This document shows positions 1 through 64,000 of a stretch of DNA of 64,000 bases, one piece after another. The notes beneath the pieces are model-generated. The model had not been told where the DNA came from and searched no databases. It saw only the letters and a list, made by a program, of their open reading frames with translations. Origin of the DNA: Hyphomonadaceae bacterium (GTDB taxonomy: Bacteria; Pseudomonadota; Alphaproteobacteria; Caulobacterales; Hyphomonadaceae); NCBI GenBank assembly GCA_027485145.1, contig JAIXRO010000103.1, positions 37,244 through 101,243 on the forward strand, given 5' to 3'. The position numbers were made by a program, and so were the translations under genes. The first letter of the stretch is position 1. The number at the start of each line of letters is the position of its first letter.

Positions 1-258
1 GGCGCCGATGACGCCCATTTGCACGAAGTGGGAATACGTATCAATGAAGCCTGGGACGATAAGGTGGGGACGGTGATCCCTGACCGTCCAATGCCGGTAG
101 GCTTCCGGGAGGTCGTTGAGCGCGCCGCGCCAGACAATCTTTCCGTCACGCAGCGCGGCTGCGCCATTTTCCCAGTAGCCATAACTCGCTGTATCGTCGA
201 TTGCCTCGGGACGCTCGAAAAAAGTGAGCACGCGGCCGCGAAGCACCTGTCCGGTCAT
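1..258 (-). CDS. guaD: Guanine deaminase, 5' portion (runs off the left edge; not in the ORF track)
   Basis: Manual translation from ATG at 258: MTGQVLRGRVLTFFERPEAIDDTASYGYWENGA...RDHRPHLIVPGFIDTYSHFVQMGVIGA. This matches the alphaproteobacterial GuaD N-terminus (LRGR.L.F, DHRPHLI.PGFIDTH.H). Confidence 0.85.
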   Translation of the reverse strand, partial: MTGQVLRGRVLTFFERPEAIDDTASYGYWENGAAALRDGKIVWRGALNDLPEAYRHWTVRDHRPHLIVPGFIDTYSHFVQMGVIGA

Positions 259-579
259 GGGCGCCTCTGCTCCTCAAACCCGCCGCGCCGGATGCCTGCG
301 CGGGACGCGAACGGCAGCGCGCATCGGACCTTCAACGCGAGCGCCTCATTGTGTGTACCGACAGTCTGTCGCCGCGTTCAAGCCCTTAAGCGTTCCGGAA
401 CGCAGAGTGCCGAACAATTGCGCACCTTCGAGGGAGGCGGGCAAATCGCAAGCAGTCAGCGCTGGCCGTGACCCTCGATCGGGCAGGTCGAGCGTTCGCA
501 TTTCAAGATCGCCGCCCGCTCTTGATCGCATGCATGAGGGTGGCCAGACACATGGCAGACAATCGCAGAGGAAACAGGC

Positions 580-1743
580 ATGGCGCAGGCTGAGAAACCT
601 TCCAACCGGCGCAGGCGCTATCTTGAACGCGCCCTGCTCGGCGCCTCGGCGATGACGCTCGCCGCCTGCGCGGCCAACGGTCCTGCGCCCGGACAGCTTG
701 CGACGCCGGAAAAGGCGGCGGTGCACGATTGCCTGCCGGCCGGTCCCTGTTCTGCGCCGCTGCCGGTGAAAGCCGTACTTGTCACGATGTTCGAGATCGG
801 CGCCGACGAAGGCGACGCGCCGGGCGAATTCCAGTTATGGAAAGAGCGCCGCCCATTCGACACGCGATTTGCATTCCCGCATGCCCACCATGACCTCTTT
901 TATGACGAGACCTCCCAGACGCTCGCCGTCGTCACCGGAATCGGCACGGCCAAATCGGCCGCCGCCACGATGGCCTTGGGGCTCGACCAGCGGTTTGACC
1001 TCACCAAGGCTTACTGGTTGGTCGCGGGCATAGCTGGCATCGACCCGGAAGACGCCTCGATCGGTTCGGCGGTCTGGTCGGCTCACCTGGTGGACGGCGA
1101 TCTTGCACACGAAATCGACGCGCGGGAGAAACCCGATGACTGGCCGACTGGCTATTTTGCCCGCCGGACCAAGTTTCCCTATGATCCCGCAAAACCCGCC
1201 TCAACGGGCGAAGCCTTCGTAATCAACGAAGGGCTCGCCGAATGGGCCTTCACGCTGACGAAAGACACGGTGTTGCCCGACCTTCCGGGACTGGCCGAGA
1301 CACGTAATCTGTACACCGATCATGAGATGGCCCGCAGGCCGCCCTTCGTCTTGAAGGGCGGCCACCTTGCCGCCATGACGTTCTGGCACGGCAGCCTGTT
1401 GAACGAATGGGCAAACCGATGGGTCGATTACTGGACGGACGGCGCGGCTGGCTTCGTGACTTCCGCCATGGAAGATACCGGCACCTACCAGTCCATTCTT
1501 TACCTCGATGCCGCGGGCCGCGTGGACAAGGACCGGTTCATGGTCCTGCGCACCGGCAGCAACTACACGGTCCAGCCACCCGGCAAGACCGCAGCAGAGA
1601 ACCTGCTCGGCGAGAATGAAGGCTACGCGGGCATGCAAGCCTCACTGGAGTCGCTCTACCTTGTCGGATCCGTGGTGCTTGATGAGATCACAGGCAACTG
1701 GGATGTCTATGAGACCGAGGTGCCGGGCGCGCCGGCGGAGTGA
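580..1743 (+). CDS. Purine nucleoside permease (NUP family), probably an exported lipoprotein
   Basis: VKAVLVTMFEIG.DEGD.PGEFQ.W.ER, LVAGIAGIDP and TAMED-like motifs; Arg-rich N-terminus with lipobox-like LAAC. Confidence 0.85.
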   Translation: MAQAEKPSNRRRRYLERALLGASAMTLAACAANGPAPGQLATPEKAAVHDCLPAGPCSAPLPVKAVLVTMFEIGADEGDAPGEFQLWKERRPFDTRFAFPHAHHDLFYDETSQTLAVVTGIGTAKSAAATMALGLDQRFDLTKAYWLVAGIAGIDPEDASIGSAVWSAHLVDGDLAHEIDAREKPDDWPTGYFARRTKFPYDPAKPASTGEAFVINEGLAEWAFTLTKDTVLPDLPGLAETRNLYTDHEMARRPPFVLKGGHLAAMTFWHGSLLNEWANRWVDYWTDGAAGFVTSAMEDTGTYQSILYLDAAGRVDKDRFMVLRTGSNYTVQPPGKTAAENLLGENEGYAGMQASLESLYLVGSVVLDEITGNWDVYETEVPGAPAE

Positions 1744-1752
1744 GCCAGTCAG

Positions 1753-3315
1753 CTATCCGGGCGCAAGCCGCCAGTTCCGAATATCGCGCTCGAAGACATC
1801 GAACGCCTGTTCCTGTTTCAGCTGGAGCTGCGCCTTCGGGCTGGCGGCGACGAGCGCCTGGCAGGCGGGCGAAGCAAGCTTGCGGCAGGCCTTCTGGCGC
1901 TCGCCGACCTTCGCGTCCTGCCACAGGCTGGCGCCCGGGAGGAAGGCAAAATGCAGGCTGTTGCGGGCGGCCTCCTTCAAATCCAGGTAGCGCAGGCCAT
2001 GTTCATCGGCCGCGCGGACAAACTGTTCTGTCATGTCCGTCCGGAGCACGCCCTCGTCATCCGTAGACAGAACAAATGGCACACCCGATCGGCGGTAAAG
2101 GTTCAGCGGATGAAACCGGCCCTTTACGCCAAGGATTACGTCATTGCTGGAAAGGTTGATCTCGACGGCAATTTGCTCGCGCGCCATTCGCGCCAGCGTC
2201 TCGCGGCTGCCAAGCTCGAACGCTATGTCGACGCCGTGACCGATCCGCTGCGAGCCGGCGATGTCGATCGCATCTGCAATATGCCGGCGCATCGCATCGG
2301 CCGGCGCCAGACCGAGCGTCAGCTCCCCCGCGTGCAGGGAGATCCTCGCCGCCGGGTACTTGTCCGACAGGAATGCGATCATCCGCATATGGAGCGTGTA
2401 GTCAGCGATCGCTACCGGATCGTCTTCCGGCTGGACCAGCGATATGCCGACAAAACGGGGATCGGCCTCGATGAGCGCAAAGCTGAGCGCAAGTTGGCGG
2501 AAGAGTTGGTCGGTGGGGATGAGACGCAGGCCAAAGCCGTTATAGTAGACAACCACATCACAGCCCGGATCCGGCGCATCGGTATCGCATGCCAGCAGCC
2601 GGCGCGCTTCGGCTTCGGTCTCGTCGGTCTCCGCGATCGCTGCGGCGACAACCGCGCTGATCTCGGGCTGCAAGCGCGCGAAGGCGGCTTCGAAATCACC
2701 ATTCCAGGCCGGGTCGCGCGATGTCAGCGCCGAGATGTTGATCACACCCGGATTGTCCATGAGTTCCAGATACGACACCGCATCGCGCGCCGCCGCGCGC
2801 CTCGCAGACGCCTGAACACGCGCAGGCTCGTGTGCGGCGATGGCGCCGAACTTTTCGAACGACCGGAAAAACTGGTCATGCCCCGAAATACCCGTATCGA
2901 CCCCCGCGAGATGCTCGCGAACCGACATCGCATTGACGACACGTGCAAACAGACCGGGATCGGAACGCGCCAACCCCTGCGCCGGTAGTGTCTCAGGCGC
3001 CCGGCAAGGCGGCGCCACGACCGCGACGACGGCAACATCGATGCAGAACGCCGCTTCACTTGCCCATTCAAGGAAGGATTCCGCATAAGGTGTGCCTGCC
3101 GAATGGATGTGCAGGTCGCCCCCCTTGGGCATATCACGCAGGAACACCCTCAAGAGAACAGGATCGGCGGCGATCTCGTCAAACACCCTTGCCGCGTCGG
3201 CTTCGGGACTTGCCGACGCCGCAGGCGCGCCCATCCCGGCCAGAAGGAATAAGCTGAGGCCGGCAAGACTGCGTGGTATCAGTCGCTTGCCTTTGAACCG
3301 ACGGATCGCGATCAT
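1753..3315 (-). CDS. Adenosine deaminase family protein with signal peptide (start uncertain, 3315 or 3234)
   Basis: MPKGGDLHIH, LHAGE, RIGHG, VEINLSSN and LSTDD motifs. The track ORF's extension to 3888 overlaps the next gene and is not credible. Confidence 0.9.
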   Translation of the reverse strand: MIAIRRFKGKRLIPRSLAGLSLFLLAGMGAPAASASPEADAARVFDEIAADPVLLRVFLRDMPKGGDLHIHSAGTPYAESFLEWASEAAFCIDVAVVAVVAPPCRAPETLPAQGLARSDPGLFARVVNAMSVREHLAGVDTGISGHDQFFRSFEKFGAIAAHEPARVQASARRAAARDAVSYLELMDNPGVINISALTSRDPAWNGDFEAAFARLQPEISAVVAAAIAETDETEAEARRLLACDTDAPDPGCDVVVYYNGFGLRLIPTDQLFRQLALSFALIEADPRFVGISLVQPEDDPVAIADYTLHMRMIAFLSDKYPAARISLHAGELTLGLAPADAMRRHIADAIDIAGSQRIGHGVDIAFELGSRETLARMAREQIAVEINLSSNDVILGVKGRFHPLNLYRRSGVPFVLSTDDEGVLRTDMTEQFVRAADEHGLRYLDLKEAARNSLHFAFLPGASLWQDAKVGERQKACRKLASPACQALVAASPKAQLQLKQEQAFDVFERDIRNWRLAPG

Positions 3316-3364
3316 TTTGAGCCCCGGAGAGTATGCCTGCTTGCGGGCGCGACGCGCGCAAGGA

Positions 3365-4231
3365 TCAGCGGGCAGCGTTCTTGATGAAATCTTCGAGGTA
3401 GTCGCCCTCTTCGGGGTCCGGCGCGCCGGAATACCAGCCGCCCCGGATATGACGCCGGACGGACCGGTCTGCAGTGCCGGCCGCCGCCGAATGCCAGAGA
3501 TAGGCATCGTGGAACAGGACATCGCCGGCCTCGCAATAGACCGCGATCTCACCGGGCGCCTTCTCGAAGGCGAGCGGCATGTCATAGGGCGGAGGCTCGT
3601 CCGTATGGCCGCCCGCAGGGCGGGCATGCGCGGGAACCGGGACATTGTTTGCATTCTTCCACGGCGCCGGGGTCGCCCACTTGTGCGATCCCGGAACGAC
3701 ACGGAGAAACCCGTTCGCGGGGCTCGTGGCATCGATGTGGATCGTGAAGGCGACGGACGGCCAGACATCGCGGTGAGGACCGCTCTGCCAATCCGAATGC
3801 CAGCCGATGCGGCGGTACCCCGAGTTTTTGCCGCCGCGAGCATCCTGGTAGACGACCCCGAAGCGCGAACGCTCCAGCAAATATCCACCCGGCACCCATT
3901 TTTCCATCAGGCCGGAAATCGCCGGATGCAGGATGGCCTCGCGGGTGCGCGGCGAGATCTGGGTGATGTACTGGACATAGTTGGTGAACCGCTTTTCCTT
4001 GTCGACCTCATCATCGAGAAGAACGCTATTGCCGAACTTACTATCGAGTGTCCCGGCAATGACACCTTTCTGAGCGGCCACACATTGCGCCGTCATCGCA
4101 TCAAGCTCGGCGGGGGCATAAAGCCCCCGCAGGATGGCAAAGCCCCTTGCGCGGAAGAATTCCGACAGTCCTTCCAGCTGGTCCTGGCGGAAAACGCCGG
4201 CGTCCGGGTTGAGGCCGAGGCTTACACTCAT
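3365..4231 (-). CDS. Phytanoyl-CoA dioxygenase (PhyH)-family 2OG-Fe(II) oxygenase
   Basis: GFAILRGL, WHSD (HxD), IHIDAT...NGFLRVVPGSH, GDVLFH...WHS, distal R. Start taken at MSVSLG (4231). Confidence 0.85.
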   Translation of the reverse strand: MSVSLGLNPDAGVFRQDQLEGLSEFFRARGFAILRGLYAPAELDAMTAQCVAAQKGVIAGTLDSKFGNSVLLDDEVDKEKRFTNYVQYITQISPRTREAILHPAISGLMEKWVPGGYLLERSRFGVVYQDARGGKNSGYRRIGWHSDWQSGPHRDVWPSVAFTIHIDATSPANGFLRVVPGSHKWATPAPWKNANNVPVPAHARPAGGHTDEPPPYDMPLAFEKAPGEIAVYCEAGDVLFHDAYLWHSAAAGTADRSVRRHIRGGWYSGAPDPEEGDYLEDFIKNAAR

Positions 4232-4486
4232 TCGGATCGTCCTGCGCGAATGCTCTAATTTTGAGAGTGTTTGCTGTTCCCTATAGGGATGCGTCAACAC
4301 GGCCGGGACGACGGAGCGCTTGAATTGCGGAAGGTGCCAGCCGCTCTGGCGACACTGCATTGCACCGCCTAGAAACCGGGCAACAGGCGTTGGGCGAATG
4401 GACGATTGCGACAGGGCCCTTGAAGGCATCTGCGCCATGGGCGCAACCCAGACAGGTGCCCTAATTTTTCGAGTAGTCCGTCGCCG

Positions 4487-5776
4487 ATGATGCCCACAAC
4501 TGACAATTTCAGGAGCCTTTTCGGCGTCTTGCTCCTCCTTGGCCTTGCATGGCTTGCTTCGTCAGCGCGCTCCAAAGTGCCGGTGAGGACAGTCATCTCC
4601 GCGCTTGCCCTGCAAATTGCGGTCGCGGCGGTCATATTTGCGATCCCGCCGGTCCGCAACGCCATGTCAGGTATCTCGGAAGGGCTCAAGGCGCTGCAGG
4701 CGGCAACCGCCAAGGGCACCCAGTTTGTATTCGGTTACCTAGGCGGTGGCGGCACGCCCTTCGAAGTGGTGATGCCCGAAAACAACTTCATCCTGGCCTT
4801 CCAGATCCTGCCGCTGATGATTGTCATTTCTGCGCTGGCCGCCATGTTCTGGCATTGGGGCATCCTCGAGAAAATCTGCGAAGGTCTCGGATTCGTGATG
4901 CGCAAGACGCTGGGCCTCAGCGGGCCCGCGAGCCTCGGCGCGGCAGCCAGCGTCTTCCTTGGCATGGTCGAGGCACCCATGGTGGTACGTCCTTACCTCG
5001 AGCGGATGTCGCGCGCCGACATCTTCCTTCTGATGACTGCCGCCATGTCGACCGTCGCGGGCACGGTGATGGCGATCTACATCGCGCTCATGCAGCGCAC
5101 CGTGCCGGACGCGGCGGCGCATGTAATCGTTGCATCGTTCATGGCGGCGCCCGGAGCCGTCGCCATCGCTCGGATCATGCAGCCGCCGGAACCTGGAGAC
5201 ACGATCGAGACCGACAAGCCGCCGCCAAAATTCTACCAATCCACCATGGACGCGTTCACGCGCGGTGTTCAGGAAGGCGTGAATATCTTCATTTCAGTGC
5301 TGGCGACGGCGGTCGTGGCTGTCGCCTTCATTGCGATCCTCGACATGAGCCTCGACGCATTTGCACCGAATGTCGGCGGCGCGCCGATAACCATGAGCCG
5401 CATCTTCGGCTGGGTTCTGTCACCCCTGATGTACATGCTGGGCATTCCCTGGAAGGACGCTGCGCCGGCCGGAATGCTCCTTGGCACAAAGACGACACTG
5501 AACGAACTGATTGCCTTCATCTCCCTGTCCGAACTTCCCGCCGGCACCCTGGAGCCAAGAAGCCGCATGATGATGATCTACGTGCTCTGTGGGTTTGCGA
5601 ACTTTGGCGCAGTGGCGATCATGGTCAGCGGGCTTTCCGCCATGTGCCCGAGCCGCAGACCAGATTTCCTTGACCTCGGTCTAAAGAGCCTTGGGTCAGG
5701 CACCTTGACGAACTTGCTCAGCGCGACTTTGCTCGGTTGCGTGCCCTTTGCGCTGATCAGCAGCGCGGCCCCATGA
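4487..5776 (+). CDS. nupC: Concentrative nucleoside transporter (CNT/NupC family)
   Basis: FVFG, LAFQILPLMI, FLGMVEAP, MSTVAG, KTTLNEL and LCGFANFG motifs; multiple TM segments. Confidence 0.92.
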   Translation: MMPTTDNFRSLFGVLLLLGLAWLASSARSKVPVRTVISALALQIAVAAVIFAIPPVRNAMSGISEGLKALQAATAKGTQFVFGYLGGGGTPFEVVMPENNFILAFQILPLMIVISALAAMFWHWGILEKICEGLGFVMRKTLGLSGPASLGAAASVFLGMVEAPMVVRPYLERMSRADIFLLMTAAMSTVAGTVMAIYIALMQRTVPDAAAHVIVASFMAAPGAVAIARIMQPPEPGDTIETDKPPPKFYQSTMDAFTRGVQEGVNIFISVLATAVVAVAFIAILDMSLDAFAPNVGGAPITMSRIFGWVLSPLMYMLGIPWKDAAPAGMLLGTKTTLNELIAFISLSELPAGTLEPRSRMMMIYVLCGFANFGAVAIMVSGLSAMCPSRRPDFLDLGLKSLGSGTLTNLLSATLLGCVPFALISSAAP

Positions 5777-7422
5777 CGGAGATGGCAAAAGTGGAACGCC
5801 GCGGCATATTCCGTCTACTGACTACAATCACGCTACTGTCACTTGTCCTTTCGGCCTGCGCGGGAGTGGCGCCAAGTGTCCCCTCGCAAGAGCCGCGACC
5901 ACTGGCTGTCACCGCATATGGCGCGGTGCGCGGCAGGATGGACGACGGCGTCTCGGTCTTCCTCGGCATACCTTACGGCGCTGACACTGCCGCCCGGCGC
6001 TTCCAGCGGGCGGTCCCGCCGGAAGCCTGGGACGGTATCCGCGAAGCGATCACCTATCCCGATACCAGTCCTCAACTTGAGTTGTCGGGCGCCCTCTTTG
6101 AATCATGGGATCCGGACCCGCGTCCACCCCAGGGCGAGAACATGCTGGGTTTGAATGTCTGGACCCCGGCACTCGACGACGCGCGGCGTCCGGTCATGGT
6201 CTGGCTCCACGGCGGCGGATATACCGCCGGCTATGGATCAAGCCGGGTGTTCGAAGGCACACGGCTGGCTCAAAAAGGCGATGTGGTCGTGGTGACGGTC
6301 AACCACCGTCTGAACCTTCTGGGCTATCTCTATCTGGCAGGTCTTCCCGGCGGAGAGGCCTATCCAGACAGTGGCAATGTCGGGATGCTGGATCTCATTC
6401 TGGCCCTTGAATGGGTGCGCGACAACATTGCCGCATTTGGCGGAGATCCGGACAATGTCACCATATTCGGGGAATCCGGGGGTGGCTGGAAAGTCAGCAC
6501 CCTGCTCGCCATGCCCGAAGCTGAAGGCCTTATCGACCGCGCCATAGTGCAGAGCGGATCGGCGCGTTATGCGCGCACGCCAGAACAAGCGACGGCAGAT
6601 GCCCGCATGGCGCTGGACGCGCTTGGCGTCGCGCCAGAAAATCTGGATGCGCTTCGCACCCTCCCGGCCCAGAGTTTCACAGACGCAATGACGGCGCTGG
6701 AGACCAATCCCCGGCTCGCGCCCAACTTTTTCTCGCCGGTGGCCGACGGCCGCGCGCTTCCTTCGCACCCGTTCGGAGACGCTGCGCCGGCAACAGCGCG
6801 GGACGTCCCCATGCTCATCGGAAGCACAGCCGATGAATACAGCCTGTTCTTGCTGGGCATTCCGGATCCAGCGGCAATCACGTTCGAAGCCCTGCACGAC
6901 ATGCTCGCCTTTGCGGTTCCGGAACCCGACATCCCGGCCGTTGTGGCGGGCTACCGCGCCCTGCAACCCGATGCGAGCCCCTACGAGATTCTGGTGGCCA
7001 TTGCGTCCGACCGTGCCTTTACGGCCGACGCCGTTGCCCAGGCAGAACTGAAAGCTGAACAGGGCGGTGCGCCGGTATGGCTCTATCAGTTTGACTGGGA
7101 AACCCCGCTGATGGGCGGTCGCCTTGGCGCGATGCACGCGCTTGAGACTGGATTCGTGTTCGACAATCTCCAGAAGTCAGAATCGATGATCGGCGATATC
7201 GCGACCGCGCAGCCCCTCGCCGACAAGATGAGCGATGCCTGGCTCGCGTTTGCCCGGACGGGCAATCCCAACGTATCCGGACTTCCGCCTTGGCCCGCCC
7301 TGACCCCCGGCAGCGTCAGCGCCATGCGCTTCAGCGAGGTCTCCAGGGTGGAAGCGGACTACTTTGCAGCGGAAGGCGAAATCCTGAACGCGCTACCGAA
7401 CATGTGGCAACTGGGGCGTTAA
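5773..7422 (+). CDS. Type-B carboxylesterase, lipoprotein-like N-terminus
   Basis: FLGIPYG, LNVWTP, VMVWLHGGG, NVTIFGESGG (nucleophile Ser) and GAMHALE motifs; ATGA coupling with the nupC stop; LSAC lipobox-like motif. Confidence 0.92.
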   Translation: MTEMAKVERRGIFRLLTTITLLSLVLSACAGVAPSVPSQEPRPLAVTAYGAVRGRMDDGVSVFLGIPYGADTAARRFQRAVPPEAWDGIREAITYPDTSPQLELSGALFESWDPDPRPPQGENMLGLNVWTPALDDARRPVMVWLHGGGYTAGYGSSRVFEGTRLAQKGDVVVVTVNHRLNLLGYLYLAGLPGGEAYPDSGNVGMLDLILALEWVRDNIAAFGGDPDNVTIFGESGGGWKVSTLLAMPEAEGLIDRAIVQSGSARYARTPEQATADARMALDALGVAPENLDALRTLPAQSFTDAMTALETNPRLAPNFFSPVADGRALPSHPFGDAAPATARDVPMLIGSTADEYSLFLLGIPDPAAITFEALHDMLAFAVPEPDIPAVVAGYRALQPDASPYEILVAIASDRAFTADAVAQAELKAEQGGAPVWLYQFDWETPLMGGRLGAMHALETGFVFDNLQKSESMIGDIATAQPLADKMSDAWLAFARTGNPNVSGLPPWPALTPGSVSAMRFSEVSRVEADYFAAEGEILNALPNMWQLGR

Positions 7423-7489
7423 GGCGGACGGTGTGAGGGATGCGAAAGAGGTGATATGAAGATATCTGGAACAGCAGAGCAAAGGTGGA

Positions 7490-7690
7490 ATAGCTGACGG
7501 CTTTACCCCCAAGCAGAAAGCGCCGCTGATCGACACGTTCGGCCGGCAAGTCACCTACTTGCGCCTGTCAGTCACGGACCGCTGCGATCTGCGGTGCAGT
7601 TGCTGCAAGTCAGAGCCCATGGAATTCCAGCCTGAGCAGGACCTCCTCACACTTGAGGAACTGGACATGGTCGCCGCCGCTTTGATCCGG
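7490..7690 (+). pseudogene. moaA: N-terminal fragment of GTP 3',8-cyclase MoaA
   Basis: [27 protein letters not shown]...LLTLEELD with radical-SAM CxxxCxxC. No in-frame start, and homology ends after about 65 codons. Confidence 0.85.
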
Positions 7691-7701
7691 CATTGCTTGC
7701 C

Positions 7702-7930
7702 GGATTCGAGGCTGCAGCGCCTTTTTCCGGAGCCGTTGTAAGCTTCTGCGGCAAGGTGCGCCCAGATGACGCTGGCAACAAGGTTCAGCGGCTACACCTT
7801 CAGGCCTGCGGTCCGACGACGGAGCAAGGCATTGCGCAGACGGTCGCACGAGCCCGGGATAGATGGCCGCTTCAAGCCGCGACCGTCGTGCATAGGATCG
7901 GGGATATACAGCCTTCGGAAACCATCGGGT
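7702..7930 (+). pseudogene. moaE: Internal fragment of molybdopterin synthase large subunit MoaE
   Basis: [11 protein letters not shown]...LHLQ...ARDRWPLQAATVVHRIGDIQPSETI matches the MoaE core; N- and C-termini are missing. Confidence 0.8.
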
Positions 7931-7948
7931 TCCGGCCGTGGATACCAA

Positions 7949-8902
7949 TCACCGGCCAGACATAGGCGACGTATAGTTGGGATCGTGCGCGATTGGCGGC
8001 GCACCTCCAGACCGCAGCGCGTCCAGCACGTCTTCAAATCGGGTCTGGTAGACGAAGCCGAGCTCTCGCTCAATCAACGAGCCATCATACACCCGGCCGA
8101 TGGAAGCCGGGAGTTTCCATCCCTTGTCCGCATACAGACCATCGGCATCAGGGAAACGATCCAGGATCACTGACCTTGCATCGGACTTCAAACTTCTGAC
8201 GTCGTCACGCGTGAACGGCGTCGGCGCGGAGACAAGGTAGAGTCCAAAGCCAATACGGGGCGCCGCTTCGATTGCAGCGATGTGCGCTCTTGCCATGTCC
8301 TCTACCGTTGCCCGGCGGTGCAGCAGTTCGTTCGCCTTCATGTTTGGCCCTGTGAGGTCAGCGTGCGTGTCATCCTCCTCGGGAAAGAAACGCGACGTCC
8401 GGAGCAGAACGACAGGTATGCCGCTTTCCAGATGACTTTGACGACAAAGACCCTCCGCGGCGAGTTTCGTGACACCGTAGATGTTCCGCGGCTCCAAAGG
8501 CCCGGCGGCTTCATCGAGCCAGGCCGCCTCACTCGACCGCTCGTTCCTGATCGCCTCGCTGATCATCAGCGATGTCGTTGACGTGAAGACGAACGGCGTG
8601 CCCGGCCTGGCCGAAGCGGCTTCGAGCAAGTTCAGCGTACCTGTGACATTGACGTCCACAAATGATTGTTTCGGGAAGCGCGCAATGTCCGGCTTGTGAA
8701 GAGCGCCGGCATGGACGACCGCATCGAACGCATTGTCGGAGAACAACGTGTCAATCGCTTTGCGATCAGCCACATTGCAGACCGCGTCGGTCCACACGCT
8801 TGGCACGACGTCCAGCCCGAAAGGGTGATAGCCCCGTTCCCTCAGCATAGGAACAAGGTGCCGCCCAAGCCAGCCCGAAGAGCCCGTGACCAGAATCCGC
8901 AT
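7949..8902 (-). CDS. NAD-dependent epimerase/dehydratase (extended SDR)
   Basis: MRILVTGSSGWLG, VVHAGALHKP, VNVTGTLNLL and YGVTK motifs. Confidence 0.9.
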   Translation of the reverse strand: MRILVTGSSGWLGRHLVPMLRERGYHPFGLDVVPSVWTDAVCNVADRKAIDTLFSDNAFDAVVHAGALHKPDIARFPKQSFVDVNVTGTLNLLEAASARPGTPFVFTSTTSLMISEAIRNERSSEAAWLDEAAGPLEPRNIYGVTKLAAEGLCRQSHLESGIPVVLLRTSRFFPEEDDTHADLTGPNMKANELLHRRATVEDMARAHIAAIEAAPRIGFGLYLVSAPTPFTRDDVRSLKSDARSVILDRFPDADGLYADKGWKLPASIGRVYDGSLIERELGFVYQTRFEDVLDALRSGGAPPIAHDPNYTSPMSGR

Positions 8903-9159
8903 CATCCGCACAATTCATTCTCATCTTCACACGAGCGCGTGTTAGCAGACCCTTCGCGCGAGAGACAAGAAACAGGGAGCGGCACGAATCGGCGACGTGA
9001 GAGCGGCACTCGCCGACCTTTGCGTGGGAAGTGGAGCCTCTCGACCAGATCCGACCTGGCGCGACGATCAAAGATCGTTCCGGAGCCCCAACCGGCGCCA
9101 CCCGTGACGCAAGGGCTCTATTGTGTGTTTCTGCGAAGGCCCTGGCGCCTTGTATTGAA

Positions 9160-9204
9160 TGGTGCACCCGAAGAGATTCGAACTCCTGACCCCCAGATTC
9201 GTAG
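9160..9204 (-). mobile_element. att site: duplicated 3' half of tRNA-Arg(ACG), island boundary
   Basis: Minus strand reads CTACGAATCTGGGGGTCAGGAGTTCGAATCTCTTCGGGTGCACCA: anticodon loop ACG, T-arm GTTCGAAT, CCA end. The 5' half is absent and an integrase lies about 220 bp away. Confidence 0.88.
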
Positions 9205-9346
9205 ACATTCCCACGGAATCTGGCGAGGTCGGTTATGGTCGGCCTAAGTCGTGTTTTATTGTTTATTTTCATGGACTTAAAGGCACCTTTCAAACATTAC
9301 AAAACAGACATAAACAGACCAAAACCGACCATTTCCGGTGCTCAAC

Positions 9347-9365
9347 TGGGGCACTGGTGGGGCAC
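9347..9365 (+). repeat. Direct repeat TGGGGCAC x2 (11-bp period), candidate integrase arm-binding sites
   Basis: Copies at 9347-9354 and 9358-9365, between the att core and the int start. Confidence 0.5.
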
Positions 9366-9424
9366 AGAAACTATGCTAGTATCCACAGTCTAAACAACAT
9401 TTGTGTGGAAATAGGAATTTCTTC

Positions 9425-10759
9425 ATGCCCCGGAAAGACCCTTCACGATCGGAGCAAACGCTCACAATTGCGCCCAGTCAAGCCACCCGCTCGAAGCAAA
9501 GCAGGCAAGGAACACGGCTCACTCAGCGCCTCGCAAGTGAAGCCAAGAAGAGCGGTGTGAAGCAGCGCATCGCAGATCATGAGGTGAAGGGTCTCTTCCT
9601 TCGGATCACGCCTACCGGCGCCAAAAGTTATGTCCTGCGCTATTCCCAAGAGGGCCGGCGCGGCGAAGCGGCAATTGGCGATGCGACGGCCATTACCCTG
9701 GTCGCCGCGCGAGCCAAGGCAATGGATCTGCTCAACTCACTGACGCTGCAGGGGATTGATCCGGTCCAGGCGAAGCAAGCGGCCATTGTCGCCGAACGCC
9801 AGCGAAAGAATGCCTCGTTCGCTGCCCTGACAGAAGCCTACTCCAAGGATGCTGCGCGCCGAAAACGGCCGAGGACGCTTGAGTATGAGGCCTGGCTTCT
9901 GGAGAAGCACATCCTGCCGAAGCTGGGCCAACGTCCGTATGCAGAACTGCGCCGCTCGGAGATCATCGCGTTCATTGAAGCGATCGGCGATAACACTGGA
10001 CAGGTTACCGCCAACCGGGCTCATGCGGTCATCCGTCAGATTCTGAACTATGCTTTGAAGCGCGATCTCATAGGTGCCAATCCGGCTCTCGGCATTGAGC
10101 GGATGTTTCCGGAAGTCTCCCGTGAGCGGATTCTCAATGAGAGCGAGATCCGCAAACTCTGGTCTTTTCTGGAGGCAGCCCGGGCCAATAGCGGTAAAGG
10201 TTTGGCGCCCGGGCAGCGGCTGGGCGAGCGGCCTGTCAACATCGTCTCTCCAGCGGTCGCAACGGCGCTGCAACTCTGCCTTCTGACATTGCAGCGCAGC
10301 GGCGAAGTCGCAGGCGCCCGGATCGAAGAATTCAGCTGGAAGGACCGGCTCTGGATCATCCCCGCCGATCGCATGAAGGGCAAACGCGCCCATGCCGTGC
10401 CGCTATCCGGTCTGGCCATGGAGCGCTTCCAATCCGCTTTCAAACTGGCCGGGGGAGATATCGCATTCAAGGACCGCTCGGGCGAATCCAGTGTCGATCC
10501 GAAACGCCTTACGCGCGCCATGAACCGCTGCTGCACGCACCTCGGACTCCTCAATGCGGGGCCACACGATCTGCGCCGCACGGGCCGCACGATGATGACC
10601 AGTGAAGAGGTCGGCGTGTCCTATGAAGTTGCCGAGCGGGTGATTGCCCATCTCTTCGGCTCAGCGGTAAGCCGGGTCTATGACCGCAACGAGTATCTCC
10701 GCGAAAAGCGCGCCGCGCTGGATCGCTGGGAAGAGGTCCTCCTCAAGATCGTAGGGTGA
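9425..10759 (+). CDS. Tyrosine recombinase/integrase with N-terminal arm-binding domain (P4-like)
   Basis: GLFLRITPTGAKSYVLRY arm domain; catalytic LQRSGEV (R), HDLRRT (H..R), IAH, and VYDRNEY (Y). Confidence 0.95.
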   Translation: MPRKDPSRSEQTLTIAPSQATRSKQSRQGTRLTQRLASEAKKSGVKQRIADHEVKGLFLRITPTGAKSYVLRYSQEGRRGEAAIGDATAITLVAARAKAMDLLNSLTLQGIDPVQAKQAAIVAERQRKNASFAALTEAYSKDAARRKRPRTLEYEAWLLEKHILPKLGQRPYAELRRSEIIAFIEAIGDNTGQVTANRAHAVIRQILNYALKRDLIGANPALGIERMFPEVSRERILNESEIRKLWSFLEAARANSGKGLAPGQRLGERPVNIVSPAVATALQLCLLTLQRSGEVAGARIEEFSWKDRLWIIPADRMKGKRAHAVPLSGLAMERFQSAFKLAGGDIAFKDRSGESSVDPKRLTRAMNRCCTHLGLLNAGPHDLRRTGRTMMTSEEVGVSYEVAERVIAHLFGSAVSRVYDRNEYLREKRAALDRWEEVLLKIVG

Positions 10760-10777
10760 CGCCGGAGTCCTCCTGGC

Positions 10778-11974
10778 TCACCGCTCCAGCCCCTTCCCGG
10801 CTGATCTCGCTTGCGTGCGCTCCTGGGCTTCGCGCTGGAGACGCTGCTGCTCGAGCAGCCGTTTGCGGATATCGAGATGCAGCTCCATGCCTTTCAGCCG
10901 GTCCTGCCAGTCCGGCTCGAAGGTGAGGACGCCGCGCTTCGTTTCTGCGGCAAGCCGCATGCCGGCGAGTTCGCGCGCGCGGGCCCGCAGCGCCCGGGTC
11001 ACAGCGCGGTCGCCGTTCGGCGACATGAGGCTGCTGACGCGGATGCTCGCGTGTTCCGGCAGTTGGTCAGCAATCATGCGGTCGAGCCTTGTCGGCGCAT
11101 GGCGCATCACCTCGCGGTCAAGCGCCTCTCGCGCCTGATCACGCGTGCGCGCGCCCAGCCATTCGGTTGCCACATCCCGGGCAATGTTCCGGAACCCATG
11201 CCGGATGAAGTCTTTCGGAATGACGAGGTCTTGTCCGTTGGCGCGGCGCCCGCGCAGGATAATGTGGGTATGCGAATGGCCCGTATCATGATGGTCGGCC
11301 GCGACCCAGGTGAGACGCGAGCCAAGCTGGACTTCGGCCCGGGCCATCACTTCCCGCGTGTAGGCCGGCAGGTCTCCGATTTCATCTCCGCGCTCAGCTG
11401 AAAGGATCAGCCGGAAGTGCCGCTTGTCGGACTTGGCCCATTCGGCGGCGCGGGCTCCGCCGTCGACACCTTCATGCTCCCGGTCATAAAAAGCGCGGCG
11501 CCCCTGCTCGCCTCTTGCGAGATAGTCTGCGTGTGCGCGCGCTTCGCTCTGGACCGCCTCGCGCCCCTCGGAAACTGGCCCCTGCTCAATCGCTACCTCT
11601 CGGTCTTCCGGCCTTGCCGCGTCACGCGCGACATAGCGGGCGTGAGCAGCAAGCGCGCCGCCGCCTCCGCCTGAGTGATTGAAGTAATGGATCTTGATCA
11701 CGGCCTGCTGGCGCATATCAGGCGCTGGTCCCTCGCCCGGCCCGCCTACATTGCGGCCTGTCGGTCCGGCGCGGCCCGCCCGTCCGGACGGCGGCTTCGC
11801 TCCGCCGCTCGCGCCGTGTCCTGCGCGGCGCGAGCGGCCGACCTCACCTTCCAGTATCTCCTTGTCGGTGCGCGAGAGCTGACGCTGACCGCGCATGCCG
11901 AAAGTCTCGCCCCGGTTCGCCGTTGACGCGAGCCGTGATGAGACGAGCAACTGGTCCAGGCTTCGTGTCGGCAT
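10778..11974 (-). CDS. MOB-P/VirD2-like relaxase
   Basis: QQAVIKIHY, HARYVARD (catalytic Y), HFRLILSAE and ADHHDTGHSHTHIILRG (HUH 3-His motif). Confidence 0.92.
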   Translation of the reverse strand: MPTRSLDQLLVSSRLASTANRGETFGMRGQRQLSRTDKEILEGEVGRSRRAGHGASGGAKPPSGRAGRAGPTGRNVGGPGEGPAPDMRQQAVIKIHYFNHSGGGGGALAAHARYVARDAARPEDREVAIEQGPVSEGREAVQSEARAHADYLARGEQGRRAFYDREHEGVDGGARAAEWAKSDKRHFRLILSAERGDEIGDLPAYTREVMARAEVQLGSRLTWVAADHHDTGHSHTHIILRGRRANGQDLVIPKDFIRHGFRNIARDVATEWLGARTRDQAREALDREVMRHAPTRLDRMIADQLPEHASIRVSSLMSPNGDRAVTRALRARARELAGMRLAAETKRGVLTFEPDWQDRLKGMELHLDIRKRLLEQQRLQREAQERTQARSAGKGLER

Positions 11975-12095
11975 GGCTCACGCGTCTCCACTCAACGAAA
12001 AAGATCCGCTGGCGGATGGACTAATCTCGCGGGTCGTCGCGCGACCTGTGAGCAATGCCATGACCTGCGAAAACTCCCGCGCCGACCGGCGTCTC

Positions 12096-12128
12096 GCGTG
12101 ACCGCAGGTCACGCCTTTATCTTGCCCT
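12096..12128 (+). other. Predicted oriT: inverted repeat plus MOB-P-type nic site
   Basis: GCGTGACC-gca-GGTCACGC (12096-12114) followed by TATCTTG|C (12118-12125), resembling RP4 TATCCTG|C; lies directly upstream of the relaxase. Confidence 0.65.
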
Positions 12129-12227
12129 CCAACCTTCATACGGCCCTCCATCCCACAGAGCCTAGCACGTACACGGATTAGAGGATTCTTCCTTCACCTA
12201 GCAGGCGACGCTGAACCGCTCGCTCGT

Positions 12228-12731
12228 TCAGGGAAACTTGCGCCAGGTCCCTTCGATGTCCGCAGCCGATATGACGCCCCAGTAACGTCCATCGAAGCTG
12301 AGCGGATCATCACCGAGAAGGAAAACCTCGCCCTCCTTGAGCGTCTTGCAACCGGACCACTGAGGTAAAGCGATACCGGCCGAATCCATTTGAGACACGG
12401 CGGCAACACGCACGTCATTGATCATGATCTGACCATTCTCGGAACAGACCCGGTCCCCGGGAAGCGCGGCAACCCGTTTCAGGAAACGGTCCCCCGCCGC
12501 CTTCACATGACCAGCCTCGACATAGGCGAGGTCGACGGCGCGCACCGGGATTGTAACCACAGCGCCTCGCTCAATTTGCGCGTCAACCCAAATGTAAAAG
12601 CCAGGCTCGAGAGAGGCCGAAGGGTTGTAGAGGACCACGTCCTGCCTGCTGAGCGCCGCAAAGCTTAGCGCTGCAACCGCAATGGCGGCTGCGCCAAGAC
12701 TCGCGCGTGAGGAGAGGGATCGAGGCTTCAT
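12228..12731 (-). CDS. traF: S26 family conjugative signal peptidase TraF
   Basis: YNPSASLEPGFY, FLKRVAALPGDRVC, VFLLG...SFDGRYWG. Confidence 0.92.
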   Translation of the reverse strand: MKPRSLSSRASLGAAAIAVAALSFAALSRQDVVLYNPSASLEPGFYIWVDAQIERGAVVTIPVRAVDLAYVEAGHVKAAGDRFLKRVAALPGDRVCSENGQIMINDVRVAAVSQMDSAGIALPQWSGCKTLKEGEVFLLGDDPLSFDGRYWGVISAADIEGTWRKFP

Positions 12732-12856
12732 TGACCCCGGTCTGCGCAAGTCCCGGGCCATAAAGCGGTTGCACACGCGGCAAAGAGAGATAGCCTTAAC
12801 CGGCTCGGAAGCGCGGCCTATTTATGTGGGGCCAGTCTAAGGAATGCAGTATGCCG

Positions 12857-13090
12857 ATGGCCCGAAGCCGGACTTTCAGAAGTGGGAACAGCGAAGCTGT
12901 CCTGCTGCCGGAAGATGTCGCTTTCGGAGACGGCGTCGAACTGATGATCGTGCGCTCCGGCGACGTGATGACGATCTATCCGGCCCGGATGACGGTCACG
13001 ACCATGCTTGAGCACCTGCAGGCGCTGCCGGCACCGTCGGAAATCGAAATCCGCGAGACCGACCTCCTGCGAGAGCCGGAGGCTCCATAG
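12857..13090 (+). CDS. vapB: AbrB/MazE-fold antitoxin (VapB type), no cognate toxin downstream
   Basis: MARSRTFRSGNSEAVLLPEDVAF matches the VapB N-terminal F.SGNS.AV.LP motif. Confidence 0.85.
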   Translation: MARSRTFRSGNSEAVLLPEDVAFGDGVELMIVRSGDVMTIYPARMTVTTMLEHLQALPAPSEIEIRETDLLREPEAP

Positions 13091-13178
13091 CTCTCTTCCA
13101 CACCGGCTGCGTGGTCAACATTGATACATCTTATCCCAGTTTACAGATTTTCGATAACTTAGCATAACATCCCTCAAT

Positions 13179-14357
13179 ATGGACCTCCGACTCAATCCCT
13201 ATGCCCCGGGCGCCGGCGCACCGCCGCCTGAACTGGCCGGACGTGACACGCTGATCGAGAACGCGAGTATTGCGCTTGACCGCATCCGCGCAGGACGCGC
13301 TGCGAAAAGCCTCATCCTTGTCGGCTTGCGCGGCGTCGGAAAAACGGTGCTGCTGAACCGGATCCGCAATGACGCATCAGCGGCGGGGCACTTCACCATC
13401 TGGATCGAAGTGCCGGAAGACAGGTCGCTGCCCGGCGTCCTCGCGCCCGCCTTGCGGGCTGGCCTCCTTAAGCTGGACCGGATGGCGGGCGCGGCGAGCA
13501 GCGCACGCAAGGCGCTGCGGGCGCTCGCCGGGTTCATCGGCGCGATGAAGGTCAAGTACGGTGATGTCGAGGTTGGGCTCGACATCGATAGCGAAGCTGG
13601 CCTTGCCGATACCGGCGACCTTGATGCTGATCTCGCCGACCTCCTCGAAGCCGCGGGTGAAGCCGCCCGTGACCGCAAGACCTCTCTGGTCCTCTTTCTC
13701 GATGAGCTCCAGTATGTGCCTGAAGCTCAGTTTGCAGCTTTGATTTCTGCGCTCCACCGCTGCGCGCAGCGCCAACTCCCGGTGACGCTCGTCGGGGCGG
13801 GACTGCCTCAGTTGATTGGCCTCTCAGGCCGAGCCAAGAGCTACGCCGAACGCTTGTTCGAGTTTGTCTCTATTGGCGCCCTGGACCCGGACGCTGCGAG
13901 CGATGCCCTGGTCGCCCCTGCCCGCGCCTTGAACGTTGACTACACAAAGGACGCCCTCGCCGAAATCTTTGAACAGACAGAGGGCTATCCCTATTTTCTG
14001 CAGGAATGGGGCAAGCATGCCTGGGCAACAGCAGATGCCTCGCCAATAGACCTGGGAGACGCAAAGCAAGCGACCCTCGATGCGCTGGGCGAGCTCGACG
14101 CCAGCTTCTTTCGTGTGCGGCTCGACCGTCTGAGCCCGGCCGAGAAACGCTACCTTCGCGCTATGGCTGAACTTGGCCCGGGACCGCATCGTTCAGGTGA
14201 CATCGCAGCGATGCTCACACGCAAGGTCGCGACCGTCGCGCCCATTCGCGCGAGCCTTATCGCCAAGGGGATGATCTACAGCCCCAGCCACGGCGACACA
14301 GCCTTTACGGTCCCCCTGTTTGACGCGTTCCTGAAACGGACGCTTCCGCTCGAATAG
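13179..14357 (+). CDS. AAA+ family ATPase with probable C-terminal winged helix
   Basis: Walker A GLRGVGKT, Walker B LFLDE, GYPYFLQ; C-terminal LSPAEKRYL...IRASLIAKGMIY. Confidence 0.85.
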   Translation: MDLRLNPYAPGAGAPPPELAGRDTLIENASIALDRIRAGRAAKSLILVGLRGVGKTVLLNRIRNDASAAGHFTIWIEVPEDRSLPGVLAPALRAGLLKLDRMAGAASSARKALRALAGFIGAMKVKYGDVEVGLDIDSEAGLADTGDLDADLADLLEAAGEAARDRKTSLVLFLDELQYVPEAQFAALISALHRCAQRQLPVTLVGAGLPQLIGLSGRAKSYAERLFEFVSIGALDPDAASDALVAPARALNVDYTKDALAEIFEQTEGYPYFLQEWGKHAWATADASPIDLGDAKQATLDALGELDASFFRVRLDRLSPAEKRYLRAMAELGPGPHRSGDIAAMLTRKVATVAPIRASLIAKGMIYSPSHGDTAFTVPLFDAFLKRTLPLE

Positions 14358-14388
14358 CAAAGGCTTTCACATCCGCACTTGACCCGCC

Positions 14389-14421
14389 CAAAGCCGCCCC
14401 AGAGTTTCCTCCGGGACGGCT
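14389..14421 (-). terminator. Hairpin after DUF736, likely intrinsic terminator
   Basis: Minus strand AGCCGTCCCGGAG-GAAA-CTCTGGGGCGGCT followed by TT. Confidence 0.55.
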
Positions 14422-14441
14422 CGGCTCAGGTAGATGAAGGG

Positions 14442-14765
14442 CTATTCCTTCGGGTTCCAGAGGATCACGTGCCGGCCTTTCTTGCCTTTGACGGGGGCGA
14501 GGTTCGCGAAGATCTTGCGGGGTCCGATCTGCGGGTCGGCGAGCGTGATCGAGAGGTATTCCCGGCCTGATTGCTTTGCCTTGCGCATCCAGCCACCGCC
14601 GATTTCGGTCGAGGTTTCTCCGGCGAAGATGCGGTAGTCCGGCTGACCGTCTCCGGCTTTTTCCGCATTCTTCTCGATGCGGATGGCAGCTGACAGGTTC
14701 ATCATTGCGAGGCTGCCTTCGAAGCCGGTCTTGGTTTCGGTGACATATCCGAGTGCGTTTGCCAT
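14442..14765 (-). CDS. DUF736 family protein (ICE/plasmid backbone)
   Basis: MANALGYVT, QPDYRIF...EIGGGW, GREYLSITLADP, ILWNP; GGAG RBS upstream. Confidence 0.9.
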   Translation of the reverse strand: MANALGYVTETKTGFEGSLAMMNLSAAIRIEKNAEKAGDGQPDYRIFAGETSTEIGGGWMRKAKQSGREYLSITLADPQIGPRKIFANLAPVKGKKGRHVILWNPKE

Positions 14766-14841
14766 GGGGGGTCTCCTTTTCGTTTCCTTGGCTGTCTTCC
14801 GGGAACCCCTTGTTCCCGTCGACGCCGGACCGAAAGGACGG

Positions 14842-14978
14842 CCTGCACCGGGCCTGAACCCGAAGGGGCGTAGCGCAACGGAGCACCTGACCGGCGATGA
14901 ATTTTGATGCCGCGCGAGGAATGCGCCGCAGGCGCAGGGGAAAATTCTTCGCAGGGCAGGTTTCAGGCCCGGCGCAGG
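14842..14978. promoter_or_regulatory. Long nested inverted-repeat structure upstream of DUF736
   Basis: 14842-14858 pairs with 14962-14978 (16/17); GAATTTT 14899-14905 pairs with AAAATTC 14941-14947; inner hairpin TGCGCC-gca-GGCGCA. Confidence 0.6.
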
Positions 14979-15223
14979 TCGTCCAGGTCCAACGGCAAGA
15001 GACGGAAACAAGGGGGCCGCGAGAGGCAGGCTCCCGGAACGAATGAGGCCCCTCACCCTGCAACGCAGTCTGTTGTCGCGGAAGAAACCAAGGCCATTTT
15101 GAACAGCATTTCTAGCGCCTTGAACCTGCTGCACTTTGATCCGCACACAGAGACCCTCGCGCAAAAAACCGCCCGGCGGCAAGCACCGGGCGGCTCCCTT
15201 CTGCCTGAGAGGAGACGAAAAGC

Positions 15224-16993
15224 TCAGGCAGCGGTGGCTTCATGGGACAAAGGTTCGGCGCCGGTTTCCTGCTCCGCATCCGCCTCGAACAGTCCCGCAA
15301 CCCGGTCCCACGCATCGGCAGGCGGACACGCTGCGCCCTCGATCTGGCGGGTCGGCGGCACCTGCATCCAGCCGGGACGCCAGCCGGGATCAGGCGCACA
15401 TCCTTCGCCGCTGATCCGGTTTGCCAGCACCGTCTTCTGCGCCTTCGCGGTATCGGTCGCGCAGGTCTCGGCAAGGGACGGTGACCTGATATCGGCCACC
15501 ATCGCATTGATCACCCGTTTGTCGCGCAGCAGGTCAAAGAATGCGTCATCCGGCTTCCAGAACTCACCCGGATCGGCGCTGCAGGCATGCAGCACCGCCT
15601 CGACGGCTGGCCCGCCTGAGTCCAGCGTGTCCGCCATCGCAAGTGCCATCACCTGCATCACTTTGGCGTCGGACATGGCCAGCAAAGCGGCGAAGGTTTC
15701 GCACAGGTGATAGGCGTCGCCACTCCGGCGCGGCACAGGCGCACCGAGTGCCTCGAACAGGGCCTCCACGCCTTCGCGCGTGGCGCCAAATGCAATAGCA
15801 GCAGTGCCGCCCGCGACGCTCGCAAGTGTCGCTTCCTTTATGGCGCCCGGATGGTGGAGCCGGACGTTCCAGAGTCCGGAACCGCACAGCGCATGCGCCG
15901 CCATAAGGCGCAGCGCGATGGCCGGGTTCCGGACAAGGCTTGCCTGCGCAGCGGCGTGCCGGTGCAGTCCGATATAGTCCGCCATCGGGCCAGACATTTC
16001 AGGGCGCGTGTCTAATTCCGGCACCGTTTCGCCGCTTGCCTTAGCCGTCCTGGACTTGCGGGCCTCAGCCGCCTTGAGCCAACCTTCGTGGAACGTCACC
16101 GTGCCATCATGGCGCTGCTCGACGATGACCTTGCCGCCCTGCTTCTTGGTCGTTTGGACATACTCCCAGCGCTGGAAGTATGCGCCGCGCTCCATCAGGA
16201 TCACATCGGTCCAGCCGCGCTGCCGGTAGCCATCGACGCGTTCAGCGATCACGGCACCCTGCGCCTCCCAGAATGCTGCAGCATCAGAAAACACCGCCGT
16301 CTCGCCGAACAGGTCGGCGGTCACCGCGCCGGTGTAACCAGCGAGGTCGAACAGCGCCTTGTCGGTCGTGATCGCACTACCGCCGGTGATCCACGCGCGG
16401 CAGGACCGCCCCATCGGGGCGCGCTCTGACTCGCTGTTCCAAAGGTTCAGCCAGTCGGCCTGCTGGGCAGGCGTGGCAAGCGTCAGGGCTCTGATGGTCT
16501 CCCGGTCGATCTCCTCATCGGCATAGAGCTTGCGGATCGGGGCGCTCAGCGCTGCCAGCGCCAGCACGCGTCGTACGTTCAGTTCTGTCACGCCGAAGAA
16601 CCCCGCAATCTCCTCGACGGCTCTTCCCTCGTCGTGAAGCTTCCGGAATGCCGTGTACTGTTCCATCTCGGTGGCAGGCAGGCGCGCCACGTTCTCGATG
16701 ATGGACGCTTCGATGGCGGAGGCTGCATCGCCCTCGAGCATCACCGCGCAGGGCACCAAGGGATCACTGCCGGTCTCCTTCGCAATCTGCTGAAGTGCAA
16801 AGAACCGGCGGCGCCCGGCGACGATGCCGTAGCCGCCCGCTTCACGCCGCACGAGCAGGGTCTGGCGGAGGCCCTTCTCTCGGATGGACGGCAGGATGTC
16901 GGAGACATCCGGCGTCTTTCGGCCATGGCGCATGTTGAGTTTGGAAATGCTGAGCTGGCTCAGCGGCAGGTGGATCAGGTCAGGTTGTGACAT
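15224..16993 (-). CDS. ParB/RepB/Spo0J-domain protein (long ICE/plasmid type)
   Basis: LSKLNMR, GLRQTLLVR, IVAGRRRF and ASIIENVAR motifs, then an HTH; start MSQPDL with GAGGAG RBS. Confidence 0.92.
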   Translation of the reverse strand: MSQPDLIHLPLSQLSISKLNMRHGRKTPDVSDILPSIREKGLRQTLLVRREAGGYGIVAGRRRFFALQQIAKETGSDPLVPCAVMLEGDAASAIEASIIENVARLPATEMEQYTAFRKLHDEGRAVEEIAGFFGVTELNVRRVLALAALSAPIRKLYADEEIDRETIRALTLATPAQQADWLNLWNSESERAPMGRSCRAWITGGSAITTDKALFDLAGYTGAVTADLFGETAVFSDAAAFWEAQGAVIAERVDGYRQRGWTDVILMERGAYFQRWEYVQTTKKQGGKVIVEQRHDGTVTFHEGWLKAAEARKSRTAKASGETVPELDTRPEMSGPMADYIGLHRHAAAQASLVRNPAIALRLMAAHALCGSGLWNVRLHHPGAIKEATLASVAGGTAAIAFGATREGVEALFEALGAPVPRRSGDAYHLCETFAALLAMSDAKVMQVMALAMADTLDSGGPAVEAVLHACSADPGEFWKPDDAFFDLLRDKRVINAMVADIRSPSLAETCATDTAKAQKTVLANRISGEGCAPDPGWRPGWMQVPPTRQIEGAACPPADAWDRVAGLFEADAEQETGAEPLSHEATAA

Positions 16994-17004
16994 GGGATAG
17001 CTCC

Positions 17005-17256
17005 TCAGAATGGAAACAGGTGTTGGGGCGCAAGGGCGAGGCCCAGCCGCCACGGCGGCAGGTGCCAGTTGATCGGCACGTACGGCGCGCCGAAGAAATC
17101 AAGCGAGGCATCCGCTGCGCTGGCGCCGAGATCAAAATCCCGGATCGTTACATTCGGGCAGCGGCCTTCCACCCAGATGGCGGTGACAAAGCCCTGCTCG
17201 ATGTCGAGCGTCAGCGATGGGCGCGGGCCGAGGAGCTGTTCGAAGATGTCCGGCAT
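17005..17256 (-). CDS. Hypothetical protein, 83 aa
   Basis: Stop/start coupled with the upstream ORF at 17256; GGAGGG RBS; co-oriented in the ardA-parB operon. Confidence 0.65.
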   Translation of the reverse strand: MPDIFEQLLGPRPSLTLDIEQGFVTAIWVEGRCPNVTIRDFDLGASAADASLDFFGAPYVPINWHLPPWRLGLALAPQHLFPF

Positions 17257-17771
17257 CAGGCGCCCTCCATCGCTTGCACATGCGCGGCGAGCCGAATGAG
17301 CGTTTCACGGGCTATAGCAACGGCCTCGGGGAGCAGTTCGTTCGCGACCTCTGTGAGGTAGCTGTTATCCGTTCCCGGATAGTTGGCCTCGATGCCCCAG
17401 AGGCTCGCCGCGTGGGATGCGAGCATCACGCCCTCCAGAGAAACGGACAACACGATCCCGCAATAGAACCAGTCGCCCTTGCGCCAGCCTTCCATGACGG
17501 CTTCAGCCTTGGCCTGCGCCTCGGTGAAGCGCTGGCGATGGTTTGGCCCGTTCGGCGGAGAATTGGTCCCCCGGACCAATTCCTGATCCGCCTCACCAAT
17601 GAGCCCCGGCGCATCGGCATAGAGCGAGGGCCAAAAACCGTCCTGGCGCTGATCGGGCGCGTCCGGACAATCGTCCGGTACAACCTGCGCCAAGACGGCG
17701 AAAGGCTCGGCCTCGCAGGTGATGACATCACCGGGGCAGACATAGGATTGGAAGCCTTGAGCGAACATCAT
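17256..17771 (-). CDS. Hypothetical protein, about 171 aa, acidic
   Basis: ATGA overlap with the upstream ORF, GGAGGG RBS, protein-like composition (W..GDWFYCGIV, SLWGIE). Confidence 0.75.
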   Translation of the reverse strand: MMFAQGFQSYVCPGDVITCEAEPFAVLAQVVPDDCPDAPDQRQDGFWPSLYADAPGLIGEADQELVRGTNSPPNGPNHRQRFTEAQAKAEAVMEGWRKGDWFYCGIVLSVSLEGVMLASHAASLWGIEANYPGTDNSYLTEVANELLPEAVAIARETLIRLAAHVQAMEGA

Positions 17772-17980
17772 GCTTCGCCCTCCGCGTACAGGCCCGCTAT
17801 GGCGATCCAGTGCGGGCCGTAGACAGCCCGCTCGCCGCATTCGTCGCATTCATAGCCGCTCGCGTCCGGCTCGCAGCCGTCACGCGGGGCGCGGCAGGCG
17901 AGGCAAAAGCCCTCGGACCAGTCGTCCGCCTGCTGCAGTTCCTCGAGGGTGAACCGGTGCTTGGTGGTTTCGGGAGTCAT
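17768..17980 (-). CDS. Small zinc-ribbon-like protein, 70 aa
   Basis: CLAC...CDECG paired CxxC motifs; GGAGGG RBS directly after ardA. Confidence 0.75.
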   Translation of the reverse strand: MTPETTKHRFTLEELQQADDWSEGFCLACRAPRDGCEPDASGYECDECGERAVYGPHWIAIAGLYAEGEA

Positions 17981-17994
17981 GTCCGCGCCCTCCC

Positions 17995-18561
17995 CTACCG
18001 CGACCAGAAGACATGGACTTCGTCGAAGCCCATCTGGAACACCATGATCTCGCCATTGAGCGCCATGTCGCGGGCGAGTGCCTGCCAGTCGATATAGTAG
18101 CTGAGGCTCTCGGGAATCGCGGTGCCGCGTTCGGTGTGAAGCTCCTCGGCAAAGTCGGCGGCGCTGCGATACTCGCCCGCATAGTCTTCAAACGCGGCGC
18201 GCGCCTGCTCAAGGTCGTTGCCGTAGTGTCCATAGATGCGGGCAGCGAGCTGCCCATACTCGCCGATGAATTCGGCAAGCTCGCACACGGTCTCGAACGA
18301 GGCGTATTCGGAAAGGTGCGCGCCTTCGAAGCCTTCGTAATCGTGGATCGCCCATTCTTCGGCATCGGGCTCCGGGCTGGCGCGCAACATCGCCGAAACT
18401 TCGCGCCAGATTTCGTCCGGCGTCGTGGCCTCGATCCAGCGCCCGTGCAGGCGTCCGTTGTTGTAAGCGGCGAGGCACGCAACGTAGATGCGTGGCCTGT
18501 CCTGAAGGGTTGGCGCACCCGCAGTTCCAAGAAGTGCAACGGCAGTGGTCTGGTCGGTCAT
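17995..18561 (-). CDS. ardA: Antirestriction protein ArdA
   Basis: PRIYVACLAAYNNGRLHGRWI, EEWAIHDYEGF and YIDWQALARD motifs; very acidic. Confidence 0.95.
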   Translation of the reverse strand: MTDQTTAVALLGTAGAPTLQDRPRIYVACLAAYNNGRLHGRWIEATTPDEIWREVSAMLRASPEPDAEEWAIHDYEGFEGAHLSEYASFETVCELAEFIGEYGQLAARIYGHYGNDLEQARAAFEDYAGEYRSAADFAEELHTERGTAIPESLSYYIDWQALARDMALNGEIMVFQMGFDEVHVFWSR

Positions 18562-18615
18562 GTCTCGTCTCCTCTCGCCGCGCGTCTTTCCCGGTCGGGT
18601 GGGCGGCAGGGAGGT

Positions 18616-18715
18616 GCGCAGCCAGGGCGCTGAAGGCGCGGCGCAACCGGGCCAAGTCCGAGACTTTCAACGCCCGCCGACGCCCTAGATCTGCCCGGTT
18701 GCGGCGCGACTGCGC
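18616..18715. promoter_or_regulatory. Long inverted repeat upstream of ardA
   Basis: 18637-18652 pairs with 18693-18708 (15/16); GCGCAG 18616-18621 pairs with CTGCGC 18710-18715. Confidence 0.6.
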
Positions 18716-18875
18716 TCTGGCAGAAGCACCGTCCGCCCACCTGACAGGGAAGGATTATGTAGGCGGGATGAGATCTGCATGACCCTCGGCACCAGATCCG
18801 GTTTGCCGGGGGGGTGACGCAGCAAATGGTCCGAAACTTGCCTCAGCGTCCTGAGGACAAGAATGGAGCCTCAGC

Positions 18876-19118
18876 ATGTGTTGTCCCGAAGCTGGCTGCT
18901 ACAGTACCCGCATCAGAACGCTTAGCGTTGCGGAGATTGCACGCGCGCGAAAGCTGCCGCAGACACGCCATGATGTTGTCTTTGATCTTCCGTGCGTCTG
19001 TGAAGACTGCGGATCTGTGTTCATCGAAGGGGTCGTCGAAAAGAAGTTTCCGCTCATGGTGAAACTCGGACAACTGAAGCCACCAGCCAATATCATCCCT
19101 TTTGCAATGACGTCCTAA
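18876..19118 (+). CDS. Possible small Cys-rich (zinc-ribbon-like) protein, 80 aa
   Basis: GGAG 7 nt before ATG; CPEAGC and CVCEDCG motifs. Competing ORFs exist on the other strand. Confidence 0.4.
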   Translation: MCCPEAGCYSTRIRTLSVAEIARARKLPQTRHDVVFDLPCVCEDCGSVFIEGVVEKKFPLMVKLGQLKPPANIIPFAMTS

Positions 19119-19291
19119 TCCTTCGTCTTCCCCCTGCCCGGAGCAGCTAGAGGGATCGAGCCTGCCCTTCTGATGTCACAGATACAAGTTTGCGATTGGC
19201 AGGAATCCGGCCGAAGCCTGACAGAGTCCAGATTCTCGTATCAGGCAGTTTATCGCCGAAAGCAGTCATTGATGAAGCATAGCCGAGCGAG

Positions 19292-20176
19292 TCAAACCGC
19301 CTGTCCCCCTTCCGACCGGATACGCCTGCGGATATCGAACAGACGGCCGACCTGCTGAACGACCCCCGGCACCTCGTCGATCCCGTCGAGGATGCGCAGT
19401 ACATAGGCCAGACTCGCGAATAAATCGCCGGGAAGAACCCCAGGTTCGGATGCCATCCGGAAGAGCACGAAGATCGTCGCGCCGAGGCCGAGGATTTCCG
19501 ACAACATCCAGCTGCCTGCATCCGCATTCGACAAGCGGACGCGCCATTGCGCCAAGCGGCCAAAGTGTAGCCGGTTGCGCCGGCGCAGGCCCGTCGCAAT
19601 GATGTCCACCTGCTGTTCTAGCTGGTTGTTCAGCGCACGGTTATAGCGAAGCGCGCGCACACCCATGAAAGCATTGATCAGACCGACCGGACCGAGCAGG
19701 GCCGCCATGATCGCGCCGGAGACCGGATCGTAGAGAAAGAGCAGCGCAACTCCGCCAAACAATCCGGCGGCTGCGGCAACCAGAGACGGCACTTCCATCT
19801 CGAAAAAGTCCATGAACTCCCGCGTCATCTCGACCCGCGCAGCGACTTCGCTCACGTCTGCGCCTGCGCCGCGCTGAAGCACCGCGATGTCAGTCGCGAT
19901 ATCCGCATACAGATTAGAAAACAGCCAGGTGTCGTAGACTTGTCTGAAGCCGCCGACGGCAATGTGTGAGAGCCAGATGATGACAAGAGGCACGAGGGCT
20001 GTAGTCTCGCCCCCGATCAGGCCATTCATGGCCATGCCGATCGCCAGCGGATACATTAGCTCAAAGAGGTTTTCCAGAAGGGTCAGGACGTAGGTCAGCG
20101 TGATCCGCCCACGTCTGGAGGATATTCGACCAAGAACGAACTTCTCTGAGCCGTCAGGTCTGTCCGTTGGTGTCAT
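19292..20176 (-). CDS. Stand-alone ABC transporter six-transmembrane-domain protein
   Basis: LTYVLTLLENLF.LMYPLAIG, RQVYDT..FS.LY, REFMDFFE; about six TM helices and no NBD. Confidence 0.75.
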   Translation of the reverse strand: MTPTDRPDGSEKFVLGRISSRRGRITLTYVLTLLENLFELMYPLAIGMAMNGLIGGETTALVPLVIIWLSHIAVGGFRQVYDTWLFSNLYADIATDIAVLQRGAGADVSEVAARVEMTREFMDFFEMEVPSLVAAAAGLFGGVALLFLYDPVSGAIMAALLGPVGLINAFMGVRALRYNRALNNQLEQQVDIIATGLRRRNRLHFGRLAQWRVRLSNADAGSWMLSEILGLGATIFVLFRMASEPGVLPGDLFASLAYVLRILDGIDEVPGVVQQVGRLFDIRRRIRSEGGQAV

Positions 20177-20423
20177 TGCAGTCCCCTCGGGCTGATCTGC
20201 TCAATCAAGCTCCTGGCTGGGATTGAGAGGCAAATCTGAATGCAGCGCTGGCCTCTGGCATTTCTCGTCATGCTCGATGCGCATCGCATGGCACCCTTAA
20301 GTATAAACACCATGATACCTGCCCAACAGCCTCCTGTCGCGGAACCGCGATGATCAGGCAGGAGCGGGTCACAGGCGCCATTTCCGCACCAGAACGCTGG
20401 ATGTTGTGCGGCACATGCGCCAC

Positions 20424-21629
20424 TTACTTCGGCTCGATGTGGCCGGTCGTTGCCATGACCCCGCCCGACGCTTCGTGCAAGATGAAGCCGTCTTCCTCGC
20501 CGTAGGATTGTTCCCAGGGTGCCGTATTGAGCACGCGCGCCGTTTCTTCATACCCTGCGTTCCACCGGGCGCTGATTCCCGTTGTGCTGAAATCAAGGTC
20601 CTTGGCATGGTTCTCGCCTTTGATAGCGGGCGCCAGCAGGCGAACGACGTGCATCCTGACGAGACAGCCGTGCTTCATCAGTTCAAGGATTTCCGGCGTC
20701 CGATCCGCTTCCGGGATGGATCGGCCGAGCTGTGCCACGACATGGCGGAGCTGGTGCAACTGTTGCTGGCGGCGGATGTGGTTGGCCGCGCGGCTGGAAT
20801 ACTGGAGATCCTTTTGCCGGTGGAAGACATCGTTCAGCGTCTTTGGCTCGTCGCCATTCGGGTTCCAGATGTGGACCGCAAAGATCAGAGAGGTCTTGCG
20901 GTTGGTATCATCGAAGACGGCCTCGACAGGCGTGTTGGATAGGATGCCGCCATCCCAATAGAGGTCTTCGCCGATGCGGACGGCCGGGAAAGCGGGCGGC
21001 AGGGCGCCGGACGCCATCACATGTTTGATTGAAAGCGTTTCATCGCGGCTGTCAAAGTAGCGCATTTCGCTAGTGCGGACATTGGCGGCACCAACCGTCA
21101 AACGCGGCCGGGCTTTGGCGACGAGATCGAAATCAATCAATTCCGAGAGCGTTTTTTCGAGCGCAGCAGTATTGTAGTAAGCCGCCTTTTCCGCGCCGAG
21201 CGGGATGTTCATGCCGGCAAAGGCCAGCGGATTGGGCGTGAAGAACCCTTTGAGACCTTGGGTCATCGTCAGCATGTTGGCTGCTGCCGGACCCATCATG
21301 GGCATTCGCGATATCATGTCGGAAATCGGTCCGCGGTCCATGCGCCGCCAGAATTCGTGCAGTCGGCCCAACCGATTTTCAGGGGCATTGCCGGCGATCA
21401 GGGCCGCGTTGATGGCGCCGATTGATGTGCCGATCACCCAGTCGGGTTCAAGCCCCGCTTCGTGCATCGCCTGATAGACGCCTGCCTGATAGGCCCCGAG
21501 CGCGCCGCCGCCTTGCAAGACGAGGACGATTTGTCCGCGCTCGGCCGGTTCACGTGTCTGGGCTGCTCCGGCGCGAGTGTTCAGCGCGGCGGAAGGGCGT
21601 TTCCCGGTTTTGCGGGGTGATTTGCTCAT
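20424..21629 (-). CDS. Patatin-like phospholipase/esterase (DUF3734-type C-terminus)
   Basis: GGGALG, GTSIG and DGG motifs; C-terminal KDLDFS...RWNAGY. Confidence 0.92.
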   Translation of the reverse strand: MSKSPRKTGKRPSAALNTRAGAAQTREPAERGQIVLVLQGGGALGAYQAGVYQAMHEAGLEPDWVIGTSIGAINAALIAGNAPENRLGRLHEFWRRMDRGPISDMISRMPMMGPAAANMLTMTQGLKGFFTPNPLAFAGMNIPLGAEKAAYYNTAALEKTLSELIDFDLVAKARPRLTVGAANVRTSEMRYFDSRDETLSIKHVMASGALPPAFPAVRIGEDLYWDGGILSNTPVEAVFDDTNRKTSLIFAVHIWNPNGDEPKTLNDVFHRQKDLQYSSRAANHIRRQQQLHQLRHVVAQLGRSIPEADRTPEILELMKHGCLVRMHVVRLLAPAIKGENHAKDLDFSTTGISARWNAGYEETARVLNTAPWEQSYGEEDGFILHEASGGVMATTGHIEPK

Positions 21630-21769
21630 GTTGTCGTCCTCGGTGTCTGGGGGTGAAATGCGTGGGTGAGAGGCTGATGCCCTGTAGATAAAAGTGGTGA
21701 CGGCGACGGAGGCGCCGGGTTTCAGTTTGCGTTGCTGTTCTCTATGACCTGCTCACTGCGTGCCTCTGT

Positions 21770-22573
21770 TCAATGAGCCGTCCAGCCGCCGTCCATGGGC
21801 AAGGCTGTGCCGGTGATCTGCGCCGCGTCGTCGGTGCACAAGAAAGCGGCCAGCGCGCCGAGCTGCGCAGTCGTCACGAATTGCTTGGTGGCCTGCGCAG
21901 CCAGGAGGACGTCGCGAACGACAGCCTCCTCGCTGATGCCCCTGGCCCGCGCTGTGTCGGGGATCTGCTTCTCGACAAGCGGCGTCAGCACATAGCCGGG
22001 GCAGATCGCGTTGCAGGTCACGCCGTGTTCGGCGCCTTCGAGAGCGATGGTTTTTGTGAGACCGACAACGCCATGCTTCGCAGCGACGTAGGCGGACTTG
22101 AACGGAGACGCCACCAGCGCATGGGCGGACGCGACGTTGATGATCCGGCCCCATTTGCGGGCCTTCATGTCCGCGAAGGTTTCGCGCGTTAGATGAAAGG
22201 CGCTCGACAGATTTATGGCGAGGATGGCATCCCACTTTTCGACCGGAAAGTCTTCGATCGGGGACACGTGCTGGATCCCGGCATTGTTGACGATGATGTC
22301 GACCCCGCCAAAGTTTGCCTTAGTTACGGCGGCGAGCGCGGCGATATCGGCTGGCTTTGACATGTCGGCGCCGTGATAGCTGACCTTGACGCCGTGGTCG
22401 GCAGCGAGACGAATTTCAATTTCCTTGATCGCGCCCGCGTCGCCGAAACCGTTCAGCATCACATTCGCGCCCGCCTTTGCGAGCCTTTCCGCAATGCCAA
22501 GGCCAATGCCACTGGTTGAGCCGGTCACGATTGCGGTTTTTCCGGCGAGCCGCCGAGGGAGGTTATCGGTCAT
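21770..22573 (-). CDS. bdhA: D-3-hydroxybutyrate dehydrogenase
   Basis: TGSTSGIG, NNAGIQHV, SAHALVASPFKSAYVAAKHG and CPGYVLTPLV motifs. Confidence 0.92.
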   Translation of the reverse strand: MTDNLPRRLAGKTAIVTGSTSGIGLGIAERLAKAGANVMLNGFGDAGAIKEIEIRLAADHGVKVSYHGADMSKPADIAALAAVTKANFGGVDIIVNNAGIQHVSPIEDFPVEKWDAILAINLSSAFHLTRETFADMKARKWGRIINVASAHALVASPFKSAYVAAKHGVVGLTKTIALEGAEHGVTCNAICPGYVLTPLVEKQIPDTARARGISEEAVVRDVLLAAQATKQFVTTAQLGALAAFLCTDDAAQITGTALPMDGGWTAH

Positions 22574-22609
22574 AGAGTATTTCCTTTGTTTGAGTTGGTT
22601 TTGACGATG

Positions 22610-23818
22610 TCACGCCGGCGTCCTGCCGGGCGGGAGGCGGAGCGCGATCAGGCCGGCCGCCAAAAGCGCGGCCGCCACGCCAAGAACGGCGGCAGGCCAA
22701 CCGAATTGCTCGAAGACCGCCCCGATGACGACCGTGCCGACGAGTCCGCCCGTGAAGTAACTCGAGAGATACATGCCGCTGGCGGCGCCGCGGTCCTCGG
22801 TTGCTGTGCGGCTGACAAATCCTGTAGCGACGGCCTGCGCGAAAAACGTGCCGGCTGCCGCAAGCACCATACCCGCGAGGACAACGGGCCATGAACTGCT
22901 GAGCAGCATCGGCAGCCCTGCAAGTGCGACACCGAGGCCGGTCCACAAGGCAACGCGGGCGCCCTTGCGCGCCACGAGCCATCCCGCAAGCGGCGTGCTC
23001 AGGATCGAGGGTGCAAATACGAAATAGACGAGGCCCAGCCACGGCATTGCGAGCGAATGCGGCGATGCGACCAGGACAAAATTGACGAAGGTGAACACGC
23101 CGAGGAAGGCGAACAGAATGCAGAAGCCGATCGCAAAGGCTGCGCGAAGTTCCGGGTGGTCAAGATGCCCGCGCAACCCGGCAAGTGGCTGGAACGGCGC
23201 ATCGCGGTCGACATGGGATGGCGACCGGGAAAGGGTCAACCAGACGAGAACACCGCCGAGCACATTCAACCCGGCGAAGACGAAGAAGTTAGCTTCGACG
23301 CCTGCCGCATCGGCGACGGAAGCCGACACCAACCTGCCGAACAGGTTCGACGCCACATTGCCCGTAACATAGGCGGCAAAGGCCGCCGGCGAGGCCGACA
23401 CTGTGCAACGTTCACCAAGGTGCGCCAACGTGAGCGTGAACGCCGTTGCCATCAGCGCGCCTTGAACTATGCGCAGCCCAGCGAAAACATAGAGGTTCGG
23501 TGCAAAGGCCAGTCCGGCGGTCGGAATAGCCAGCAGCACAAGGCTGGCAACGATGACGTTGCGCCGGTCCACCCGCCCCGAGACCATCGCCGAAAGCAAT
23601 CCGGCGATGGCCATGCCGAACGTGGCGGCATTCACGGCGGTGCCCATGGCAGCGGGCGTCACGCCATAGGTGGCAGCAAGGGCAGGAAGGATCGCCTGCG
23701 TTGCGAACAGGTCAACAACCGTGAGAAAGGCCGTCAGGCCAATCACGAACAGGTTGAACAGGGTTCCCAGCGGCAGCCGGGGAGCCTTGCCTGAATTGAC
23801 GACCTGAACAGCTGACAT
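22610..23818 (-). CDS. MFS transporter (YnfM-like)
   Basis: About 12 TM helices; DLFATQAILP, GRVDRR, YVTGNVASNLFGR. Confidence 0.9.
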   Translation of the reverse strand: MSAVQVVNSGKAPRLPLGTLFNLFVIGLTAFLTVVDLFATQAILPALAATYGVTPAAMGTAVNAATFGMAIAGLLSAMVSGRVDRRNVIVASLVLLAIPTAGLAFAPNLYVFAGLRIVQGALMATAFTLTLAHLGERCTVSASPAAFAAYVTGNVASNLFGRLVSASVADAAGVEANFFVFAGLNVLGGVLVWLTLSRSPSHVDRDAPFQPLAGLRGHLDHPELRAAFAIGFCILFAFLGVFTFVNFVLVASPHSLAMPWLGLVYFVFAPSILSTPLAGWLVARKGARVALWTGLGVALAGLPMLLSSSWPVVLAGMVLAAAGTFFAQAVATGFVSRTATEDRGAASGMYLSSYFTGGLVGTVVIGAVFEQFGWPAAVLGVAAALLAAGLIALRLPPGRTPA

Positions 23819-23842
23819 GCGATCCTCCGCTAACTGACGGTA

Positions 23843-24307
23843 CTACATCGTCTCGTCGGGGTTTCCGGCGGGCGGCAGGATGTCAGCCGAGATCAGGACC
23901 ACAGTTTCCTGACCTTCGTTCTGCCACCAATGGCTCAGCTTTCCGCTTTCGACGGCGACATCGCCCATCTTGTGGACGATCGGTACTGCGCACGAACTGC
24001 GATGCTCGACGATCTCGCCAGAGACGACATAGATGTGAGCGGGGCGATCATCGTGGGCGTGCAGAGGAACAACGCCGCCTGGGGCGATCGTCAAGCGGCG
24101 CATCCGGAAATTGCGGCCGGGGACATTGTATTGAGTACCGAGGTCGATTTCGCCGATCACAGTATCGGTAACGCCTTCGGGCATGGTGGCACCGGTGAAA
24201 GCCAGCGGCGAAATCACCTGATTGGCCGGGCATTCTCCCGCGAACGCAGGCAAGCCTGCAAGCGCGGACAGTGCGGCAGCGCCTGCCGCCAGTCGAAACA
24301 GTTTCAT
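23843..24307 (-). CDS. Secreted cupin-domain protein
   Basis: Signal peptide ending AFA; PGGVVPLHAHDDRP...YVVSGE, HWWQN. Confidence 0.85.
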   Translation of the reverse strand: MKLFRLAAGAAALSALAGLPAFAGECPANQVISPLAFTGATMPEGVTDTVIGEIDLGTQYNVPGRNFRMRRLTIAPGGVVPLHAHDDRPAHIYVVSGEIVEHRSSCAVPIVHKMGDVAVESGKLSHWWQNEGQETVVLISADILPPAGNPDETM

Positions 24308-24488
24308 GGGTCTTCTCCAAAGGCACAAGCGGACCTTTCCGCTTCCTGCCAAATGCACCCTGACCTTCCTTCCTGGCCAATACCGTCTGGCTTTGGTTTC
24401 GATAACCACACGGTATTGGAACCAAGCTCCGGATGATGGTCTCTGAGCAGGGCAAGCCGGCCCGCCGGTGACCTTGAGGAGACTGGAC

Positions 24489-24920
24489 ATGATCAACAAG
24501 ATTATCCCGGCGATCGCGCTCACCGCGTTCGTCACAGGCTGCGCGGTAATCCCGCGCAGCATAGACGGACTGACCGGACCTGCGATCGGACAGGGCAACC
24601 GCACCGAAGCAATCGATGAAATCGCGCTTGGACAAGAGCTCGAAGGCTTTGACGGCTATAACCTGCGCGCCCGCTACGTCGTTGTGAAACCTGGCGGGCA
24701 CATTCGCATTCATAGCCACTTTGGCAGGCCTGCCTTCAGCTACATTCAGACAGGCCCGGTCGAAGAACATCGCAGCGACACGAAGGGCGCAATCCTGCAT
24801 CAGCCGGGTAATCTGACCGCTGACGTGAACATCGGCCAATGGTGGACCAACGAAAGCGATCAAGAAGCCCGCTGGTACGTTGTCGATATCTACAAGACCG
24901 ACGGCAATGCCGGCGATTAA
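24489..24920 (+). CDS. Cupin-domain lipoprotein
   Basis: Lipobox-like VTGC; PGGHIRIHSHFGRP...YIQTG, QWWTN; GAGGAG RBS. Confidence 0.8.
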   Translation: MINKIIPAIALTAFVTGCAVIPRSIDGLTGPAIGQGNRTEAIDEIALGQELEGFDGYNLRARYVVVKPGGHIRIHSHFGRPAFSYIQTGPVEEHRSDTKGAILHQPGNLTADVNIGQWWTNESDQEARWYVVDIYKTDGNAGD

Positions 24921-24935
24921 CCAAGGAGAGACCTC

Positions 24936-25349
24936 ATGAAACCGACCGTTCGAACTCTGACCAAGATCTTGGCGCTGGCGACCTTCCTGACAGGCACAGC
25001 CAATGCGGAGACGCCTATTAGTTCCGTCCATTTGCTGGACGAAAAGTCAATCCAACTTGCAGACGCTTTCCCGGACCTCGAAGCGGGCGGAGGCTACACC
25101 TTTCGCGCCCGCAAAGTACTTCTGGCGCCCGGCGCCAACACCGAAACCGTTTCGCATGACGGTGCACCCTCGATCACTTATGTGACGCGCGGCGCAGTCG
25201 TGGAATGGCGCGAAGGCACCGAGCCGCAGCCCCGCGGCTTGCACCAGGCCACGATGGATCGCGGCGAGGTCGTGCATTACTGGAAGAACTCAGGCACAGA
25301 ACCTGCCGAGCTTCTGATTGTTGAAGTGAGGCGCCTCGCCACACCTTGA
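24936..25349 (+). CDS. Secreted cupin-domain protein (first His missing)
   Basis: Signal peptide ending ANA; LAPGANTETVSHDGAP..YVTRG, HYWKN. Confidence 0.8.
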   Translation: MKPTVRTLTKILALATFLTGTANAETPISSVHLLDEKSIQLADAFPDLEAGGGYTFRARKVLLAPGANTETVSHDGAPSITYVTRGAVVEWREGTEPQPRGLHQATMDRGEVVHYWKNSGTEPAELLIVEVRRLATP

Positions 25350-25390
25350 CACCAGCGATCAAGGGGCGGAGTCAGCAAGGGAACAGGCCT

Positions 25391-26056
25391 ATGCAAGGAA
25401 AAGACTCTGCCGACCGGCTTACCGAAAGGCTGGCCATCCTTTCGGAAACGGTCAGGCAGGATCATCCGGAACTGACCCGGCTGGCGGACGCGTTCGTCGA
25501 AAGACTCGCCGCCGCAAATGCGGGGGCGAGCGCGCCGCAGGTCGGAGACATTTTCCCCGACTTTGTCCTGCCATCCATAACGGGCGAGCTGGTCGCCTCG
25601 CGCGACCTGCTTCAGGGCCCGAGTGTCGTTTGTTTCCTGCGAGGGCATTGGTGCCCATACTGCACGACCGAAGCAGACGCGATCCAGGAAGCGTTGCCAG
25701 AACTCGAAGCTGCAAACGTGACGGTTGTGCTCGTCACGCCGGATCGGCCAGCCTTTGCGGCCCAGCTTGCCGGTAGTCAGTCATCGATCCGTGTACTGTG
25801 CGATATCGACAACGCGTTCAGCTTCACGCTTGGCCTTCTGGCGATCATGGATGAGGAAACGGTGGCGTGGCTCAAAGCTGATGGTGATGACCTGCCGCGA
25901 TACCAGGGTAATGATCTTTGGTCGGTTCCAATTCCGGCGACATTCGTTCTGGCTCGCGGCAGCATAATTACGGACCGGTTCATCGATCCCGATTATCGCC
26001 GCCGCATGCCAATCTCGGACCTTCTGGAGGCGGTCAAAAAGGCTGCCGCTTCTTAA
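25391..26056 (+). CDS. Peroxiredoxin-like AhpC/TSA family protein
   Basis: GDIFPDFVLP, FLRGHWCPYC, VPIPATFVL and DPDYRRR motifs. Confidence 0.9.
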   Translation: MQGKDSADRLTERLAILSETVRQDHPELTRLADAFVERLAAANAGASAPQVGDIFPDFVLPSITGELVASRDLLQGPSVVCFLRGHWCPYCTTEADAIQEALPELEAANVTVVLVTPDRPAFAAQLAGSQSSIRVLCDIDNAFSFTLGLLAIMDEETVAWLKADGDDLPRYQGNDLWSVPIPATFVLARGSIITDRFIDPDYRRRMPISDLLEAVKKAAAS

Positions 26057-26937
26057 GCTGCACTCGCAGTGACATCCTGAGCTCGCAACAAGGACAACAA
26101 CGCCATGACCGGTGCACATCTCGGCCGCCCGGATACGACATACGCTGAAACCGTTCGGGTCACATTGAGACCGTCGACCCGGATCCGGCGGATCCCCGGT
26201 GCAAGCGGCGCCGACTCCGGAACGAGCGCCACGCCCAGTCCGGCTGCCACGACGTTTACCACGTCCTGTTGGGTGATGACGTCATGTGTATGCAACGCAT
26301 GGCCCTGTAGGCCGATCCAGGCCAGCAGGTCATCGCGACTTTCGCACTGTGACTGCGATACGATCGGTTGCCCTGCCAAATCACCCGCAGTCAGTGATGC
26401 AAGAGAGGCCTTCGCGTGACCTTCCGGCAGCGCAGCAACAAAGGCCTCGGTCCAGAGTGGCCAGTCGTCTATCCGGTCCCAGTTATTGTCGATGGGACCT
26501 GCGATGGCGACATCATATGTGCCTTCCCGCAGGGACGAGACGATTTCATCACCACGGCCGCGGACAAGGCGCAGCTGCGCTTTCGGAAAGGTGCGAAACA
26601 GCGACGCGATAGGCCCCATCACATGTTCAAGATTGACCGTGTGAGAGATCAGCATTTTGACCGGAATTACTTCGCTACGGGCAGCTGCGCGGGCAAGTTC
26701 TTTTGCGCCCATTGCGCTGTCATAGCAGCGGCGCAGCATCGGCAGCATACGCTTACCGAGCTCGGTCAGATGAGATGTGCGGCCCTCCCGCCGGATCAGA
26801 TCACCTCCGAGTTCGGCTTCCAGCGCCTTGATGGCGCGTGTCAGCGCGGGCTGGCTGACATGACAGTTTTCCGCCGCGCGCGTGAAGTTCAGCGATTCAG
26901 AAAGCGCGAGAAAATACCGGATCTGATGAATTTCCAT
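26053..26937 (-). CDS. LysR-family transcriptional regulator
   Basis: MEIHQIRYFLALSESLNFTRAAENCHVSQPALTRAIK HTH motif. Confidence 0.95.
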   Translation of the reverse strand: MEIHQIRYFLALSESLNFTRAAENCHVSQPALTRAIKALEAELGGDLIRREGRTSHLTELGKRMLPMLRRCYDSAMGAKELARAAARSEVIPVKMLISHTVNLEHVMGPIASLFRTFPKAQLRLVRGRGDEIVSSLREGTYDVAIAGPIDNNWDRIDDWPLWTEAFVAALPEGHAKASLASLTAGDLAGQPIVSQSQCESRDDLLAWIGLQGHALHTHDVITQQDVVNVVAAGLGVALVPESAPLAPGIRRIRVDGLNVTRTVSAYVVSGRPRCAPVMALLSLLRAQDVTASAA

Positions 26938-27014
26938 GGTGCCTGCACCTCCCCGACCCGCAGCCAGCGCGACCCGCCTGCTTGCATAAGGCAAACTCCC
27001 TGAAAGGACACAAC

Positions 27015-27458
27015 ATGAATCGCCTCCTGAACCTCATTTCTCTCGGATTGTTGACTTTGCTCGGGTTCTTTCTGGTTGCCTTCGGCGCTCTTTATATCAG
27101 CGTTTCCGACATGCTGCCCTTTCACGCGGCGGCTGTCCCGCCGGGTATGCGAGAAGCGGTGAAACCCCTTTACCACGCGCTGATGGCGCTCACGGGAGGC
27201 TCCGCCGCTGCGCTCGGTCTGCTGGGCTTGTATGTTACCTGGAGCGCGGCACGCCTCGGCAAGCGCGGCGCCGCGACCTCTGTGGTCGCTTGCTACAGTC
27301 TTGCCATCGGAGTCGCTGGTTGGGTCGCAGAGCGTCTGGCGGCAGAGGCGGGTGCCCCGACCTCTTCAAACATCATGGTCGGGCTGATCGCGATCGGCTT
27401 GGCGGCACTCGGACTGCGCGCGGTTGCTGCAAGAGCCAGCGTTCCGGGTGCTGTATAG
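27015..27458 (+). CDS. Four-TM membrane protein of unknown function
   Basis: Four hydrophobic segments; AAGGA RBS; divergent from LysR. Confidence 0.7.
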   Translation: MNRLLNLISLGLLTLLGFFLVAFGALYISVSDMLPFHAAAVPPGMREAVKPLYHALMALTGGSAAALGLLGLYVTWSAARLGKRGAATSVVACYSLAIGVAGWVAERLAAEAGAPTSSNIMVGLIAIGLAALGLRAVAARASVPGAV

Positions 27459-27785
27459 ATCCTGAGAAAAGCAGATTGGATCGGACAAAATCGAAACGCT
27501 TGGAATATTCAGCCTAAATTGTTGCTTCTGAAATCGCGTGTTCGACTGAGCCGAAAAGCCGATCACTCTTTCCGAATACTAAGAGTGACGGGGTCGCATG
27601 CGAAGGGCCGGCAAGGTCCACGTTGGCTCTTAGGGTCGAGTTTGATATCCGGCAGGGTCATCCCGGTTCTGCCATTCGGATTCCTAAACGGAACCGGGCT
27701 GGACTTCGCCGAAAGCAGTCGGTCTATCTCGCATGCCCGCTCGTTGCTGGATAAAAGCATCACCATGGGCACATGGTATTCAAGG

Positions 27786-27803
27786 CTTGGCGTCGACGCC
27801 AAG
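27786..27803. terminator. Perfect 18-bp palindrome just after the MFS stop; possible terminator
   Basis: CTTGGCGTCGACGCCAAG, 10 nt downstream of the stop at 27813. Confidence 0.4.
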
Positions 27804-27812
27804 GCTTTCATG

Positions 27813-29075
27813 TCATACCTTAGAGCGAGCAATGCGATACTGGGAATTGAAGAACATGCCGAGCGTCGAGCATGCCACTGCTGTCAGCAAAGGGCCGAGC
27901 GCCATGGCCCAGATGAGTAATGTTTGCCCACCGGCTTGGGTATAATCGAGGGCGCTGAGCGCTTCACCCAAGAGCAGCGCGCTGGCGGCCTGAGCAATCT
28001 TTGAGCAGAATGTGAACCGTCCGAACCACAGGGTGGCTTTGGCGGGGGTTGCGGCCGCGCTGCGGGCCAGAAATGCCCAGATCGTTGCCAGCAATCCGCT
28101 GGACAACCCGCCGTACAGGGCGGCAACAAAGAGCAAGACCAACCCGCCGAGAGGCGCGAGGCCGGCAAAGGCAAAGGCGACAAGGCCCAGCCCGGCCGCG
28201 GCCCAGCGATAGAGATCGATCAGATCCATCTGACCTGCCAGCCGAAACCAGGCAAGTTGGGCCGTGATCTGGCCGATCGCTACGGCAGCCATAAAGAAGT
28301 TCGCGCCGCTTTGCATCGGTACAAAGGCGACGAAATAGGCTTCGAGCTTCGTGAAGAGCGGCATGCAGCCGGAGTAGACAAGGATTGAAAGCAGGGCGAG
28401 CCAAGGACCCTGTCCGACATCCGTGCACTGATCAGCTTTCTCAGCCTTTGGCCCGTTCAAGGATAGGTTTCGCGCTGCGACAGCCCAAAGGAGCAAAGAC
28501 ATCGCGAAGGTCACAGGGGTCACGCAGGCCGCAAAAACTATGAAGTCAAGCGCGCGCGCTGATGGTGCGCTGTTGGCAAGCCAGGGCGCTAGCGCGAGCG
28601 CGACCACGAGCAGCGCCAAACCGGCCGACGCATAGCGCAGTGTCGCCATTTGCGTGCGCCCTGCATCATCGGCGGCAATAAAGGCAAGGATCGTGTTCTG
28701 AGGAACGTCCAGGAGTGAATAGCCAATACGGAACGCAAATAGCGCACACATCGCTGCTGCTTCTGTCGCACCATCCGGTGCCATGCCCGCGCCCGCAAAT
28801 GCCAGAAAGGCCAGACAGGCGAGAACAGAGCCATAGGCCTGCGCCAGAGCGGCAGAACGCAAGTTTCGAACCCACCGCCCAAGGACCCAGCCGAAGCCGA
28901 GATCACAAACCGCATTCAGCAAGAGCGAAACGGCGAGGACCCAGCCCATGAGCCGAGGCGCAAGGCCAACGACCTCGGTAAGATAAAAGGCGAAAATCAG
29001 GGCACTGCTATGCCATAGCAGGCTCTTGCCAAAATGCGCGCAGGCATAAGCTGCCTGCATGGCCCGCTCGGACAC
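27813..29075 (-). CDS. MFS sugar transporter (GPH/MFS_2-like); start 29075 (GTG) or 29060
   Basis: HFGKSLLW...FAFYLTEVVGL, YSLLDVPQN and R.QMATLR motifs; about 12 TM helices. Confidence 0.8.
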   Translation of the reverse strand: MSERAMQAAYACAHFGKSLLWHSSALIFAFYLTEVVGLAPRLMGWVLAVSLLLNAVCDLGFGWVLGRWVRNLRSAALAQAYGSVLACLAFLAFAGAGMAPDGATEAAAMCALFAFRIGYSLLDVPQNTILAFIAADDAGRTQMATLRYASAGLALLVVALALAPWLANSAPSARALDFIVFAACVTPVTFAMSLLLWAVAARNLSLNGPKAEKADQCTDVGQGPWLALLSILVYSGCMPLFTKLEAYFVAFVPMQSGANFFMAAVAIGQITAQLAWFRLAGQMDLIDLYRWAAAGLGLVAFAFAGLAPLGGLVLLFVAALYGGLSSGLLATIWAFLARSAAATPAKATLWFGRFTFCSKIAQAASALLLGEALSALDYTQAGGQTLLIWAMALGPLLTAVACSTLGMFFNSQYRIARSKV

Positions 29076-29163
29076 TGCCCCCCCTCCCCCGACTTCAGTT
29101 GCGGCGCGTTGATTAGACCCGACCCTCGCACGGCGTTGAGCAACCGGTAGTTCAGTTGCGTGA

Positions 29164-30348
29164 CTAGCGCGCGACGGGCGAAGAAAAAATTCTTGCGGCC
29201 AGAGGCAAGGCCGCGGCACCAACAGCAGCGGCGCCGGCGGAGGCTTCCGCCGGAATGATCCGGGGCGCCGGACGGCCGCGCTTTCGCCGCTGGCGCTCAT
29301 CGAGTTCAGTCTGAGAAATCATAGCCGCCTCAGCGAGGCGCGCAGCTAGGGGCTGCGGCAACCTGCCACCGACGATAACCGTACCGACATCCATGGTCTC
29401 GGCGATGATACGGCTGAGTAGCTTTATCGATCGGGCGGCGTCTGAAAGCCAATCTTCAACACCCGGCCAGTCAAGCGAAATCCGGGCGACGAGATCGTCA
29501 ATACCTGTGGTCGACCTGCCCTGGGCGGCAACACGTTCGCGAAGTGTCTCGAGATTAGGAACAAAGGCGTCCACTGCGTTGAGCACAGCCGCGAACTCGC
29601 CCGCATTTCCGCTGAGGCCCCGCCAGAGACGCCGGTCCAGAATGACCCCGCCGCCAAAGCCTGCCGCAAAGTTCAGATAGGCAAATGTTGGCGTGTGCCG
29701 CCCCGCGCCGAGAAGACTTTCGCCAACGGCGGCAGCGCTCGCGCTGTTCTCGATCATCGCAGGAACACCGAAGATGTTTTCCACCGGCGTCTGCAAATCG
29801 ACCAGCGCCCAATCCTCCAACTCAATGGCCGGGTTCATCAGACGGTCGTCGACAAAAAAAGCCGCGAGGGCGACGCCCACGCCGACGAGATTGGAGGGTA
29901 CGAGTCCCTCGGCTTCCTGCGCGGCCAGGAACTGCGAGGCATTGGAGAGGATGTCCTGGCGAACCATTCCGGGGGCTGTGATGTTGGCGCTCGCGCGCAC
30001 CCGTCCAGTGATGTCCATGATTGCCGCCTCGGCGAAGTCCGTCATCACGGAAATTCCCAATGAAAACGCAGAATCCGGATTGAGCTGCACCTCGTGACTG
30101 GGCTGGCCGCGGCCAGCGGCCACCGGCGCGCCAATCAGGAGATAGCCCTTCGCGGTCAGATCCTCGGTCGCCCGAAATACGGCGGGACCGGACAATCCGC
30201 TGACCCGGATCAAGGCCGCCCGCGTGATCGGACCGAAGTCGCGGATCCAGCAGAGCACGTCTCGCTCCCTGTCTGTCAGCGCAGCAACCGGCGGCCGCCC
30301 GGCAGCCCAGCCCTGCATCGTGAACGGTTTTGAATCAGACCTGCGCAT
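29164..30348 (-). CDS. ROK-family transcriptional regulator 1
   Basis: N-terminal HTH (GPITRAALIRVSGLS), GRGQP, IENSASAAAVGE, GFGGG, GNAGEF. Confidence 0.9.
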   Translation of the reverse strand: MRRSDSKPFTMQGWAAGRPPVAALTDRERDVLCWIRDFGPITRAALIRVSGLSGPAVFRATEDLTAKGYLLIGAPVAAGRGQPSHEVQLNPDSAFSLGISVMTDFAEAAIMDITGRVRASANITAPGMVRQDILSNASQFLAAQEAEGLVPSNLVGVGVALAAFFVDDRLMNPAIELEDWALVDLQTPVENIFGVPAMIENSASAAAVGESLLGAGRHTPTFAYLNFAAGFGGGVILDRRLWRGLSGNAGEFAAVLNAVDAFVPNLETLRERVAAQGRSTTGIDDLVARISLDWPGVEDWLSDAARSIKLLSRIIAETMDVGTVIVGGRLPQPLAARLAEAAMISQTELDERQRRKRGRPAPRIIPAEASAGAAAVGAAALPLAARIFSSPVAR

Positions 30349-30458
30349 CCTGCGTCATAGCTCCTTGAGGCCCGCCCGTTCGTCAACCGCGCCTGCAATG
30401 TCATAATAATATCATGCATAATGTTATATAAATAGTTGCGGGAAGCAGGAGTATCCAC

Positions 30459-33212
30459 ATGTCCAATTCGATCAAACCCTTTGCGGCGCTATTGAGCGCC
30501 ATTCTCGCGCCGCTCATTGCCGGGCAAGCCCTCGCGCAGGAGGCGGGCGAACCCGCGTCCGAAACGAGTCCGGACGCCAAACAGGCTGAAACAGTGGTCG
30601 TCACCGGCTACCGCGCCTCCGCGCAGGCTGCGGTGCGCGCCAAAAAGGACGCAGATGTTATCCTCGACGCAATCAGCCAGGACGATATCGGCCGGTTGCC
30701 GGATCTCAACATCGTTGAGACGGCGCGCCGGATCACCGGCCTTTCGACCGTTGGCGGTCTCGATCCAACCAAGAGCCGCGACATCTACCAGCGCGTGACG
30801 ATCCGCGGCCTTGATCCGCGCTACAATCTTATCACCGTCGATGGCGCTCCGCTCGCCTCCGGTGAATGGACGGTTCGTGGGGCGCGGCTCGAACAATTCC
30901 CCAACTCGCTGGTGTCGAGAATTGAAGCCATCAAGACGATCACCGCCGAGTACGACCCGCATGGCCTCGGCGGGCAGCTCAACATCGTCTCGCGCAGTGC
31001 GTTCGATGCCCGCAAAGACGTCTTCTTCGTCGCGAATGCCAGCCTGGGACAGAACTCGACATCGGGCTCGTTCCTCAATGACGAAGCCCAGAATATCCGC
31101 GCTGACGCGACTGGATCGGTTGTGTTTGGCGACAGCGACCAGTTTGGTCTCACCGTTTCTGCCGAATACCAGCAGCTCTGGTCTGCGGTCCTTTCCGAGC
31201 TGCCGGGCGACACGAACGGCAATGGCTGGACGTATTACACTGCCGCCGGTGCCCAGACGCCCTTTGCGAGCCTCTCGCGCGACGGAAATCTCGTCGCTGT
31301 GCGGCCGCAGGACTTCCGCTTTGACAATGAACGCTCCCGTTTCAGCATCAATTCGAAGTTCGAGTACCGTCCGAATGAGACCGACACAGTCTCGCTCTTT
31401 GCCGGCTATTATCAGGACAAGGACGAAGAGTTTCGCGCCGAGATCTTGACATCGCCGGGCGGTAACCCGGCGGGTGTGACCCCTATCTCGGGCACGTTGC
31501 CGACCGGCAACCTCCAGCAGGGCATCGTCAAGCAGCCGCAGGAGCGCGAGACATTGCTGCTGACCGGCAAGGGTGATTTCCAGCTTTCGGATTCGCTGGA
31601 TCTGAACTTCACGGCATCCTACTCGAATGCAACCTATGACGAGCAGCGCATCTTCCAGAAATGGGCGTCGACCGTAACACCCGGCCGGGCTGCATCCACC
31701 AATACGGCGAACTTCGGTTATACCTACACCCTTGCCGGCGGTTCGCCGCTTGCAACTCACCTTGCCCCCACACGGGGCGTTGATCCCCGCAACTACCAGG
31801 TTCTCTATGTGCGTGACGTGACCCGCGACGCTGATAGCCATGTGGGGTTTCTCGCAGGCGAACTTGAGTACAATGCGGACCGCGACGATCGCGGGTTCGG
31901 CGCGCGGATCGGGGCGTCCTACACCAACACGCTGCAGAAGTTCGGCGTCGGCTATACTGAGCTCACAGCTGCCAACACAGCCGCGCAGACCCAGATCGGC
32001 GGCTTGCAGAACTTCATCTTCGACGCCCGCTTCCCCTCCCGGGACCATGCGCAGGTCCCCTACCTGGTCATCAATCCAAACCTCGTCCTCGATTACGTCG
32101 CGTCTAATCCGAATCTCTTTGTCGCCACGGATCAGCGGGCCAACAACTTCGCTGACGATTTCCGCGATATCGAGGAAGTGACGGGGCTCTATGCGCAAGG
32201 CCTCTATCGCAATGACAAGTTTAGCCTTGTCGCTGGCCTTCGCTTCGATGACACCCAGGTTGAAGCCGAGACCTTCCAGGTGCCGACTGTCGTAGGGTCT
32301 ACAGCGTATGAACGCGTTAGCCGCGATTCGGACTACAGCTTCCTTCTGCCTTCGGTTCTCGGCACCTATCAGTTCACGGATGACATGCGTCTGACGGCTG
32401 CGGTCAGCAAGACAATTGGACGCCCCGATTTCAGTCAGTATGCCGCGCGCACCACATACAGCATCGGTACCATTCCCGGCACTCTGACCATCAACACTGG
32501 CAACCCGGACCTCGAGCCGCGTGAAGCCAACAACTATGATCTCTCGTTTGAATGGTACCTGCCGCGCGGCGGGCTCTTCTCGGCGGCCGCTTTCCGGAAA
32601 GACATCGAGAACGAGATCTTCACAGCGCGCCAACAGGGTCCGGACACGGCTTATCTCGGTGTCAATTATACAGACGTAACGCTGAACACGCCGCTCAACT
32701 CTGCGAGCGGCGCAGTTCAAGGACTGGAGTTCGCCTATAGCCAGGACGCATTCAGCTTCCTGCCGGACTGGGCGCAAGGCTTCGGGATCAACACAAACCT
32801 GACCTTGCTCGACGGCTCGTTCGAACTTCCCGTCAGCGCTGCCGGCCAGGCCGTTGGACAAGCGGCCACGCGCGATACGTCCGGACTTATTCAGCAGCCG
32901 GATTATATTTTCAACGCCACCGCCTTTTATACAACCGGCCCCCTCGAAGCGCGCCTCTCCTACAACAAGATTGGGCGCGCGCTTCAACAGGCCAATCAGG
33001 ATACCCCGGAGCGGGATCTCTTTCAGGAACCGCGCGACCAGATCGACGCCCAGATCCGTTGGTCACTCAGCGACCGGATCGATGTCGTGGTGCAGGGCCA
33101 GAACATAACCGAAGAGGCCTTTGAAGTCCGTCAAGGACCGGGACGCGCCTATCTCAATAACCTGTTCCCGGTCGGCTCTGTCTACTGGTTGGGATTCAGC
33201 TTCAAAAACTAA
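30459..33212 (+). CDS. TonB-dependent receptor 1
   Basis: Signal peptide; VVVTGYR, DIGRLPD, NPDLEP; C-terminal aromatic beta-strand LGFSFKN. Confidence 0.95.
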   Translation: MSNSIKPFAALLSAILAPLIAGQALAQEAGEPASETSPDAKQAETVVVTGYRASAQAAVRAKKDADVILDAISQDDIGRLPDLNIVETARRITGLSTVGGLDPTKSRDIYQRVTIRGLDPRYNLITVDGAPLASGEWTVRGARLEQFPNSLVSRIEAIKTITAEYDPHGLGGQLNIVSRSAFDARKDVFFVANASLGQNSTSGSFLNDEAQNIRADATGSVVFGDSDQFGLTVSAEYQQLWSAVLSELPGDTNGNGWTYYTAAGAQTPFASLSRDGNLVAVRPQDFRFDNERSRFSINSKFEYRPNETDTVSLFAGYYQDKDEEFRAEILTSPGGNPAGVTPISGTLPTGNLQQGIVKQPQERETLLLTGKGDFQLSDSLDLNFTASYSNATYDEQRIFQKWASTVTPGRAASTNTANFGYTYTLAGGSPLATHLAPTRGVDPRNYQVLYVRDVTRDADSHVGFLAGELEYNADRDDRGFGARIGASYTNTLQKFGVGYTELTAANTAAQTQIGGLQNFIFDARFPSRDHAQVPYLVINPNLVLDYVASNPNLFVATDQRANNFADDFRDIEEVTGLYAQGLYRNDKFSLVAGLRFDDTQVEAETFQVPTVVGSTAYERVSRDSDYSFLLPSVLGTYQFTDDMRLTAAVSKTIGRPDFSQYAARTTYSIGTIPGTLTINTGNPDLEPREANNYDLSFEWYLPRGGLFSAAAFRKDIENEIFTARQQGPDTAYLGVNYTDVTLNTPLNSASGAVQGLEFAYSQDAFSFLPDWAQGFGINTNLTLLDGSFELPVSAAGQAVGQAATRDTSGLIQQPDYIFNATAFYTTGPLEARLSYNKIGRALQQANQDTPERDLFQEPRDQIDAQIRWSLSDRIDVVVQGQNITEEAFEVRQGPGRAYLNNLFPVGSVYWLGFSFKN

Positions 33213-33286
33213 ACATAGCAAGCAAAGCGCGCTCCCTGCGGGACAAGGCTCCGGCAGGGAGTACGTGCAAGAGGACCGGTAACAAT

Positions 33287-34402
33287 ATGCGTCGACTGGC
33301 GGTATCAATTCTCGCGATCATCTTGATGGGCTTGCCGCCCGCAGGCGCTCAGGAAGACCGTGAACGGGTCATGGTTCTACTGAAATTTCTACCTGAGCCG
33401 GGCTATGCCGCCGATGGGAAGGTGGAATTCGATCCGGAGAGTTGCCGCGCGTGTGTGCAGCTCCATGACCCGGCTTTCGAGCGGTTCAACACAAGAGAAA
33501 CGGTGTTGCAGTTAGAGGTCCCGAAAGCCCGCTCCCTCGAGCTCACCTTCGAGATCTCGCCGCGCCAATCCCAGCGGGTCATTGTCAATGATGCTGACCT
33601 TCCTGTGCGTCGGGAGCGGACACGTTTGCGGGTGTCGCTACCCCCCTTCTATGAAGATGCTATCTGGGCACCGGCGCTTGAGACCGACCTTGTCGAGCCC
33701 GGCATGGTCTTGCGGGTCGAGCACGCCGATCTCGCAAGACGCGCCGGCGCTTATACTGAGGGCCGGTTTCCGGTGCTGGAGCGCCAAGCGGCCGACAACC
33801 TTACCTTTGCCATGCGCGAAGTCATTCGCCGCCTCGGCCTCGGCGAACGCGTTGCACGCGAGGAGACCGGGCTCATCATGGTGATGGGGTTCGATACGAA
33901 CTTTCCTGCGGGCCACACTGACGCGCCGCCGCATGTTCATATGCACCTGCGCTGGCCGAACAATGTAGGCTCCCAGATTGCTCACTACTATTTCGATGAG
34001 CGGGGACTGCTCACCGAAAACAAGGTCGGAGTTCGCGCGCTTGGTTTGCCTCAACGCCGCTTCGGCCCGGGGGAGACCTTTGCGACGATCGACAACCGGG
34101 GACAGGCGATCTACGCGCACACAATCACGGCCGAAGGCTACCTCCGGATCGACCGGCCCGATGATGGAGCGTCCTGTCTGCTGAGCCCGGCTGGTGAGGG
34201 TTTCAGCGAAGGCGTCCGTCTCGATTGCGGCCCGCTTGGCAGAGTCGAGATCGACGTCTCAAACGATCTTGCCCAGGGGCTCATCGTGGCCCGCACTGGC
34301 GAGATTGAAGAGCGGTTTCGGTATGATACCGGGACCGGCGGTCTGATCTCGCCGAGCGCGGCGCCTCCAGCGCCAGCTTCTGCGCGCAATCCGGAATACT
34401 AG
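33287..34402 (+). CDS. Secreted hypothetical protein with HVHMH motif
   Basis: Signal peptide ending AGA; GFDTNFPAGHTDAPPHVHMHLRW; 1 nt from the next gene. Confidence 0.8.
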   Translation: MRRLAVSILAIILMGLPPAGAQEDRERVMVLLKFLPEPGYAADGKVEFDPESCRACVQLHDPAFERFNTRETVLQLEVPKARSLELTFEISPRQSQRVIVNDADLPVRRERTRLRVSLPPFYEDAIWAPALETDLVEPGMVLRVEHADLARRAGAYTEGRFPVLERQAADNLTFAMREVIRRLGLGERVAREETGLIMVMGFDTNFPAGHTDAPPHVHMHLRWPNNVGSQIAHYYFDERGLLTENKVGVRALGLPQRRFGPGETFATIDNRGQAIYAHTITAEGYLRIDRPDDGASCLLSPAGEGFSEGVRLDCGPLGRVEIDVSNDLAQGLIVARTGEIEERFRYDTGTGGLISPSAAPPAPASARNPEY

Positions 34403-34403
34403 A

Positions 34404-35219
34404 ATGCTCAAGGGCCTGGTGCTGCTGACAGCGATAACTGTTGCCGCAGCTTGTGCGAGTCCCCCGCCCCCTCCTCTACCGCCGCAGGTCTTTCTGTTGA
34501 TGGGCCAGTCCAATATGTCCGGACGCGGAGATCTTGTCGAGCTGGCCCCTGAATATCTGGCGGCCGATCCACGCATCAGGCTACTCGCCAATGACGGCAC
34601 CTTAAAACTCGCCCGCGAGCCGCTCGACAGTGCTGAAAACCAGATCGATGCAGTGTCTGCTGATCGTTCGGCCGGCGTTGGGCCTGCCCTGGCCTTTGCC
34701 AAAGCGGTTATCGCAGAGCGGCCCGAGAGCACAATTGTACTGGTGCCGTGTGCCAAGGGCGGAACTTTGATTTCCGCCTGGGCGCCTGCCGAAGGGCGCA
34801 GTACGCTCTACGGATCCTGTTTGGGCCGGGCACGGGCGGCGGCTGACCATGGCCGCATAGCCGGCGTACTGTGGTATCAAGGCGAGAGTGACGCCGACTC
34901 TGTTGAGCTTGCCCAGGCGTGGACGGGCGCCTTTCTAAATCTCGTCTCTGCGTTGCGAGCCGATCTAAGCATCCCGGACCTGCCCGTCTTGATGGTGTCG
35001 ATCGGCGACCGGCCTCTCAATGGGCCGTATGCGGCGCGGTTTCCGGCCTGGCGCGAGCTTCAAGAAATCCAGAACTCCGTTTCCGCACCCGGCGTGACGG
35101 TGGTTCCCGCCGCCTCTCTCGCAAGAGCCGATGACGAACTTCACCTTTCAGCGGCGGGCGCTGCGGAACTTGGTGAACGCCTGGCGCTTGCTTGGTTGGC
35201 GCGGCCTCAACCTGAGTGA
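34404..35219 (+). CDS. Sialate O-acetylesterase (SASA/SGNH) family lipoprotein
   Basis: VFLLMGQSNMSG, CAKGGT, WYQGESD, DELH; lipobox-like AAAC. Confidence 0.9.
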   Translation: MLKGLVLLTAITVAAACASPPPPPLPPQVFLLMGQSNMSGRGDLVELAPEYLAADPRIRLLANDGTLKLAREPLDSAENQIDAVSADRSAGVGPALAFAKAVIAERPESTIVLVPCAKGGTLISAWAPAEGRSTLYGSCLGRARAAADHGRIAGVLWYQGESDADSVELAQAWTGAFLNLVSALRADLSIPDLPVLMVSIGDRPLNGPYAARFPAWRELQEIQNSVSAPGVTVVPAASLARADDELHLSAAGAAELGERLALAWLARPQPE

Positions 35220-35365
35220 AGACCTCGCGAGCATAGAGAAGAACTGTTGAACGCAAATCCGCTGATGCTGCGCCTGAGGACTACGTCCAAACACCGTAGC
35301 CGTCGAGAGAGGACAAAAGGCCGGCAGGCGCGCCGAGAGAAGTCGAACGAGTTGGCTTCAGTTCT

Positions 35366-36313
35366 TCAGGGAGCGCTGCGGGGCGACCGTGTTTCGAGAT
35401 ACACGGAAAGTTCGCGTGGATTGTCAGTCTGAATAATATCCGCCCCCAGATCGATCAGGCGTCCCCAAACTGCGTCTGGATCCTGGACGGCATCGGCATC
35501 GATCAGTCCGGCTGCATGAGTTGGCTGCAAGGTGTTTGCCCATGCCCTCCGGCCCATCCGGTCTGCTGCGCTTGCCGCCTGCCGGAAGAATTCCGGCTCA
35601 CTGAAAACGACCTCGAATGCAGAAGACGGATAGGCGCTGAACGCTTCAACGCCTTCCAAGCCCGACTTGGGGCAATACGCGCGGGCGCCGAGCCCGGCAC
35701 ATTGTCCGAAGACAGGCATATACATGGCATTGCCAAGATCCCGAGTAAACGCCAATCGCTCGTCTCCCGGGGCCAGATAAGCTTTGATTAAAACGGACCG
35801 ATCCGCACCGACGCGGCGCGCAATCAACAGCGCTTCTTCGTAGAGGTCAGCCTTCATGTCTAAATTGACCAGAATTTTTCCCCTCGCTGCCAGCAGAGCG
35901 GCTTCGAGTGTCGGCGGAGACTCTTCGGTGACAGCTGATCCGACGCTTCCGTCGCCTCCCATGAGGCGAAGCGACGCGAAATCCGCATGAGACATTTCGT
36001 CGACACGGCCTGATCCGTTGGTGGTTCGGTTGACGTCCTCATCGTGCATGAGAACAAGCGCACCGTCTGCGGTGCGGCGCACGTCCACTTCGACCATATC
36101 GATGCCAAGCGCGATGCAGGCCTCAATCCCGGAAACCGAGTTCTCAGTGGTTTCGCGCCAGCAGGTGCGATGGGCGACAACGATGACGCCCTCCCCAGGC
36201 GCAGAGAACCGGGCCCGCAACACTTCCGAATACGGCGCTTCGGGGACAGAGGTGGTCATGCAGCCCGCAAGGGCAGCGAGCAGGATGAGCGGCGCGGAGC
36301 GGGGCAATATCAT
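35366..36313 (-). CDS. Glycerophosphodiester phosphodiesterase (GDPD) lipoprotein
   Basis: VVAHR...ENSV, VEVDVRRT.DG.LVLMHD, IIQTDNP; lipobox LAGC. Confidence 0.92.
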   Translation of the reverse strand: MILPRSAPLILLAALAGCMTTSVPEAPYSEVLRARFSAPGEGVIVVAHRTCWRETTENSVSGIEACIALGIDMVEVDVRRTADGALVLMHDEDVNRTTNGSGRVDEMSHADFASLRLMGGDGSVGSAVTEESPPTLEAALLAARGKILVNLDMKADLYEEALLIARRVGADRSVLIKAYLAPGDERLAFTRDLGNAMYMPVFGQCAGLGARAYCPKSGLEGVEAFSAYPSSAFEVVFSEPEFFRQAASAADRMGRRAWANTLQPTHAAGLIDADAVQDPDAVWGRLIDLGADIIQTDNPRELSVYLETRSPRSAP

Positions 36314-36379
36314 TCGTTCAGTCCTGTCAGTAGGGCGGAGACACCTGCGGACCGGATTGATCCGCAGGCGGCAGGTAAC

Positions 36380-39010
36380 TTACCAGCGATAGCTTGCCCC
36401 GACATAATAGGCCGGCGCCAGTCCGATGAGGGCCTGCGGGATCTCCTGATTGCGGCCGATATTATCCTGTTTGCGTTCGTCGAAGACGTTCTGCCCTTCG
36501 AACTGGAGCGTCGTGCGTTCAGTGAGATTGTAGCGAACCTGCAGATCAACGGTCTCGAAGGGTTGCTGGAAGCGGTTTCGATAGAACTCAGCCTGACTGG
36601 TAAAGTTCGAGAACCGGCTCTCCCATTGTTCCCCGACCCGGTTGTAAGCAACACGCCCTTCCAGAGGACCCCTGGTATAGAACAAGGTGAGATTTAGGAT
36701 GTCCTGCGCTTGCTCACGCAGGCCAGGCGATTGAATAACGGTCTGGTCGGCGAGCGTGACCGGAAAATCAGTATCCAACAAAGTCAGGTTCCCGCTCATC
36801 CCGAGTCCGTCCAAGGGCTGAGGCAGGAAGGTGAAGTTCTTCACAAAGCCGATCTCGATTCCGTCAACGATGACTTCATTGGGAGAGTTGCGCGCCTGGG
36901 TAACGAGGACCTGCCGGTCCACGCCGTTGATCGTGGCGGTTTCAAGCTGACCGAATGTGAAGATCTCATTCTCGATGTTCTTTCGGAACAAGGCAATCGA
37001 GGCGAGGCCGTCCCGGCCATCGAAGAACCAATCCAAAGCCAGATCGAAATTGTCCGAGATCCGGGGCTCGAGATCCGGGTTTGCGCGCGACAAAGTCGGC
37101 GTGGCCACGCCGTTATCTGTAAGCGTCTCACCCCGCGGTGCGAGATCAGAATAACGGGCCCGGCCAAGCGCGCGAGACGCTGTCGCGGTCAGGCGCAGAT
37201 CATCCGTCAGGTTGTAGGAAACTGCTGCGCTCGGCAGGATGTCGTCACGACTGGTCGAGACATTGATCGGGGTCCAGACAGTGTTGATCCGCCGCAGGCC
37301 CTCTCCCTCGACGTCTGTGCGCTCGTAGCGCACGCCGGCGCTGAGGGTCCAGGGTCCTGTCTCGATCCGCGCAAGACCGAAGACGCCGAGGATATCCTCA
37401 TTGAGCCGGTAATCTCCATTGTTGTTGGCGGCGACATCAGGTGTCGCCGTGTAGGCCGACCGAAACTGGTCGAATGTTGCATTGGCCCTCGGCAGGCTGA
37501 TTGCAAAGAAGTCTGAACCGGTCGAACCAAACGGCGCAAAGCCAGATCCGGGATCCAGCATCGCCGTCAGATTGTAGCGCGCGCCCGTGAACGTCGTGCG
37601 GTCGAAGCCGACGCCGCGAACGGTGCGCTGGAAGCGTCCACCGACCTTGTAGCCGATGCCCTGCCCTTCCATACCTGACGAAAGGTTCAGCTCGCCGTCG
37701 TAGACGTTTTCGGTGAGGCGCTGTTCTTCGTCCCGGTGGTTGATCAGGGCGTAGCGGGCAGGATCGAGCGCCAGAGCCGGATTGACCGCGGTGAAGGTAT
37801 GGACTGGATCGCTGATCTGATAGTTGAACTGAAGGCCATTTTGCTGAAATTGATCCCAGCGCTGAGGGTTTTCGGAATGGGCACCTGACCAGCCGAGCTT
37901 GGCTTCCATATCGAGATTGGAAAGGGGTTGGTAATTCGTCGTAAAATTTAAACCGTATACAGATCTCTCAAAGGTGAGCTGTCCCAGCTGGACCAGCTGA
38001 ATGACGTTGCTCAGCGTGCCGCTCGTTGCCGTCTGATTGGACACAGCGGCACCGGTCTGAACCTGAGCGGTTGTTTCGTACCGGTCAGATTGTTCATTAT
38101 GTTCGTAGTAGTAGGCGTTGACTTCACCTGAAAGATCGCCGCCTGGGGACCAGTCGAGCTTGGCGGAAAGTCCTGAGCGGTCGCGGTCATTGTCATAGAT
38201 GTACCAGCGGCGTTCTGACGGGACCCACTGGCCGTTTCCGCCATAGGGCGTCGTCGACCGGGTGCCGTTGGTGTTGTAGAAAAAGGACTGACCGCCGGTT
38301 TCCAGCTGCGGAACGAACAATTCACGCGACCAGTGTGATGCCGAGACGACAAGTCCGAACGCATCATCCGGACCGAAGCGGAGGCCGCCAGAGGCTTCCA
38401 GATCGAAAGACGGCGTCTGGCCGCCGTAGTCGTCGTCCTGAAGGAATGCGCCGTAGCGCCCGGACACGCGGAAGTGGTCTTCTCCCAGATCGGCCTGGCT
38501 GCGAGAAATGAAGTCGACCGTGCCCCCGATCGCGTGACCCTCGATGTCTGCCCGGGCCGTTTTGACAACGTCGATGCGAGACGCCAGCGACGAGGGCAGC
38601 ACTTCGACAAAAACACGCCGGCCGTCTGGGTCGGGTGAGGCCATATGGAAGCCGTCGACAGTCGTCGAGTTGTAATCTGCGTTCAGGCCGCGCAGCGAGA
38701 CATGTCGCGGCTCGCCCTGATAATAGAACACGTTCACGCCAGGGACCCGGCGCAGTGCATCGCCGGCATTAAAGTCAGGCAGCCGGCCCACATCGTCCGC
38801 CGTGACGGAGTCGATCACACCGAGCGTGTCGCGTTTGATGTCGATGGCCTCGCGGTTTTGCAGGCGCACGCCGGTGACGACAACCGCTTCAAGGGCCAAT
38901 TCAGTTTCAGCCGTTTGACTGGCCTCCTGAGCGAGTGCAATTTCGCCGTGTCCAACCGTTGCAGCGACTGTCGCCAGAACCCATCCAGCCTTGTCCAGAT
39001 ATCGACCCAT
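36380..39010 (-). CDS. TonB-dependent receptor 2
   Basis: VVVTGVR, DVGRLPD, NPDLEP; C-terminal VGASYRW. Confidence 0.95.
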   Translation of the reverse strand: MGRYLDKAGWVLATVAATVGHGEIALAQEASQTAETELALEAVVVTGVRLQNREAIDIKRDTLGVIDSVTADDVGRLPDFNAGDALRRVPGVNVFYYQGEPRHVSLRGLNADYNSTTVDGFHMASPDPDGRRVFVEVLPSSLASRIDVVKTARADIEGHAIGGTVDFISRSQADLGEDHFRVSGRYGAFLQDDDYGGQTPSFDLEASGGLRFGPDDAFGLVVSASHWSRELFVPQLETGGQSFFYNTNGTRSTTPYGGNGQWVPSERRWYIYDNDRDRSGLSAKLDWSPGGDLSGEVNAYYYEHNEQSDRYETTAQVQTGAAVSNQTATSGTLSNVIQLVQLGQLTFERSVYGLNFTTNYQPLSNLDMEAKLGWSGAHSENPQRWDQFQQNGLQFNYQISDPVHTFTAVNPALALDPARYALINHRDEEQRLTENVYDGELNLSSGMEGQGIGYKVGGRFQRTVRGVGFDRTTFTGARYNLTAMLDPGSGFAPFGSTGSDFFAISLPRANATFDQFRSAYTATPDVAANNNGDYRLNEDILGVFGLARIETGPWTLSAGVRYERTDVEGEGLRRINTVWTPINVSTSRDDILPSAAVSYNLTDDLRLTATASRALGRARYSDLAPRGETLTDNGVATPTLSRANPDLEPRISDNFDLALDWFFDGRDGLASIALFRKNIENEIFTFGQLETATINGVDRQVLVTQARNSPNEVIVDGIEIGFVKNFTFLPQPLDGLGMSGNLTLLDTDFPVTLADQTVIQSPGLREQAQDILNLTLFYTRGPLEGRVAYNRVGEQWESRFSNFTSQAEFYRNRFQQPFETVDLQVRYNLTERTTLQFEGQNVFDERKQDNIGRNQEIPQALIGLAPAYYVGASYRW

Positions 39011-39150
39011 TTATTTCCCCTGACTTTGCAGCTTGAGCGCCCGCGATTGCGATTGCGTTGGGGACCGACTACTAACTCACCGTTAGTTAAACAAGAAACA
39101 GTTTTGTGACAGCCGCACCTGACAGGCTGCGCCTTAGCGCCGGAGATCAA

Positions 39151-40299
39151 ATGACTGACGCTCGTTTGCTTCCCAAGACCTTTCAAAGAGGGCGTGTCGT
39201 CGAAGTGGCCAATGCCAGTGAGCGGGCGGTTCTGGAGATTCTGCGTCAGTCAGGACCCATGACGCGCTCCGAAATCGCTCGGCGCTCGGGCTTGTCCGCG
39301 ATGTCGATTTCCCGGATTTCAGAGGCGCTCGAGGCAAGGAGTTTTGTCCGGACCGTTGGCAAGATCGCCGAAGGGCGAGGTGCGAATGAAGGTCTGGAAA
39401 TCAATGCGGACGCAGCGTTCTGTATCGGTGTTTCCATCCGTACCGATTCGGTTGCTGTTGCGCTGATGGACTTTGCCGGCGTGGTTCGGGGACTTCGGTC
39501 TGAAATCGTTCCTGAGATGCAAAAGTCCATCACGCTTGAGCGGATCGGAGACCTCATGGAGGCTGTGATCCGCAACGAAGTCCCTGACAAGGACAGACTG
39601 TTTGGTCTGGGGGTTGCGATCAGCGGCTTTTTCGTCGGCGATGGGTCGAAAGTGAACCCGCCGGATCTGCTTGAAGACTGGGCGCTCACAGACATCGAAT
39701 CGCTGCTGGCCCAGCGGTTCGAGCTCCCAGTTTGGGTGGACAATGATGGCAACGCGGCCGCGTTGGCAGAAGCCATGTTTGGGCTCGGCAAGGTTTATCC
39801 GAGCTTTGCCTACATGTACTTCTCCACCGGCTTTGGCGGCGGCATCGTTCAGAATGGCTCTATCTGGCGCGGTCGCAACGGAAACGCGGGGGAATTCGCA
39901 GGCACAATTCCGCTCGAGGGATTTGTTCATCCAAACCTCGAGAACCTGCGCCGGTTGCTTGAGGCTGAAGGCACGGAGATACCGACAGTCGCCGAGATGG
40001 TCGCGGGATTTGATCCAACTTGGCCAGCGGTCGAGATCTGGCTCGATCAGGTCACACCCGCTCTGAATATCGCGGCCTCCGCGGCATCGGCGGTGCTCGA
40101 CCCGGACGCAATTATTCTGGGCGGTATTCTTCCGAAGTCCCTCGGCGAGCGCATGATTGAGCGGATCAAGTTTTCAAGCGGGCCGCGCCGAGGTTTGATA
40201 CGACCTGTTCCGCCCGTGCTCTGCGCTGAAGTCATGCAAGACGCCGCCGCAATCGGAGCCGCAGCGGCGCCGCTCAAGGCGCACTTCTTTGGAAGCTGA
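39151..40299 (+). CDS. ROK-family transcriptional regulator 2
   Basis: GPMTRSEIARRSGLS HTH; VDNDGNAAALAE, GFGGG, GNAGEF; GGAG RBS. Confidence 0.92.
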   Translation: MTDARLLPKTFQRGRVVEVANASERAVLEILRQSGPMTRSEIARRSGLSAMSISRISEALEARSFVRTVGKIAEGRGANEGLEINADAAFCIGVSIRTDSVAVALMDFAGVVRGLRSEIVPEMQKSITLERIGDLMEAVIRNEVPDKDRLFGLGVAISGFFVGDGSKVNPPDLLEDWALTDIESLLAQRFELPVWVDNDGNAAALAEAMFGLGKVYPSFAYMYFSTGFGGGIVQNGSIWRGRNGNAGEFAGTIPLEGFVHPNLENLRRLLEAEGTEIPTVAEMVAGFDPTWPAVEIWLDQVTPALNIAASAASAVLDPDAIILGGILPKSLGERMIERIKFSSGPRRGLIRPVPPVLCAEVMQDAAAIGAAAAPLKAHFFGS

Positions 40300-40728
40300 G
40301 CTTCGGACCAGCTTCGAAGCGTCTCCCTCCCCTGCACGCGAGTGGCAAGGGTGTCCTAGAGCAGCGCGAAGCGCATGGGCGTGAACACCTTGGGAGTGCC
40401 CCGAGCTGACCTGACCGGCGCGCCTAAGAACACTTGTGCGGCGCAAACGGCATGCCCCATTACGACTGGTTCAACGGCAATCGGCGGACTGATTTAAGCC
40501 CGTGCGCCGGGGTGATGCGCGTTAATCCCGTGCGGTCTCGCTCCGAAGTGAGCAGGCTTCGCCTGAAAGGATCCCAGGGTCTATCTAAATGCTGCCGGGC
40601 ATGGCTGCCGGATCCGGCAAGCAAAGGCACAGAATTTTCTTCGCATTGATGCTCTAAGTAGATTGGGCGATGTCGGCCTTTTTGTTCCCGTGGAGCAAGG
40701 GCAGACAGCAACAGGGGTTCAGATCGGC

Positions 40729-42474
40729 ATGGGGGCATTGGATTGGGCGATAATCGCTGCATTCGTCCCTGTCGTCGCGTTTCTGGCCTTCAAGAAACTA
40801 TCGCCGGCAGATCGTTCTGTGGACAGGTTTGTCGGCGGACGAAACATGTCGTGGATACTGTTGGGGGGCTCCCTGGCGGCAACATCGCTTTCCACAGACA
40901 CACCTTTTTTGGTCGCCGGCGCCTTCTACGGCGACGGACTAGCGGGCAATTGGTTTTGGCTCGCAAGCGTGCCGGGCACCATGGCAACCTTGTTCTTCTT
41001 TGCGCGGTATTGGCGCCGGTCAGGTGTGCTTACCAAAGTCGAGATTCTCGCCGCCCGCTACGGAAACGAAAGGTCTACCAAATGGCTGCGAGCGGCAACG
41101 GCGCTTTTTGATGGAGGGCTGGTGAATATCCTGGTCCTCGCCGCAGTGACGTATGGCTGCAACCTTGTTGTGGAGAACATTCTCGGGATCTCTAACGCCC
41201 CACTTTTCGAACTGGGTCCTCTGAAGTTTTCTCACGCCTCGCTGCTGACAGCGGCGATGACCTGCCTGACGGCGATTTACACCTTGACCGGCGGCTTCAA
41301 GGGCGTCGTTCGTACTGATCTGCTTCAGCTTTGTGTCGCCGTGTTAGCGAGCGCTTTTCTCGCGGCCATAGCTATCTTCAGCGGGATCGACACGTACGGC
41401 AGCTATGAAGGCTTGGTAGAAGCACTCCCTGAACCGACCAAACTCTTTGATCTGTTCAACACCGATGACGTATCGATCGGGCTACTGCTGATGTTTGGCT
41501 GGTGGCAAAGTGCAACTGGCAGCGGGATCTTCGTCCAACGCCTCGTGTCCGCAAAGAATGAGGCCGAAGCTGCGCTGACTGCATTTTCCTTTGCGATCAT
41601 TCACTATGTGATCCGCGTCTGGCCTTGGTATGCGATTGGCGCGCTGGCGCTGATCCACTTTCCCAATCTCAGCGAAGACGAACTCGCTTTTCCGATGGTC
41701 GCGGAAAAATTCCTTCCCCACGGAGGTCTGGGTCTGCTCGTGATCGGCTTGGTCTCCGCCTTCATGAGTACGGTTGATTCCAGACTGAACTGGGGCGCAT
41801 CGTATTTTGTCAACGACGTCGTCGGCCCATTTTCTAAGGGCCTGAGTTACAGAAGCTCTCGCCGGACAGAAGCGCTCGCCATCGTCTTGACGACACTCTT
41901 TGTTCTCGCGATCACGTTCTGCGACGTGATGACAAGCATCTTGAGCGTCTACAAATACCTGATGCTCCTCCAGGCGGGCTATGCCTTCGCGGCGATCGCG
42001 CGTTGGTACTGGTGGCGGATGACAATCTGGGCCGAACTTGCCGCATTTGCAGCCAGTCTTGTCCTTGGAAACATCCTGGCGGTCTTGATTGATCTCGATC
42101 ACGGGAACGGATTTGCAATTGCCATGGCTTTGAACACGGTGATTTGCGGCGGCCTGACCTTGGTCACTGCTGTGTGGTCGAGCCGCGGCGGCCCGTCACT
42201 TCCCTGCCAGGAGTTTGCCCGAAAGGTTGAGGTGGGTGGTCCCGGTTGGTTCAAAGCGGGTGGATCGAGTTCGCAAGCATCCGCGCCATCGCCGTTCGGG
42301 AAAACGGTGATCCATTGGCTGGCGTCGGTGGTTATGATCTATTCTGCCATTTGTCTTATCGGAGCCATCGCGGTCTTGAACTGCTGGTCCGCCGGCATTG
42401 CCGCTGTTGTTCTGACCGCAGCGCTCGGCTGGCTCTGGCTCCATCGTTCAGAACTGAAATCAGCTCTGACTTGA
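40729..42474 (+). CDS. Sodium:solute symporter (SSS) family transporter
   Basis: FVGGRNMSW..LGGSLAAT..STDT, TGGFKGVVRTD, QRLVSAKNE, SAFMST.DS.LNW. Confidence 0.9.
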   Translation: MGALDWAIIAAFVPVVAFLAFKKLSPADRSVDRFVGGRNMSWILLGGSLAATSLSTDTPFLVAGAFYGDGLAGNWFWLASVPGTMATLFFFARYWRRSGVLTKVEILAARYGNERSTKWLRAATALFDGGLVNILVLAAVTYGCNLVVENILGISNAPLFELGPLKFSHASLLTAAMTCLTAIYTLTGGFKGVVRTDLLQLCVAVLASAFLAAIAIFSGIDTYGSYEGLVEALPEPTKLFDLFNTDDVSIGLLLMFGWWQSATGSGIFVQRLVSAKNEAEAALTAFSFAIIHYVIRVWPWYAIGALALIHFPNLSEDELAFPMVAEKFLPHGGLGLLVIGLVSAFMSTVDSRLNWGASYFVNDVVGPFSKGLSYRSSRRTEALAIVLTTLFVLAITFCDVMTSILSVYKYLMLLQAGYAFAAIARWYWWRMTIWAELAAFAASLVLGNILAVLIDLDHGNGFAIAMALNTVICGGLTLVTAVWSSRGGPSLPCQEFARKVEVGGPGWFKAGGSSSQASAPSPFGKTVIHWLASVVMIYSAICLIGAIAVLNCWSAGIAAVVLTAALGWLWLHRSELKSALT

Positions 42475-42481
42475 GGCGCGT

Positions 42482-43600
42482 CTATTGAGTGTAGAGAAAC
42501 GCGGCGACGGGAAGCGCCGATGCGCCTACCGACAAACAGTCTGTTCTCGGATCAACAAGAATGCGGGGCTTTGGCGCATGAAATCCGGCGAAATTGACAC
42601 CTTCGATCTTTAGTCGTTCACCTAGCGCTTGACGCACGTTCGGCAAAAGGCGGCCTGCAAGTATAATCGCTTGAGGATCAAGCAGCGCTGCGATGGCATT
42701 GATGGCAGGTTCCAGAGACGCGGCAGCCTGTTCAAGCCATGTTTCCATCACCGGTTCTCCGTCTCGCAGGGCGGTTTCAATCTCTTCATCACTAGGGGTG
42801 TGCCCCCATTCCTCCCGAAGAAAATTCATCATGCTTTCGATCGCCGGACGCGCGAGCGAAGGCGTTTTGGGAACGAAGCTTGCGACCTCTCCAGCGTTGC
42901 CAACATGACCTCGGATGAGCTGCCCGTTCTGTACAAATCCACCACCGATGCCTTTCGTCATCAGGATTAGGAAAAAGCTATCCAGTTGCTTGCCGATCCC
43001 ATCGACGGCCTGACCGATGGCGGCGGCCCTGCCATCATTCTCAACAAAGACCTTCATTGGAACCGGTACGCAGAAAGAGGTCATCAGATCGACCGCGCTC
43101 CAACCTGTCAGATCGTTGCGAGACACCAAGCGGCGTGTTCCTTCTTCGATGAAGAACCCGGAAATGGACACGCCGACCCCGAGCGCAAATGCGTCACCGG
43201 GCACCGCGCCAATCGCGGTGTTCAGCATTTCGGTTGCTTCGGCGATTGCCACTGCCGCCTGACCGTAGGGGCCGCGCCGCTTCAAATAGACAAGTTGTTC
43301 GCCGCCGAGTTCGGAGGCCACACACGTGATCTGGTCATGTTCGATCACGAGCCCGAACGAGACGAGGCGGCTCGGCTTGATTGTCAGATAGATGGCGGGT
43401 TGTCCTCGCCCGGCGATGCGGCGCTCGCCTTCCACGAGGATCTCGTCATCTATCAGCTGCTTTGTGAGCCTCGTTAGCGACTGAGTCGAAAGTCCTGTCG
43501 ATTTTGCAAGATCGACCCGGCTCGCCGAGCCGTGCCGGTGAAGCTCACGAAGGACCGAAAGGTGGCTCGGGATGAGTGGCAGTTCACTTATCGGCCTCAA
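42482..43600 (-). CDS. ROK-family transcriptional regulator 3
   Basis: SRVDLAKSTGLS HTH; GRGQP, VENDGRAAA.G, GIGGG, GNAGE. Confidence 0.92.
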   Translation of the reverse strand: MRPISELPLIPSHLSVLRELHRHGSASRVDLAKSTGLSTQSLTRLTKQLIDDEILVEGERRIAGRGQPAIYLTIKPSRLVSFGLVIEHDQITCVASELGGEQLVYLKRRGPYGQAAVAIAEATEMLNTAIGAVPGDAFALGVGVSISGFFIEEGTRRLVSRNDLTGWSAVDLMTSFCVPVPMKVFVENDGRAAAIGQAVDGIGKQLDSFFLILMTKGIGGGFVQNGQLIRGHVGNAGEVASFVPKTPSLARPAIESMMNFLREEWGHTPSDEEIETALRDGEPVMETWLEQAAASLEPAINAIAALLDPQAIILAGRLLPNVRQALGERLKIEGVNFAGFHAPKPRILVDPRTDCLSVGASALPVAAFLYTQ

Positions 43601-43749
43601 ACCAGACCTCCTGATGTTTTCGGTTTCCTCGAGGCGTAGGCTACATCCTCGAGGCAGAACTTGCAGGCTTATCTCTCGGCAAATCGTTTACAAGGTTCCG
43701 AAAGTCGATTAATCGCCGCTTCGGGATTTAATTTGACTGCGGGTGATAA

Positions 43750-45345
43750 ATGCGTCCAACACCGCACAAACACCAAAAAGTCATAGGCGGCCGGGCGCTC
43801 GGCGTTGGCACGCTCGCCGCTCTAGCCGTGCTGTTACTTCCCAGCTGCGAAACGCCCCATATTACCCAGGCGAGCGGCGCAATCATCGAGCCGCTGCCCC
43901 TCGGGCGAAGCGATCTCGCCGAGACACGCCATACCTATTTCGTCGCACGAGGCCTCAGCCATCATACAATTCGCCGGTCATCGCCCTCTGAACCAAGGGA
44001 GCATTGGGTATTGCGATCGCCTCCATTGCGATCAGAGAACGAAGCGTCCAGCTTTGAGGCGTGCGTTGCAAGAGAGGCAAGCGGCGATTGGGAGACCGAG
44101 ACTTATGGGTATCCGGGCCGGCCAGATCTTATTTACCGCATTCTCAACACCGGCGCGTTCACGTCACTCGAGGCGGTTCGTTCGTCTGGGGTCTACGCCG
44201 GATTGACGGCTTGCGGGTTCAAACCTCAGAATGTTCAGTATACGCCCCAGAGCGATAACGGCCCTTGGAACGTAAATATTCTGGAACTTGATCCCACTCA
44301 ATTTGCGGGAAGTCTCCGAATCGATCTTGCCCGCGGCGAAATTGCCGGCCTCGAACCTGTTGCTGCAATTGCAGAGCGCGCCGGCGCGCTGGCGGCGGTC
44401 AATGCCAGTTTTTTCGTCATGCATGCAGCCGATGGCATTGTTGGCGATGTTGCCGGCCTCTCGGTGATCGAGGGTCGCATTCGCAGTGAAGCGCTGAATG
44501 GGCGCGCGGCATTGGTTGTCGCAAACAAACCCGACGTGACGGTCTCGATTGAAGATCTGACGGCGCCGGTGGCTCTTGCGTTTCCTGACGGAACGCAGAT
44601 TGCAGCGGACGGGATCAACAGGGCGCCGGGCCTGACGCGCAATTGCGGCAATGACGGAGATCATCCGACATCAATAGCGATGCATGATGTGACCTGCCGC
44701 GACGATGGTGAGATCATCATTCTGGATTCTAAGGCCGGCTTCGAACCTGACCCGTCCGTCCCGTTTCGTGTCTTCGTCAACGCGCTAGGACTTGTGTCCG
44801 ACCGCGGGCCAGCGGGCGGCATGGCGGACGAAGGTTTTGTGGTGATTGCGACGGGCGAGCGCGCAGATGAGCTCGCCGCCCTATTGAAGCCCGGGCAATC
44901 TGTAGAGATCCAGACTGCCTTCAGGAGCTCACAAAGCGATGTCTTTGCGATCAATGGCGCTCCTCTTCTGCTGAGAGACGGCGCGCCGATCGACCGGGCG
45001 CACCTGGAAGGCTGGCCGCTTGATGACCAGACTCCCTTGGCGCTTGCGGACGAGATACACCAATGGATCAATCTTCGGGCGCCGCGGACAGCGGTCGGCA
45101 TTCGCGGTGACGGGCACATTCTGTTCGTGACGATCGACGGCCGCCAGGGCGAAGTCAGCGTGGGCGCAACGATCGCTGAGCTGCGTGATGTGATGCGCGC
45201 GCTCGGCGCCGTTGATGCGCTCAATCTAGACGGCGGCGGCTCAACGACCCTTGTGGTCGACGGGCGTCTCGTGAACTCGCCTTCGGACCTGTCGGGCCCT
45301 CGGCCGGTGGCCGACGCGGTCCTTTTGCTGGGCCAGTCGAACTGA
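43750..45345 (+). CDS. Phosphodiester glycosidase (NAGPA-like) family lipoprotein
   Basis: AAVNASFF, PRTAVGI, TIDGR and ALNLDGGGST motifs; lipobox-like LPSC. Confidence 0.9.
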   Translation: MRPTPHKHQKVIGGRALGVGTLAALAVLLLPSCETPHITQASGAIIEPLPLGRSDLAETRHTYFVARGLSHHTIRRSSPSEPREHWVLRSPPLRSENEASSFEACVAREASGDWETETYGYPGRPDLIYRILNTGAFTSLEAVRSSGVYAGLTACGFKPQNVQYTPQSDNGPWNVNILELDPTQFAGSLRIDLARGEIAGLEPVAAIAERAGALAAVNASFFVMHAADGIVGDVAGLSVIEGRIRSEALNGRAALVVANKPDVTVSIEDLTAPVALAFPDGTQIAADGINRAPGLTRNCGNDGDHPTSIAMHDVTCRDDGEIIILDSKAGFEPDPSVPFRVFVNALGLVSDRGPAGGMADEGFVVIATGERADELAALLKPGQSVEIQTAFRSSQSDVFAINGAPLLLRDGAPIDRAHLEGWPLDDQTPLALADEIHQWINLRAPRTAVGIRGDGHILFVTIDGRQGEVSVGATIAELRDVMRALGAVDALNLDGGGSTTLVVDGRLVNSPSDLSGPRPVADAVLLLGQSN

Positions 45346-45407
45346 CCCGAGAAACTTTCGGGATCACGGTGCTTTGTCATCAAAGTGAAGCAAGACCTGT
45401 CTATATA

Positions 45408-45444
45408 TTAATCTCGTCTCGGGATTAAATATCTCAGAGATATT
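45408..45444. promoter_or_regulatory. Two adjacent palindromes upstream of TBDR3 (candidate operators)
   Basis: TTAATCTCG-tct-CGGGATTAA (45408-45428) and AATATCT-cag-AGATATT (45428-45444). Confidence 0.55.
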
Positions 45445-45513
45445 GGAATCGCCTGCGTTAGTACCGCTTTGGTGGTGGCGGGCGACTTGTTTGCAAATTC
45501 AGAGGGGCACCCC

Positions 45514-48303
45514 ATGAAAAATCTTATCCAAGAGTTGACCCGGTCAACGCTGCTCGCAAGCGCTTCGATCGCGGTGCTCGCCTCCGGGCAGAGTTTCGCT
45601 CAGGTCGCCGATGTGCCTGAAGACGAAGTGTCGGTTCAGGATGTTGTTGTTGTCACCGGCGTGCGCGGCAGCATTATCAATTCGATTGATCAGAAGCGCG
45701 AAGCTGCCGGTTTCGTGGACGCGATCTCGGCCGAAGATCTTGGCAGGTTTCCTGACCTGAATATCTCGGAGGCGCTCCAGCGTGTTCCGGGCGTTACATT
45801 GTTTCGCAACAATACGGGCGACGGCCAGTCGATCAATCTTCGCGGTCTCGGGCCGGAATATACCCGGGTTCAGATCAACGGACTGACAGGAACCAATAAC
45901 GGGACGTCTGGCCGCTTTGGCGGCGATTTTGGCTCGGTCGGGGGCGGTTTCAATTTCGAAATCCTCGCTTCGGAGCTTTTCGACAATGTTACCGTGAAGA
46001 AGACCCCGGCGGCGGGCGATGCTGAAGGCGGGCTTGCTGGGATCCTGGAGCTCACCACGCCTCAGGCATTCGACCGGAAGGGCTTTAATCTCTCGGCTTC
46101 GGCGCAGGCTCAAATCAGCGAGACGGCAGATTCAACAACGCCGCGCGTGGCCCTTGTGATGAGCCAGAACTGGGATGACCGGCTGGGCGTCACGGCTTCG
46201 GTTGCTTTCTCGGACGCCGCTTTCAAATCTGACAGCAATGGCGGTATCAGCGCCCGTGCCTTGACGGCAGCGGCCACCCCTGGCCTTCGTGCCAGCGCGA
46301 CACCTGCGCAGCTGGCAGCGCTCGTACCCCAGACGATCAACTACCAAGTCGATGTCGAGGACCGCCAGACGATCGGCTTGACGGGCGGGCTGCAATTTCG
46401 TCCGAATGCCCTGCTGGAATTCACCATCGACGGCATCTATGCCGAGATCGACTCGGAGCGCTTCTTCACACGCGCCGATGCGCCTCCGGAAAGCGGCATC
46501 CTGGCTATCAGCGGCGACACGATTGAAGACGGCGTTCTCACGTCAGGTACCCTTGGCACGATTCAGCAGCGTATCGCCGCAAACGACCTGTCGGGGACAG
46601 AGAAGTTCAACCAGATCTCGGCGAAAGTCGACATCACGCCGAATGACAACTGGCTGATTTCTCCCATGTTCGGGTACTCGCAGCGCGAAACTGATCGCAC
46701 TGGCCAATTGCTTTCCTTCGCCCGCGGCAATACCGCCACCGGCCAGCCCGCCCGTTTCCCGGTATCCTACCAGATCAATGGACCCTTCATTGAGTTTTCG
46801 ACGCCGGGTACGGACTATTCTGCTGGCTCCAACCCGGATGAGTTCTTCATCAACGTGTTCCTGCTGCGCCCTACCAAGGATAAAGATGAAGAGCTCAGCG
46901 CCAAGTTGGATTTCAGTCGCTTCTTCAACGACAGCGCGCTGACCCGTGTGAACTTCGGCGCACGCGTGTCGAGCCGTGAAATCGACCGCAGCTCTTTCGA
47001 AGCCCGCATCCAGAGCGCAACCGCGACTACCGATTTGCGCACCCTTCCAACACTGGGCGACGCGCTTGTCGTCAATTCTTTTGACATCAACGGGGCTCCA
47101 GCAAGCTTCCCGAATACAGTAATCACGGCAGATCCTCGCCGGATCCTCTCGCTCTACCTGCCAAACGGCTATGACTTCAGCAGCCAGTTCACGCCGATCA
47201 CAGGTCCGCTCACGAACGTCAACATTACTGGGGCGGCGATCAATGGCGCTGTGCTCCGCATTCTGCAGGCCAACGCCGCCACACGGACATTCAATGGCAG
47301 CGAGGATACGGTTGCACTTTATGCCGACGCAACGTTCGAACTTGAGAAGCTGCTAGTGAATACCGGGCTTCGATATGTCGACACAACGCAGAGCTCGTCG
47401 GGATATTCAGTTGGCAACAACATCTCCACCCCAACGACCGTTGAAAACGACTACCAAAAATTCCTCCCCAGCATCACCGCACGCTACAACCTCGCCGAAG
47501 ACCTGATCGTTCGGGGGGCTTATTCCAGGACACTTTCGCGTCCGACGCTTTTCGACCTCCGAGTTGCCGAAACATATAGCGGGATTGACGCGAGCGGTGG
47601 CTCAGGCAGCGCCGGCAACCCGGCTTTGCAGCCATACACCTCTGACAACCTCGACATCGGTGTAGAATGGTATTTTGCGGAAGAAGGGCTCCTCGCTGTC
47701 AACGCGTTCCATAAGTCGATCGATGGTTTGATTGTCTCGGGAACGGTGACCGAGAACCGTACCTTTGAATCGCAGGTTACACGCCAGGAAGTCACCGCTC
47801 CGATTATCTTCCGTGTACCGGTCAACGGCGAAGCATCGACGATCAATGGCATCGAGTTCCTGGCCCAGTCGCGGTTCAGCTTCCTGCCTGGCCCGCTTTC
47901 TAACATGGGCGGTATCTTCAACTACACGCTCGCCTCAAGCGACGCGGCATTCGAAGAGGGCGACAATGCTGCGATCTCCAACGGCCTGCCGGGTCTCTCG
48001 AAAAACAGCTATAACGCCATCGCCTATTACGATGACGGAAAGCTCGACGCTCGCTTGTCCTACGCCTGGCGCGAGCGCTTTACCCAGAGCCTTGCGGGCT
48101 CGTTCGGTGTGCCGGAGTTCCAGCAAGACTATGGACAGCTGGACCTTTCGGCAAATTATGCAATCACCGACAATCTCACCCTTCAATTCCAGGCGCTCAA
48201 CCTGACAAACGAGCGGCTTGAGATTGTTTCTGTACAGGATATTCCGAACACGACGACTCAACTCGATCGCCGCTGGTTTGTGGGCGCTCGATATCAGTTC
48301 TAA
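45514..48303 (+). CDS. TonB-dependent receptor 3
   Basis: VVVTGVRGS, DLGRFPDLNISEALQRVPGV, GNPALQP; C-terminal VGARYQF. Confidence 0.95.
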   Translation: MKNLIQELTRSTLLASASIAVLASGQSFAQVADVPEDEVSVQDVVVVTGVRGSIINSIDQKREAAGFVDAISAEDLGRFPDLNISEALQRVPGVTLFRNNTGDGQSINLRGLGPEYTRVQINGLTGTNNGTSGRFGGDFGSVGGGFNFEILASELFDNVTVKKTPAAGDAEGGLAGILELTTPQAFDRKGFNLSASAQAQISETADSTTPRVALVMSQNWDDRLGVTASVAFSDAAFKSDSNGGISARALTAAATPGLRASATPAQLAALVPQTINYQVDVEDRQTIGLTGGLQFRPNALLEFTIDGIYAEIDSERFFTRADAPPESGILAISGDTIEDGVLTSGTLGTIQQRIAANDLSGTEKFNQISAKVDITPNDNWLISPMFGYSQRETDRTGQLLSFARGNTATGQPARFPVSYQINGPFIEFSTPGTDYSAGSNPDEFFINVFLLRPTKDKDEELSAKLDFSRFFNDSALTRVNFGARVSSREIDRSSFEARIQSATATTDLRTLPTLGDALVVNSFDINGAPASFPNTVITADPRRILSLYLPNGYDFSSQFTPITGPLTNVNITGAAINGAVLRILQANAATRTFNGSEDTVALYADATFELEKLLVNTGLRYVDTTQSSSGYSVGNNISTPTTVENDYQKFLPSITARYNLAEDLIVRGAYSRTLSRPTLFDLRVAETYSGIDASGGSGSAGNPALQPYTSDNLDIGVEWYFAEEGLLAVNAFHKSIDGLIVSGTVTENRTFESQVTRQEVTAPIIFRVPVNGEASTINGIEFLAQSRFSFLPGPLSNMGGIFNYTLASSDAAFEEGDNAAISNGLPGLSKNSYNAIAYYDDGKLDARLSYAWRERFTQSLAGSFGVPEFQQDYGQLDLSANYAITDNLTLQFQALNLTNERLEIVSVQDIPNTTTQLDRRWFVGARYQF

Positions 48304-48324
48304 TCTGTATGCGTCGACGCTGAT

Positions 48325-48360
48325 AGATGGGGCGGACAACGTCCGCCCCATCTTACTTCT
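48325..48360 (+). terminator. Intrinsic terminator after TBDR3
   Basis: Perfect 13-bp stem AGATGGGGCGGAC-aac-GTCCGCCCCATCT followed by a T-rich tail. Confidence 0.8.
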
Positions 48361-48524
48361 TCTACAGACTGGACTTGCGAGCCGCCTTGACCAAAGCACT
48401 GAGCCGTATCGCCCGCCATCAAGACATCCACGTGCTCTCAGCCTCGGGCGCGCCGGCGACCTTTCACCCAAACCGTGTTGAAGGGCTATCGCAAGAAATT
48501 GGCCGCGCTTTTGCCGCTTCGCAT

Positions 48525-48917
48525 TTGCAACGCTTCATCGACACGCTGATCCCCTGCCCTTGCAGCGCGGCGGCTGTCGGCGTTTGCCTCATGGGAACAA
48601 AAGCCGAGGTCTGGTCAGCGTGTTCATTTCTTCCGCGATCGAACCGCTTCCTCTGCGAAATCTCTCAGGCAGTTTGCGAGCACGCTTCAACGCCGTTGCT
48701 TGTCTTACTGAATGGAGCAGGCGCTGCATTGTTTGAGCCTCGCCGGCGGCCTCAGAGGATCTTGCCCGCGAGTGCGTTTGACGAGTCGCCTTCCAACTGC
48801 TCGTTCGGTCTCAGCATCGAAAATGTGGCGACGTTAATGACGGCGGATCCGAAGCCATTCGAATCGTTCGAGGATTTTGTGCGACGCGTCGTAGGTGAGA
48901 GCCAAGGCATCCACTGA
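48525..48917 (+). CDS. Unknown Cys-containing protein, copy A (true start unclear)
   Basis: About two-thirds identical by eye to 57995-58390, with many synonymous changes in this frame. The ORF-track ATG (48327) lies inside the terminator stem. Confidence 0.6.
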   Translation: MQRFIDTLIPCPCSAAAVGVCLMGTKAEVWSACSFLPRSNRFLCEISQAVCEHASTPLLVLLNGAGAALFEPRRRPQRILPASAFDESPSNCSFGLSIENVATLMTADPKPFESFEDFVRRVVGESQGIH

Positions 48918-48949
48918 AGACACAGGTCCAAACGCTGCATTGCAATCGG

Positions 48950-49912
48950 CTATTGATCAGCGGTCACATGCACCTCGCCCGATGCCTTCCATTCTACGGC
49001 GACCGGGAGCGATGCGTCGAGACTGGCCAAAACACTGGCGACATCACGATCCGCGAAAGTCGCACTAACACGCAGATTTGGATCAATGCCCGGGGATAGA
49101 ACAATCTTTGTACCGACGTAGTTTTGAAGCCTTTCGAATACCAGACTTATAGGTTCATCCAGAAACACGATGCTGCCCGTTCGCCAGGCTCCAACGATCT
49201 CTGGCGGGATATCCCCAAGATCTCTCAACGAGCCGTCTGGCAATACCAAAACACGGGCGCCCGGAAGCAGTTGACGCGCCTCAGCACCAGCCTCTCGGCT
49301 TGTAACCCGAACGGATCCCCGCTGGACAGAAATTGACGTGAACTGATCGAATTGCCCAACTTCAAAGGCAGTCCCCGTCACCATGATCGTTGCAAGTTTT
49401 GTCTCCACCACAAATGTCCGTGGGGTGCCGGGGACGACTTCAAAAAACGCCTCGCCGTTGGCAAGGCGCACGGTTGTAAGATCGGAGCTCTCTTCAACGG
49501 TGAGCTGTGCACGCGCATTGAGTATAAGACTGTCGCCGGAGGATAGCTTAACGGAAACCGGCTCTGCCGAGCGAGACGCGTAACTCTCGATCCGGGACGA
49601 AGGGGACGGCGCAACGACGCCGAGCACGAAGACGGTTGCCATACTGACGGCGGCAGCAGCTATTCCTGCAATCATGAACTTATTGATTGAGGGGCGAGGG
49701 CTACGCTCTGAGAGCCTGTCTTTTGCCGCGCTTGACGCAGCCCAGGCTTGCCGCGCACGCTGATAGTCTGCTTCATTTGCATCGGTCACCAACCGCCAGC
49801 GCGCACAGGCCGCATGATCTTCGGGCGAGGCGTTATCCGACATGAGGCGCGCAACCCAGCTCGCGCCATCGTTGGGCGCATTGTTCGGTTCGGAAGGCTG
49901 GTCTTCGATCAT
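48950..49912 (-). CDS. FecR-family anti-sigma factor
   Basis: ASWVARL...WR...NEADY N-terminus, one TM helix, LANGEAFFEV, VTGTAFEV, WRTG.IVF. Confidence 0.92.
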   Translation of the reverse strand: MIEDQPSEPNNAPNDGASWVARLMSDNASPEDHAACARWRLVTDANEADYQRARQAWAASSAAKDRLSERSPRPSINKFMIAGIAAAAVSMATVFVLGVVAPSPSSRIESYASRSAEPVSVKLSSGDSLILNARAQLTVEESSDLTTVRLANGEAFFEVVPGTPRTFVVETKLATIMVTGTAFEVGQFDQFTSISVQRGSVRVTSREAGAEARQLLPGARVLVLPDGSLRDLGDIPPEIVGAWRTGSIVFLDEPISLVFERLQNYVGTKIVLSPGIDPNLRVSATFADRDVASVLASLDASLPVAVEWKASGEVHVTADQ

Positions 49913-50463
49913 CAGTTGCCTCCCTCGAGTGCGCGCGCGATGCGTCTCAGCGCCTCGCTGATATGCTTTTCGACGGCGCTCTTGGAAATTCTCATCCGGC
50001 TTGCGATCTCGGTATACGAATGATCCTCAAAGCGGGATAATTCAAAGGCAGTGCGGCATTTCGGAGGGAGTTCTTTAATAGCGCCCAAAACGATTTCCAA
50101 ATCCTCACGATTGATCATCTGAACATCTATCGGAGGTGCAGGATCGCCCAGACTGTCCAGTATCTCATTGTCTAGTACGGAATTTATTGGCGCCACCCCA
50201 GATCGGCCTCGAGCGGCGGACCGCAAAAAGTCAATCCAATGATTGCGCGCAATCCGGAATATTTTCGGAATGGCGTCGGGCGCTGCTGGATCATAGCCCG
50301 CCCTGAGGAACCGCATGAGGGTCTCCTGAGCAAGATCTTCCGCCTCGAATCCGGTTAGTCCCCTACGGACAAAATAAGCCACAAGCTCCGGCCGCGTCTG
50401 CGAGATCAGCAGGACGATCGGATCTTCGCTTTTGTCCGGCACACCAGCTCCGCTTTGGATCAA
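49912..50463 (-). CDS. ECF sigma-70 factor (FecI-like)
   Basis: AEDLAQET, IARNHWID and LPPKCRTAFELSR...SYTEIA...AVEKHI motifs; coupled to fecR. Confidence 0.95.
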   Translation of the reverse strand: MIQSGAGVPDKSEDPIVLLISQTRPELVAYFVRRGLTGFEAEDLAQETLMRFLRAGYDPAAPDAIPKIFRIARNHWIDFLRSAARGRSGVAPINSVLDNEILDSLGDPAPPIDVQMINREDLEIVLGAIKELPPKCRTAFELSRFEDHSYTEIASRMRISKSAVEKHISEALRRIARALEGGN

Positions 50464-50617
50464 CGCATTCGGGCGCCCTGCGCCGGGCGTGCCTCTAAGG
50501 CAATCATGGCCCGGCTACATCGTGAATTTTTTATTACTCCTCTGAGGTGCTGGCGGGACGCAGCGTCTTCGAGAGTGAGGCGCGCGCGGGGCGGGCCATA
50601 GAACTTTGAGGAAAAAA

Positions 50618-53095
50618 ATGTCTCAGGCAAAACACGTCGCGGCGCGCGACACAGCTTCCATCCTGGCACTGGCGCTGTGTCTGGCAGGCGCCACCCACGC
50701 GAATGCGCAAGCGGCGCCGACCGACGAGAAAAGCAAAGTGATAGAAGCGGTCATTGTCACGGGAACGAGAGCTCCCGACCGTACCGCATTTGACAGCGCG
50801 GTTCCTGTAGACGTCGTGTCCGGTGACGCCCTTCGCTCGTCCAATGGCGCCGGCGATCTTGGGGACGCTATCGAAGCCGTTGTGCCGTCATTCAATTTGC
50901 CGCTGCTGTCGGCTGTCGGCTCGGCAGACACAATCCGGGCGCCGCGCCTGCGCGGCCTATATCCAGACCAGGTACTGGTCCTGATAAACGGAAAGCGCCG
51001 TCATCAATCCGCAGTGCTCCTCAACGAGGGCAACTATGCTGCGGGGACATCGCCGATCGACTTCAATTCGCTGCCATCCAACGCGATCGAGCGCATCGAA
51101 GTGTTGCGCGACGGCGCGGGCGCGCAATATGGGTCTGATGCGATCGCAGGCGTGATCAACGTCGTGCTGAAAGAAGGCGCCGGAGACGGGGAAGTCTCTG
51201 CAAGCTATGGTTCGTACCGCACCCAGTTTGAGCCAACCCAGAAGGAAATCATCGACGGCGAAACCTTCCAGCTTGCCGGCGACTATGGTTTTGCGCTCGC
51301 CGGAGACGGATTTGTTCGCCTGGGCCTCTCGTACCGGGACCGCGAACCCACCAACCGGTCCGGTTTTGATCAGGTCGCCTCGTTCGAAAACGCAAGAAAC
51401 ATCACGGTCGCAGGCCTCGCTGGCAGCGTGAACTTCGCCAGTGGCCAGGGCGCTGCAGAAGAGTGGAATGGCTATCTGAACGCTGAGCTCCCGCTCGGCG
51501 CAGCTGACGCCTATGCCTTCGGCACGATCAGCCAGCGCGATACGACGGGCACTGCCTTCTTCCGCTATCCGTTCGGGAGCGCCGGCCTTCGCGATGAGAA
51601 CCTTGCGACAACGGTTTTCCCCCGCGGATACCTTCCGCGAACGACAGCTTCGATCACGGATTACGCGCTGGTCGCGGGCGTGAGATCTTCAGGCGATGTA
51701 TGGGATTGGGATCTGAGCGCGCGTTATGCGCGTAACGAGTTTGATTTTGGCGGTGAGAACACGCTGAACCCTTCGCTTGGCGAAGCGAGCCCGACCTCGT
51801 TCCAGACGGCCCTATTTCAGCTCGATCAGATTTCGCTCAACGCCGACGCCGTCCGGAGATTCGAGGTCGGCTTTGCGTCTCCGCTGAATGCGGCCTTCGG
51901 CGCTGAATACCGTTGGGAAGGCTGGAGTGCGACGCCCGGCGATCCGTCGGCCTACCAGGCCGGTCCAGTCAGAACCAATTCGATCGGCGCCCAAGGCGGA
52001 CTGGTCTTGCGGCCGCAGGACGCGGCTGATCTCGATCGGTCGATCTTCGCAGCTTATGTCGATCTCGAGGCCGACATCACAGACCGTCTCCTGCTAAGCA
52101 GCGCAGCACGGTATGAAAATTACAGTGATTTCGGCGATGCGGTCGCCGGTAAACTCGCTGCCCGGTACTCGGTTCTGAACAATCTCAACCTGCGCGCTTC
52201 GGTCAGCACAAGTGTTCGCGCCCCGACGCTTGCCCAGCAGGGTTTCGGCGCGACTGACCAGGTCTTCTCGTCAACGGGTACGCTTCAACTGGTCGACCGC
52301 CGCATCCTGCCAACAGATTCGGCCGTCTCACAAGCACTGGGCGCGCAGCCTCTAGAGCAGGAAACATCGGTCAACTATTCGGCAGGCTTCGCATTCCGGC
52401 CGACCGATGCTTTGACCCTGACATTGGACGCCTATCATATCTCGGTCGAAGACCGGATCCAGCTGTCCCAGCAAATCAACAGCGCCGCTGTCAGGTCCTT
52501 TATCCAGACCAATTTCGGTCTCACAAACATCGACCGTGTCCAGTTCTTCACCAACGTAAGTGAAACGAAAACTGAGGGTTTTGACGCCGTCGCAGCTTAT
52601 GAGACGCCGCTGGCGGGTGGAGATCTCAATCTGACCGCAGGTTACAACTACGGTACGACGACGTTTGAAGGCAAAGACCCTCTGCCCCCGCAGCTCGCCG
52701 CGATTGATCCAAGTATCAACCTGTTCACGATCAGTGGCCTGACGGTGTTTGACGCAGCTCCCCTCAGCCGAAGTATCTTCACGGCCGACTGGAGCAACGA
52801 TGACTGGGCACTTCGTGCCACAGCGTCACGCTTTGGCCGCGTCACACGCCCAAGCCGCGACGCAACGCGCAACCGTCGACATGAATGGGAGGGTGACTGG
52901 TCGGTTGATCTTGAGGCGGAGTATTCGTTTGACAATGGCGTGAGCCTTGCCGCTGGCGGAAACAATGTCTTTGACGCCTACCCCGAGCAAGCCTTCCCGG
53001 CGGACAACTACTTCGGCAGCCTGCCATATGATTTCACTGTCCCGATCGGATACAACGGCGCCTATTACTATGTGCGCGCTCGGTATGCGTTCTAG
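50618..53095 (+). CDS. TonB-dependent receptor 4 (no STN domain)
   Basis: VIVTGTR, VLVLINGKRRH, RIEVLRDGAGAQYGSDAIAGVIN; C-terminal ARYAF. Confidence 0.95.
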   Translation: MSQAKHVAARDTASILALALCLAGATHANAQAAPTDEKSKVIEAVIVTGTRAPDRTAFDSAVPVDVVSGDALRSSNGAGDLGDAIEAVVPSFNLPLLSAVGSADTIRAPRLRGLYPDQVLVLINGKRRHQSAVLLNEGNYAAGTSPIDFNSLPSNAIERIEVLRDGAGAQYGSDAIAGVINVVLKEGAGDGEVSASYGSYRTQFEPTQKEIIDGETFQLAGDYGFALAGDGFVRLGLSYRDREPTNRSGFDQVASFENARNITVAGLAGSVNFASGQGAAEEWNGYLNAELPLGAADAYAFGTISQRDTTGTAFFRYPFGSAGLRDENLATTVFPRGYLPRTTASITDYALVAGVRSSGDVWDWDLSARYARNEFDFGGENTLNPSLGEASPTSFQTALFQLDQISLNADAVRRFEVGFASPLNAAFGAEYRWEGWSATPGDPSAYQAGPVRTNSIGAQGGLVLRPQDAADLDRSIFAAYVDLEADITDRLLLSSAARYENYSDFGDAVAGKLAARYSVLNNLNLRASVSTSVRAPTLAQQGFGATDQVFSSTGTLQLVDRRILPTDSAVSQALGAQPLEQETSVNYSAGFAFRPTDALTLTLDAYHISVEDRIQLSQQINSAAVRSFIQTNFGLTNIDRVQFFTNVSETKTEGFDAVAAYETPLAGGDLNLTAGYNYGTTTFEGKDPLPPQLAAIDPSINLFTISGLTVFDAAPLSRSIFTADWSNDDWALRATASRFGRVTRPSRDATRNRRHEWEGDWSVDLEAEYSFDNGVSLAAGGNNVFDAYPEQAFPADNYFGSLPYDFTVPIGYNGAYYYVRARYAF

Positions 53096-53220
53096 TCCCT
53101 CCGTAGACTGAGTGGATGCCGGCCTGTGCTCACCGTCTAGGCGGAGGGACACAGGTCGGCGTTACGCGGTCAACTTTATCAACGAAATCGAAGGCTCGAA
53201 CGAGCGCCGGAAAAGTAGCA

Positions 53221-54312
53221 ATGTTTTACCGTTCAGTGTTCTTTACGCTGCTGTTGTTTACTTCAGGCTGCGCACACCGCGTGCCCGGATTTGAAAGTGC
53301 GCGGTTAGACCAGGTACAATTCATTGGGACGCACAATTCGTATCATATAGAGCCAGACGCAGCCCTTCGCGTTCTTTGGCAAGACAAAAAACAATCGCAC
53401 GCGCCAGCACATCAAGCATTGATGTATACGCACATGCCGCTGGAGGCGCAGGCTCGCCTGGGCATTCGCTTTTTCGAACTTGATGTGCACTTAGATGAAA
53501 CCGGCAATGCCTATTCCGCGGCGGAGTTCCTTGCGCCGATGGTGGCGGCAGGACTTGAGCCTGACGGGCCATTTGATACGGACGCTGTGCTCTCCAAACC
53601 CGGCACAAAAGTGTTCCACACACGCGCGGACATGCGCAGTACATGCCTGCTTCTGGCTGACTGTCTAAGCGAGCTCGAGGACTGGCTAGACGGGCATCCT
53701 TCTGCCGGTCCGCTCATTGTTCAGATCGAGCCCAAACAGCTTCTGGCAACATCAGTGGACCCCAGCCGTTCGTGGCAAATTCTCGAGCAAGATATACTTG
53801 CAGCGGTTCCCGCCTCCCGCATCTTCCGTCCCGGCGAACTTTCAGCTGAGCTTCAAGACCTGCGGAGCGCTGCCCGAGCGGGACGCTGGCCGGCAATCTC
53901 GTCACTTGCCGGCAAGTTCGTTTTCATCCTGAATGGCTCTTCAGCAGATACAGTTTCCTATGCCGAAGCAATGGCGACCAAAAGCGTCGGCATTCTGTTT
54001 CCGGCGCTCTCGGATGCAGAAGATCCAATGGCGGCGTTTGTCAGCCGGAATGATTCTGCCTCCCCCGACATACCGGGCCTTGTTGCCGCAGGTCAGATCG
54101 TAATCACTTATGCTGACTGGCGCACGCACGCTGCGCGCGACAATGACACGAGAGGCAAGGATGCCGCGTTCGGCTCTGGCGCCCAGTTGATTGCCACGGA
54201 CTATCCCGTCGCTGACCGGCGATTGTCTGATTATTCTGTCCGCTTTCCTCAAGGCTTCGTGCGCAATCGGCCGATTACGCCCCGTGAAGAAACCGTAGCA
54301 GAAGCTCGCTAG
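53221..54312 (+). CDS. Ca-dependent PI-PLC-like phosphodiesterase lipoprotein
   Basis: QFIGTHNSYH, GIRFFELDVH, VFH...TC...CL, GAQLIATDYP; lipobox-like TSGC. Confidence 0.85.
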   Translation: MFYRSVFFTLLLFTSGCAHRVPGFESARLDQVQFIGTHNSYHIEPDAALRVLWQDKKQSHAPAHQALMYTHMPLEAQARLGIRFFELDVHLDETGNAYSAAEFLAPMVAAGLEPDGPFDTDAVLSKPGTKVFHTRADMRSTCLLLADCLSELEDWLDGHPSAGPLIVQIEPKQLLATSVDPSRSWQILEQDILAAVPASRIFRPGELSAELQDLRSAARAGRWPAISSLAGKFVFILNGSSADTVSYAEAMATKSVGILFPALSDAEDPMAAFVSRNDSASPDIPGLVAAGQIVITYADWRTHAARDNDTRGKDAAFGSGAQLIATDYPVADRRLSDYSVRFPQGFVRNRPITPREETVAEAR

Positions 54313-54339
54313 AGGGAGCGATACCAGAGCGATGGGGCC

Positions 54340-57069
54340 ATGCAGCGGAACGTGCGACTAATCTTTGCAGGTTTTTCCTGCGCGTTGATACTGGCTTTAG
54401 ACGCCGGCGCAGCTGTCGCTCAATCCGCGCCAGAGGGTGCGAAGGATAACCCCTCGCGTGCAGAAACCCGGCGCTTCAAGGTGCCAGCCTTGCCTATCAA
54501 CCAAGCCCTGGTCGTCTTGGGCCAACAGGCGGATGTGACGATCGTGTTCTCTGCGGTCACCGGGAGCGCCATACCCAGGTCACAGCCAATCGACGGCGCA
54601 ATGACGATTGAGACGGCCATCCGGCAAATATTGACCGGCACCGGGCTTGAGCTTGTCCAGATCGACGGCGAGACGTTTGCGGTCCGTATCGTCGAAGAAA
54701 TTGTACCTCGTGCGCTGCCTAAGCGGCGACAACGACCGCTAATCCAAAGAGCTCCGCTCCCACACCTTTCTATGGATGTCGTTGTGGTAACGGGCACAAG
54801 GCGCGCTGGAACCACGGCGCTCACCAGCGTGGCGGGAGTTGACGTGTTTGGCGCCGAAGATCTGCGTGCGGCGAACACCCGCGGCGAGCTCGTGACGACA
54901 CTGTCAGTCTTGGCGGCGTCAATTGATGCTCCAAGATCGACATTGAACGGGACGCCTGAAGCAGTTCGCAATATCCGGTTTCGGGGGTTAAATCCCGACC
55001 AGCTTATCGTGCTCGTGAACGGCCAGCGGCGCCATACAAGCGCGGTTGTTCATCCCTCGAGCATTTTTCGCGGTGCTGCGGGGGCAGATATCAATGCCAT
55101 TCCGCAAATCGCAATCGATCGCATTGAAGTCCTGAAGGACGGCGCCGCCGCGCAATATGGCTCTGAAGCGGTCACGGGTGTCATCAACTTCATCCTGAAG
55201 GACGAACCAAAAGGCGGCGAGATCAGCGTAACTGTCGGCGCGCATCTGACCCATATACCTGCGCTGGAAGAAGCCGTCGTCGATGGACCGACACTCGTTA
55301 TCGCCGCAGATCAAGGGTATCGGATCGGCCGTGCAGGCGCGCTGCGTATTGGGGGCGAGCTGACGCTGCGCGGAGAAACGGACCGGGCCGGCTTTGATGA
55401 GGTTCCGCCATTTATTCAGCTTCCGGACGACTCTCCCTTACGCGGCGCTCGTAGTTATCATCTGGGCGACGGCGAACTCACCAACGTCAACCTCTATTCA
55501 ACGCTGGAAACAGGTGACAGCGCTGGGCGTCTCGAAGTTTTCGGTCATGCGACGGTAGGTCTGCGCAGTGCAGAGAGCGCTTACTTTTTCCGCTATCCGG
55601 GTACGGCGAGTACGGATGAAACGATCTATCCGCAGGGATTTCGGCCGGTTGCCGTCGGTCATAACGCGGATCTGTCGGCGACGCTCGGATTGAGAAGCCG
55701 ACTTGACGACTGGCATATTGAAGCGGCCACATCATTTGGAACGAACTTCTTCGAAAATCGCCTCGAAAATACGCTCAACGCCTCTCTGGGACCGGCGTCT
55801 CCGACATCGTTCAGAACCGGATCACTGTCCTATACTCAGACAACCCTGCAGGCGACTGCCACAAAGCAAACGACGGATGCGGCGTCCCTTTTGCTTGGCA
55901 CCGAAGCCCGTTTCGAAGAGCACCGGACGGTGGCTGCCGACCCTGCCGCGTACCAGGCCGGCCCTTATGTTGACCGGGAGGTCGGCGCCCAGGGCGGCGG
56001 CGTGATCACGCCTGCAGATGCCAGAACGAAGACCCGCACGAGCGTGAGCGCCTTTGCGTCATTGGAAATAGATGCAGCTGAAAACCTCTCGCTCGTCGCA
56101 GCATCGCGTATCGATCATGCCAACGATTTTGGAACGGCGATTACAGGACGCTTCGGCGCGAACCTGCAGCTCGGATCATTTGTGGTCCGGGCATCCGGAT
56201 CAAACAACTACAGGGCTCCCAACCTCGGTCAGCTCAACTACAGCGTCACCAATACCGACTACAATGAAAGTCTGGAACTTGAGCAGCAATTGAACCTGGG
56301 GGGAGACAATTTGCTCCTTCAAGTTTTCGGGTTTGAGCCTCTTGGACCTGAGACCTCTGCAAACTGGACGCTGGGCGCAGGCTACAGCCGGGGTCCATTT
56401 CAGATGACGGCCGATGCCTATCTGATCCGCATCTCAGACCGGATCGCAACCACGCCTTTGATTTCTGCAGATGCAGCGGTCGCAGCGGCGAGCGCGCGTC
56501 TCGGATCGGCTGTGCAGAGCGTCAGGTTTCCGGTCAACCGATATGATACGGAAACGACGGGTATCGATATCGCTGCCTCGTCGCGATGGGACACATCCTT
56601 TGGTGAGCTGGCCCTGCGCGGGACGTTGTCGCTCGTTGAGACGGATATCCAAGACATTAGGCAGGCTCCCCAGCCGCTTGCGGCACTCGCTTCGAACATC
56701 AAGTGGAATGCTGTGAACGCCGACTTCGGGAATGTTCCGTCGTCACATCTCGGACTTCAGGCTTCGCTTCGGACCGATCAGCTGGACATACTCTGGCGGA
56801 CCATGCGCTATGGTGAAACAGAAGAACCACGTCGTGGCACGCCAGGGGGTGTTCAGGTCTACGACGCGGATTGGCGGCACGATCTCACGGTCGTATCGCG
56901 CCACCTGGCGGGTTTTGAAACCCGCATCGGCATTGAAAACCTCTTTGATGCGTATCCGGAGGAAACGATTGGCGCAGAAAGCTATTTCGGCAATTTCCCG
57001 TACGGCTATGGGCGTCCTATTGGCATCAACGGGCGATACATGTTTGTGTCTTTGAGGAAATACTGGTGA
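54340..57069 (+). CDS. TonB-dependent receptor 5 with N-terminal STN signalling domain
   Basis: FKVPALPINQAL..LGQQA...AIRQILTGTGL STN domain; RIEVLKDGAAAQYGSEAVTGVIN; C-terminal LRKYW. Confidence 0.93.
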   Translation: MQRNVRLIFAGFSCALILALDAGAAVAQSAPEGAKDNPSRAETRRFKVPALPINQALVVLGQQADVTIVFSAVTGSAIPRSQPIDGAMTIETAIRQILTGTGLELVQIDGETFAVRIVEEIVPRALPKRRQRPLIQRAPLPHLSMDVVVVTGTRRAGTTALTSVAGVDVFGAEDLRAANTRGELVTTLSVLAASIDAPRSTLNGTPEAVRNIRFRGLNPDQLIVLVNGQRRHTSAVVHPSSIFRGAAGADINAIPQIAIDRIEVLKDGAAAQYGSEAVTGVINFILKDEPKGGEISVTVGAHLTHIPALEEAVVDGPTLVIAADQGYRIGRAGALRIGGELTLRGETDRAGFDEVPPFIQLPDDSPLRGARSYHLGDGELTNVNLYSTLETGDSAGRLEVFGHATVGLRSAESAYFFRYPGTASTDETIYPQGFRPVAVGHNADLSATLGLRSRLDDWHIEAATSFGTNFFENRLENTLNASLGPASPTSFRTGSLSYTQTTLQATATKQTTDAASLLLGTEARFEEHRTVAADPAAYQAGPYVDREVGAQGGGVITPADARTKTRTSVSAFASLEIDAAENLSLVAASRIDHANDFGTAITGRFGANLQLGSFVVRASGSNNYRAPNLGQLNYSVTNTDYNESLELEQQLNLGGDNLLLQVFGFEPLGPETSANWTLGAGYSRGPFQMTADAYLIRISDRIATTPLISADAAVAAASARLGSAVQSVRFPVNRYDTETTGIDIAASSRWDTSFGELALRGTLSLVETDIQDIRQAPQPLAALASNIKWNAVNADFGNVPSSHLGLQASLRTDQLDILWRTMRYGETEEPRRGTPGGVQVYDADWRHDLTVVSRHLAGFETRIGIENLFDAYPEETIGAESYFGNFPYGYGRPIGINGRYMFVSLRKYW

Positions 57070-57947
57070 TGTTGATAAGAAGTCTCCAAGCCTACGCCGG
57101 CGCCATTGCGATCGCGGGGATAGGCGCCTGCGCGGCCGTTTTTGCACCCAGCGCTTCAAGCACGGATAAAACCCTGCGTGTCGTGACCTGGAACATCGAG
57201 CATCTCGGCGAAGCCGGCGAAGGCTGCGTGCCACGTACAGAGGCAGACCTTCTGGCAATTGCTGACTATGTTCGAGGCCTGAACGCCGATGTCATCTCTT
57301 TTCAGGAGGTCGCCTCGGAGGCGGCGGCGCAGGCTGTATTCCCGACGACCGAATGGCGCCTCTTTGTCTCAAACCGCGTTTACGATGCGCCGCAGCCGCT
57401 TTGCCGGCAGGACCCCTCCAGACGGATGGGCCATATGCGAACCGGCTTTGCTGTTCGGCGCGCCATAGCGGCCGAGCTGCAACCTGAACTGGAATCTCTG
57501 GGCGACACCGATTTGGGCGCGAACGAGGAACCGCACGGCGTGGATATTGAGGTTACGGTTGGCGACCGGACTGTGCGTATGCTGTCAGTTCATCTGACAA
57601 GCGGTTGTTCTTCAAATAAGAGCGAGACCGGGCCTGCCTGCACGGCGCTGTTCTATCAAGCGCCTGCACTGCGAAACTGGACCCAGGCGCGTTCAGCAAA
57701 CAGCGAGGCCTGGTTGGTTGCCGGTGACTTCAATCGCGGATGGGATACTGACGACGAATTCTGGATTTCTGCGCTCGGTGCAAGTGCCAAAACGCTAAAG
57801 GTTGCCTCGGGCGGCGACGGCACCGTTGATCACTTGCTTCTCTCGTCTGGCAGGCAGGGAATGCGTCTGCAAACTGTAAAACCACTAGCATCTGCAACCG
57901 TCCTGGATCTTTCCGACCATGAACCGGTCATGGCCGACTTGCGATAG
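57066..57947 (+). CDS. Endonuclease/exonuclease/phosphatase family protein, secreted
   Basis: VVTWNIEH, SFQEV, VHL.SGC, AGDFN, DH and SDHEPV motifs. Confidence 0.9.
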   Translation: MMLIRSLQAYAGAIAIAGIGACAAVFAPSASSTDKTLRVVTWNIEHLGEAGEGCVPRTEADLLAIADYVRGLNADVISFQEVASEAAAQAVFPTTEWRLFVSNRVYDAPQPLCRQDPSRRMGHMRTGFAVRRAIAAELQPELESLGDTDLGANEEPHGVDIEVTVGDRTVRMLSVHLTSGCSSNKSETGPACTALFYQAPALRNWTQARSANSEAWLVAGDFNRGWDTDDEFWISALGASAKTLKVASGGDGTVDHLLLSSGRQGMRLQTVKPLASATVLDLSDHEPVMADLR

Positions 57948-57952
57948 TTGTC

Positions 57953-58390
57953 ATGAAGCACGTCTTCCCTCCCCTCGTCATTCCGTCAACGGACTTACAG
58001 CCCTTTTTTGAGACGCTGCTCCTCTGCCCGTGCACAGCCGCAACGACTGGCGTCTGCCTTGTCGGAACCAAGTCTCAGGTCTGGTCAGCGTATCCGCGTC
58101 TTCCGCGGTCAAACCGGATGCTCGGCGAAATCTCCCAAGCAGTGTGCGAGCACACCTCCACGCCGTTGCTCGTCCTCCTGAATGGAGCGGGCGCTGCATT
58201 GTTTGAACCCCAGAAACGACCCCAAAGGATCTTGCCGATGAGCGCATTTGATAAGTTCGGTCCCAATTGTTCCTTCGGGCTCAGCCTCGATCAAGCGACA
58301 GGCTTGCTGAAGGAAGGGCCAATGCCACACGAAACGCTTGAAGCATTTATTCGGCGCGTCATCAGCGGCGCTAAAAGCCCTGACTGCTAA
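57953..58390 (+). CDS. Unknown Cys-containing protein, copy B
   Basis: Intact ORF 5 nt after the EEP stop; paralogue of 48525-48917. Confidence 0.75.
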   Translation: MKHVFPPLVIPSTDLQPFFETLLLCPCTAATTGVCLVGTKSQVWSAYPRLPRSNRMLGEISQAVCEHTSTPLLVLLNGAGAALFEPQKRPQRILPMSAFDKFGPNCSFGLSLDQATGLLKEGPMPHETLEAFIRRVISGAKSPDC

Positions 58391-58420
58391 GTCCTGCTGT
58401 TGTCCGAAGATACCGAGATG

Positions 58421-58819
58421 ATGAGCCAAACGAACAAGCGCCAGGCGAGCATCGTCGATCGAGCTGTCGGAGCCAACATCCAGAAGCTACGCATCGCTGC
58501 AGGACTGACGCTGGCGGAGCTCGCCGTCCGACTTCGCATCAGCCATCAGCAGCTTCACAAGTACGAGAATGGATCCAATCGCGTCTGCGCAAGCATGATC
58601 TATGGCTTATCGCGCTCATTGGACGTGCCACTGATCTCGCTGTTCCAAGGGGTTGAAGGCATCAGTGATTTTGAATTTTTGGCAGCTGAGCTGGTTACCG
58701 CGCGCAATCGCTGCAAGAGCATCGTTGACGCCACGTCCTCTCTCGCGCGCCTCGATGCCATGTCCAAAATCCTGAGCGTTTTGAAAGATGAAAGCAGCGC
58801 TGATCCAGTAACAATGTGA
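58421..58819 (+). CDS. XRE-family HTH transcriptional regulator
   Basis: VGANIQKLR...GLTLAELA..L.ISHQQLHKYENGSNRV. Confidence 0.9.
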   Translation: MSQTNKRQASIVDRAVGANIQKLRIAAGLTLAELAVRLRISHQQLHKYENGSNRVCASMIYGLSRSLDVPLISLFQGVEGISDFEFLAAELVTARNRCKSIVDATSSLARLDAMSKILSVLKDESSADPVTM

Positions 58820-59247
58820 TGTGTTACGGAGCGAGATTAAAAATCGCAAAATGCGAAAAATGTCGGAGGAGGTCGAGAGCGCCAGCAGGACGGATAATCA
58901 TCTCAGAAGTTATGGGGTTTGAAACCTGGACTTATTCGGCGCGCCGATCGGTGAGTGAGCACGCAGTGCTCTAAATCAGACGCTCAACTCCCAACCCTCG
59001 ACCGGCAATTTAGGGCCAGGTTGGTTCTGATCGTCAGGTTCCTCAACCGGCAGGGTCACCTCAGTCCGGTCATTCCACCGCCTCACAGGAACCAGTCCGA
59101 AGATCGCCGCAAGCCGCCCCAGCTCTGCTGTCCAGAGGTGTCGGCCTTCCGAGGCTAACCAGGCAATCTACCGCAAACCTCAAAGCCTGAGCAGCGGCAC
59201 CCTTTAGGCAACCTTGATATTGGTTTTCCCGCCCCGCGCTAAAACGG

Positions 59248-60195
59248 TCACGCCGCGGCGGCGCTGCGAATATCTTGGTCGCTGGCACCGTTTGCTGCGA
59301 GCGTCATAACCGCGCGCGCTTTGGCCGAGCTCAAACGATAAAAGTCGCGGTAGTCGACGCCAGCTTCGATCACACGCCGCGCGAACCTGGCGCTCGTCGC
59401 GCCGCGGGACTGGGCGCCGAACCCGTCAGAGGCCTGTTTGCCCAGCCAAGACTTGTCCAGCCAGTGTGACGTATCTTCCAGGAAAGGAACGATGCCGAGC
59501 TGCGCGCGCACAGCCTCAAGCGGCTGCGGCAGAAGTTCTTCCCAAGCCACGAAAATTGCCGGACACACCGCGTGTGCGGCAAGCCCGTTCTTGTGCGCCT
59601 CTATTAGCAAAGCGCGCCAGCGTTTCGTGCCGATGCTAGGGTGAATAAAAAATCTGGGCCCAATTCCAAGCGAGGACCACGCCAGTTTCGAATACGCAAC
59701 GCCATAGAGATAAGCGTTTTGGAAATAGATCAGTAGGCCCTCGCCCGAAAGGTTCGGGGCATAGCCAGTGACGACATGAAACAGATCATGCATCCAACGC
59801 GCGCGCTCCAGATAATATCGGGCGTCGTCACTCATCTCGAATGAGTCAAAAAACCCGTCGCGATAGATCAGTCCGGCCAACAGATAGCCCGGCACGCCGT
59901 AGGGATTGTCCATTGAGTCGAAAAACGTCCGGCCCAAGCTACCGGCTGGCATCGCCTTGAGCGCGGCGGTATCCGACAAGGACACGCCCAGATCCGGCCG
60001 TTCGGCAAGCAAGCGCCCTCCAGTTGGATGTAAGCGCATGCGCTCGACGTCAGCCAGAATCTCAGGACCGCCCGCCAACATCTTGATGCGGGGAACCTGC
60101 TTGGCGCCGCCCTCAGAAACGGGGTTCATGAGCCAACGCGCGCCCGCAAGGAGGGAGCCGGGAATATCGCGCTTCTCAAGAGTTCTTTTGGGCAT
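59248..60195 (-). CDS. Coq4-like protein
   Basis: L..MPAGSLGRTF and HDLFHVVTGY...GE (HDxxH...E metal motif). Confidence 0.8.
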   Translation of the reverse strand: MPKRTLEKRDIPGSLLAGARWLMNPVSEGGAKQVPRIKMLAGGPEILADVERMRLHPTGGRLLAERPDLGVSLSDTAALKAMPAGSLGRTFFDSMDNPYGVPGYLLAGLIYRDGFFDSFEMSDDARYYLERARWMHDLFHVVTGYAPNLSGEGLLIYFQNAYLYGVAYSKLAWSSLGIGPRFFIHPSIGTKRWRALLIEAHKNGLAAHAVCPAIFVAWEELLPQPLEAVRAQLGIVPFLEDTSHWLDKSWLGKQASDGFGAQSRGATSARFARRVIEAGVDYRDFYRLSSAKARAVMTLAANGASDQDIRSAAAA

Positions 60196-60267
60196 GAAAC
60201 TTCTGGCCTCTTTCGACGATTCAATCAGCTTTGAGCTTTTAAACCACTTTCCGCCGCTGAGACAGCT

Positions 60268-60388
60268 AAATAGCCCCTAGATTTGTAGACGCCTTCTTCC
60301 CTAAATTTGAGGCAAGGAGGCCATCATTGGCAAAGGCAGTTTCAGCGACGAGTTCAAGCGGGATGCAGTGGCCCAGATGAGTGAAAGA
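60268..60388 (+). mobile_element. IS3-family left-end remnant
   Basis: IR-like TAGCCCCTAGATTTGTAGACGCC, RBS AAGGAGG, then (I)GKGSFSDEFKRDAVAQMSER matching an IS3 OrfA N-terminus. The start codon is degenerate and the rest is missing. Confidence 0.75.
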
Positions 60389-60448
60389 CATCGCGACAAA
60401 ACAAAACTCCAGAGTCGGCGATCTGATTTCATCAGGTCGCACCCGGCT

Positions 60449-62251
60449 CTAGACGGCGCCCATGCCATAGAGCTCGCCAATGTCCGTCTTGTATTTTTCC
60501 AAGACCACTTGACGTTTGACTTTCATGGTCGGTGTCAGCTCTTCTCCGCCTGGAAGCCAGTCCATAATGAGAATTTTGAACTGCTTGATCTGCTCTGGAC
60601 GGGAAAGTTCCCTATTGGCGCGCTCCACTGCAGATTCGATTTCCTGTTGGATCACTGAGGGGACTGCGCAAGTGGCTACACCTGGATGCGCTATTCCGTG
60701 TTCCTTGGCGAATGCAATTACGAGTTCTGAGGGAAGCACGATCAAAGCTACATTATAGGGTTTTGCATCACCAACCACAACGACATGACTAATCATAGAA
60801 GAATGGGCCATGATCTTCAATTCGATGGCAGTCGGCGACATATTCTTTCCAGATGAGCTGATTATTATGTCTTTCTTTCGTCCAACAATTTTCAGAAATC
60901 CGTCGCTGTCGATCGTTGCGAGGTCACCCGTGCGCAGCCATCCATCGATTATTGTTTCTGCGGTCTTGTCGGGCAAATTGCGGTATGCTCGCATGACCGT
61001 TGGACCTCTCACTAACGCTTCGCCGTCGTCTGCAAGCATCACCTCCAAGCCCGGCATTGGCGGGCCAACGGTGCCTAGCTTGAATTTATCCGGCGGCACA
61101 ATTGTTACCGTGCCGGCCGTTTCCGACATTCCCCATATCTCGGTCACGTAGATCCCAATCGCTGCGAAGAATTCGAGAACGTCTGCGCCGGGGGGGGCCG
61201 CCCCTATCAAGAAGACTTCGCATCGGTCAAATCCAAGCCGCTCACGAATCTTTGAAAAAGCATTCATTTCAGCCAAATCGTATTCGGCCTGCAGCTCGGC
61301 GGGTATTGATTCTCCAGCTTGTTCGGCTCTCACCTTCCGTATGCCGAGGGCAATAGCATTCTGGTACGCCTCCTGGTGCTCTGGGTCAGCCTCAATTTCC
61401 AGTTCCAGTGCCGACTTCATTTTCTCCCAAATGCGCGGAACACTGGCAAAGGTGGTCGGGCGCGCATCAACGATGTGGGAAAAGATGTCGGCGAGATCAG
61501 GACAGCAAGTAAGTGTGCTCCCAAAAAACATCTGGCTGTAATGAACCATTACCCGATCACCGACATGGGCCGAGGGAAGGAACGATAAGGCGGCCCCTCC
61601 AGTTCGAGGATGCAACACAGCATCAATGCCACGGCACTGTGCGATCACATTCGCATGTGTGATTTCGACGCCTTTCGGCGGACCTGTTGTGCCGGATGTG
61701 TAGATTAGGGTGAGAAGATCCTCACTTTGAACCTTGCGCCATGTTGCGTCGAAGTCAAAGTCAACTTCGGGATTGAGATTTTCGAAATCTTCAAACTGAA
61801 GGCCCCCCTCCAATTGGCCATCGAGAACAATCATCGTTTCGACGGTCTCCGCCAGGCTAGCGCCGGCTTTCGCACGGTCGATGAACCGCCCTTCGACGAA
61901 GACGAGGCGGCAGTTCGCGTCCCGAAGCATGTGTGCAATCTGTTCGGGAGAGGACGTATTGTAGATCGAGAATGAGACGGCCCCGAGATGCATAGCGGCG
62001 GTATCAAACAACTGAAATTCGGGCCGGTTGGTCAGCATGATGGCGACAGTGTCGCCGCGCCTAATTCCCAACCGATGTAGCCCTCCGGCTATACGACGGA
62101 CACGTTCAGCATATTCGGCAAAGGTAATTGAAACAACGCCATGTTTTGTCCGTAGTGCGACTTGGTCCGGTCGTTCTGCAGACAATCTTTGGAAGGCTTC
62201 GCACAAGGTTGCTGAGTTCAGTGACGCGGGCGATGTTCTTTGTTCGATCAT
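60449..62251 (-). CDS. Long-chain fatty-acid-CoA ligase (AMP-dependent synthetase)
   Basis: IYTSGTTGPPKG, IWGMSET, GWLRTGD and GRKKDII motifs. Confidence 0.95.
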   Translation of the reverse strand: MIEQRTSPASLNSATLCEAFQRLSAERPDQVALRTKHGVVSITFAEYAERVRRIAGGLHRLGIRRGDTVAIMLTNRPEFQLFDTAAMHLGAVSFSIYNTSSPEQIAHMLRDANCRLVFVEGRFIDRAKAGASLAETVETMIVLDGQLEGGLQFEDFENLNPEVDFDFDATWRKVQSEDLLTLIYTSGTTGPPKGVEITHANVIAQCRGIDAVLHPRTGGAALSFLPSAHVGDRVMVHYSQMFFGSTLTCCPDLADIFSHIVDARPTTFASVPRIWEKMKSALELEIEADPEHQEAYQNAIALGIRKVRAEQAGESIPAELQAEYDLAEMNAFSKIRERLGFDRCEVFLIGAAPPGADVLEFFAAIGIYVTEIWGMSETAGTVTIVPPDKFKLGTVGPPMPGLEVMLADDGEALVRGPTVMRAYRNLPDKTAETIIDGWLRTGDLATIDSDGFLKIVGRKKDIIISSSGKNMSPTAIELKIMAHSSMISHVVVVGDAKPYNVALIVLPSELVIAFAKEHGIAHPGVATCAVPSVIQQEIESAVERANRELSRPEQIKQFKILIMDWLPGGEELTPTMKVKRQVVLEKYKTDIGELYGMGAV

Positions 62252-62298
62252 TTGACGCTTACTTCCTGGAATTTCCGCGGATTGTCTGTCTGGACACC

Positions 62299-63423
62299 TT
62301 AGACAGATGGTAAGAGCCGGTTCATGAGCTCGTTTGTTTCGATGAATTCGTTCACCAATTCAGCTACGATTTCACGGCAGCTTATTTCTTGGTTCAAACG
62401 CCCCACAACCTGCCCAACAGGTATCCACATCAGGTCCGCAGATTTTTCCGGATAGCGATCCATCCGCTCAAAAGCTTCCTGCATCAGGAAGTGCTGCATC
62501 GGTGGTGCCAACGGGTTCGGTGTAGCCGTGTGTTCCCATGCGCGAGTGAATTCGCTCTTTAGGCAACGTGAAAATTTGCCCGTCGGATACTTGGTGCGGG
62601 TCGTATCAGAACTGCTGGCCTCCAGCATTTTCCGCTTAGAAACCGGATTGTTCGAGGATTCAATGCTGGGCAGCCAGACCGATCCGCACCACACACCCTG
62701 AGCACCCAGCGACATTGCGGCGTACATCTGTTTGCCGGATCCGATACCGCCGGCTGCAAGAACGGGGATATCTCCGGCGATCTCGACCACTTCCGGCCAG
62801 AGCACAACGCTGCCGATTTCACCACAATGGCCGCCGCCCTCGTAACCCTGCGCCACGATGACATCCAAGCCGGCGTCCACGTGAGCTTTTGCATGTTTTC
62901 CGGCGCCGCAAAGTGCGCCGATCAAACGACCTGAAGCATGGACCTGATCTATCACCTGACGAGGCGGTGTTCCGAGCGCATTGACAATCAACTTCACATT
63001 TTCATGGAGCAGCGAAACATCGACAAACGGCTGTGCGGTTGCTTCCGTCATAGCCAGCTTGCTCTCGTAATCTTCATCGGCTGGCAGTTCCGGGACGTTA
63101 TGCTTGGCCAGTATCGAACTCACAAATTCCCGATGCTCATTTGGAATATTGGCACGGACGGATTCAAGCAGTTTTGCCGCTTCCTTCTCCTCTTGCCCCC
63201 AATACTTGTTCGGAATGATGATATCGACGCCGTAGGGGCGCCCATTCACATGCCGGTCCAGCCATTCCAGCTCAGTTTCCAAAGCCTCTCCAGAAGGTAG
63301 ACCAGCAGCACCTAGCACACCAAAGCCACCTGCGTTCGTCACCGCAGCAACGACATCTCTGCAATGAGAAAATGCGAATATCGGAAATTCGATACCCAGC
63401 GTCTTAGCCAGTTTCGTCTGCAT
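62299..63423 (-). CDS. Nitronate monooxygenase-family flavoprotein
   Basis: PIFAFSHCRDVVAAV..AGGFG, AQGYEGGGH, AAGGIG.G and GVWCGS motifs. Confidence 0.92.
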   Translation of the reverse strand: MQTKLAKTLGIEFPIFAFSHCRDVVAAVTNAGGFGVLGAAGLPSGEALETELEWLDRHVNGRPYGVDIIIPNKYWGQEEKEAAKLLESVRANIPNEHREFVSSILAKHNVPELPADEDYESKLAMTEATAQPFVDVSLLHENVKLIVNALGTPPRQVIDQVHASGRLIGALCGAGKHAKAHVDAGLDVIVAQGYEGGGHCGEIGSVVLWPEVVEIAGDIPVLAAGGIGSGKQMYAAMSLGAQGVWCGSVWLPSIESSNNPVSKRKMLEASSSDTTRTKYPTGKFSRCLKSEFTRAWEHTATPNPLAPPMQHFLMQEAFERMDRYPEKSADLMWIPVGQVVGRLNQEISCREIVAELVNEFIETNELMNRLLPSV

Positions 63424-63464
63424 AGTTGCCTACCTCTTTTCTACTAAATTGATGAACTTCATTC

Positions 63465-64000
63465 TTAACTCCCGCTCCAATTGGGGGATCGTTTTTCCAT
63501 AAAAGCCAGTGGACCTTCTTTCGCGTCGTTGGTTCGCCCAACGCGCTGGGACACATCATGCTCCAACCTGAAAGCTGGGCCATTGTTCAGTACCCTGACG
63601 GCAGCTTCCTTGGCGGCTTGAACCGCAAGAGGAGCGTTGGCTGCGATCATCTCCGCGATTTCAAAAGCGCGAGGTAGCAAATTGTCTGCGGACACAATTT
63701 CATTGACCAAGCCGATTTCATAGGCGCGGTGGGCACTGATGGGCTCGCCGGTGAGCAACATTTGCATGCCGATCGCCCATGGGATCTGTTGAGGCATCCT
63801 TACATGAGTGCCTGCCCCGGGAATTATGCCCACGCGCACTTCACTCAGCCCGAACAAGGCGTGGTCGACAGCAATCCGGATGTCAGTGCCAAGCATCATC
63901 TCGAAACCACCCGCAAAACAAATCCCGTTGATAGCGGAGATGATCGGCTTGTAGACGTCGCTAAAAAACCGCTTCTCGGGGTCCGGAACGATTTCGAATT
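63465..64000 (-). CDS. Enoyl-CoA hydratase/isomerase, 3' portion (start beyond the right edge)
   Basis: KPIISAINGICFAGGFEM (read past the ORF-track start), FGLSEV..G, LLTGEPISA.RA, EGPLAF.EKR.P. Confidence 0.93.
   Translation of the reverse strand, partial: FEIVPDPEKRFFSDVYKPIISAINGICFAGGFEMMLGTDIRIAVDHALFGLSEVRVGIIPGAGTHVRMPQQIPWAIGMQMLLTGEPISAHRAYEIGLVNEIVSADNLLPRAFEIAEMIAANAPLAVQAAKEAAVRVLNNGPAFRLEHDVSQRVGRTNDAKEGPLAFMEKRSPNWSGS

What the first reader, a model, noticed from the sequence alone, without database searches (positions are those of the whole stretch)
1..7930. Purine cluster with a PhyH-type oxygenase beside decayed Moco genes: possible molybdenum-independent purine oxidation
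Seen: guaD, NUP, adenosine deaminase, CNT and an intact PhyH-family 2OG-Fe(II) oxygenase co-oriented with the deaminase, then moaA/moaE remnants about 1.7 kb after nupC. Established: GuaD and Ada feed xanthine/hypoxanthine, which bacteria normally oxidise with Moco-dependent xanthine dehydrogenase. Fungi have a Moco-free 2OG-dependent alternative (XanA, TauD family). Inference: this PhyH enzyme could be an unrecognised bacterial xanthine/hypoxanthine hydroxylase, or could act on modified nucleosides (demethylation or hydroxylation) during salvage.
Basis: partly seen in the sequence, partly recalled or inferred. Interest (0 to 1): 0.75.

Follow-up and report, generated by a model that had tools for sequence, protein, structure and literature searches.

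The report
PhyH oxygenase in purine-nucleoside island
An intact iron/2-oxoglutarate oxygenase sits beside a nucleoside importer in a purine-utilisation island, but the genome keeps a complete molybdenum-dependent xanthine dehydrogenase, so it is not a molybdenum-free substitute and more likely processes unusual nucleosides.

Summary
The guaD start, NUP, a secreted ADA2-like deaminase, an intact PhyH-family oxygenase (3365-4231, minus), nupC and a moaA'/'moaE remnant (7526-7926) are all present.

- xdhA, xdhB and xdhC are intact 9-15 kb upstream on the same contig, inside a complete purine-to-allantoate cluster.
- An intact moaA-moaE-moaB-moaC-moeA operon lies on contig C7.
- Among 41 genomes of the genus, true xdhB, this PhyH and the cluster-type nupC were found only in the same two. 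The correlation is positive, not negative.

The remnant is the decayed copy of a Moco operon that is intact at the same position in the sister genome.

The oxygenase belongs to a tight, uncharacterised clade (50-87% identity between Alphaproteobacteria and Actinobacteria).
- It lies within 7 kb of nupC in 22 of 22 alphaproteobacterial loci.
- It recurs beside adenosine and guanine deaminases, XDH or Rieske oxygenases, and NMT1-type ABC transporters.

Best reading: it oxidises imported non-canonical purine nucleosides. 2'-O-demethylation is the only published precedent for this Pfam family (PF05721). However, the clade is not the FJS/PHYHD1 lineage, and the substrate is unproven.

Interest is moderate.

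The parts
1..258 (-). 5' part of guaD (guanine deaminase); the gene continues upstream of the window and is intact
   Evidence: NF006679 positions 2-87. The upstream part, L010:18898-19944, scores 530 bits against a cut-off of 351.
580..1743 (+). NUP-family (PF06516) protein with a lipoprotein-type signal, so probably exported
   Evidence: PF06516, 352 bits. The N-terminus carries an RRRR...LAAC lipobox. It is conserved next to the ADA2-like gene in 7 related loci.
1753..3315 (-). Secreted ADA2/ADGF-like adenosine deaminase, 520 aa (P0005), probably co-transcribed with PhyH
   Evidence: It has a signal peptide ending AASA and an LHIH metal motif. A_deaminase matches only the C-terminal half. 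It follows PhyH in 8 related loci.
3365..4231 (-). Intact PhyH-superfamily Fe(II)/2-oxoglutarate dioxygenase, 288 aa (P0004), with no signal peptide
   Evidence: PF05721, 65.7 bits against 22. H145, D147, H247, R259, R260 and R263 are invariant. The AF2 model has pLDDT 85 and a PhyH-like fold. A Shine-Dalgarno-like AGGA lies 7 nt before ATG 4231.
4232..4486 (.). Divergent intergenic region shared by PhyH and nupC, with two copies of a CTC-AAAA-TTAG-GCA motif (4473-4457 and 4266-4251)
   Evidence: The motif pair is conserved in L018, L019 and L020. The gap length of 228-255 bp is conserved in the Hyphomonas/Henriciella group.
4487..5776 (+). Cluster-specific NupC/CNT nucleoside importer; a second, housekeeping paralogue lies on contig C212
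   Evidence: Pfam Nucleos_tra2_N, Gate and Nucleos_tra2_C, and TIGR00804. Only G000 and G028 carry this copy (90% identity). All 41 genomes of the genus have a roughly 41%-identical paralogue.
5737..7422 (+). Exported carboxylesterase; no evident link to purines
   Evidence: PF00135, 304 bits. It has a lipoprotein-type signal. It is syntenic in L018 only.
7526..7705 (+). moaA remnant (first ~62 codons, including the CxxxCxxC radical-SAM motif)
   Evidence: TIGR02666 positions 1-62 of 336, 60.9 bits against a cut-off of 284. Read directly. It is 64% identical to the intact syntenic moaA of L018.
7717..7926 (+). moaE remnant (profile positions 17-87 of 114), in a different frame from the moaA piece and cut off by the next gene
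   Evidence: PF02391, 62 bits. It is 58% identical to the intact moaE of L018. In L018 about 1.1 kb lies between the matching points of moaA and moaE, including the gap where moaD would lie, and this stretch is missing here.
7949..8911 (-). SDR-family NAD-dependent epimerase/dehydratase, occupying the place of moaE 3'-moaB-moaC-moeA in the sister genome
   Evidence: PF01370. It has no counterpart in L018.

Best explanation
The gene at 3365-4231 (minus) encodes a cytoplasmic Fe(II)/2-oxoglutarate dioxygenase of a tight, uncharacterised clade of the PhyH superfamily. It belongs to an accessory purine-nucleoside utilisation island.

The proposed pathway has three stages:
1. Outside the cytoplasm: a TonB-dependent receptor takes nucleosides in, and exported MTAN-like, NUP-like and ADA2-like proteins work on them.
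2. Across the inner membrane: a dedicated NupC importer, expressed from a shared divergent promoter region with the oxygenase.
3. In the cytoplasm: PhyH, GuaD, a LOG-type nucleotide hydrolase, Moco-dependent XdhABC, a flavin urate hydroxylase candidate and the allantoin branch.

The oxygenase most likely converts imported non-canonical purine nucleosides into canonical ones that the deaminases and nucleosidases can use. The leading specific reaction is hydroxylation of a methyl group followed by loss of formaldehyde, as in 2'-O-demethylation of Am, Gm or Im. A C-H hydroxylation of the sugar is the second option.

It does not replace xanthine dehydrogenase. The moaA'/'moaE piece is the wreck of an island-borne Moco operon. 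A second intact Moco operon on contig C7 makes that copy dispensable.

Shown: gene content, intactness, synteny and phyletic pattern. Inferred: substrate class, reaction and co-regulation.
For: Catalytic integrity:
- The HxD...H triad and the RRHxR motif are invariant in 46 homologues.
- The model has a PhyH-like fold with pLDDT 85.
- There is no signal peptide.

Linkage to nucleoside and purine genes:
- nupC lies within 7 kb in 22 of 22 alphaproteobacterial loci and is divergently adjacent in 20, across at least four different neighbourhood types.
- L038 reads deoB-deoC-aldh-PhyH, followed by ADA, guaD and xdhCBA.
- L039 carries nupC, PhyH, ADA, guaD and xdhCBA.
- L077 reads xdh-guaD-PhyH on one strand.
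- Of 58 actinobacterial loci, 7 carry ADA, 4 a guaD-like gene, 4 an xdh-like gene and 9 an NMT1-type ABC transporter. L099 reads phosphoribosyltransferase-PhyH-NMT1 ABC-urease.

Phyletic pattern:
- In the genus, PhyH, the cluster-type nupC and true xdhB were found only in G000 and G028.
- G066 has nupC-PhyH but no xdhB and no OHCU decarboxylase. The pair is therefore kept without purine oxidation, which fits a salvage-level role.

The core pathway is complete without PhyH:
- Xanthine permease, xdhABC, a PF13454 flavoprotein between HIU hydrolase and OHCU decarboxylase, PuuE and allantoate amidohydrolase are all present.

Precedent:
- Bacterial and animal PF05721 enzymes demethylate free 2'-O-methyl nucleosides but not nucleotides (PMC12709175).
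- N6-methyl purines are handled hydrolytically by adenosine deaminase in E. coli (abstract of PMC13296781). That leaves ribose methylation as the block needing an oxygenase.
Against: - No substrate was tested.
- The clade is not the FJS/PHYHD1 lineage. A profile of the family finds no PHYHD1 chain at E <= 0.01. PHYHD1 ranks 49th by Foldseek, at 15% identity and TM 0.57, no closer than proline, ectoine or anthracycline enzymes. The sequence around the iron-binding HxD differs from the FJS-like proteins printed in the paper's supplement.
- About 34 of the 58 actinobacterial loci show no purine gene nearby. Their neighbours include a suf operon, EccA, an MFS transporter, a SnoaL-like protein and an AMP-ligase.
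- NMT1-type ABC transporters, Rieske oxygenases and a phosphoribosyltransferase as neighbours point to a free base rather than a nucleoside.
- Related loci are not independent, so counts overstate the support.
Confidence: 0.5

Rival explanations
1. The enzyme is a purine-base hydroxylase working beside XDH, not instead of it. Possible reactions are C8 or C2 hydroxylation of guanine, adenine, hypoxanthine or a methylxanthine, feeding a deaminase or urate. This is analogous in logic to fungal XanA and to the unproven dioxygenases of the xanthine-riboswitch regulon.
For: - Actinobacterial loci place it with NMT1-type ABC transporters, Rieske VanA-like oxygenases and guanine-deaminase-like amidohydrolases. 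PMC7373994 reports the same gene mix around xanthine riboswitches and predicts purine substrates.
- A phosphoribosyltransferase lies directly upstream in L099.
- L077 reads xdh-guaD-PhyH on one strand.
Against: - The riboswitch-linked 2OG enzymes are of the pcbC/DIOX_N type, not PhyH.
- nupC, a nucleoside carrier rather than a base carrier, is the only universal neighbour in Alphaproteobacteria.
- G066 keeps nupC-PhyH without xdhB or OHCU decarboxylase.
- In the XDH-free genome G069, the oxygenase inside the urate cluster is a Rieske protein, and PhyH lies about 950 kb away.
- No riboswitch was found in window 1-10000.
Confidence: 0.13
2. One reading: in this genome the PhyH enzyme substitutes for a lost Moco-dependent xanthine dehydrogenase.
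For: - moaA and moaE next to the cluster are truly decayed.
- No PuuD or cofactor-free uricase was found in the genome.
Against: - xdhA scores 592 bits (cut-off 467), xdhB 1248 (849.5) and xdhC 261 (161.6), all without stops, on the same contig.
- On C7, moaA, moaB and moaC score above their cut-offs, and moaE and moeA are intact.
- C7 has a G+C content like the window's contig, and its MoaA has 64-76% identical homologues in 12 genomes of the genus.
- PhyH and xdhB co-occur in the genus.
Confidence: 0.03
3. The function is unrelated to purines. The oxygenase acts on some other small molecule (an amino-acid derivative, compatible solute, lipid or secondary metabolite), and its place beside nupC is inherited synteny without functional meaning.
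For: - More than half of the actinobacterial loci show no purine gene within 8 kb.
- The closest structures act on proline, ectoine, anthracycline sugars and indole alkaloids.
- No curated NCBIfam model matches.
Against: - Purine or nucleoside neighbours recur in two phyla in different arrangements: nupC, ADA, guaD, xdh, deoBC and a phosphoribosyltransferase.
- In the Hyphomonas genus the gene travels only with the purine island.
- 50-87% identity across phyla suggests one conserved, common substrate.
Confidence: 0.2

Closest known systems
FJS / PHYHD1 2'-O-methyl nucleoside demethylases (PF05721; PMC12709175)
   Same: Same Pfam family and fold. It has the HxD...H iron triad, is about 285 aa and is cytoplasmic. 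The context implies free nucleosides as substrates, which is what FJS and PHYHD1 use.
   Different: It is a different clade. PHYHD1 is not retrieved by a family profile and is no closer structurally than other PhyH enzymes (15% identity). The sequence around the iron-binding HxD differs. The activity is untested. No genomic-context analysis was found by term search in that paper.
XanA, the fungal Fe(II)/2OG xanthine hydroxylase
   Same: It is a 2OG oxygenase associated with purine catabolism.
   Different: It belongs to a different family (TauD, not PhyH). XanA substitutes for XDH, whereas this gene co-occurs with intact xdhABC.
Dioxygenases of the xanthine (NMT1-motif) riboswitch regulon, and HpxDE of Klebsiella (PMC7373994)
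   Same: The neighbourhood vocabulary matches several actinobacterial loci: NMT1/THI5-like binding protein, TauA-type ABC transporter, Rieske oxygenase and guanine-deaminase-like amidohydrolases.
   Different: Those 2OG enzymes are pcbC/DIOX_N-type. No riboswitch is present here. Their substrates are also unproven.
Structurally characterised PhyH-like enzymes (EctD, SnoK/SnoN, AviO1, FtmOx1, proline hydroxylase H11, human PHYH)
   Same: It shares the double-stranded beta-helix fold, with TM 0.55-0.62.
   Different: Identity is 13-20%. There is a family-specific insertion around residues 185-228, and the C-terminus is invariant, ending in KNAAR.

Membership tests
PhyH superfamily Fe(II)/2OG dioxygenase (PF05721) | Profile match above the curated threshold | tested here: met
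   65.7 bits against a gathering score of 22, profile positions 1-209 of 213.
PhyH superfamily Fe(II)/2OG dioxygenase (PF05721) | HxD...H iron-binding triad and a basic residue for the 2OG C5 carboxylate | tested here: met
   H145, D147 and H247 are invariant, and so are R259, R260 and R263, in 46 sequences. Assigning the Arg to 2OG binding is an inference.
PhyH superfamily Fe(II)/2OG dioxygenase (PF05721) | Double-stranded beta-helix fold | tested here: met
   The AF2 model has pLDDT 85 and pTM 0.88. Foldseek probability is 1.00 to many PhyH-like structures.
FJS/PHYHD1 2'-O-methyl nucleoside demethylases | Sequence or structural grouping with FJS or PHYHD1 rather than with other PhyH enzymes | tested here: not met
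   There is no PHYHD1 hit at E <= 0.01 with the family profile. PHYHD1 (2opw) ranks 49th, TM 0.57, 15% identity. No proper tree including FJS could be built.
FJS/PHYHD1 2'-O-methyl nucleoside demethylases | 2OG-dependent release of formaldehyde from 2'-O-methyl nucleosides | not testable with these tools
   This needs an enzyme assay.
XanA-type Moco-independent xanthine hydroxylase | TauD-family membership, and presence in place of XDH | tested here: not met
   Only PF05721 matches. xdhABC is intact on the same contig. PhyH co-occurs with xdhB in the genus.
Xanthine dehydrogenase XdhABC (genome, outside the window) | All three subunits or accessory proteins above equivalog cut-offs, with open frames | tested here: met
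   TIGR02963 scores 592 (cut-off 467), TIGR02965 1248 (849.5) and TIGR02964 261 (161.6), with no stops.
Functional moaA / moaE at 7526-7926 | Full-length match to the family profile in one open frame | tested here: not met
   moaA covers positions 1-62 of 336 and moaE positions 17-87 of 114, in different frames. The intact syntenic operon is in L018.

The most novel reading that the evidence does not exclude
This PhyH clade could be a purine-acting hydroxylase, giving some bacteria a step of purine or deoxynucleoside catabolism that no known enzyme class covers. Two candidate reactions are Moco-independent C8/C2 hydroxylation of a purine base and 2'-hydroxylation of purine deoxynucleosides. 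My evidence excludes a replacement role in this genome, but not such a chemistry in the clade as a whole. Carriers with no xdhB hit at E <= 1e-40 exist (G066, G069), and G069 has no XDH-family protein at all.
Probability: 0.1. Interest if true: 0.8.

Novelty: new variant of a known kind. Interest (0 to 1): 0.4.

Why it matters
The attractive claim, that a bacterium oxidises purines without molybdenum, does not hold here. That saves a wasted assay campaign.

What remains is useful:
- The clade of 2OG oxygenases is sharply delimited. At least 245 genomic loci encode it, members are at least 50% identical across two phyla, and none has been characterised.
- Its only constant neighbour in Alphaproteobacteria is a dedicated nucleoside importer, and it travels with purine-catabolic islands.
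- The catabolism of modified nucleosides released from RNA turnover is largely unmapped in bacteria. The first PhyH-type 2'-O-methyl nucleoside demethylase was reported only in late 2025.
- This clade is a well-defined, cheaply testable candidate for a further step of that metabolism, in marine and freshwater heterotrophs that live on dissolved nucleosides.

The locus also shows a purine island that carried its own Moco operon and lost it where a second copy exists.

Tried and rejected
- PhyH as the missing urate oxidase. PuuD (PF06181) and uricase (PF01014) were not found in the genome. I rejected the idea for three reasons: a PF13454 flavin monooxygenase lies between HIU hydrolase and OHCU decarboxylase; nupC is the constant neighbour; and G066 keeps the pair without OHCU decarboxylase.
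- A riboswitch in the cluster. Rfam at E <= 1 on window 1-10000 gave only two chance-level hits.
- A close solved relative. The PDB profile search gave only marginal hits (SnoK, MysH, EctD; E about 0.007-0.01). Foldseek gave generic PhyH-fold hits.
- An FJS-like paralogue in the genome. A motif scan for WH[QR]DS found nothing. The two other PF05721 genes (C173, C215) look different. This is weak evidence only.
- A direct comparison with the FJS sequence. I did not do it, because it would have meant typing a long sequence.
- NCBIfam has no model for the protein.
- Within-genus synteny of PhyH was uninformative beyond one sister genome.
- Searches failed on term or coordinate slips and were repeated correctly.
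- My simple GC3-based gene caller mis-called some very high-GC loci, so I checked that region with the ORF listing.


Full report
**What is in the window**

The window is G000:C197:37244-101243. The closest relative among the fetched loci is a Hyphomonas MAG.

Mechanical ORF listing, Pfam and NCBIfam scans give these genes:
- the first 86 codons of guaD, at 1-258 (minus);
- a NUP-family gene, at 580-1743 (+);
- a 520-aa adenosine-deaminase-family gene, at 1753-3315 (minus);
- a PhyH-family gene, at 3365-4231 (minus);
- nupC, at 4487-5776 (+);
- a carboxylesterase, at 5737-7422 (+);
- an SDR epimerase, at 7949-8911 (minus).

The deaminase has a Sec signal peptide and an LHIH metal motif. Only its C-terminal half matches A_deaminase, and it hits the ADGF subfamily weakly. 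I read it as a secreted ADA2-like enzyme.

PhyH starts at ATG 4231, behind an AGGA. The deaminase follows 50 bp later, and no terminator-like site lies between them.

Between the esterase and the epimerase, two frames read as MoaA residues 1-62, with the CxxxCxxC motif, and MoaE profile positions 17-87. They lie 11 nt apart and out of frame.

**The replacement argument fails**

Both exist.

xdh:
- A search of the genome for the XDH Mo-binding domain found an 810-codon open frame 11 kb upstream on the same contig.
- Annotation of that stretch gives xdhA at 592 bits (cut-off 467), xdhB at 1248 bits (849.5) and xdhC at 261 bits (161.6), together with the rest of guaD.

The rest of the pathway, further upstream:
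- a xanthine/uracil permease;
- HIU hydrolase;
- a PF13454 flavin monooxygenase, which I take as the urate hydroxylase candidate (inference);
- OHCU decarboxylase, HpxZ and PuuE allantoinase;
- allantoate amidohydrolase, a GGT and an AtzE-type amidase.

The route from xanthine to allantoate and beyond is thus complete without PhyH.

Moco genes:
- Contig C7 carries moaA (358 bits, cut-off 284), a moaD-sized gap, moaE, moaB (262, cut-off 222), moaC (208, cut-off 162) and moeA. They sit beside another Mo-enzyme and a MocA/XdhC-like protein.
- C7 has a G+C content like C197, 0.613 against 0.606.
- Its MoaA has 64-76% identical homologues in 12 genomes of the genus. I therefore take C7 as belonging to this organism.

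**What the Moco remnant is**

In the sister MAG (L018, which is G028), the carboxylesterase is followed by an intact moaA-moaE-moaB-moaC-moeA operon, in the same order and orientation as the remnant. The remnant is 58-64% identical to those genes.

The window's genome therefore lost about 1.1 kb between moaA codon ~62 and moaE codon ~17. It also lost everything from the moaE 3' end to moeA, where the SDR gene now lies.

I did not test that.

The island-borne Moco operon decayed where a second copy exists. This is redundancy loss, not loss of Moco.

**Phyletic pattern in the genus**

| Feature | Genomes carrying it |
|---|---|
| This PhyH (87% identity) | G000 and G028 only, among G000 and 36 sampled same-genus genomes |
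| xdhB above cut-off | G000 and G028 only, of 41 |
| Cluster-type nupC (90% identity) | G000 and G028 only; all 41 have a ~41%-identical housekeeping paralogue |

The whole purine island is accessory, and PhyH correlates positively with XDH.

**The PhyH family**

- The large protein search returns a compact family, 56-82% identical among the best 120 hits. It comes from Hyphomonadaceae, other Alphaproteobacteria and many Actinobacteria. All are annotated only as 'phytanoyl-CoA dioxygenase family' or 'ectoine hydroxylase-related'.
- Among 1.84 billion 50%-identity representatives, only 30 score below 1e-30, and many of those are fragments. The next full-length relatives are about 30% identical.
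- H145, D147, H247, R259, R260, R263 and the C-terminal KNAAR are invariant.
- The AF2 model (pLDDT 85) is a PhyH-type beta-helix.
- It is equally distant (TM 0.55-0.62, 13-20% identity) from proline hydroxylase H11, SnoK/SnoN, AviO1, FtmOx1, EctD, PHYH and PHYHD1.
- A family profile finds nothing convincing in the PDB.

**Genomic context elsewhere**

A scan of one genome per species found 245 loci, and I analysed the 80 best.

*Alphaproteobacteria.* nupC lies within 7 kb in all 22 loci and is divergently adjacent in 20. The gap is a conserved 141-255 bp. At least four neighbourhood types occur:
- The Hyphomonas/Henriciella/Ponticaulis type adds the ADA2-like gene, NUP, guaD, a LOG-family gene, an MTAN-like lipoprotein and a TonB receptor.
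- A second Hyphomonadaceae type has only nupC-PhyH among unrelated genes.
- L038 reads deoB-deoC-aldehyde dehydrogenase-PhyH, then ADA, guaD and xdhCBA.
- L039 carries nupC, a transaldolase-family gene, PhyH, ADA, guaD and xdhCBA.

*Actinobacteria* (58 loci):
- 7 loci have ADA, 4 a guaD-like amidohydrolase, 4 an XDH-like gene, 9 an NMT1-type ABC transporter and 5 a Rieske VanA-like oxygenase.
- L077 reads xdh-guaD-PhyH on one strand.
- L099 reads phosphoribosyltransferase-PhyH-NMT1 ABC-urease.
- About 34 loci show no purine gene nearby (suf genes, EccA, MFS, SnoaL). 10 sit next to purL.

Loci from related genomes are not independent, so these counts are descriptive only.

**Carriers without XDH**

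- Of five carriers checked, two have true xdhB.
- G066 has nupC-PhyH but neither xdhB nor OHCU decarboxylase. A xanthine hydroxylase would have no downstream pathway there.
- G069 is a complete Aquihabitans genome with no XDH-family protein at all, yet it has a urate cluster.
- In that cluster, a Rieske/VanA_C oxygenase lies next to an FAD monooxygenase, OHCU decarboxylase and a PuuE-like gene.
- That Rieske protein is 32% identical to the one that neighbours PhyH in L073.
- The PhyH of G069 lies about 950 kb away.

PhyH thus keeps company with whichever purine-oxidising system is present, and it is not the candidate substitute. That the Rieske proteins are HpxD analogues is an inference from PMC7373994.

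**Literature**

- PMC12709175 (2025) shows that the metagenomic bacterial PF05721 enzyme FJS, several bacterial homologues and PHYHD1 demethylate free 2'-O-methyl nucleosides, releasing formaldehyde. They do not act on nucleotides. Term searches of that paper found no discussion of operons or genomic context. The FJS-like sequences printed in its supplement differ from this clade around the iron-binding HxD motif.
- The abstract of PMC13296781 indicates that E. coli uses adenosine deaminase, not an oxygenase, for N6-methyl purines.
- PMC7373994 describes xanthine-riboswitch operons that combine NMT1-type transporters, Rieske and pcbC-type 2OG dioxygenases and deaminases. It predicts, without proof, purine substrates. 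No such riboswitch is present here.

**Conclusion**

The most economical reading is a cytoplasmic oxygenase that makes imported, non-canonical purine nucleosides usable. 2'-O-demethylation is the leading specific guess, because it is the only demonstrated nucleoside chemistry in this Pfam family, and because a ribose methyl is a block that deaminases do not remove.

My confidence estimates:
- about 0.9 that it is not a Moco-free XDH substitute in this genome;
- about 0.75 that it works in nucleoside or purine metabolism;
- about 0.5 that the substrate is a nucleoside;
- about 0.25-0.3 that the reaction is 2'-O-demethylation.

It is a distinct, untested clade, so I class it as a new variant of a known kind, of moderate interest.

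Noticed in passing
window 4473-4457 and 4266-4251: Two copies of a CTC-AAAA-TTAG-GCA motif lie on the same strand, one close to the nupC start and one about 20 nt before the PhyH start. The pair is conserved in L018, L019 and L020 but not in the other Hyphomonadaceae group. It may be an operator pair for a shared regulator.
   Followed up: partly
G000:C197:~11500-43000 (L105, L010, window 1-5776): A roughly 30-kb purine-utilisation supercluster runs from HIU hydrolase to nupC. It includes HpxZ, a GGT and an AtzE-type amidase (an oxalurate/oxamate branch), and several exported lipoproteins (MTAN-like with an extra ~270-aa C-terminal domain, and NUP). Its key markers (xdhB, PhyH and the cluster-type nupC) were found in only 2 of the genomes sampled in the genus.
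   Followed up: partly
L105:12814-14241 (G000:C197:12814-14241, minus): A PF13454 flavin monooxygenase lies between HIU hydrolase and OHCU decarboxylase in a genome with no PuuD or uricase hit. It is probably an HpyO-type urate hydroxylase, but no curated NCBIfam model names it.
   Followed up: partly
L109:12782-13765 (Aquihabitans sp. G128): A complete genome with no XDH-family (MoCoBD_1) protein carries a urate-degradation cluster with an adjacent Rieske/VanA_C oxygenase. This is a candidate Moco-independent hypoxanthine/xanthine hydroxylase of the HpxD kind in Actinobacteria.
   Followed up: partly
L098:2072-8852 (Acidimicrobiales MAG): Here PhyH overlaps the stop of a VanA_C-type oxygenase gene. 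It sits with two amidohydrolases, a P450, a second VanA_C protein and a LacI regulator. This looks like a pathway for a methylated or otherwise substituted heterocycle.
   Followed up: no
genus-wide: MoaA was found in only 16 of 41 sampled genomes of the genus. Molybdenum cofactor synthesis is therefore itself an accessory trait here, and in the sister genome G028 the only copy found lies on the same contig as PhyH, beside the cluster.
   Followed up: partly
window 7949-9204: The SDR epimerase gene replaces the moaE 3'-moaB-moaC-moeA stretch of the sister genome. The deletion may be linked to that insertion.
   Followed up: no

Follow-up and report, generated by a model that had tools for sequence, protein, structure and literature searches.

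Three small open reading frames are found between a gene for the anti-restriction protein ArdA and a gene for a ParB-like protein in the genome of a Hyphomonadaceae bacterium, and the question raised by this locus is whether they encode new anti-defence proteins, as the original prediction had it, or serve other functions of the mobile element that carries them. We refer to the three ORFs as orfA, orfB, and orfC, in the order in which they follow ardA, and to the whole stretch of DNA analyzed, 64,000 nucleotides in length, as the window.

Gene organization and selection

The features of the locus are listed in Table 1. The genes ardA, orfA, orfB, orfC, and parB form a five-gene operon, with a folded leader before it and a terminator-like hairpin after it. 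The gap from the ardA stop codon to the orfA ATG is 14 nt, the stop codon of orfA and the ATG of orfB overlap by 4 nt (ATGA), the TGA of orfB and the ATG of orfC have one base in common, and the orfC stop is followed after a gap of 11 nt by the ParB ATG at position 16993. A GGAGG or GAGGAG is present 6 to 9 nt 5' of each of the starts of orfA, orfB, and orfC, and an alternative longer frame of 197 aa exists for orfB. These features bear out the original prediction of three ORFs at positions 17005 to 17980, each with a strong ribosome-binding site, which are chained by overlapping stop and start codons; their location between ArdA and ParB is likewise confirmed by the Pfam matches of the two flanking genes (Table 1) and by a structural database match of the ParB-like protein described below. 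The encoded proteins are acidic, with a pI of 4.27 for orfA, 4.29 for orfB, and 4.50 for orfC in comparison to 4.40 for ArdA, and the net charge of orfB is -15, in agreement with the acidity claimed for the protein of about 171 aa.

Table 1. Positions in the window of the genes and other features of the ardA-parB locus and of the element that carries it
Feature	Position	Strand	Evidence or remark
Tyrosine integrase	9401-10759		Element gene in window
Relaxase-domain gene, 398 aa	10781-11974		Element gene in window
TraF-like S26 peptidase	12231-12776		Element gene in window
AAA ATPase (AAA_16)	13179-14357	+	Element gene in window
DUF736 gene, conserved unit of the mobile module after parB	14442-14765	-	Pfam PF05284, 1.3e-23
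Terminator-like hairpin with T-run, directly after the parB stop	15168-15185	-	Consensus scan, pattern match only
ParB-like gene, 589 aa, final gene of the operon	15224-16993	-	Pfam ParB_N, 8.9e-9
orfC, 83-aa protein	17005-17256	-	In-frame ParB fusions in relatives, dN/dS 0.12
orfB, 171-aa acidic protein	17256-17771	-	ArdA synteny, family search, AF2 model
orfA, 70-aa acidic protein, predicted zinc ribbon	17768-17980	-	CxxC core conservation, dN/dS 0.11
ardA, anti-restriction protein, 188 aa	17995-18561	-	Pfam PF07275, 8.2e-45, full domain
Conserved non-coding leader 5' of ardA, long imperfect hairpin	18562-18760	-	DNA similarity, ssDNA folding

With a GC content of about 64%, the interval is overlapped by long spurious ORFs on both strands. 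Because such overlapping frames are common at this GC content, coding status was tested by calculating dN/dS against orthologues in related loci. The results showed that the median dN/dS was 0.11 for orfA, 0.20 for orfB, and 0.12 for orfC in comparison to 0.14 for ArdA, with dS in these comparisons reaching 0.3 to 1.2. The three ORFs are genuine protein-coding genes under purifying selection.

The DNA similarity of the leader to related ICEs extends to about position 18745. When folded as single-stranded DNA, the + strand, which is the ardA template, gave -64.7 kcal/mol (z -5.2) and the - strand gave -56.1 kcal/mol (z -3.3), and the leader can be considered a candidate promoter or single-strand promoter. 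The hairpin of the leader comprises about 185 nt, and is 8.6 kcal/mol more stable on the template strand of ardA than on the coding strand. An Rfam scan of the region returned far sub-threshold matches only.

The mobile element and its predicted leading region

The genes for a tyrosine integrase, a relaxase, and a TraF-like peptidase in the window, along with a coupling protein (T4CP) gene at position 110 kb and a VirB4/TrbE gene at 114.6 kb of the same contig, indicate that the operon is carried by an ICE of at least 68 kb, which includes about 50 kb of cargo beyond ardA. The relaxase and TraF-like genes are located 4 to 6 kb from the operon and are co-oriented with it, and the operon is probably located in the leading, i.e., first-transferred, region of the ICE, the oriT itself and the polarity being predicted. 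Leading regions are known to carry SOS inhibitors besides anti-restriction genes, and their anti-defence genes are encoded on the T-strand, where Frpo-type promoters can drive them (PMC11541004).

Similar to the leading-region anti-defence islands described previously (Samuel et al. 2024, PMC11541004), the operon has ArdA followed by co-oriented small genes of unassigned function, its orientation is compatible with the predicted transferred strand as the template for transcription, and a strongly folding leader precedes the first gene. A difference is that the carrier here is an ICE of marine Alphaproteobacteria, and that the orfB and orfC families gave zero matches in 72,556 plasmid records, suggesting that orfB is not a general leading-region gene; in addition, the oriT and the polarity are predicted here, and the leader is a candidate promoter only. 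The ArdA-anchored island arrangement is thus known, while the protein families found in it are uncharacterised.

The block from DUF736 to 180 nt 5' of ardA (14390 to 18745) has 79% to 88% DNA identity to the closest loci, which are mostly from Hyphomonas. The relaxase, in contrast, is only 33% identical to the 645-aa relaxase with DUF3363 of an otherwise near-identical element, and L019, the one locus with the same relaxase-peptidase backbone as the window, lacks the AAA ATPase gene. Together these two observations suggest that the DUF736-parB-ardA block moves between backbones and that the element is a mosaic, and the low identity of the relaxase between otherwise near-identical modules further suggests that the distance of the module from oriT varies by element.

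With regard to distribution, 45 of the 151 Hyphomonadaceae genomes sampled (about 30%) contain orfB, as do 20 of 27 genomes of the host genus, and a single genome may have as many as ten matches; in a sample of 400 genomes from the whole phylum, orfB was found in only one. The genome analyzed here has a further copy of the pair, ardA and orfB with orfA in between, on another, short contig (C169:2388-3561), about 6 kb from a VirB4 gene, and this copy is probably part of another ICE of the family that lacks the large cargo. In one related Hyphomonas ICE (L009:1927-6642), a type I restriction-modification methylase, a specificity subunit, and a DUF6119 gene are located directly 5' of ardA, and this element therefore bears a type I system right next to its inhibitor.

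Constant and variable positions of the operon

Gene order was compared across a set of 80 related genome loci from Hyphomonadaceae and other Alphaproteobacteria, which are phylogenetically close, so that counts are not to be read as numbers of independent events. The order was constant in these loci, namely ArdA, a first variable slot (slot 1), orfB, a second variable slot (slot 2), ParB, and DUF736, the last of which follows ParB in most of them. An ArdA match was present in all 80 loci, and ArdA was located no more than 450 nt 5' of orfB in each of the 64 loci with enough flanking sequence. Slot 1 was occupied by orfA in 28 of 64 loci, and by an unrelated small ORF or nothing elsewhere, while slot 2 was occupied by orfC in 45 of 72 loci and empty in the others. 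Five loci retain ArdA and orfB without ParB, orfA, or orfC, suggesting that orfB is tied to ArdA rather than to ParB and that orfC goes with ParB; orfC without a ParB match was found in only two loci (L016 and L063). The survey of gene neighborhoods that had been proposed as a check on the original prediction has therefore yielded a consistent partner for orfB, and the same pairing was found again in two temperate-phage lineages (see below).

Two single loci show other occupants of these positions. In L063 (8887-9542), orfC is retained and a PIN-domain toxin-like gene and a small antitoxin gene, as judged by eye, are found in the place of parB. On an Algimonas contig (L154:5477-6124), the product of the slot 2 gene, 215 aa in length, consists of a MutS domain I on its own (PF01624, 1.5e-32) and could interfere with mismatch repair of the incoming DNA.

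orfB: a conserved acidic family of its own

The orfB family comprises 1129 matches by single-sequence search and 2057 by profile search, all annotated as 'hypothetical', in 515 clusters at 50% identity with no name and no Pfam domain. Searches of Pfam, NCBIfam, and PHROGs with orfB returned function-less PHROGs only, of which PHROG 5644 (no known function) was matched at an E value of 1.8e-6 between residues 82-164 and positions 31-119 of the 125 in the profile. The fusion partners found in long orfB homologues were only GP88 and DUF6926, neither of which has a known function. Acidity is a trait of the family rather than of this copy, with a median pI of 4.55 and 81% of members below 5.

The conserved core covers residues 80-165, consisting of a helix, a beta-hairpin, and a helix, and contains the motifs W..(D/G)(E/D)WFYCG and LWGIE.NYP..DN.YL.EVA.ELL. 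Across the diverse family, the positions with at least 90% conservation are F, W, G, P, A, and L residues along with Asp33, Asn130, and Asn136, which form a structural core with no recognizable catalytic set. Conservation of the acidic loop DDxPDxPDxRxDGFWPS is confined to the ICE clade, in which E128 and D135 are conserved as well.

The AlphaFold2 model of orfB, built with 80 sequences, reached a pLDDT of 92.2 and a pTM of 0.82, with a single weak loop that holds a 14-residue insertion of this copy and a few others. Foldseek searches with this model gave no fold match in the PDB (best E 0.26, TM 0.16), and searches of the PDB by sequence or profile gave no match for orfA, orfB, or orfC. Against BFVD, only uncharacterized phage proteins were matched (E 2e-6 to 4e-4, TM 0.48 to 0.60), with hosts as distant as Rhodococcus, Mycobacterium, Achromobacter, Aeromonas, and Salmonella. 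The members of PHROG 5644 and the BFVD proteins A0A6J5RHD2, A0A7T3U6U9 (Achromobacter phage AchV4), and G9FHP4 (Rhodococcus phage RGL3) have the C-terminal helix-hairpin-helix core in common with orfB, but in many of them the N-terminal hairpin and the acidic loop seen in the ICE proteins are missing, and none has a known function. The structure search that had been proposed as a check thus succeeded as far as a confident model and phage-only relatives are concerned, while it returned no PDB match.

The original prediction regarded the small acidic protein as a possible DNA mimic. Like ArdA and Ocr, the DNA mimics that act on type I restriction, orfB is small and strongly acidic (pI 4.3); it is also transcribed together with ArdA and occurs in the early regions of phages. 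Of the mimic idea, however, only the charge holds, since orfB resembles neither ArdA nor any PDB entry, known mimics included, in sequence, profile, or fold, and its core is much more conserved than that of typical mimics. A relationship of orfB to ArdA itself was rejected, with no match by Pfam and a probability of 0.1 by hhalign against the ArdA alignment.

Relatives of orfB in phages

Relatives of orfB with 28% to 57% identity were found on 56 IMG/VR contigs and on several metagenomic contigs, which carry terminase, primase-helicase, and integrase genes and are therefore considered to be genuine phages. The phage copies are located among runs of small same-strand early ORFs. The identity between the ICE and phage versions reaches 57% in the core, and the N-terminal part with the acidic loop is absent from many phage members. 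In two temperate-phage lineages with a T7-type terminase and an integrase, the orfB relative (32% identity) adjoins an ArdA gene (33% to 43% identity).

Several other neighbors were observed in the phage loci. On one phage contig, an Acb2/Tad1-hairpin gene is located 2 kb from the orfB relative. In 12 phage loci, orfB lies near a small terminase gene, and this proximity could point to another DNA-end function for orfB. A conserved protein of about 330 aa (PHROG 7247) is encoded after orfB in seven phage loci, namely L085 (6501-7490), L001 (5591-6589), and five others; two copies that were compared are 29% identical (E 6e-23), and orfB and PHROG 7247 may represent a phage-specific two-gene module. 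A hidden ParB link in phages was considered for this protein and rejected, as the PHROG 7247 protein is unrelated to the ICE ParB.

orfA: an optional small gene with paired cysteines

The double-CxxC protein of 70 aa named in the original prediction was substantiated by its relatives, as the cysteine pattern CxxC-x6-C-x8-CxxC is kept in 34 of 35 distinct relatives from ICEs, phages, and plasmids. The core GFCxACx6CEPDAx3YxCxxCG is common to the ICE and phage relatives, and the core was found in six viral contigs and in two near-identical Methylocella tundrae plasmid records. Searches of Pfam, NCBIfam, and PHROGs assigned no family to orfA at threshold, with Pfam matches to C1_2 and DUF7129 falling below the cut-off. 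As judged from this pattern and from the synteny, orfA is a predicted zinc-ribbon gene and an optional occupant of the variable slot 1.

The neighborhoods of orfA relatives outside the ICEs contain methyltransferase genes. On phage contig L152, the relative is directly 5' of an N6/N4 DNA methyltransferase gene, with a C5 methyltransferase gene about 1.3 kb further, while on the Methylocella plasmid it is located about 500 nt 5' of a gene for a methylase-helicase of more than 1500 aa, within a run of about 15 small co-oriented genes of unassigned function. In its domain content, the methylase-helicase resembles DarB of phage P1. Along with the location behind ArdA in the ICEs, the phage and plasmid contexts give three independent anti-restriction neighborhoods for orfA, which is an association rather than a function. 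Although orfA relatives are found immediately 5' of orphan anti-restriction methyltransferase or DarB-type methylase-helicase genes in both phage and plasmid, orfA itself is a 70-aa putative zinc ribbon with no methyltransferase domain, and is linked to these enzymes by neighborhood only.

orfC and the ParB-like protein

In addition to the ParB_N match (Table 1), the ParB-like protein has a weak match to HTH_ParB in Pfam, its residues 6-177 match Spo0J/ParB/Noc entries of the PDB (7e-11), and the GxxRxxA motif is visible in the translation as GRRRFFA. The protein thus has the N-domain, the GxxRxxA motif, and the HTH of the CTP-dependent ParB/Spo0J/Noc clamps; it differs from them in that no ParA-type ATPase gene was found on this contig and in that the C-terminal part of about 400 aa belongs to no family.

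The orfC family is narrow, with 92 proteins, and searches of Pfam, NCBIfam, and PHROGs gave no match for orfC. In 21 related ICE loci, orfC homologues with 40% to 54% identity are fused in frame to ParB, giving ORFs of 672 to 689 aa in which orfC takes the place of an N-terminal extension, whereas in the clade of the window orfC and ParB are separated by a stop codon and a frame change. The linker of the fusion, GAA AAG GAG ACC CCC ATG, retains a Shine-Dalgarno sequence before the ParB start, and long and short forms of ParB may therefore both be made. From the fusion it can be argued that orfC acts on ParB or together with it, and a detachable N-terminal ParB module that has split off is a better reading of orfC than a free anti-defence effector. 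Such a module is not known from characterized ParBs.

The AF2 model of orfC had a pLDDT of 67, and its fold search was uninformative. The lowest confidence was found in the most conserved C-terminal motif, INW..P.W.LGL.L.P, as would be expected of a segment that folds on a partner. The idea that the conserved RLGL(A/S)L motif of orfC is a ParA-contact peptide like those at the N-termini of chromosomal ParBs was dropped as unsupported, as there is no ParA on the contig. For the orphan ParBs of conjugative elements, which are poorly understood, the orfC-ParB fusion offers a tangible lead.

Proposed function and alternative explanations

The best explanation overall, to which we assign a probability of about 0.5, is that the operon consists of genuine genes and is an entry module in which orfB is a binder, orfA an accessory, and orfC a modulator of ParB. 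According to this explanation, the operon would be expressed early in the recipient and serve entry or establishment, orfA would be an accessory of the anti-restriction functions, and orfC would modulate or tether ParB. For orfB, the proposed role is that of a stoichiometric protein binder, which would block and thereby neutralize a host function beyond the reach of ArdA, probably a defence factor. We rate this role at somewhat less than an even chance; it is proposed because orfB is small and acidic, and its conserved positions are aromatic, hydrophobic, Gly, Pro, and Asn/Asp rather than a catalytic set.

The ArdA linkage, the phage early regions, and the orphan methyltransferase neighbors of orfB and orfA would fit early-entry or anti-restriction roles. 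Arms-race inhibitors and DNA mimics are not usually as strongly conserved as the orfB core, and this conservation, like the absence of orfB from the plasmid records, counts somewhat against a classical arms-race inhibitor. Anti-defence activity of the three genes, none of which is linked by homology to a defence target, would be only a reasonable guess, made from genomic associations: the candidate set of the original prediction remains fitting for orfB and orfA but less so for orfC, in view of the 21 fusions that favor its reading as a ParB module. A further and more tentative idea, on the doubtful side in our judgment, is that orfB represents a new structural family of inhibitors that act in the entry phase, found in both ICEs and phages and directed against a host defence or repair function beyond ArdA. 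If true, this would explain why orfB is locked to ardA in every element of the ICE family and recurs beside ardA in unrelated temperate phages. Anti-defence genes have mostly been found by guilt by association, and on that basis orfB is a strong candidate and a well-supported target for defence-panel screening, from which a new inhibitor, along with a defence or repair pathway limiting gene transfer in marine Alphaproteobacteria, could be revealed.

It was also considered that orfA, orfB, and orfC could be accessory factors of ParB, serving the maintenance of the ICE, silencing, or post-entry DNA handling with no link to immunity. The three genes do share an operon with ParB, the N-domain of which is of the canonical CTP-binding type, and the in-frame fusion of orfC to ParB in 21 elements points in the same direction; however, ArdA and orfB persist in the five elements without ParB, orfA, and orfC, the phage relatives of orfB and orfA have no ParB nearby, many elements have ParB without orfC, and no ParA-like gene was found on this contig. 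We therefore regard this explanation as unlikely.

Quite unlikely, in our estimate, is a role of orfB in countering the SOS response, mismatch repair, or recombination, similar to that of PsiB in enterobacterial leading regions. The SOS inhibitors known from leading regions (PMC11541004) would be a precedent for it, and the MutS domain I protein in the slot after orfB in Algimonas suggests that repair-directed functions can be found in the operon, but orfB has no fold or sequence likeness to any PDB entry, which covers PsiB if it is in the PDB, and its consistent partner is ArdA.

For the very strong conservation of the core, and for the acidic loop of the ICE clade with E128 and D135, an enzyme, e.g., a metal-dependent one acting on DNA or on a nucleotide signal, would also offer an account. 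This was considered improbable, since the positions that stay at or above 90% across the diverse family are only F, W, G, P, A, L, D33, N130, and N136, with no conserved set of His, Cys, Ser, Lys, Arg, or Glu, the N-terminal part with the acidic loop is missing in many phage members, and no enzyme fold was matched by Foldseek in the PDB.

Finally, that one or more of the three ORFs are chance open frames, as the long spurious ORFs on both strands of this GC-rich DNA might suggest, has a negligible probability and is refuted by the selection analysis (dN/dS 0.1 to 0.2 at dS up to 1.2), along with protein relatives at 28% to 60% identity in unrelated phages and a plasmid and the confident model of orfB.
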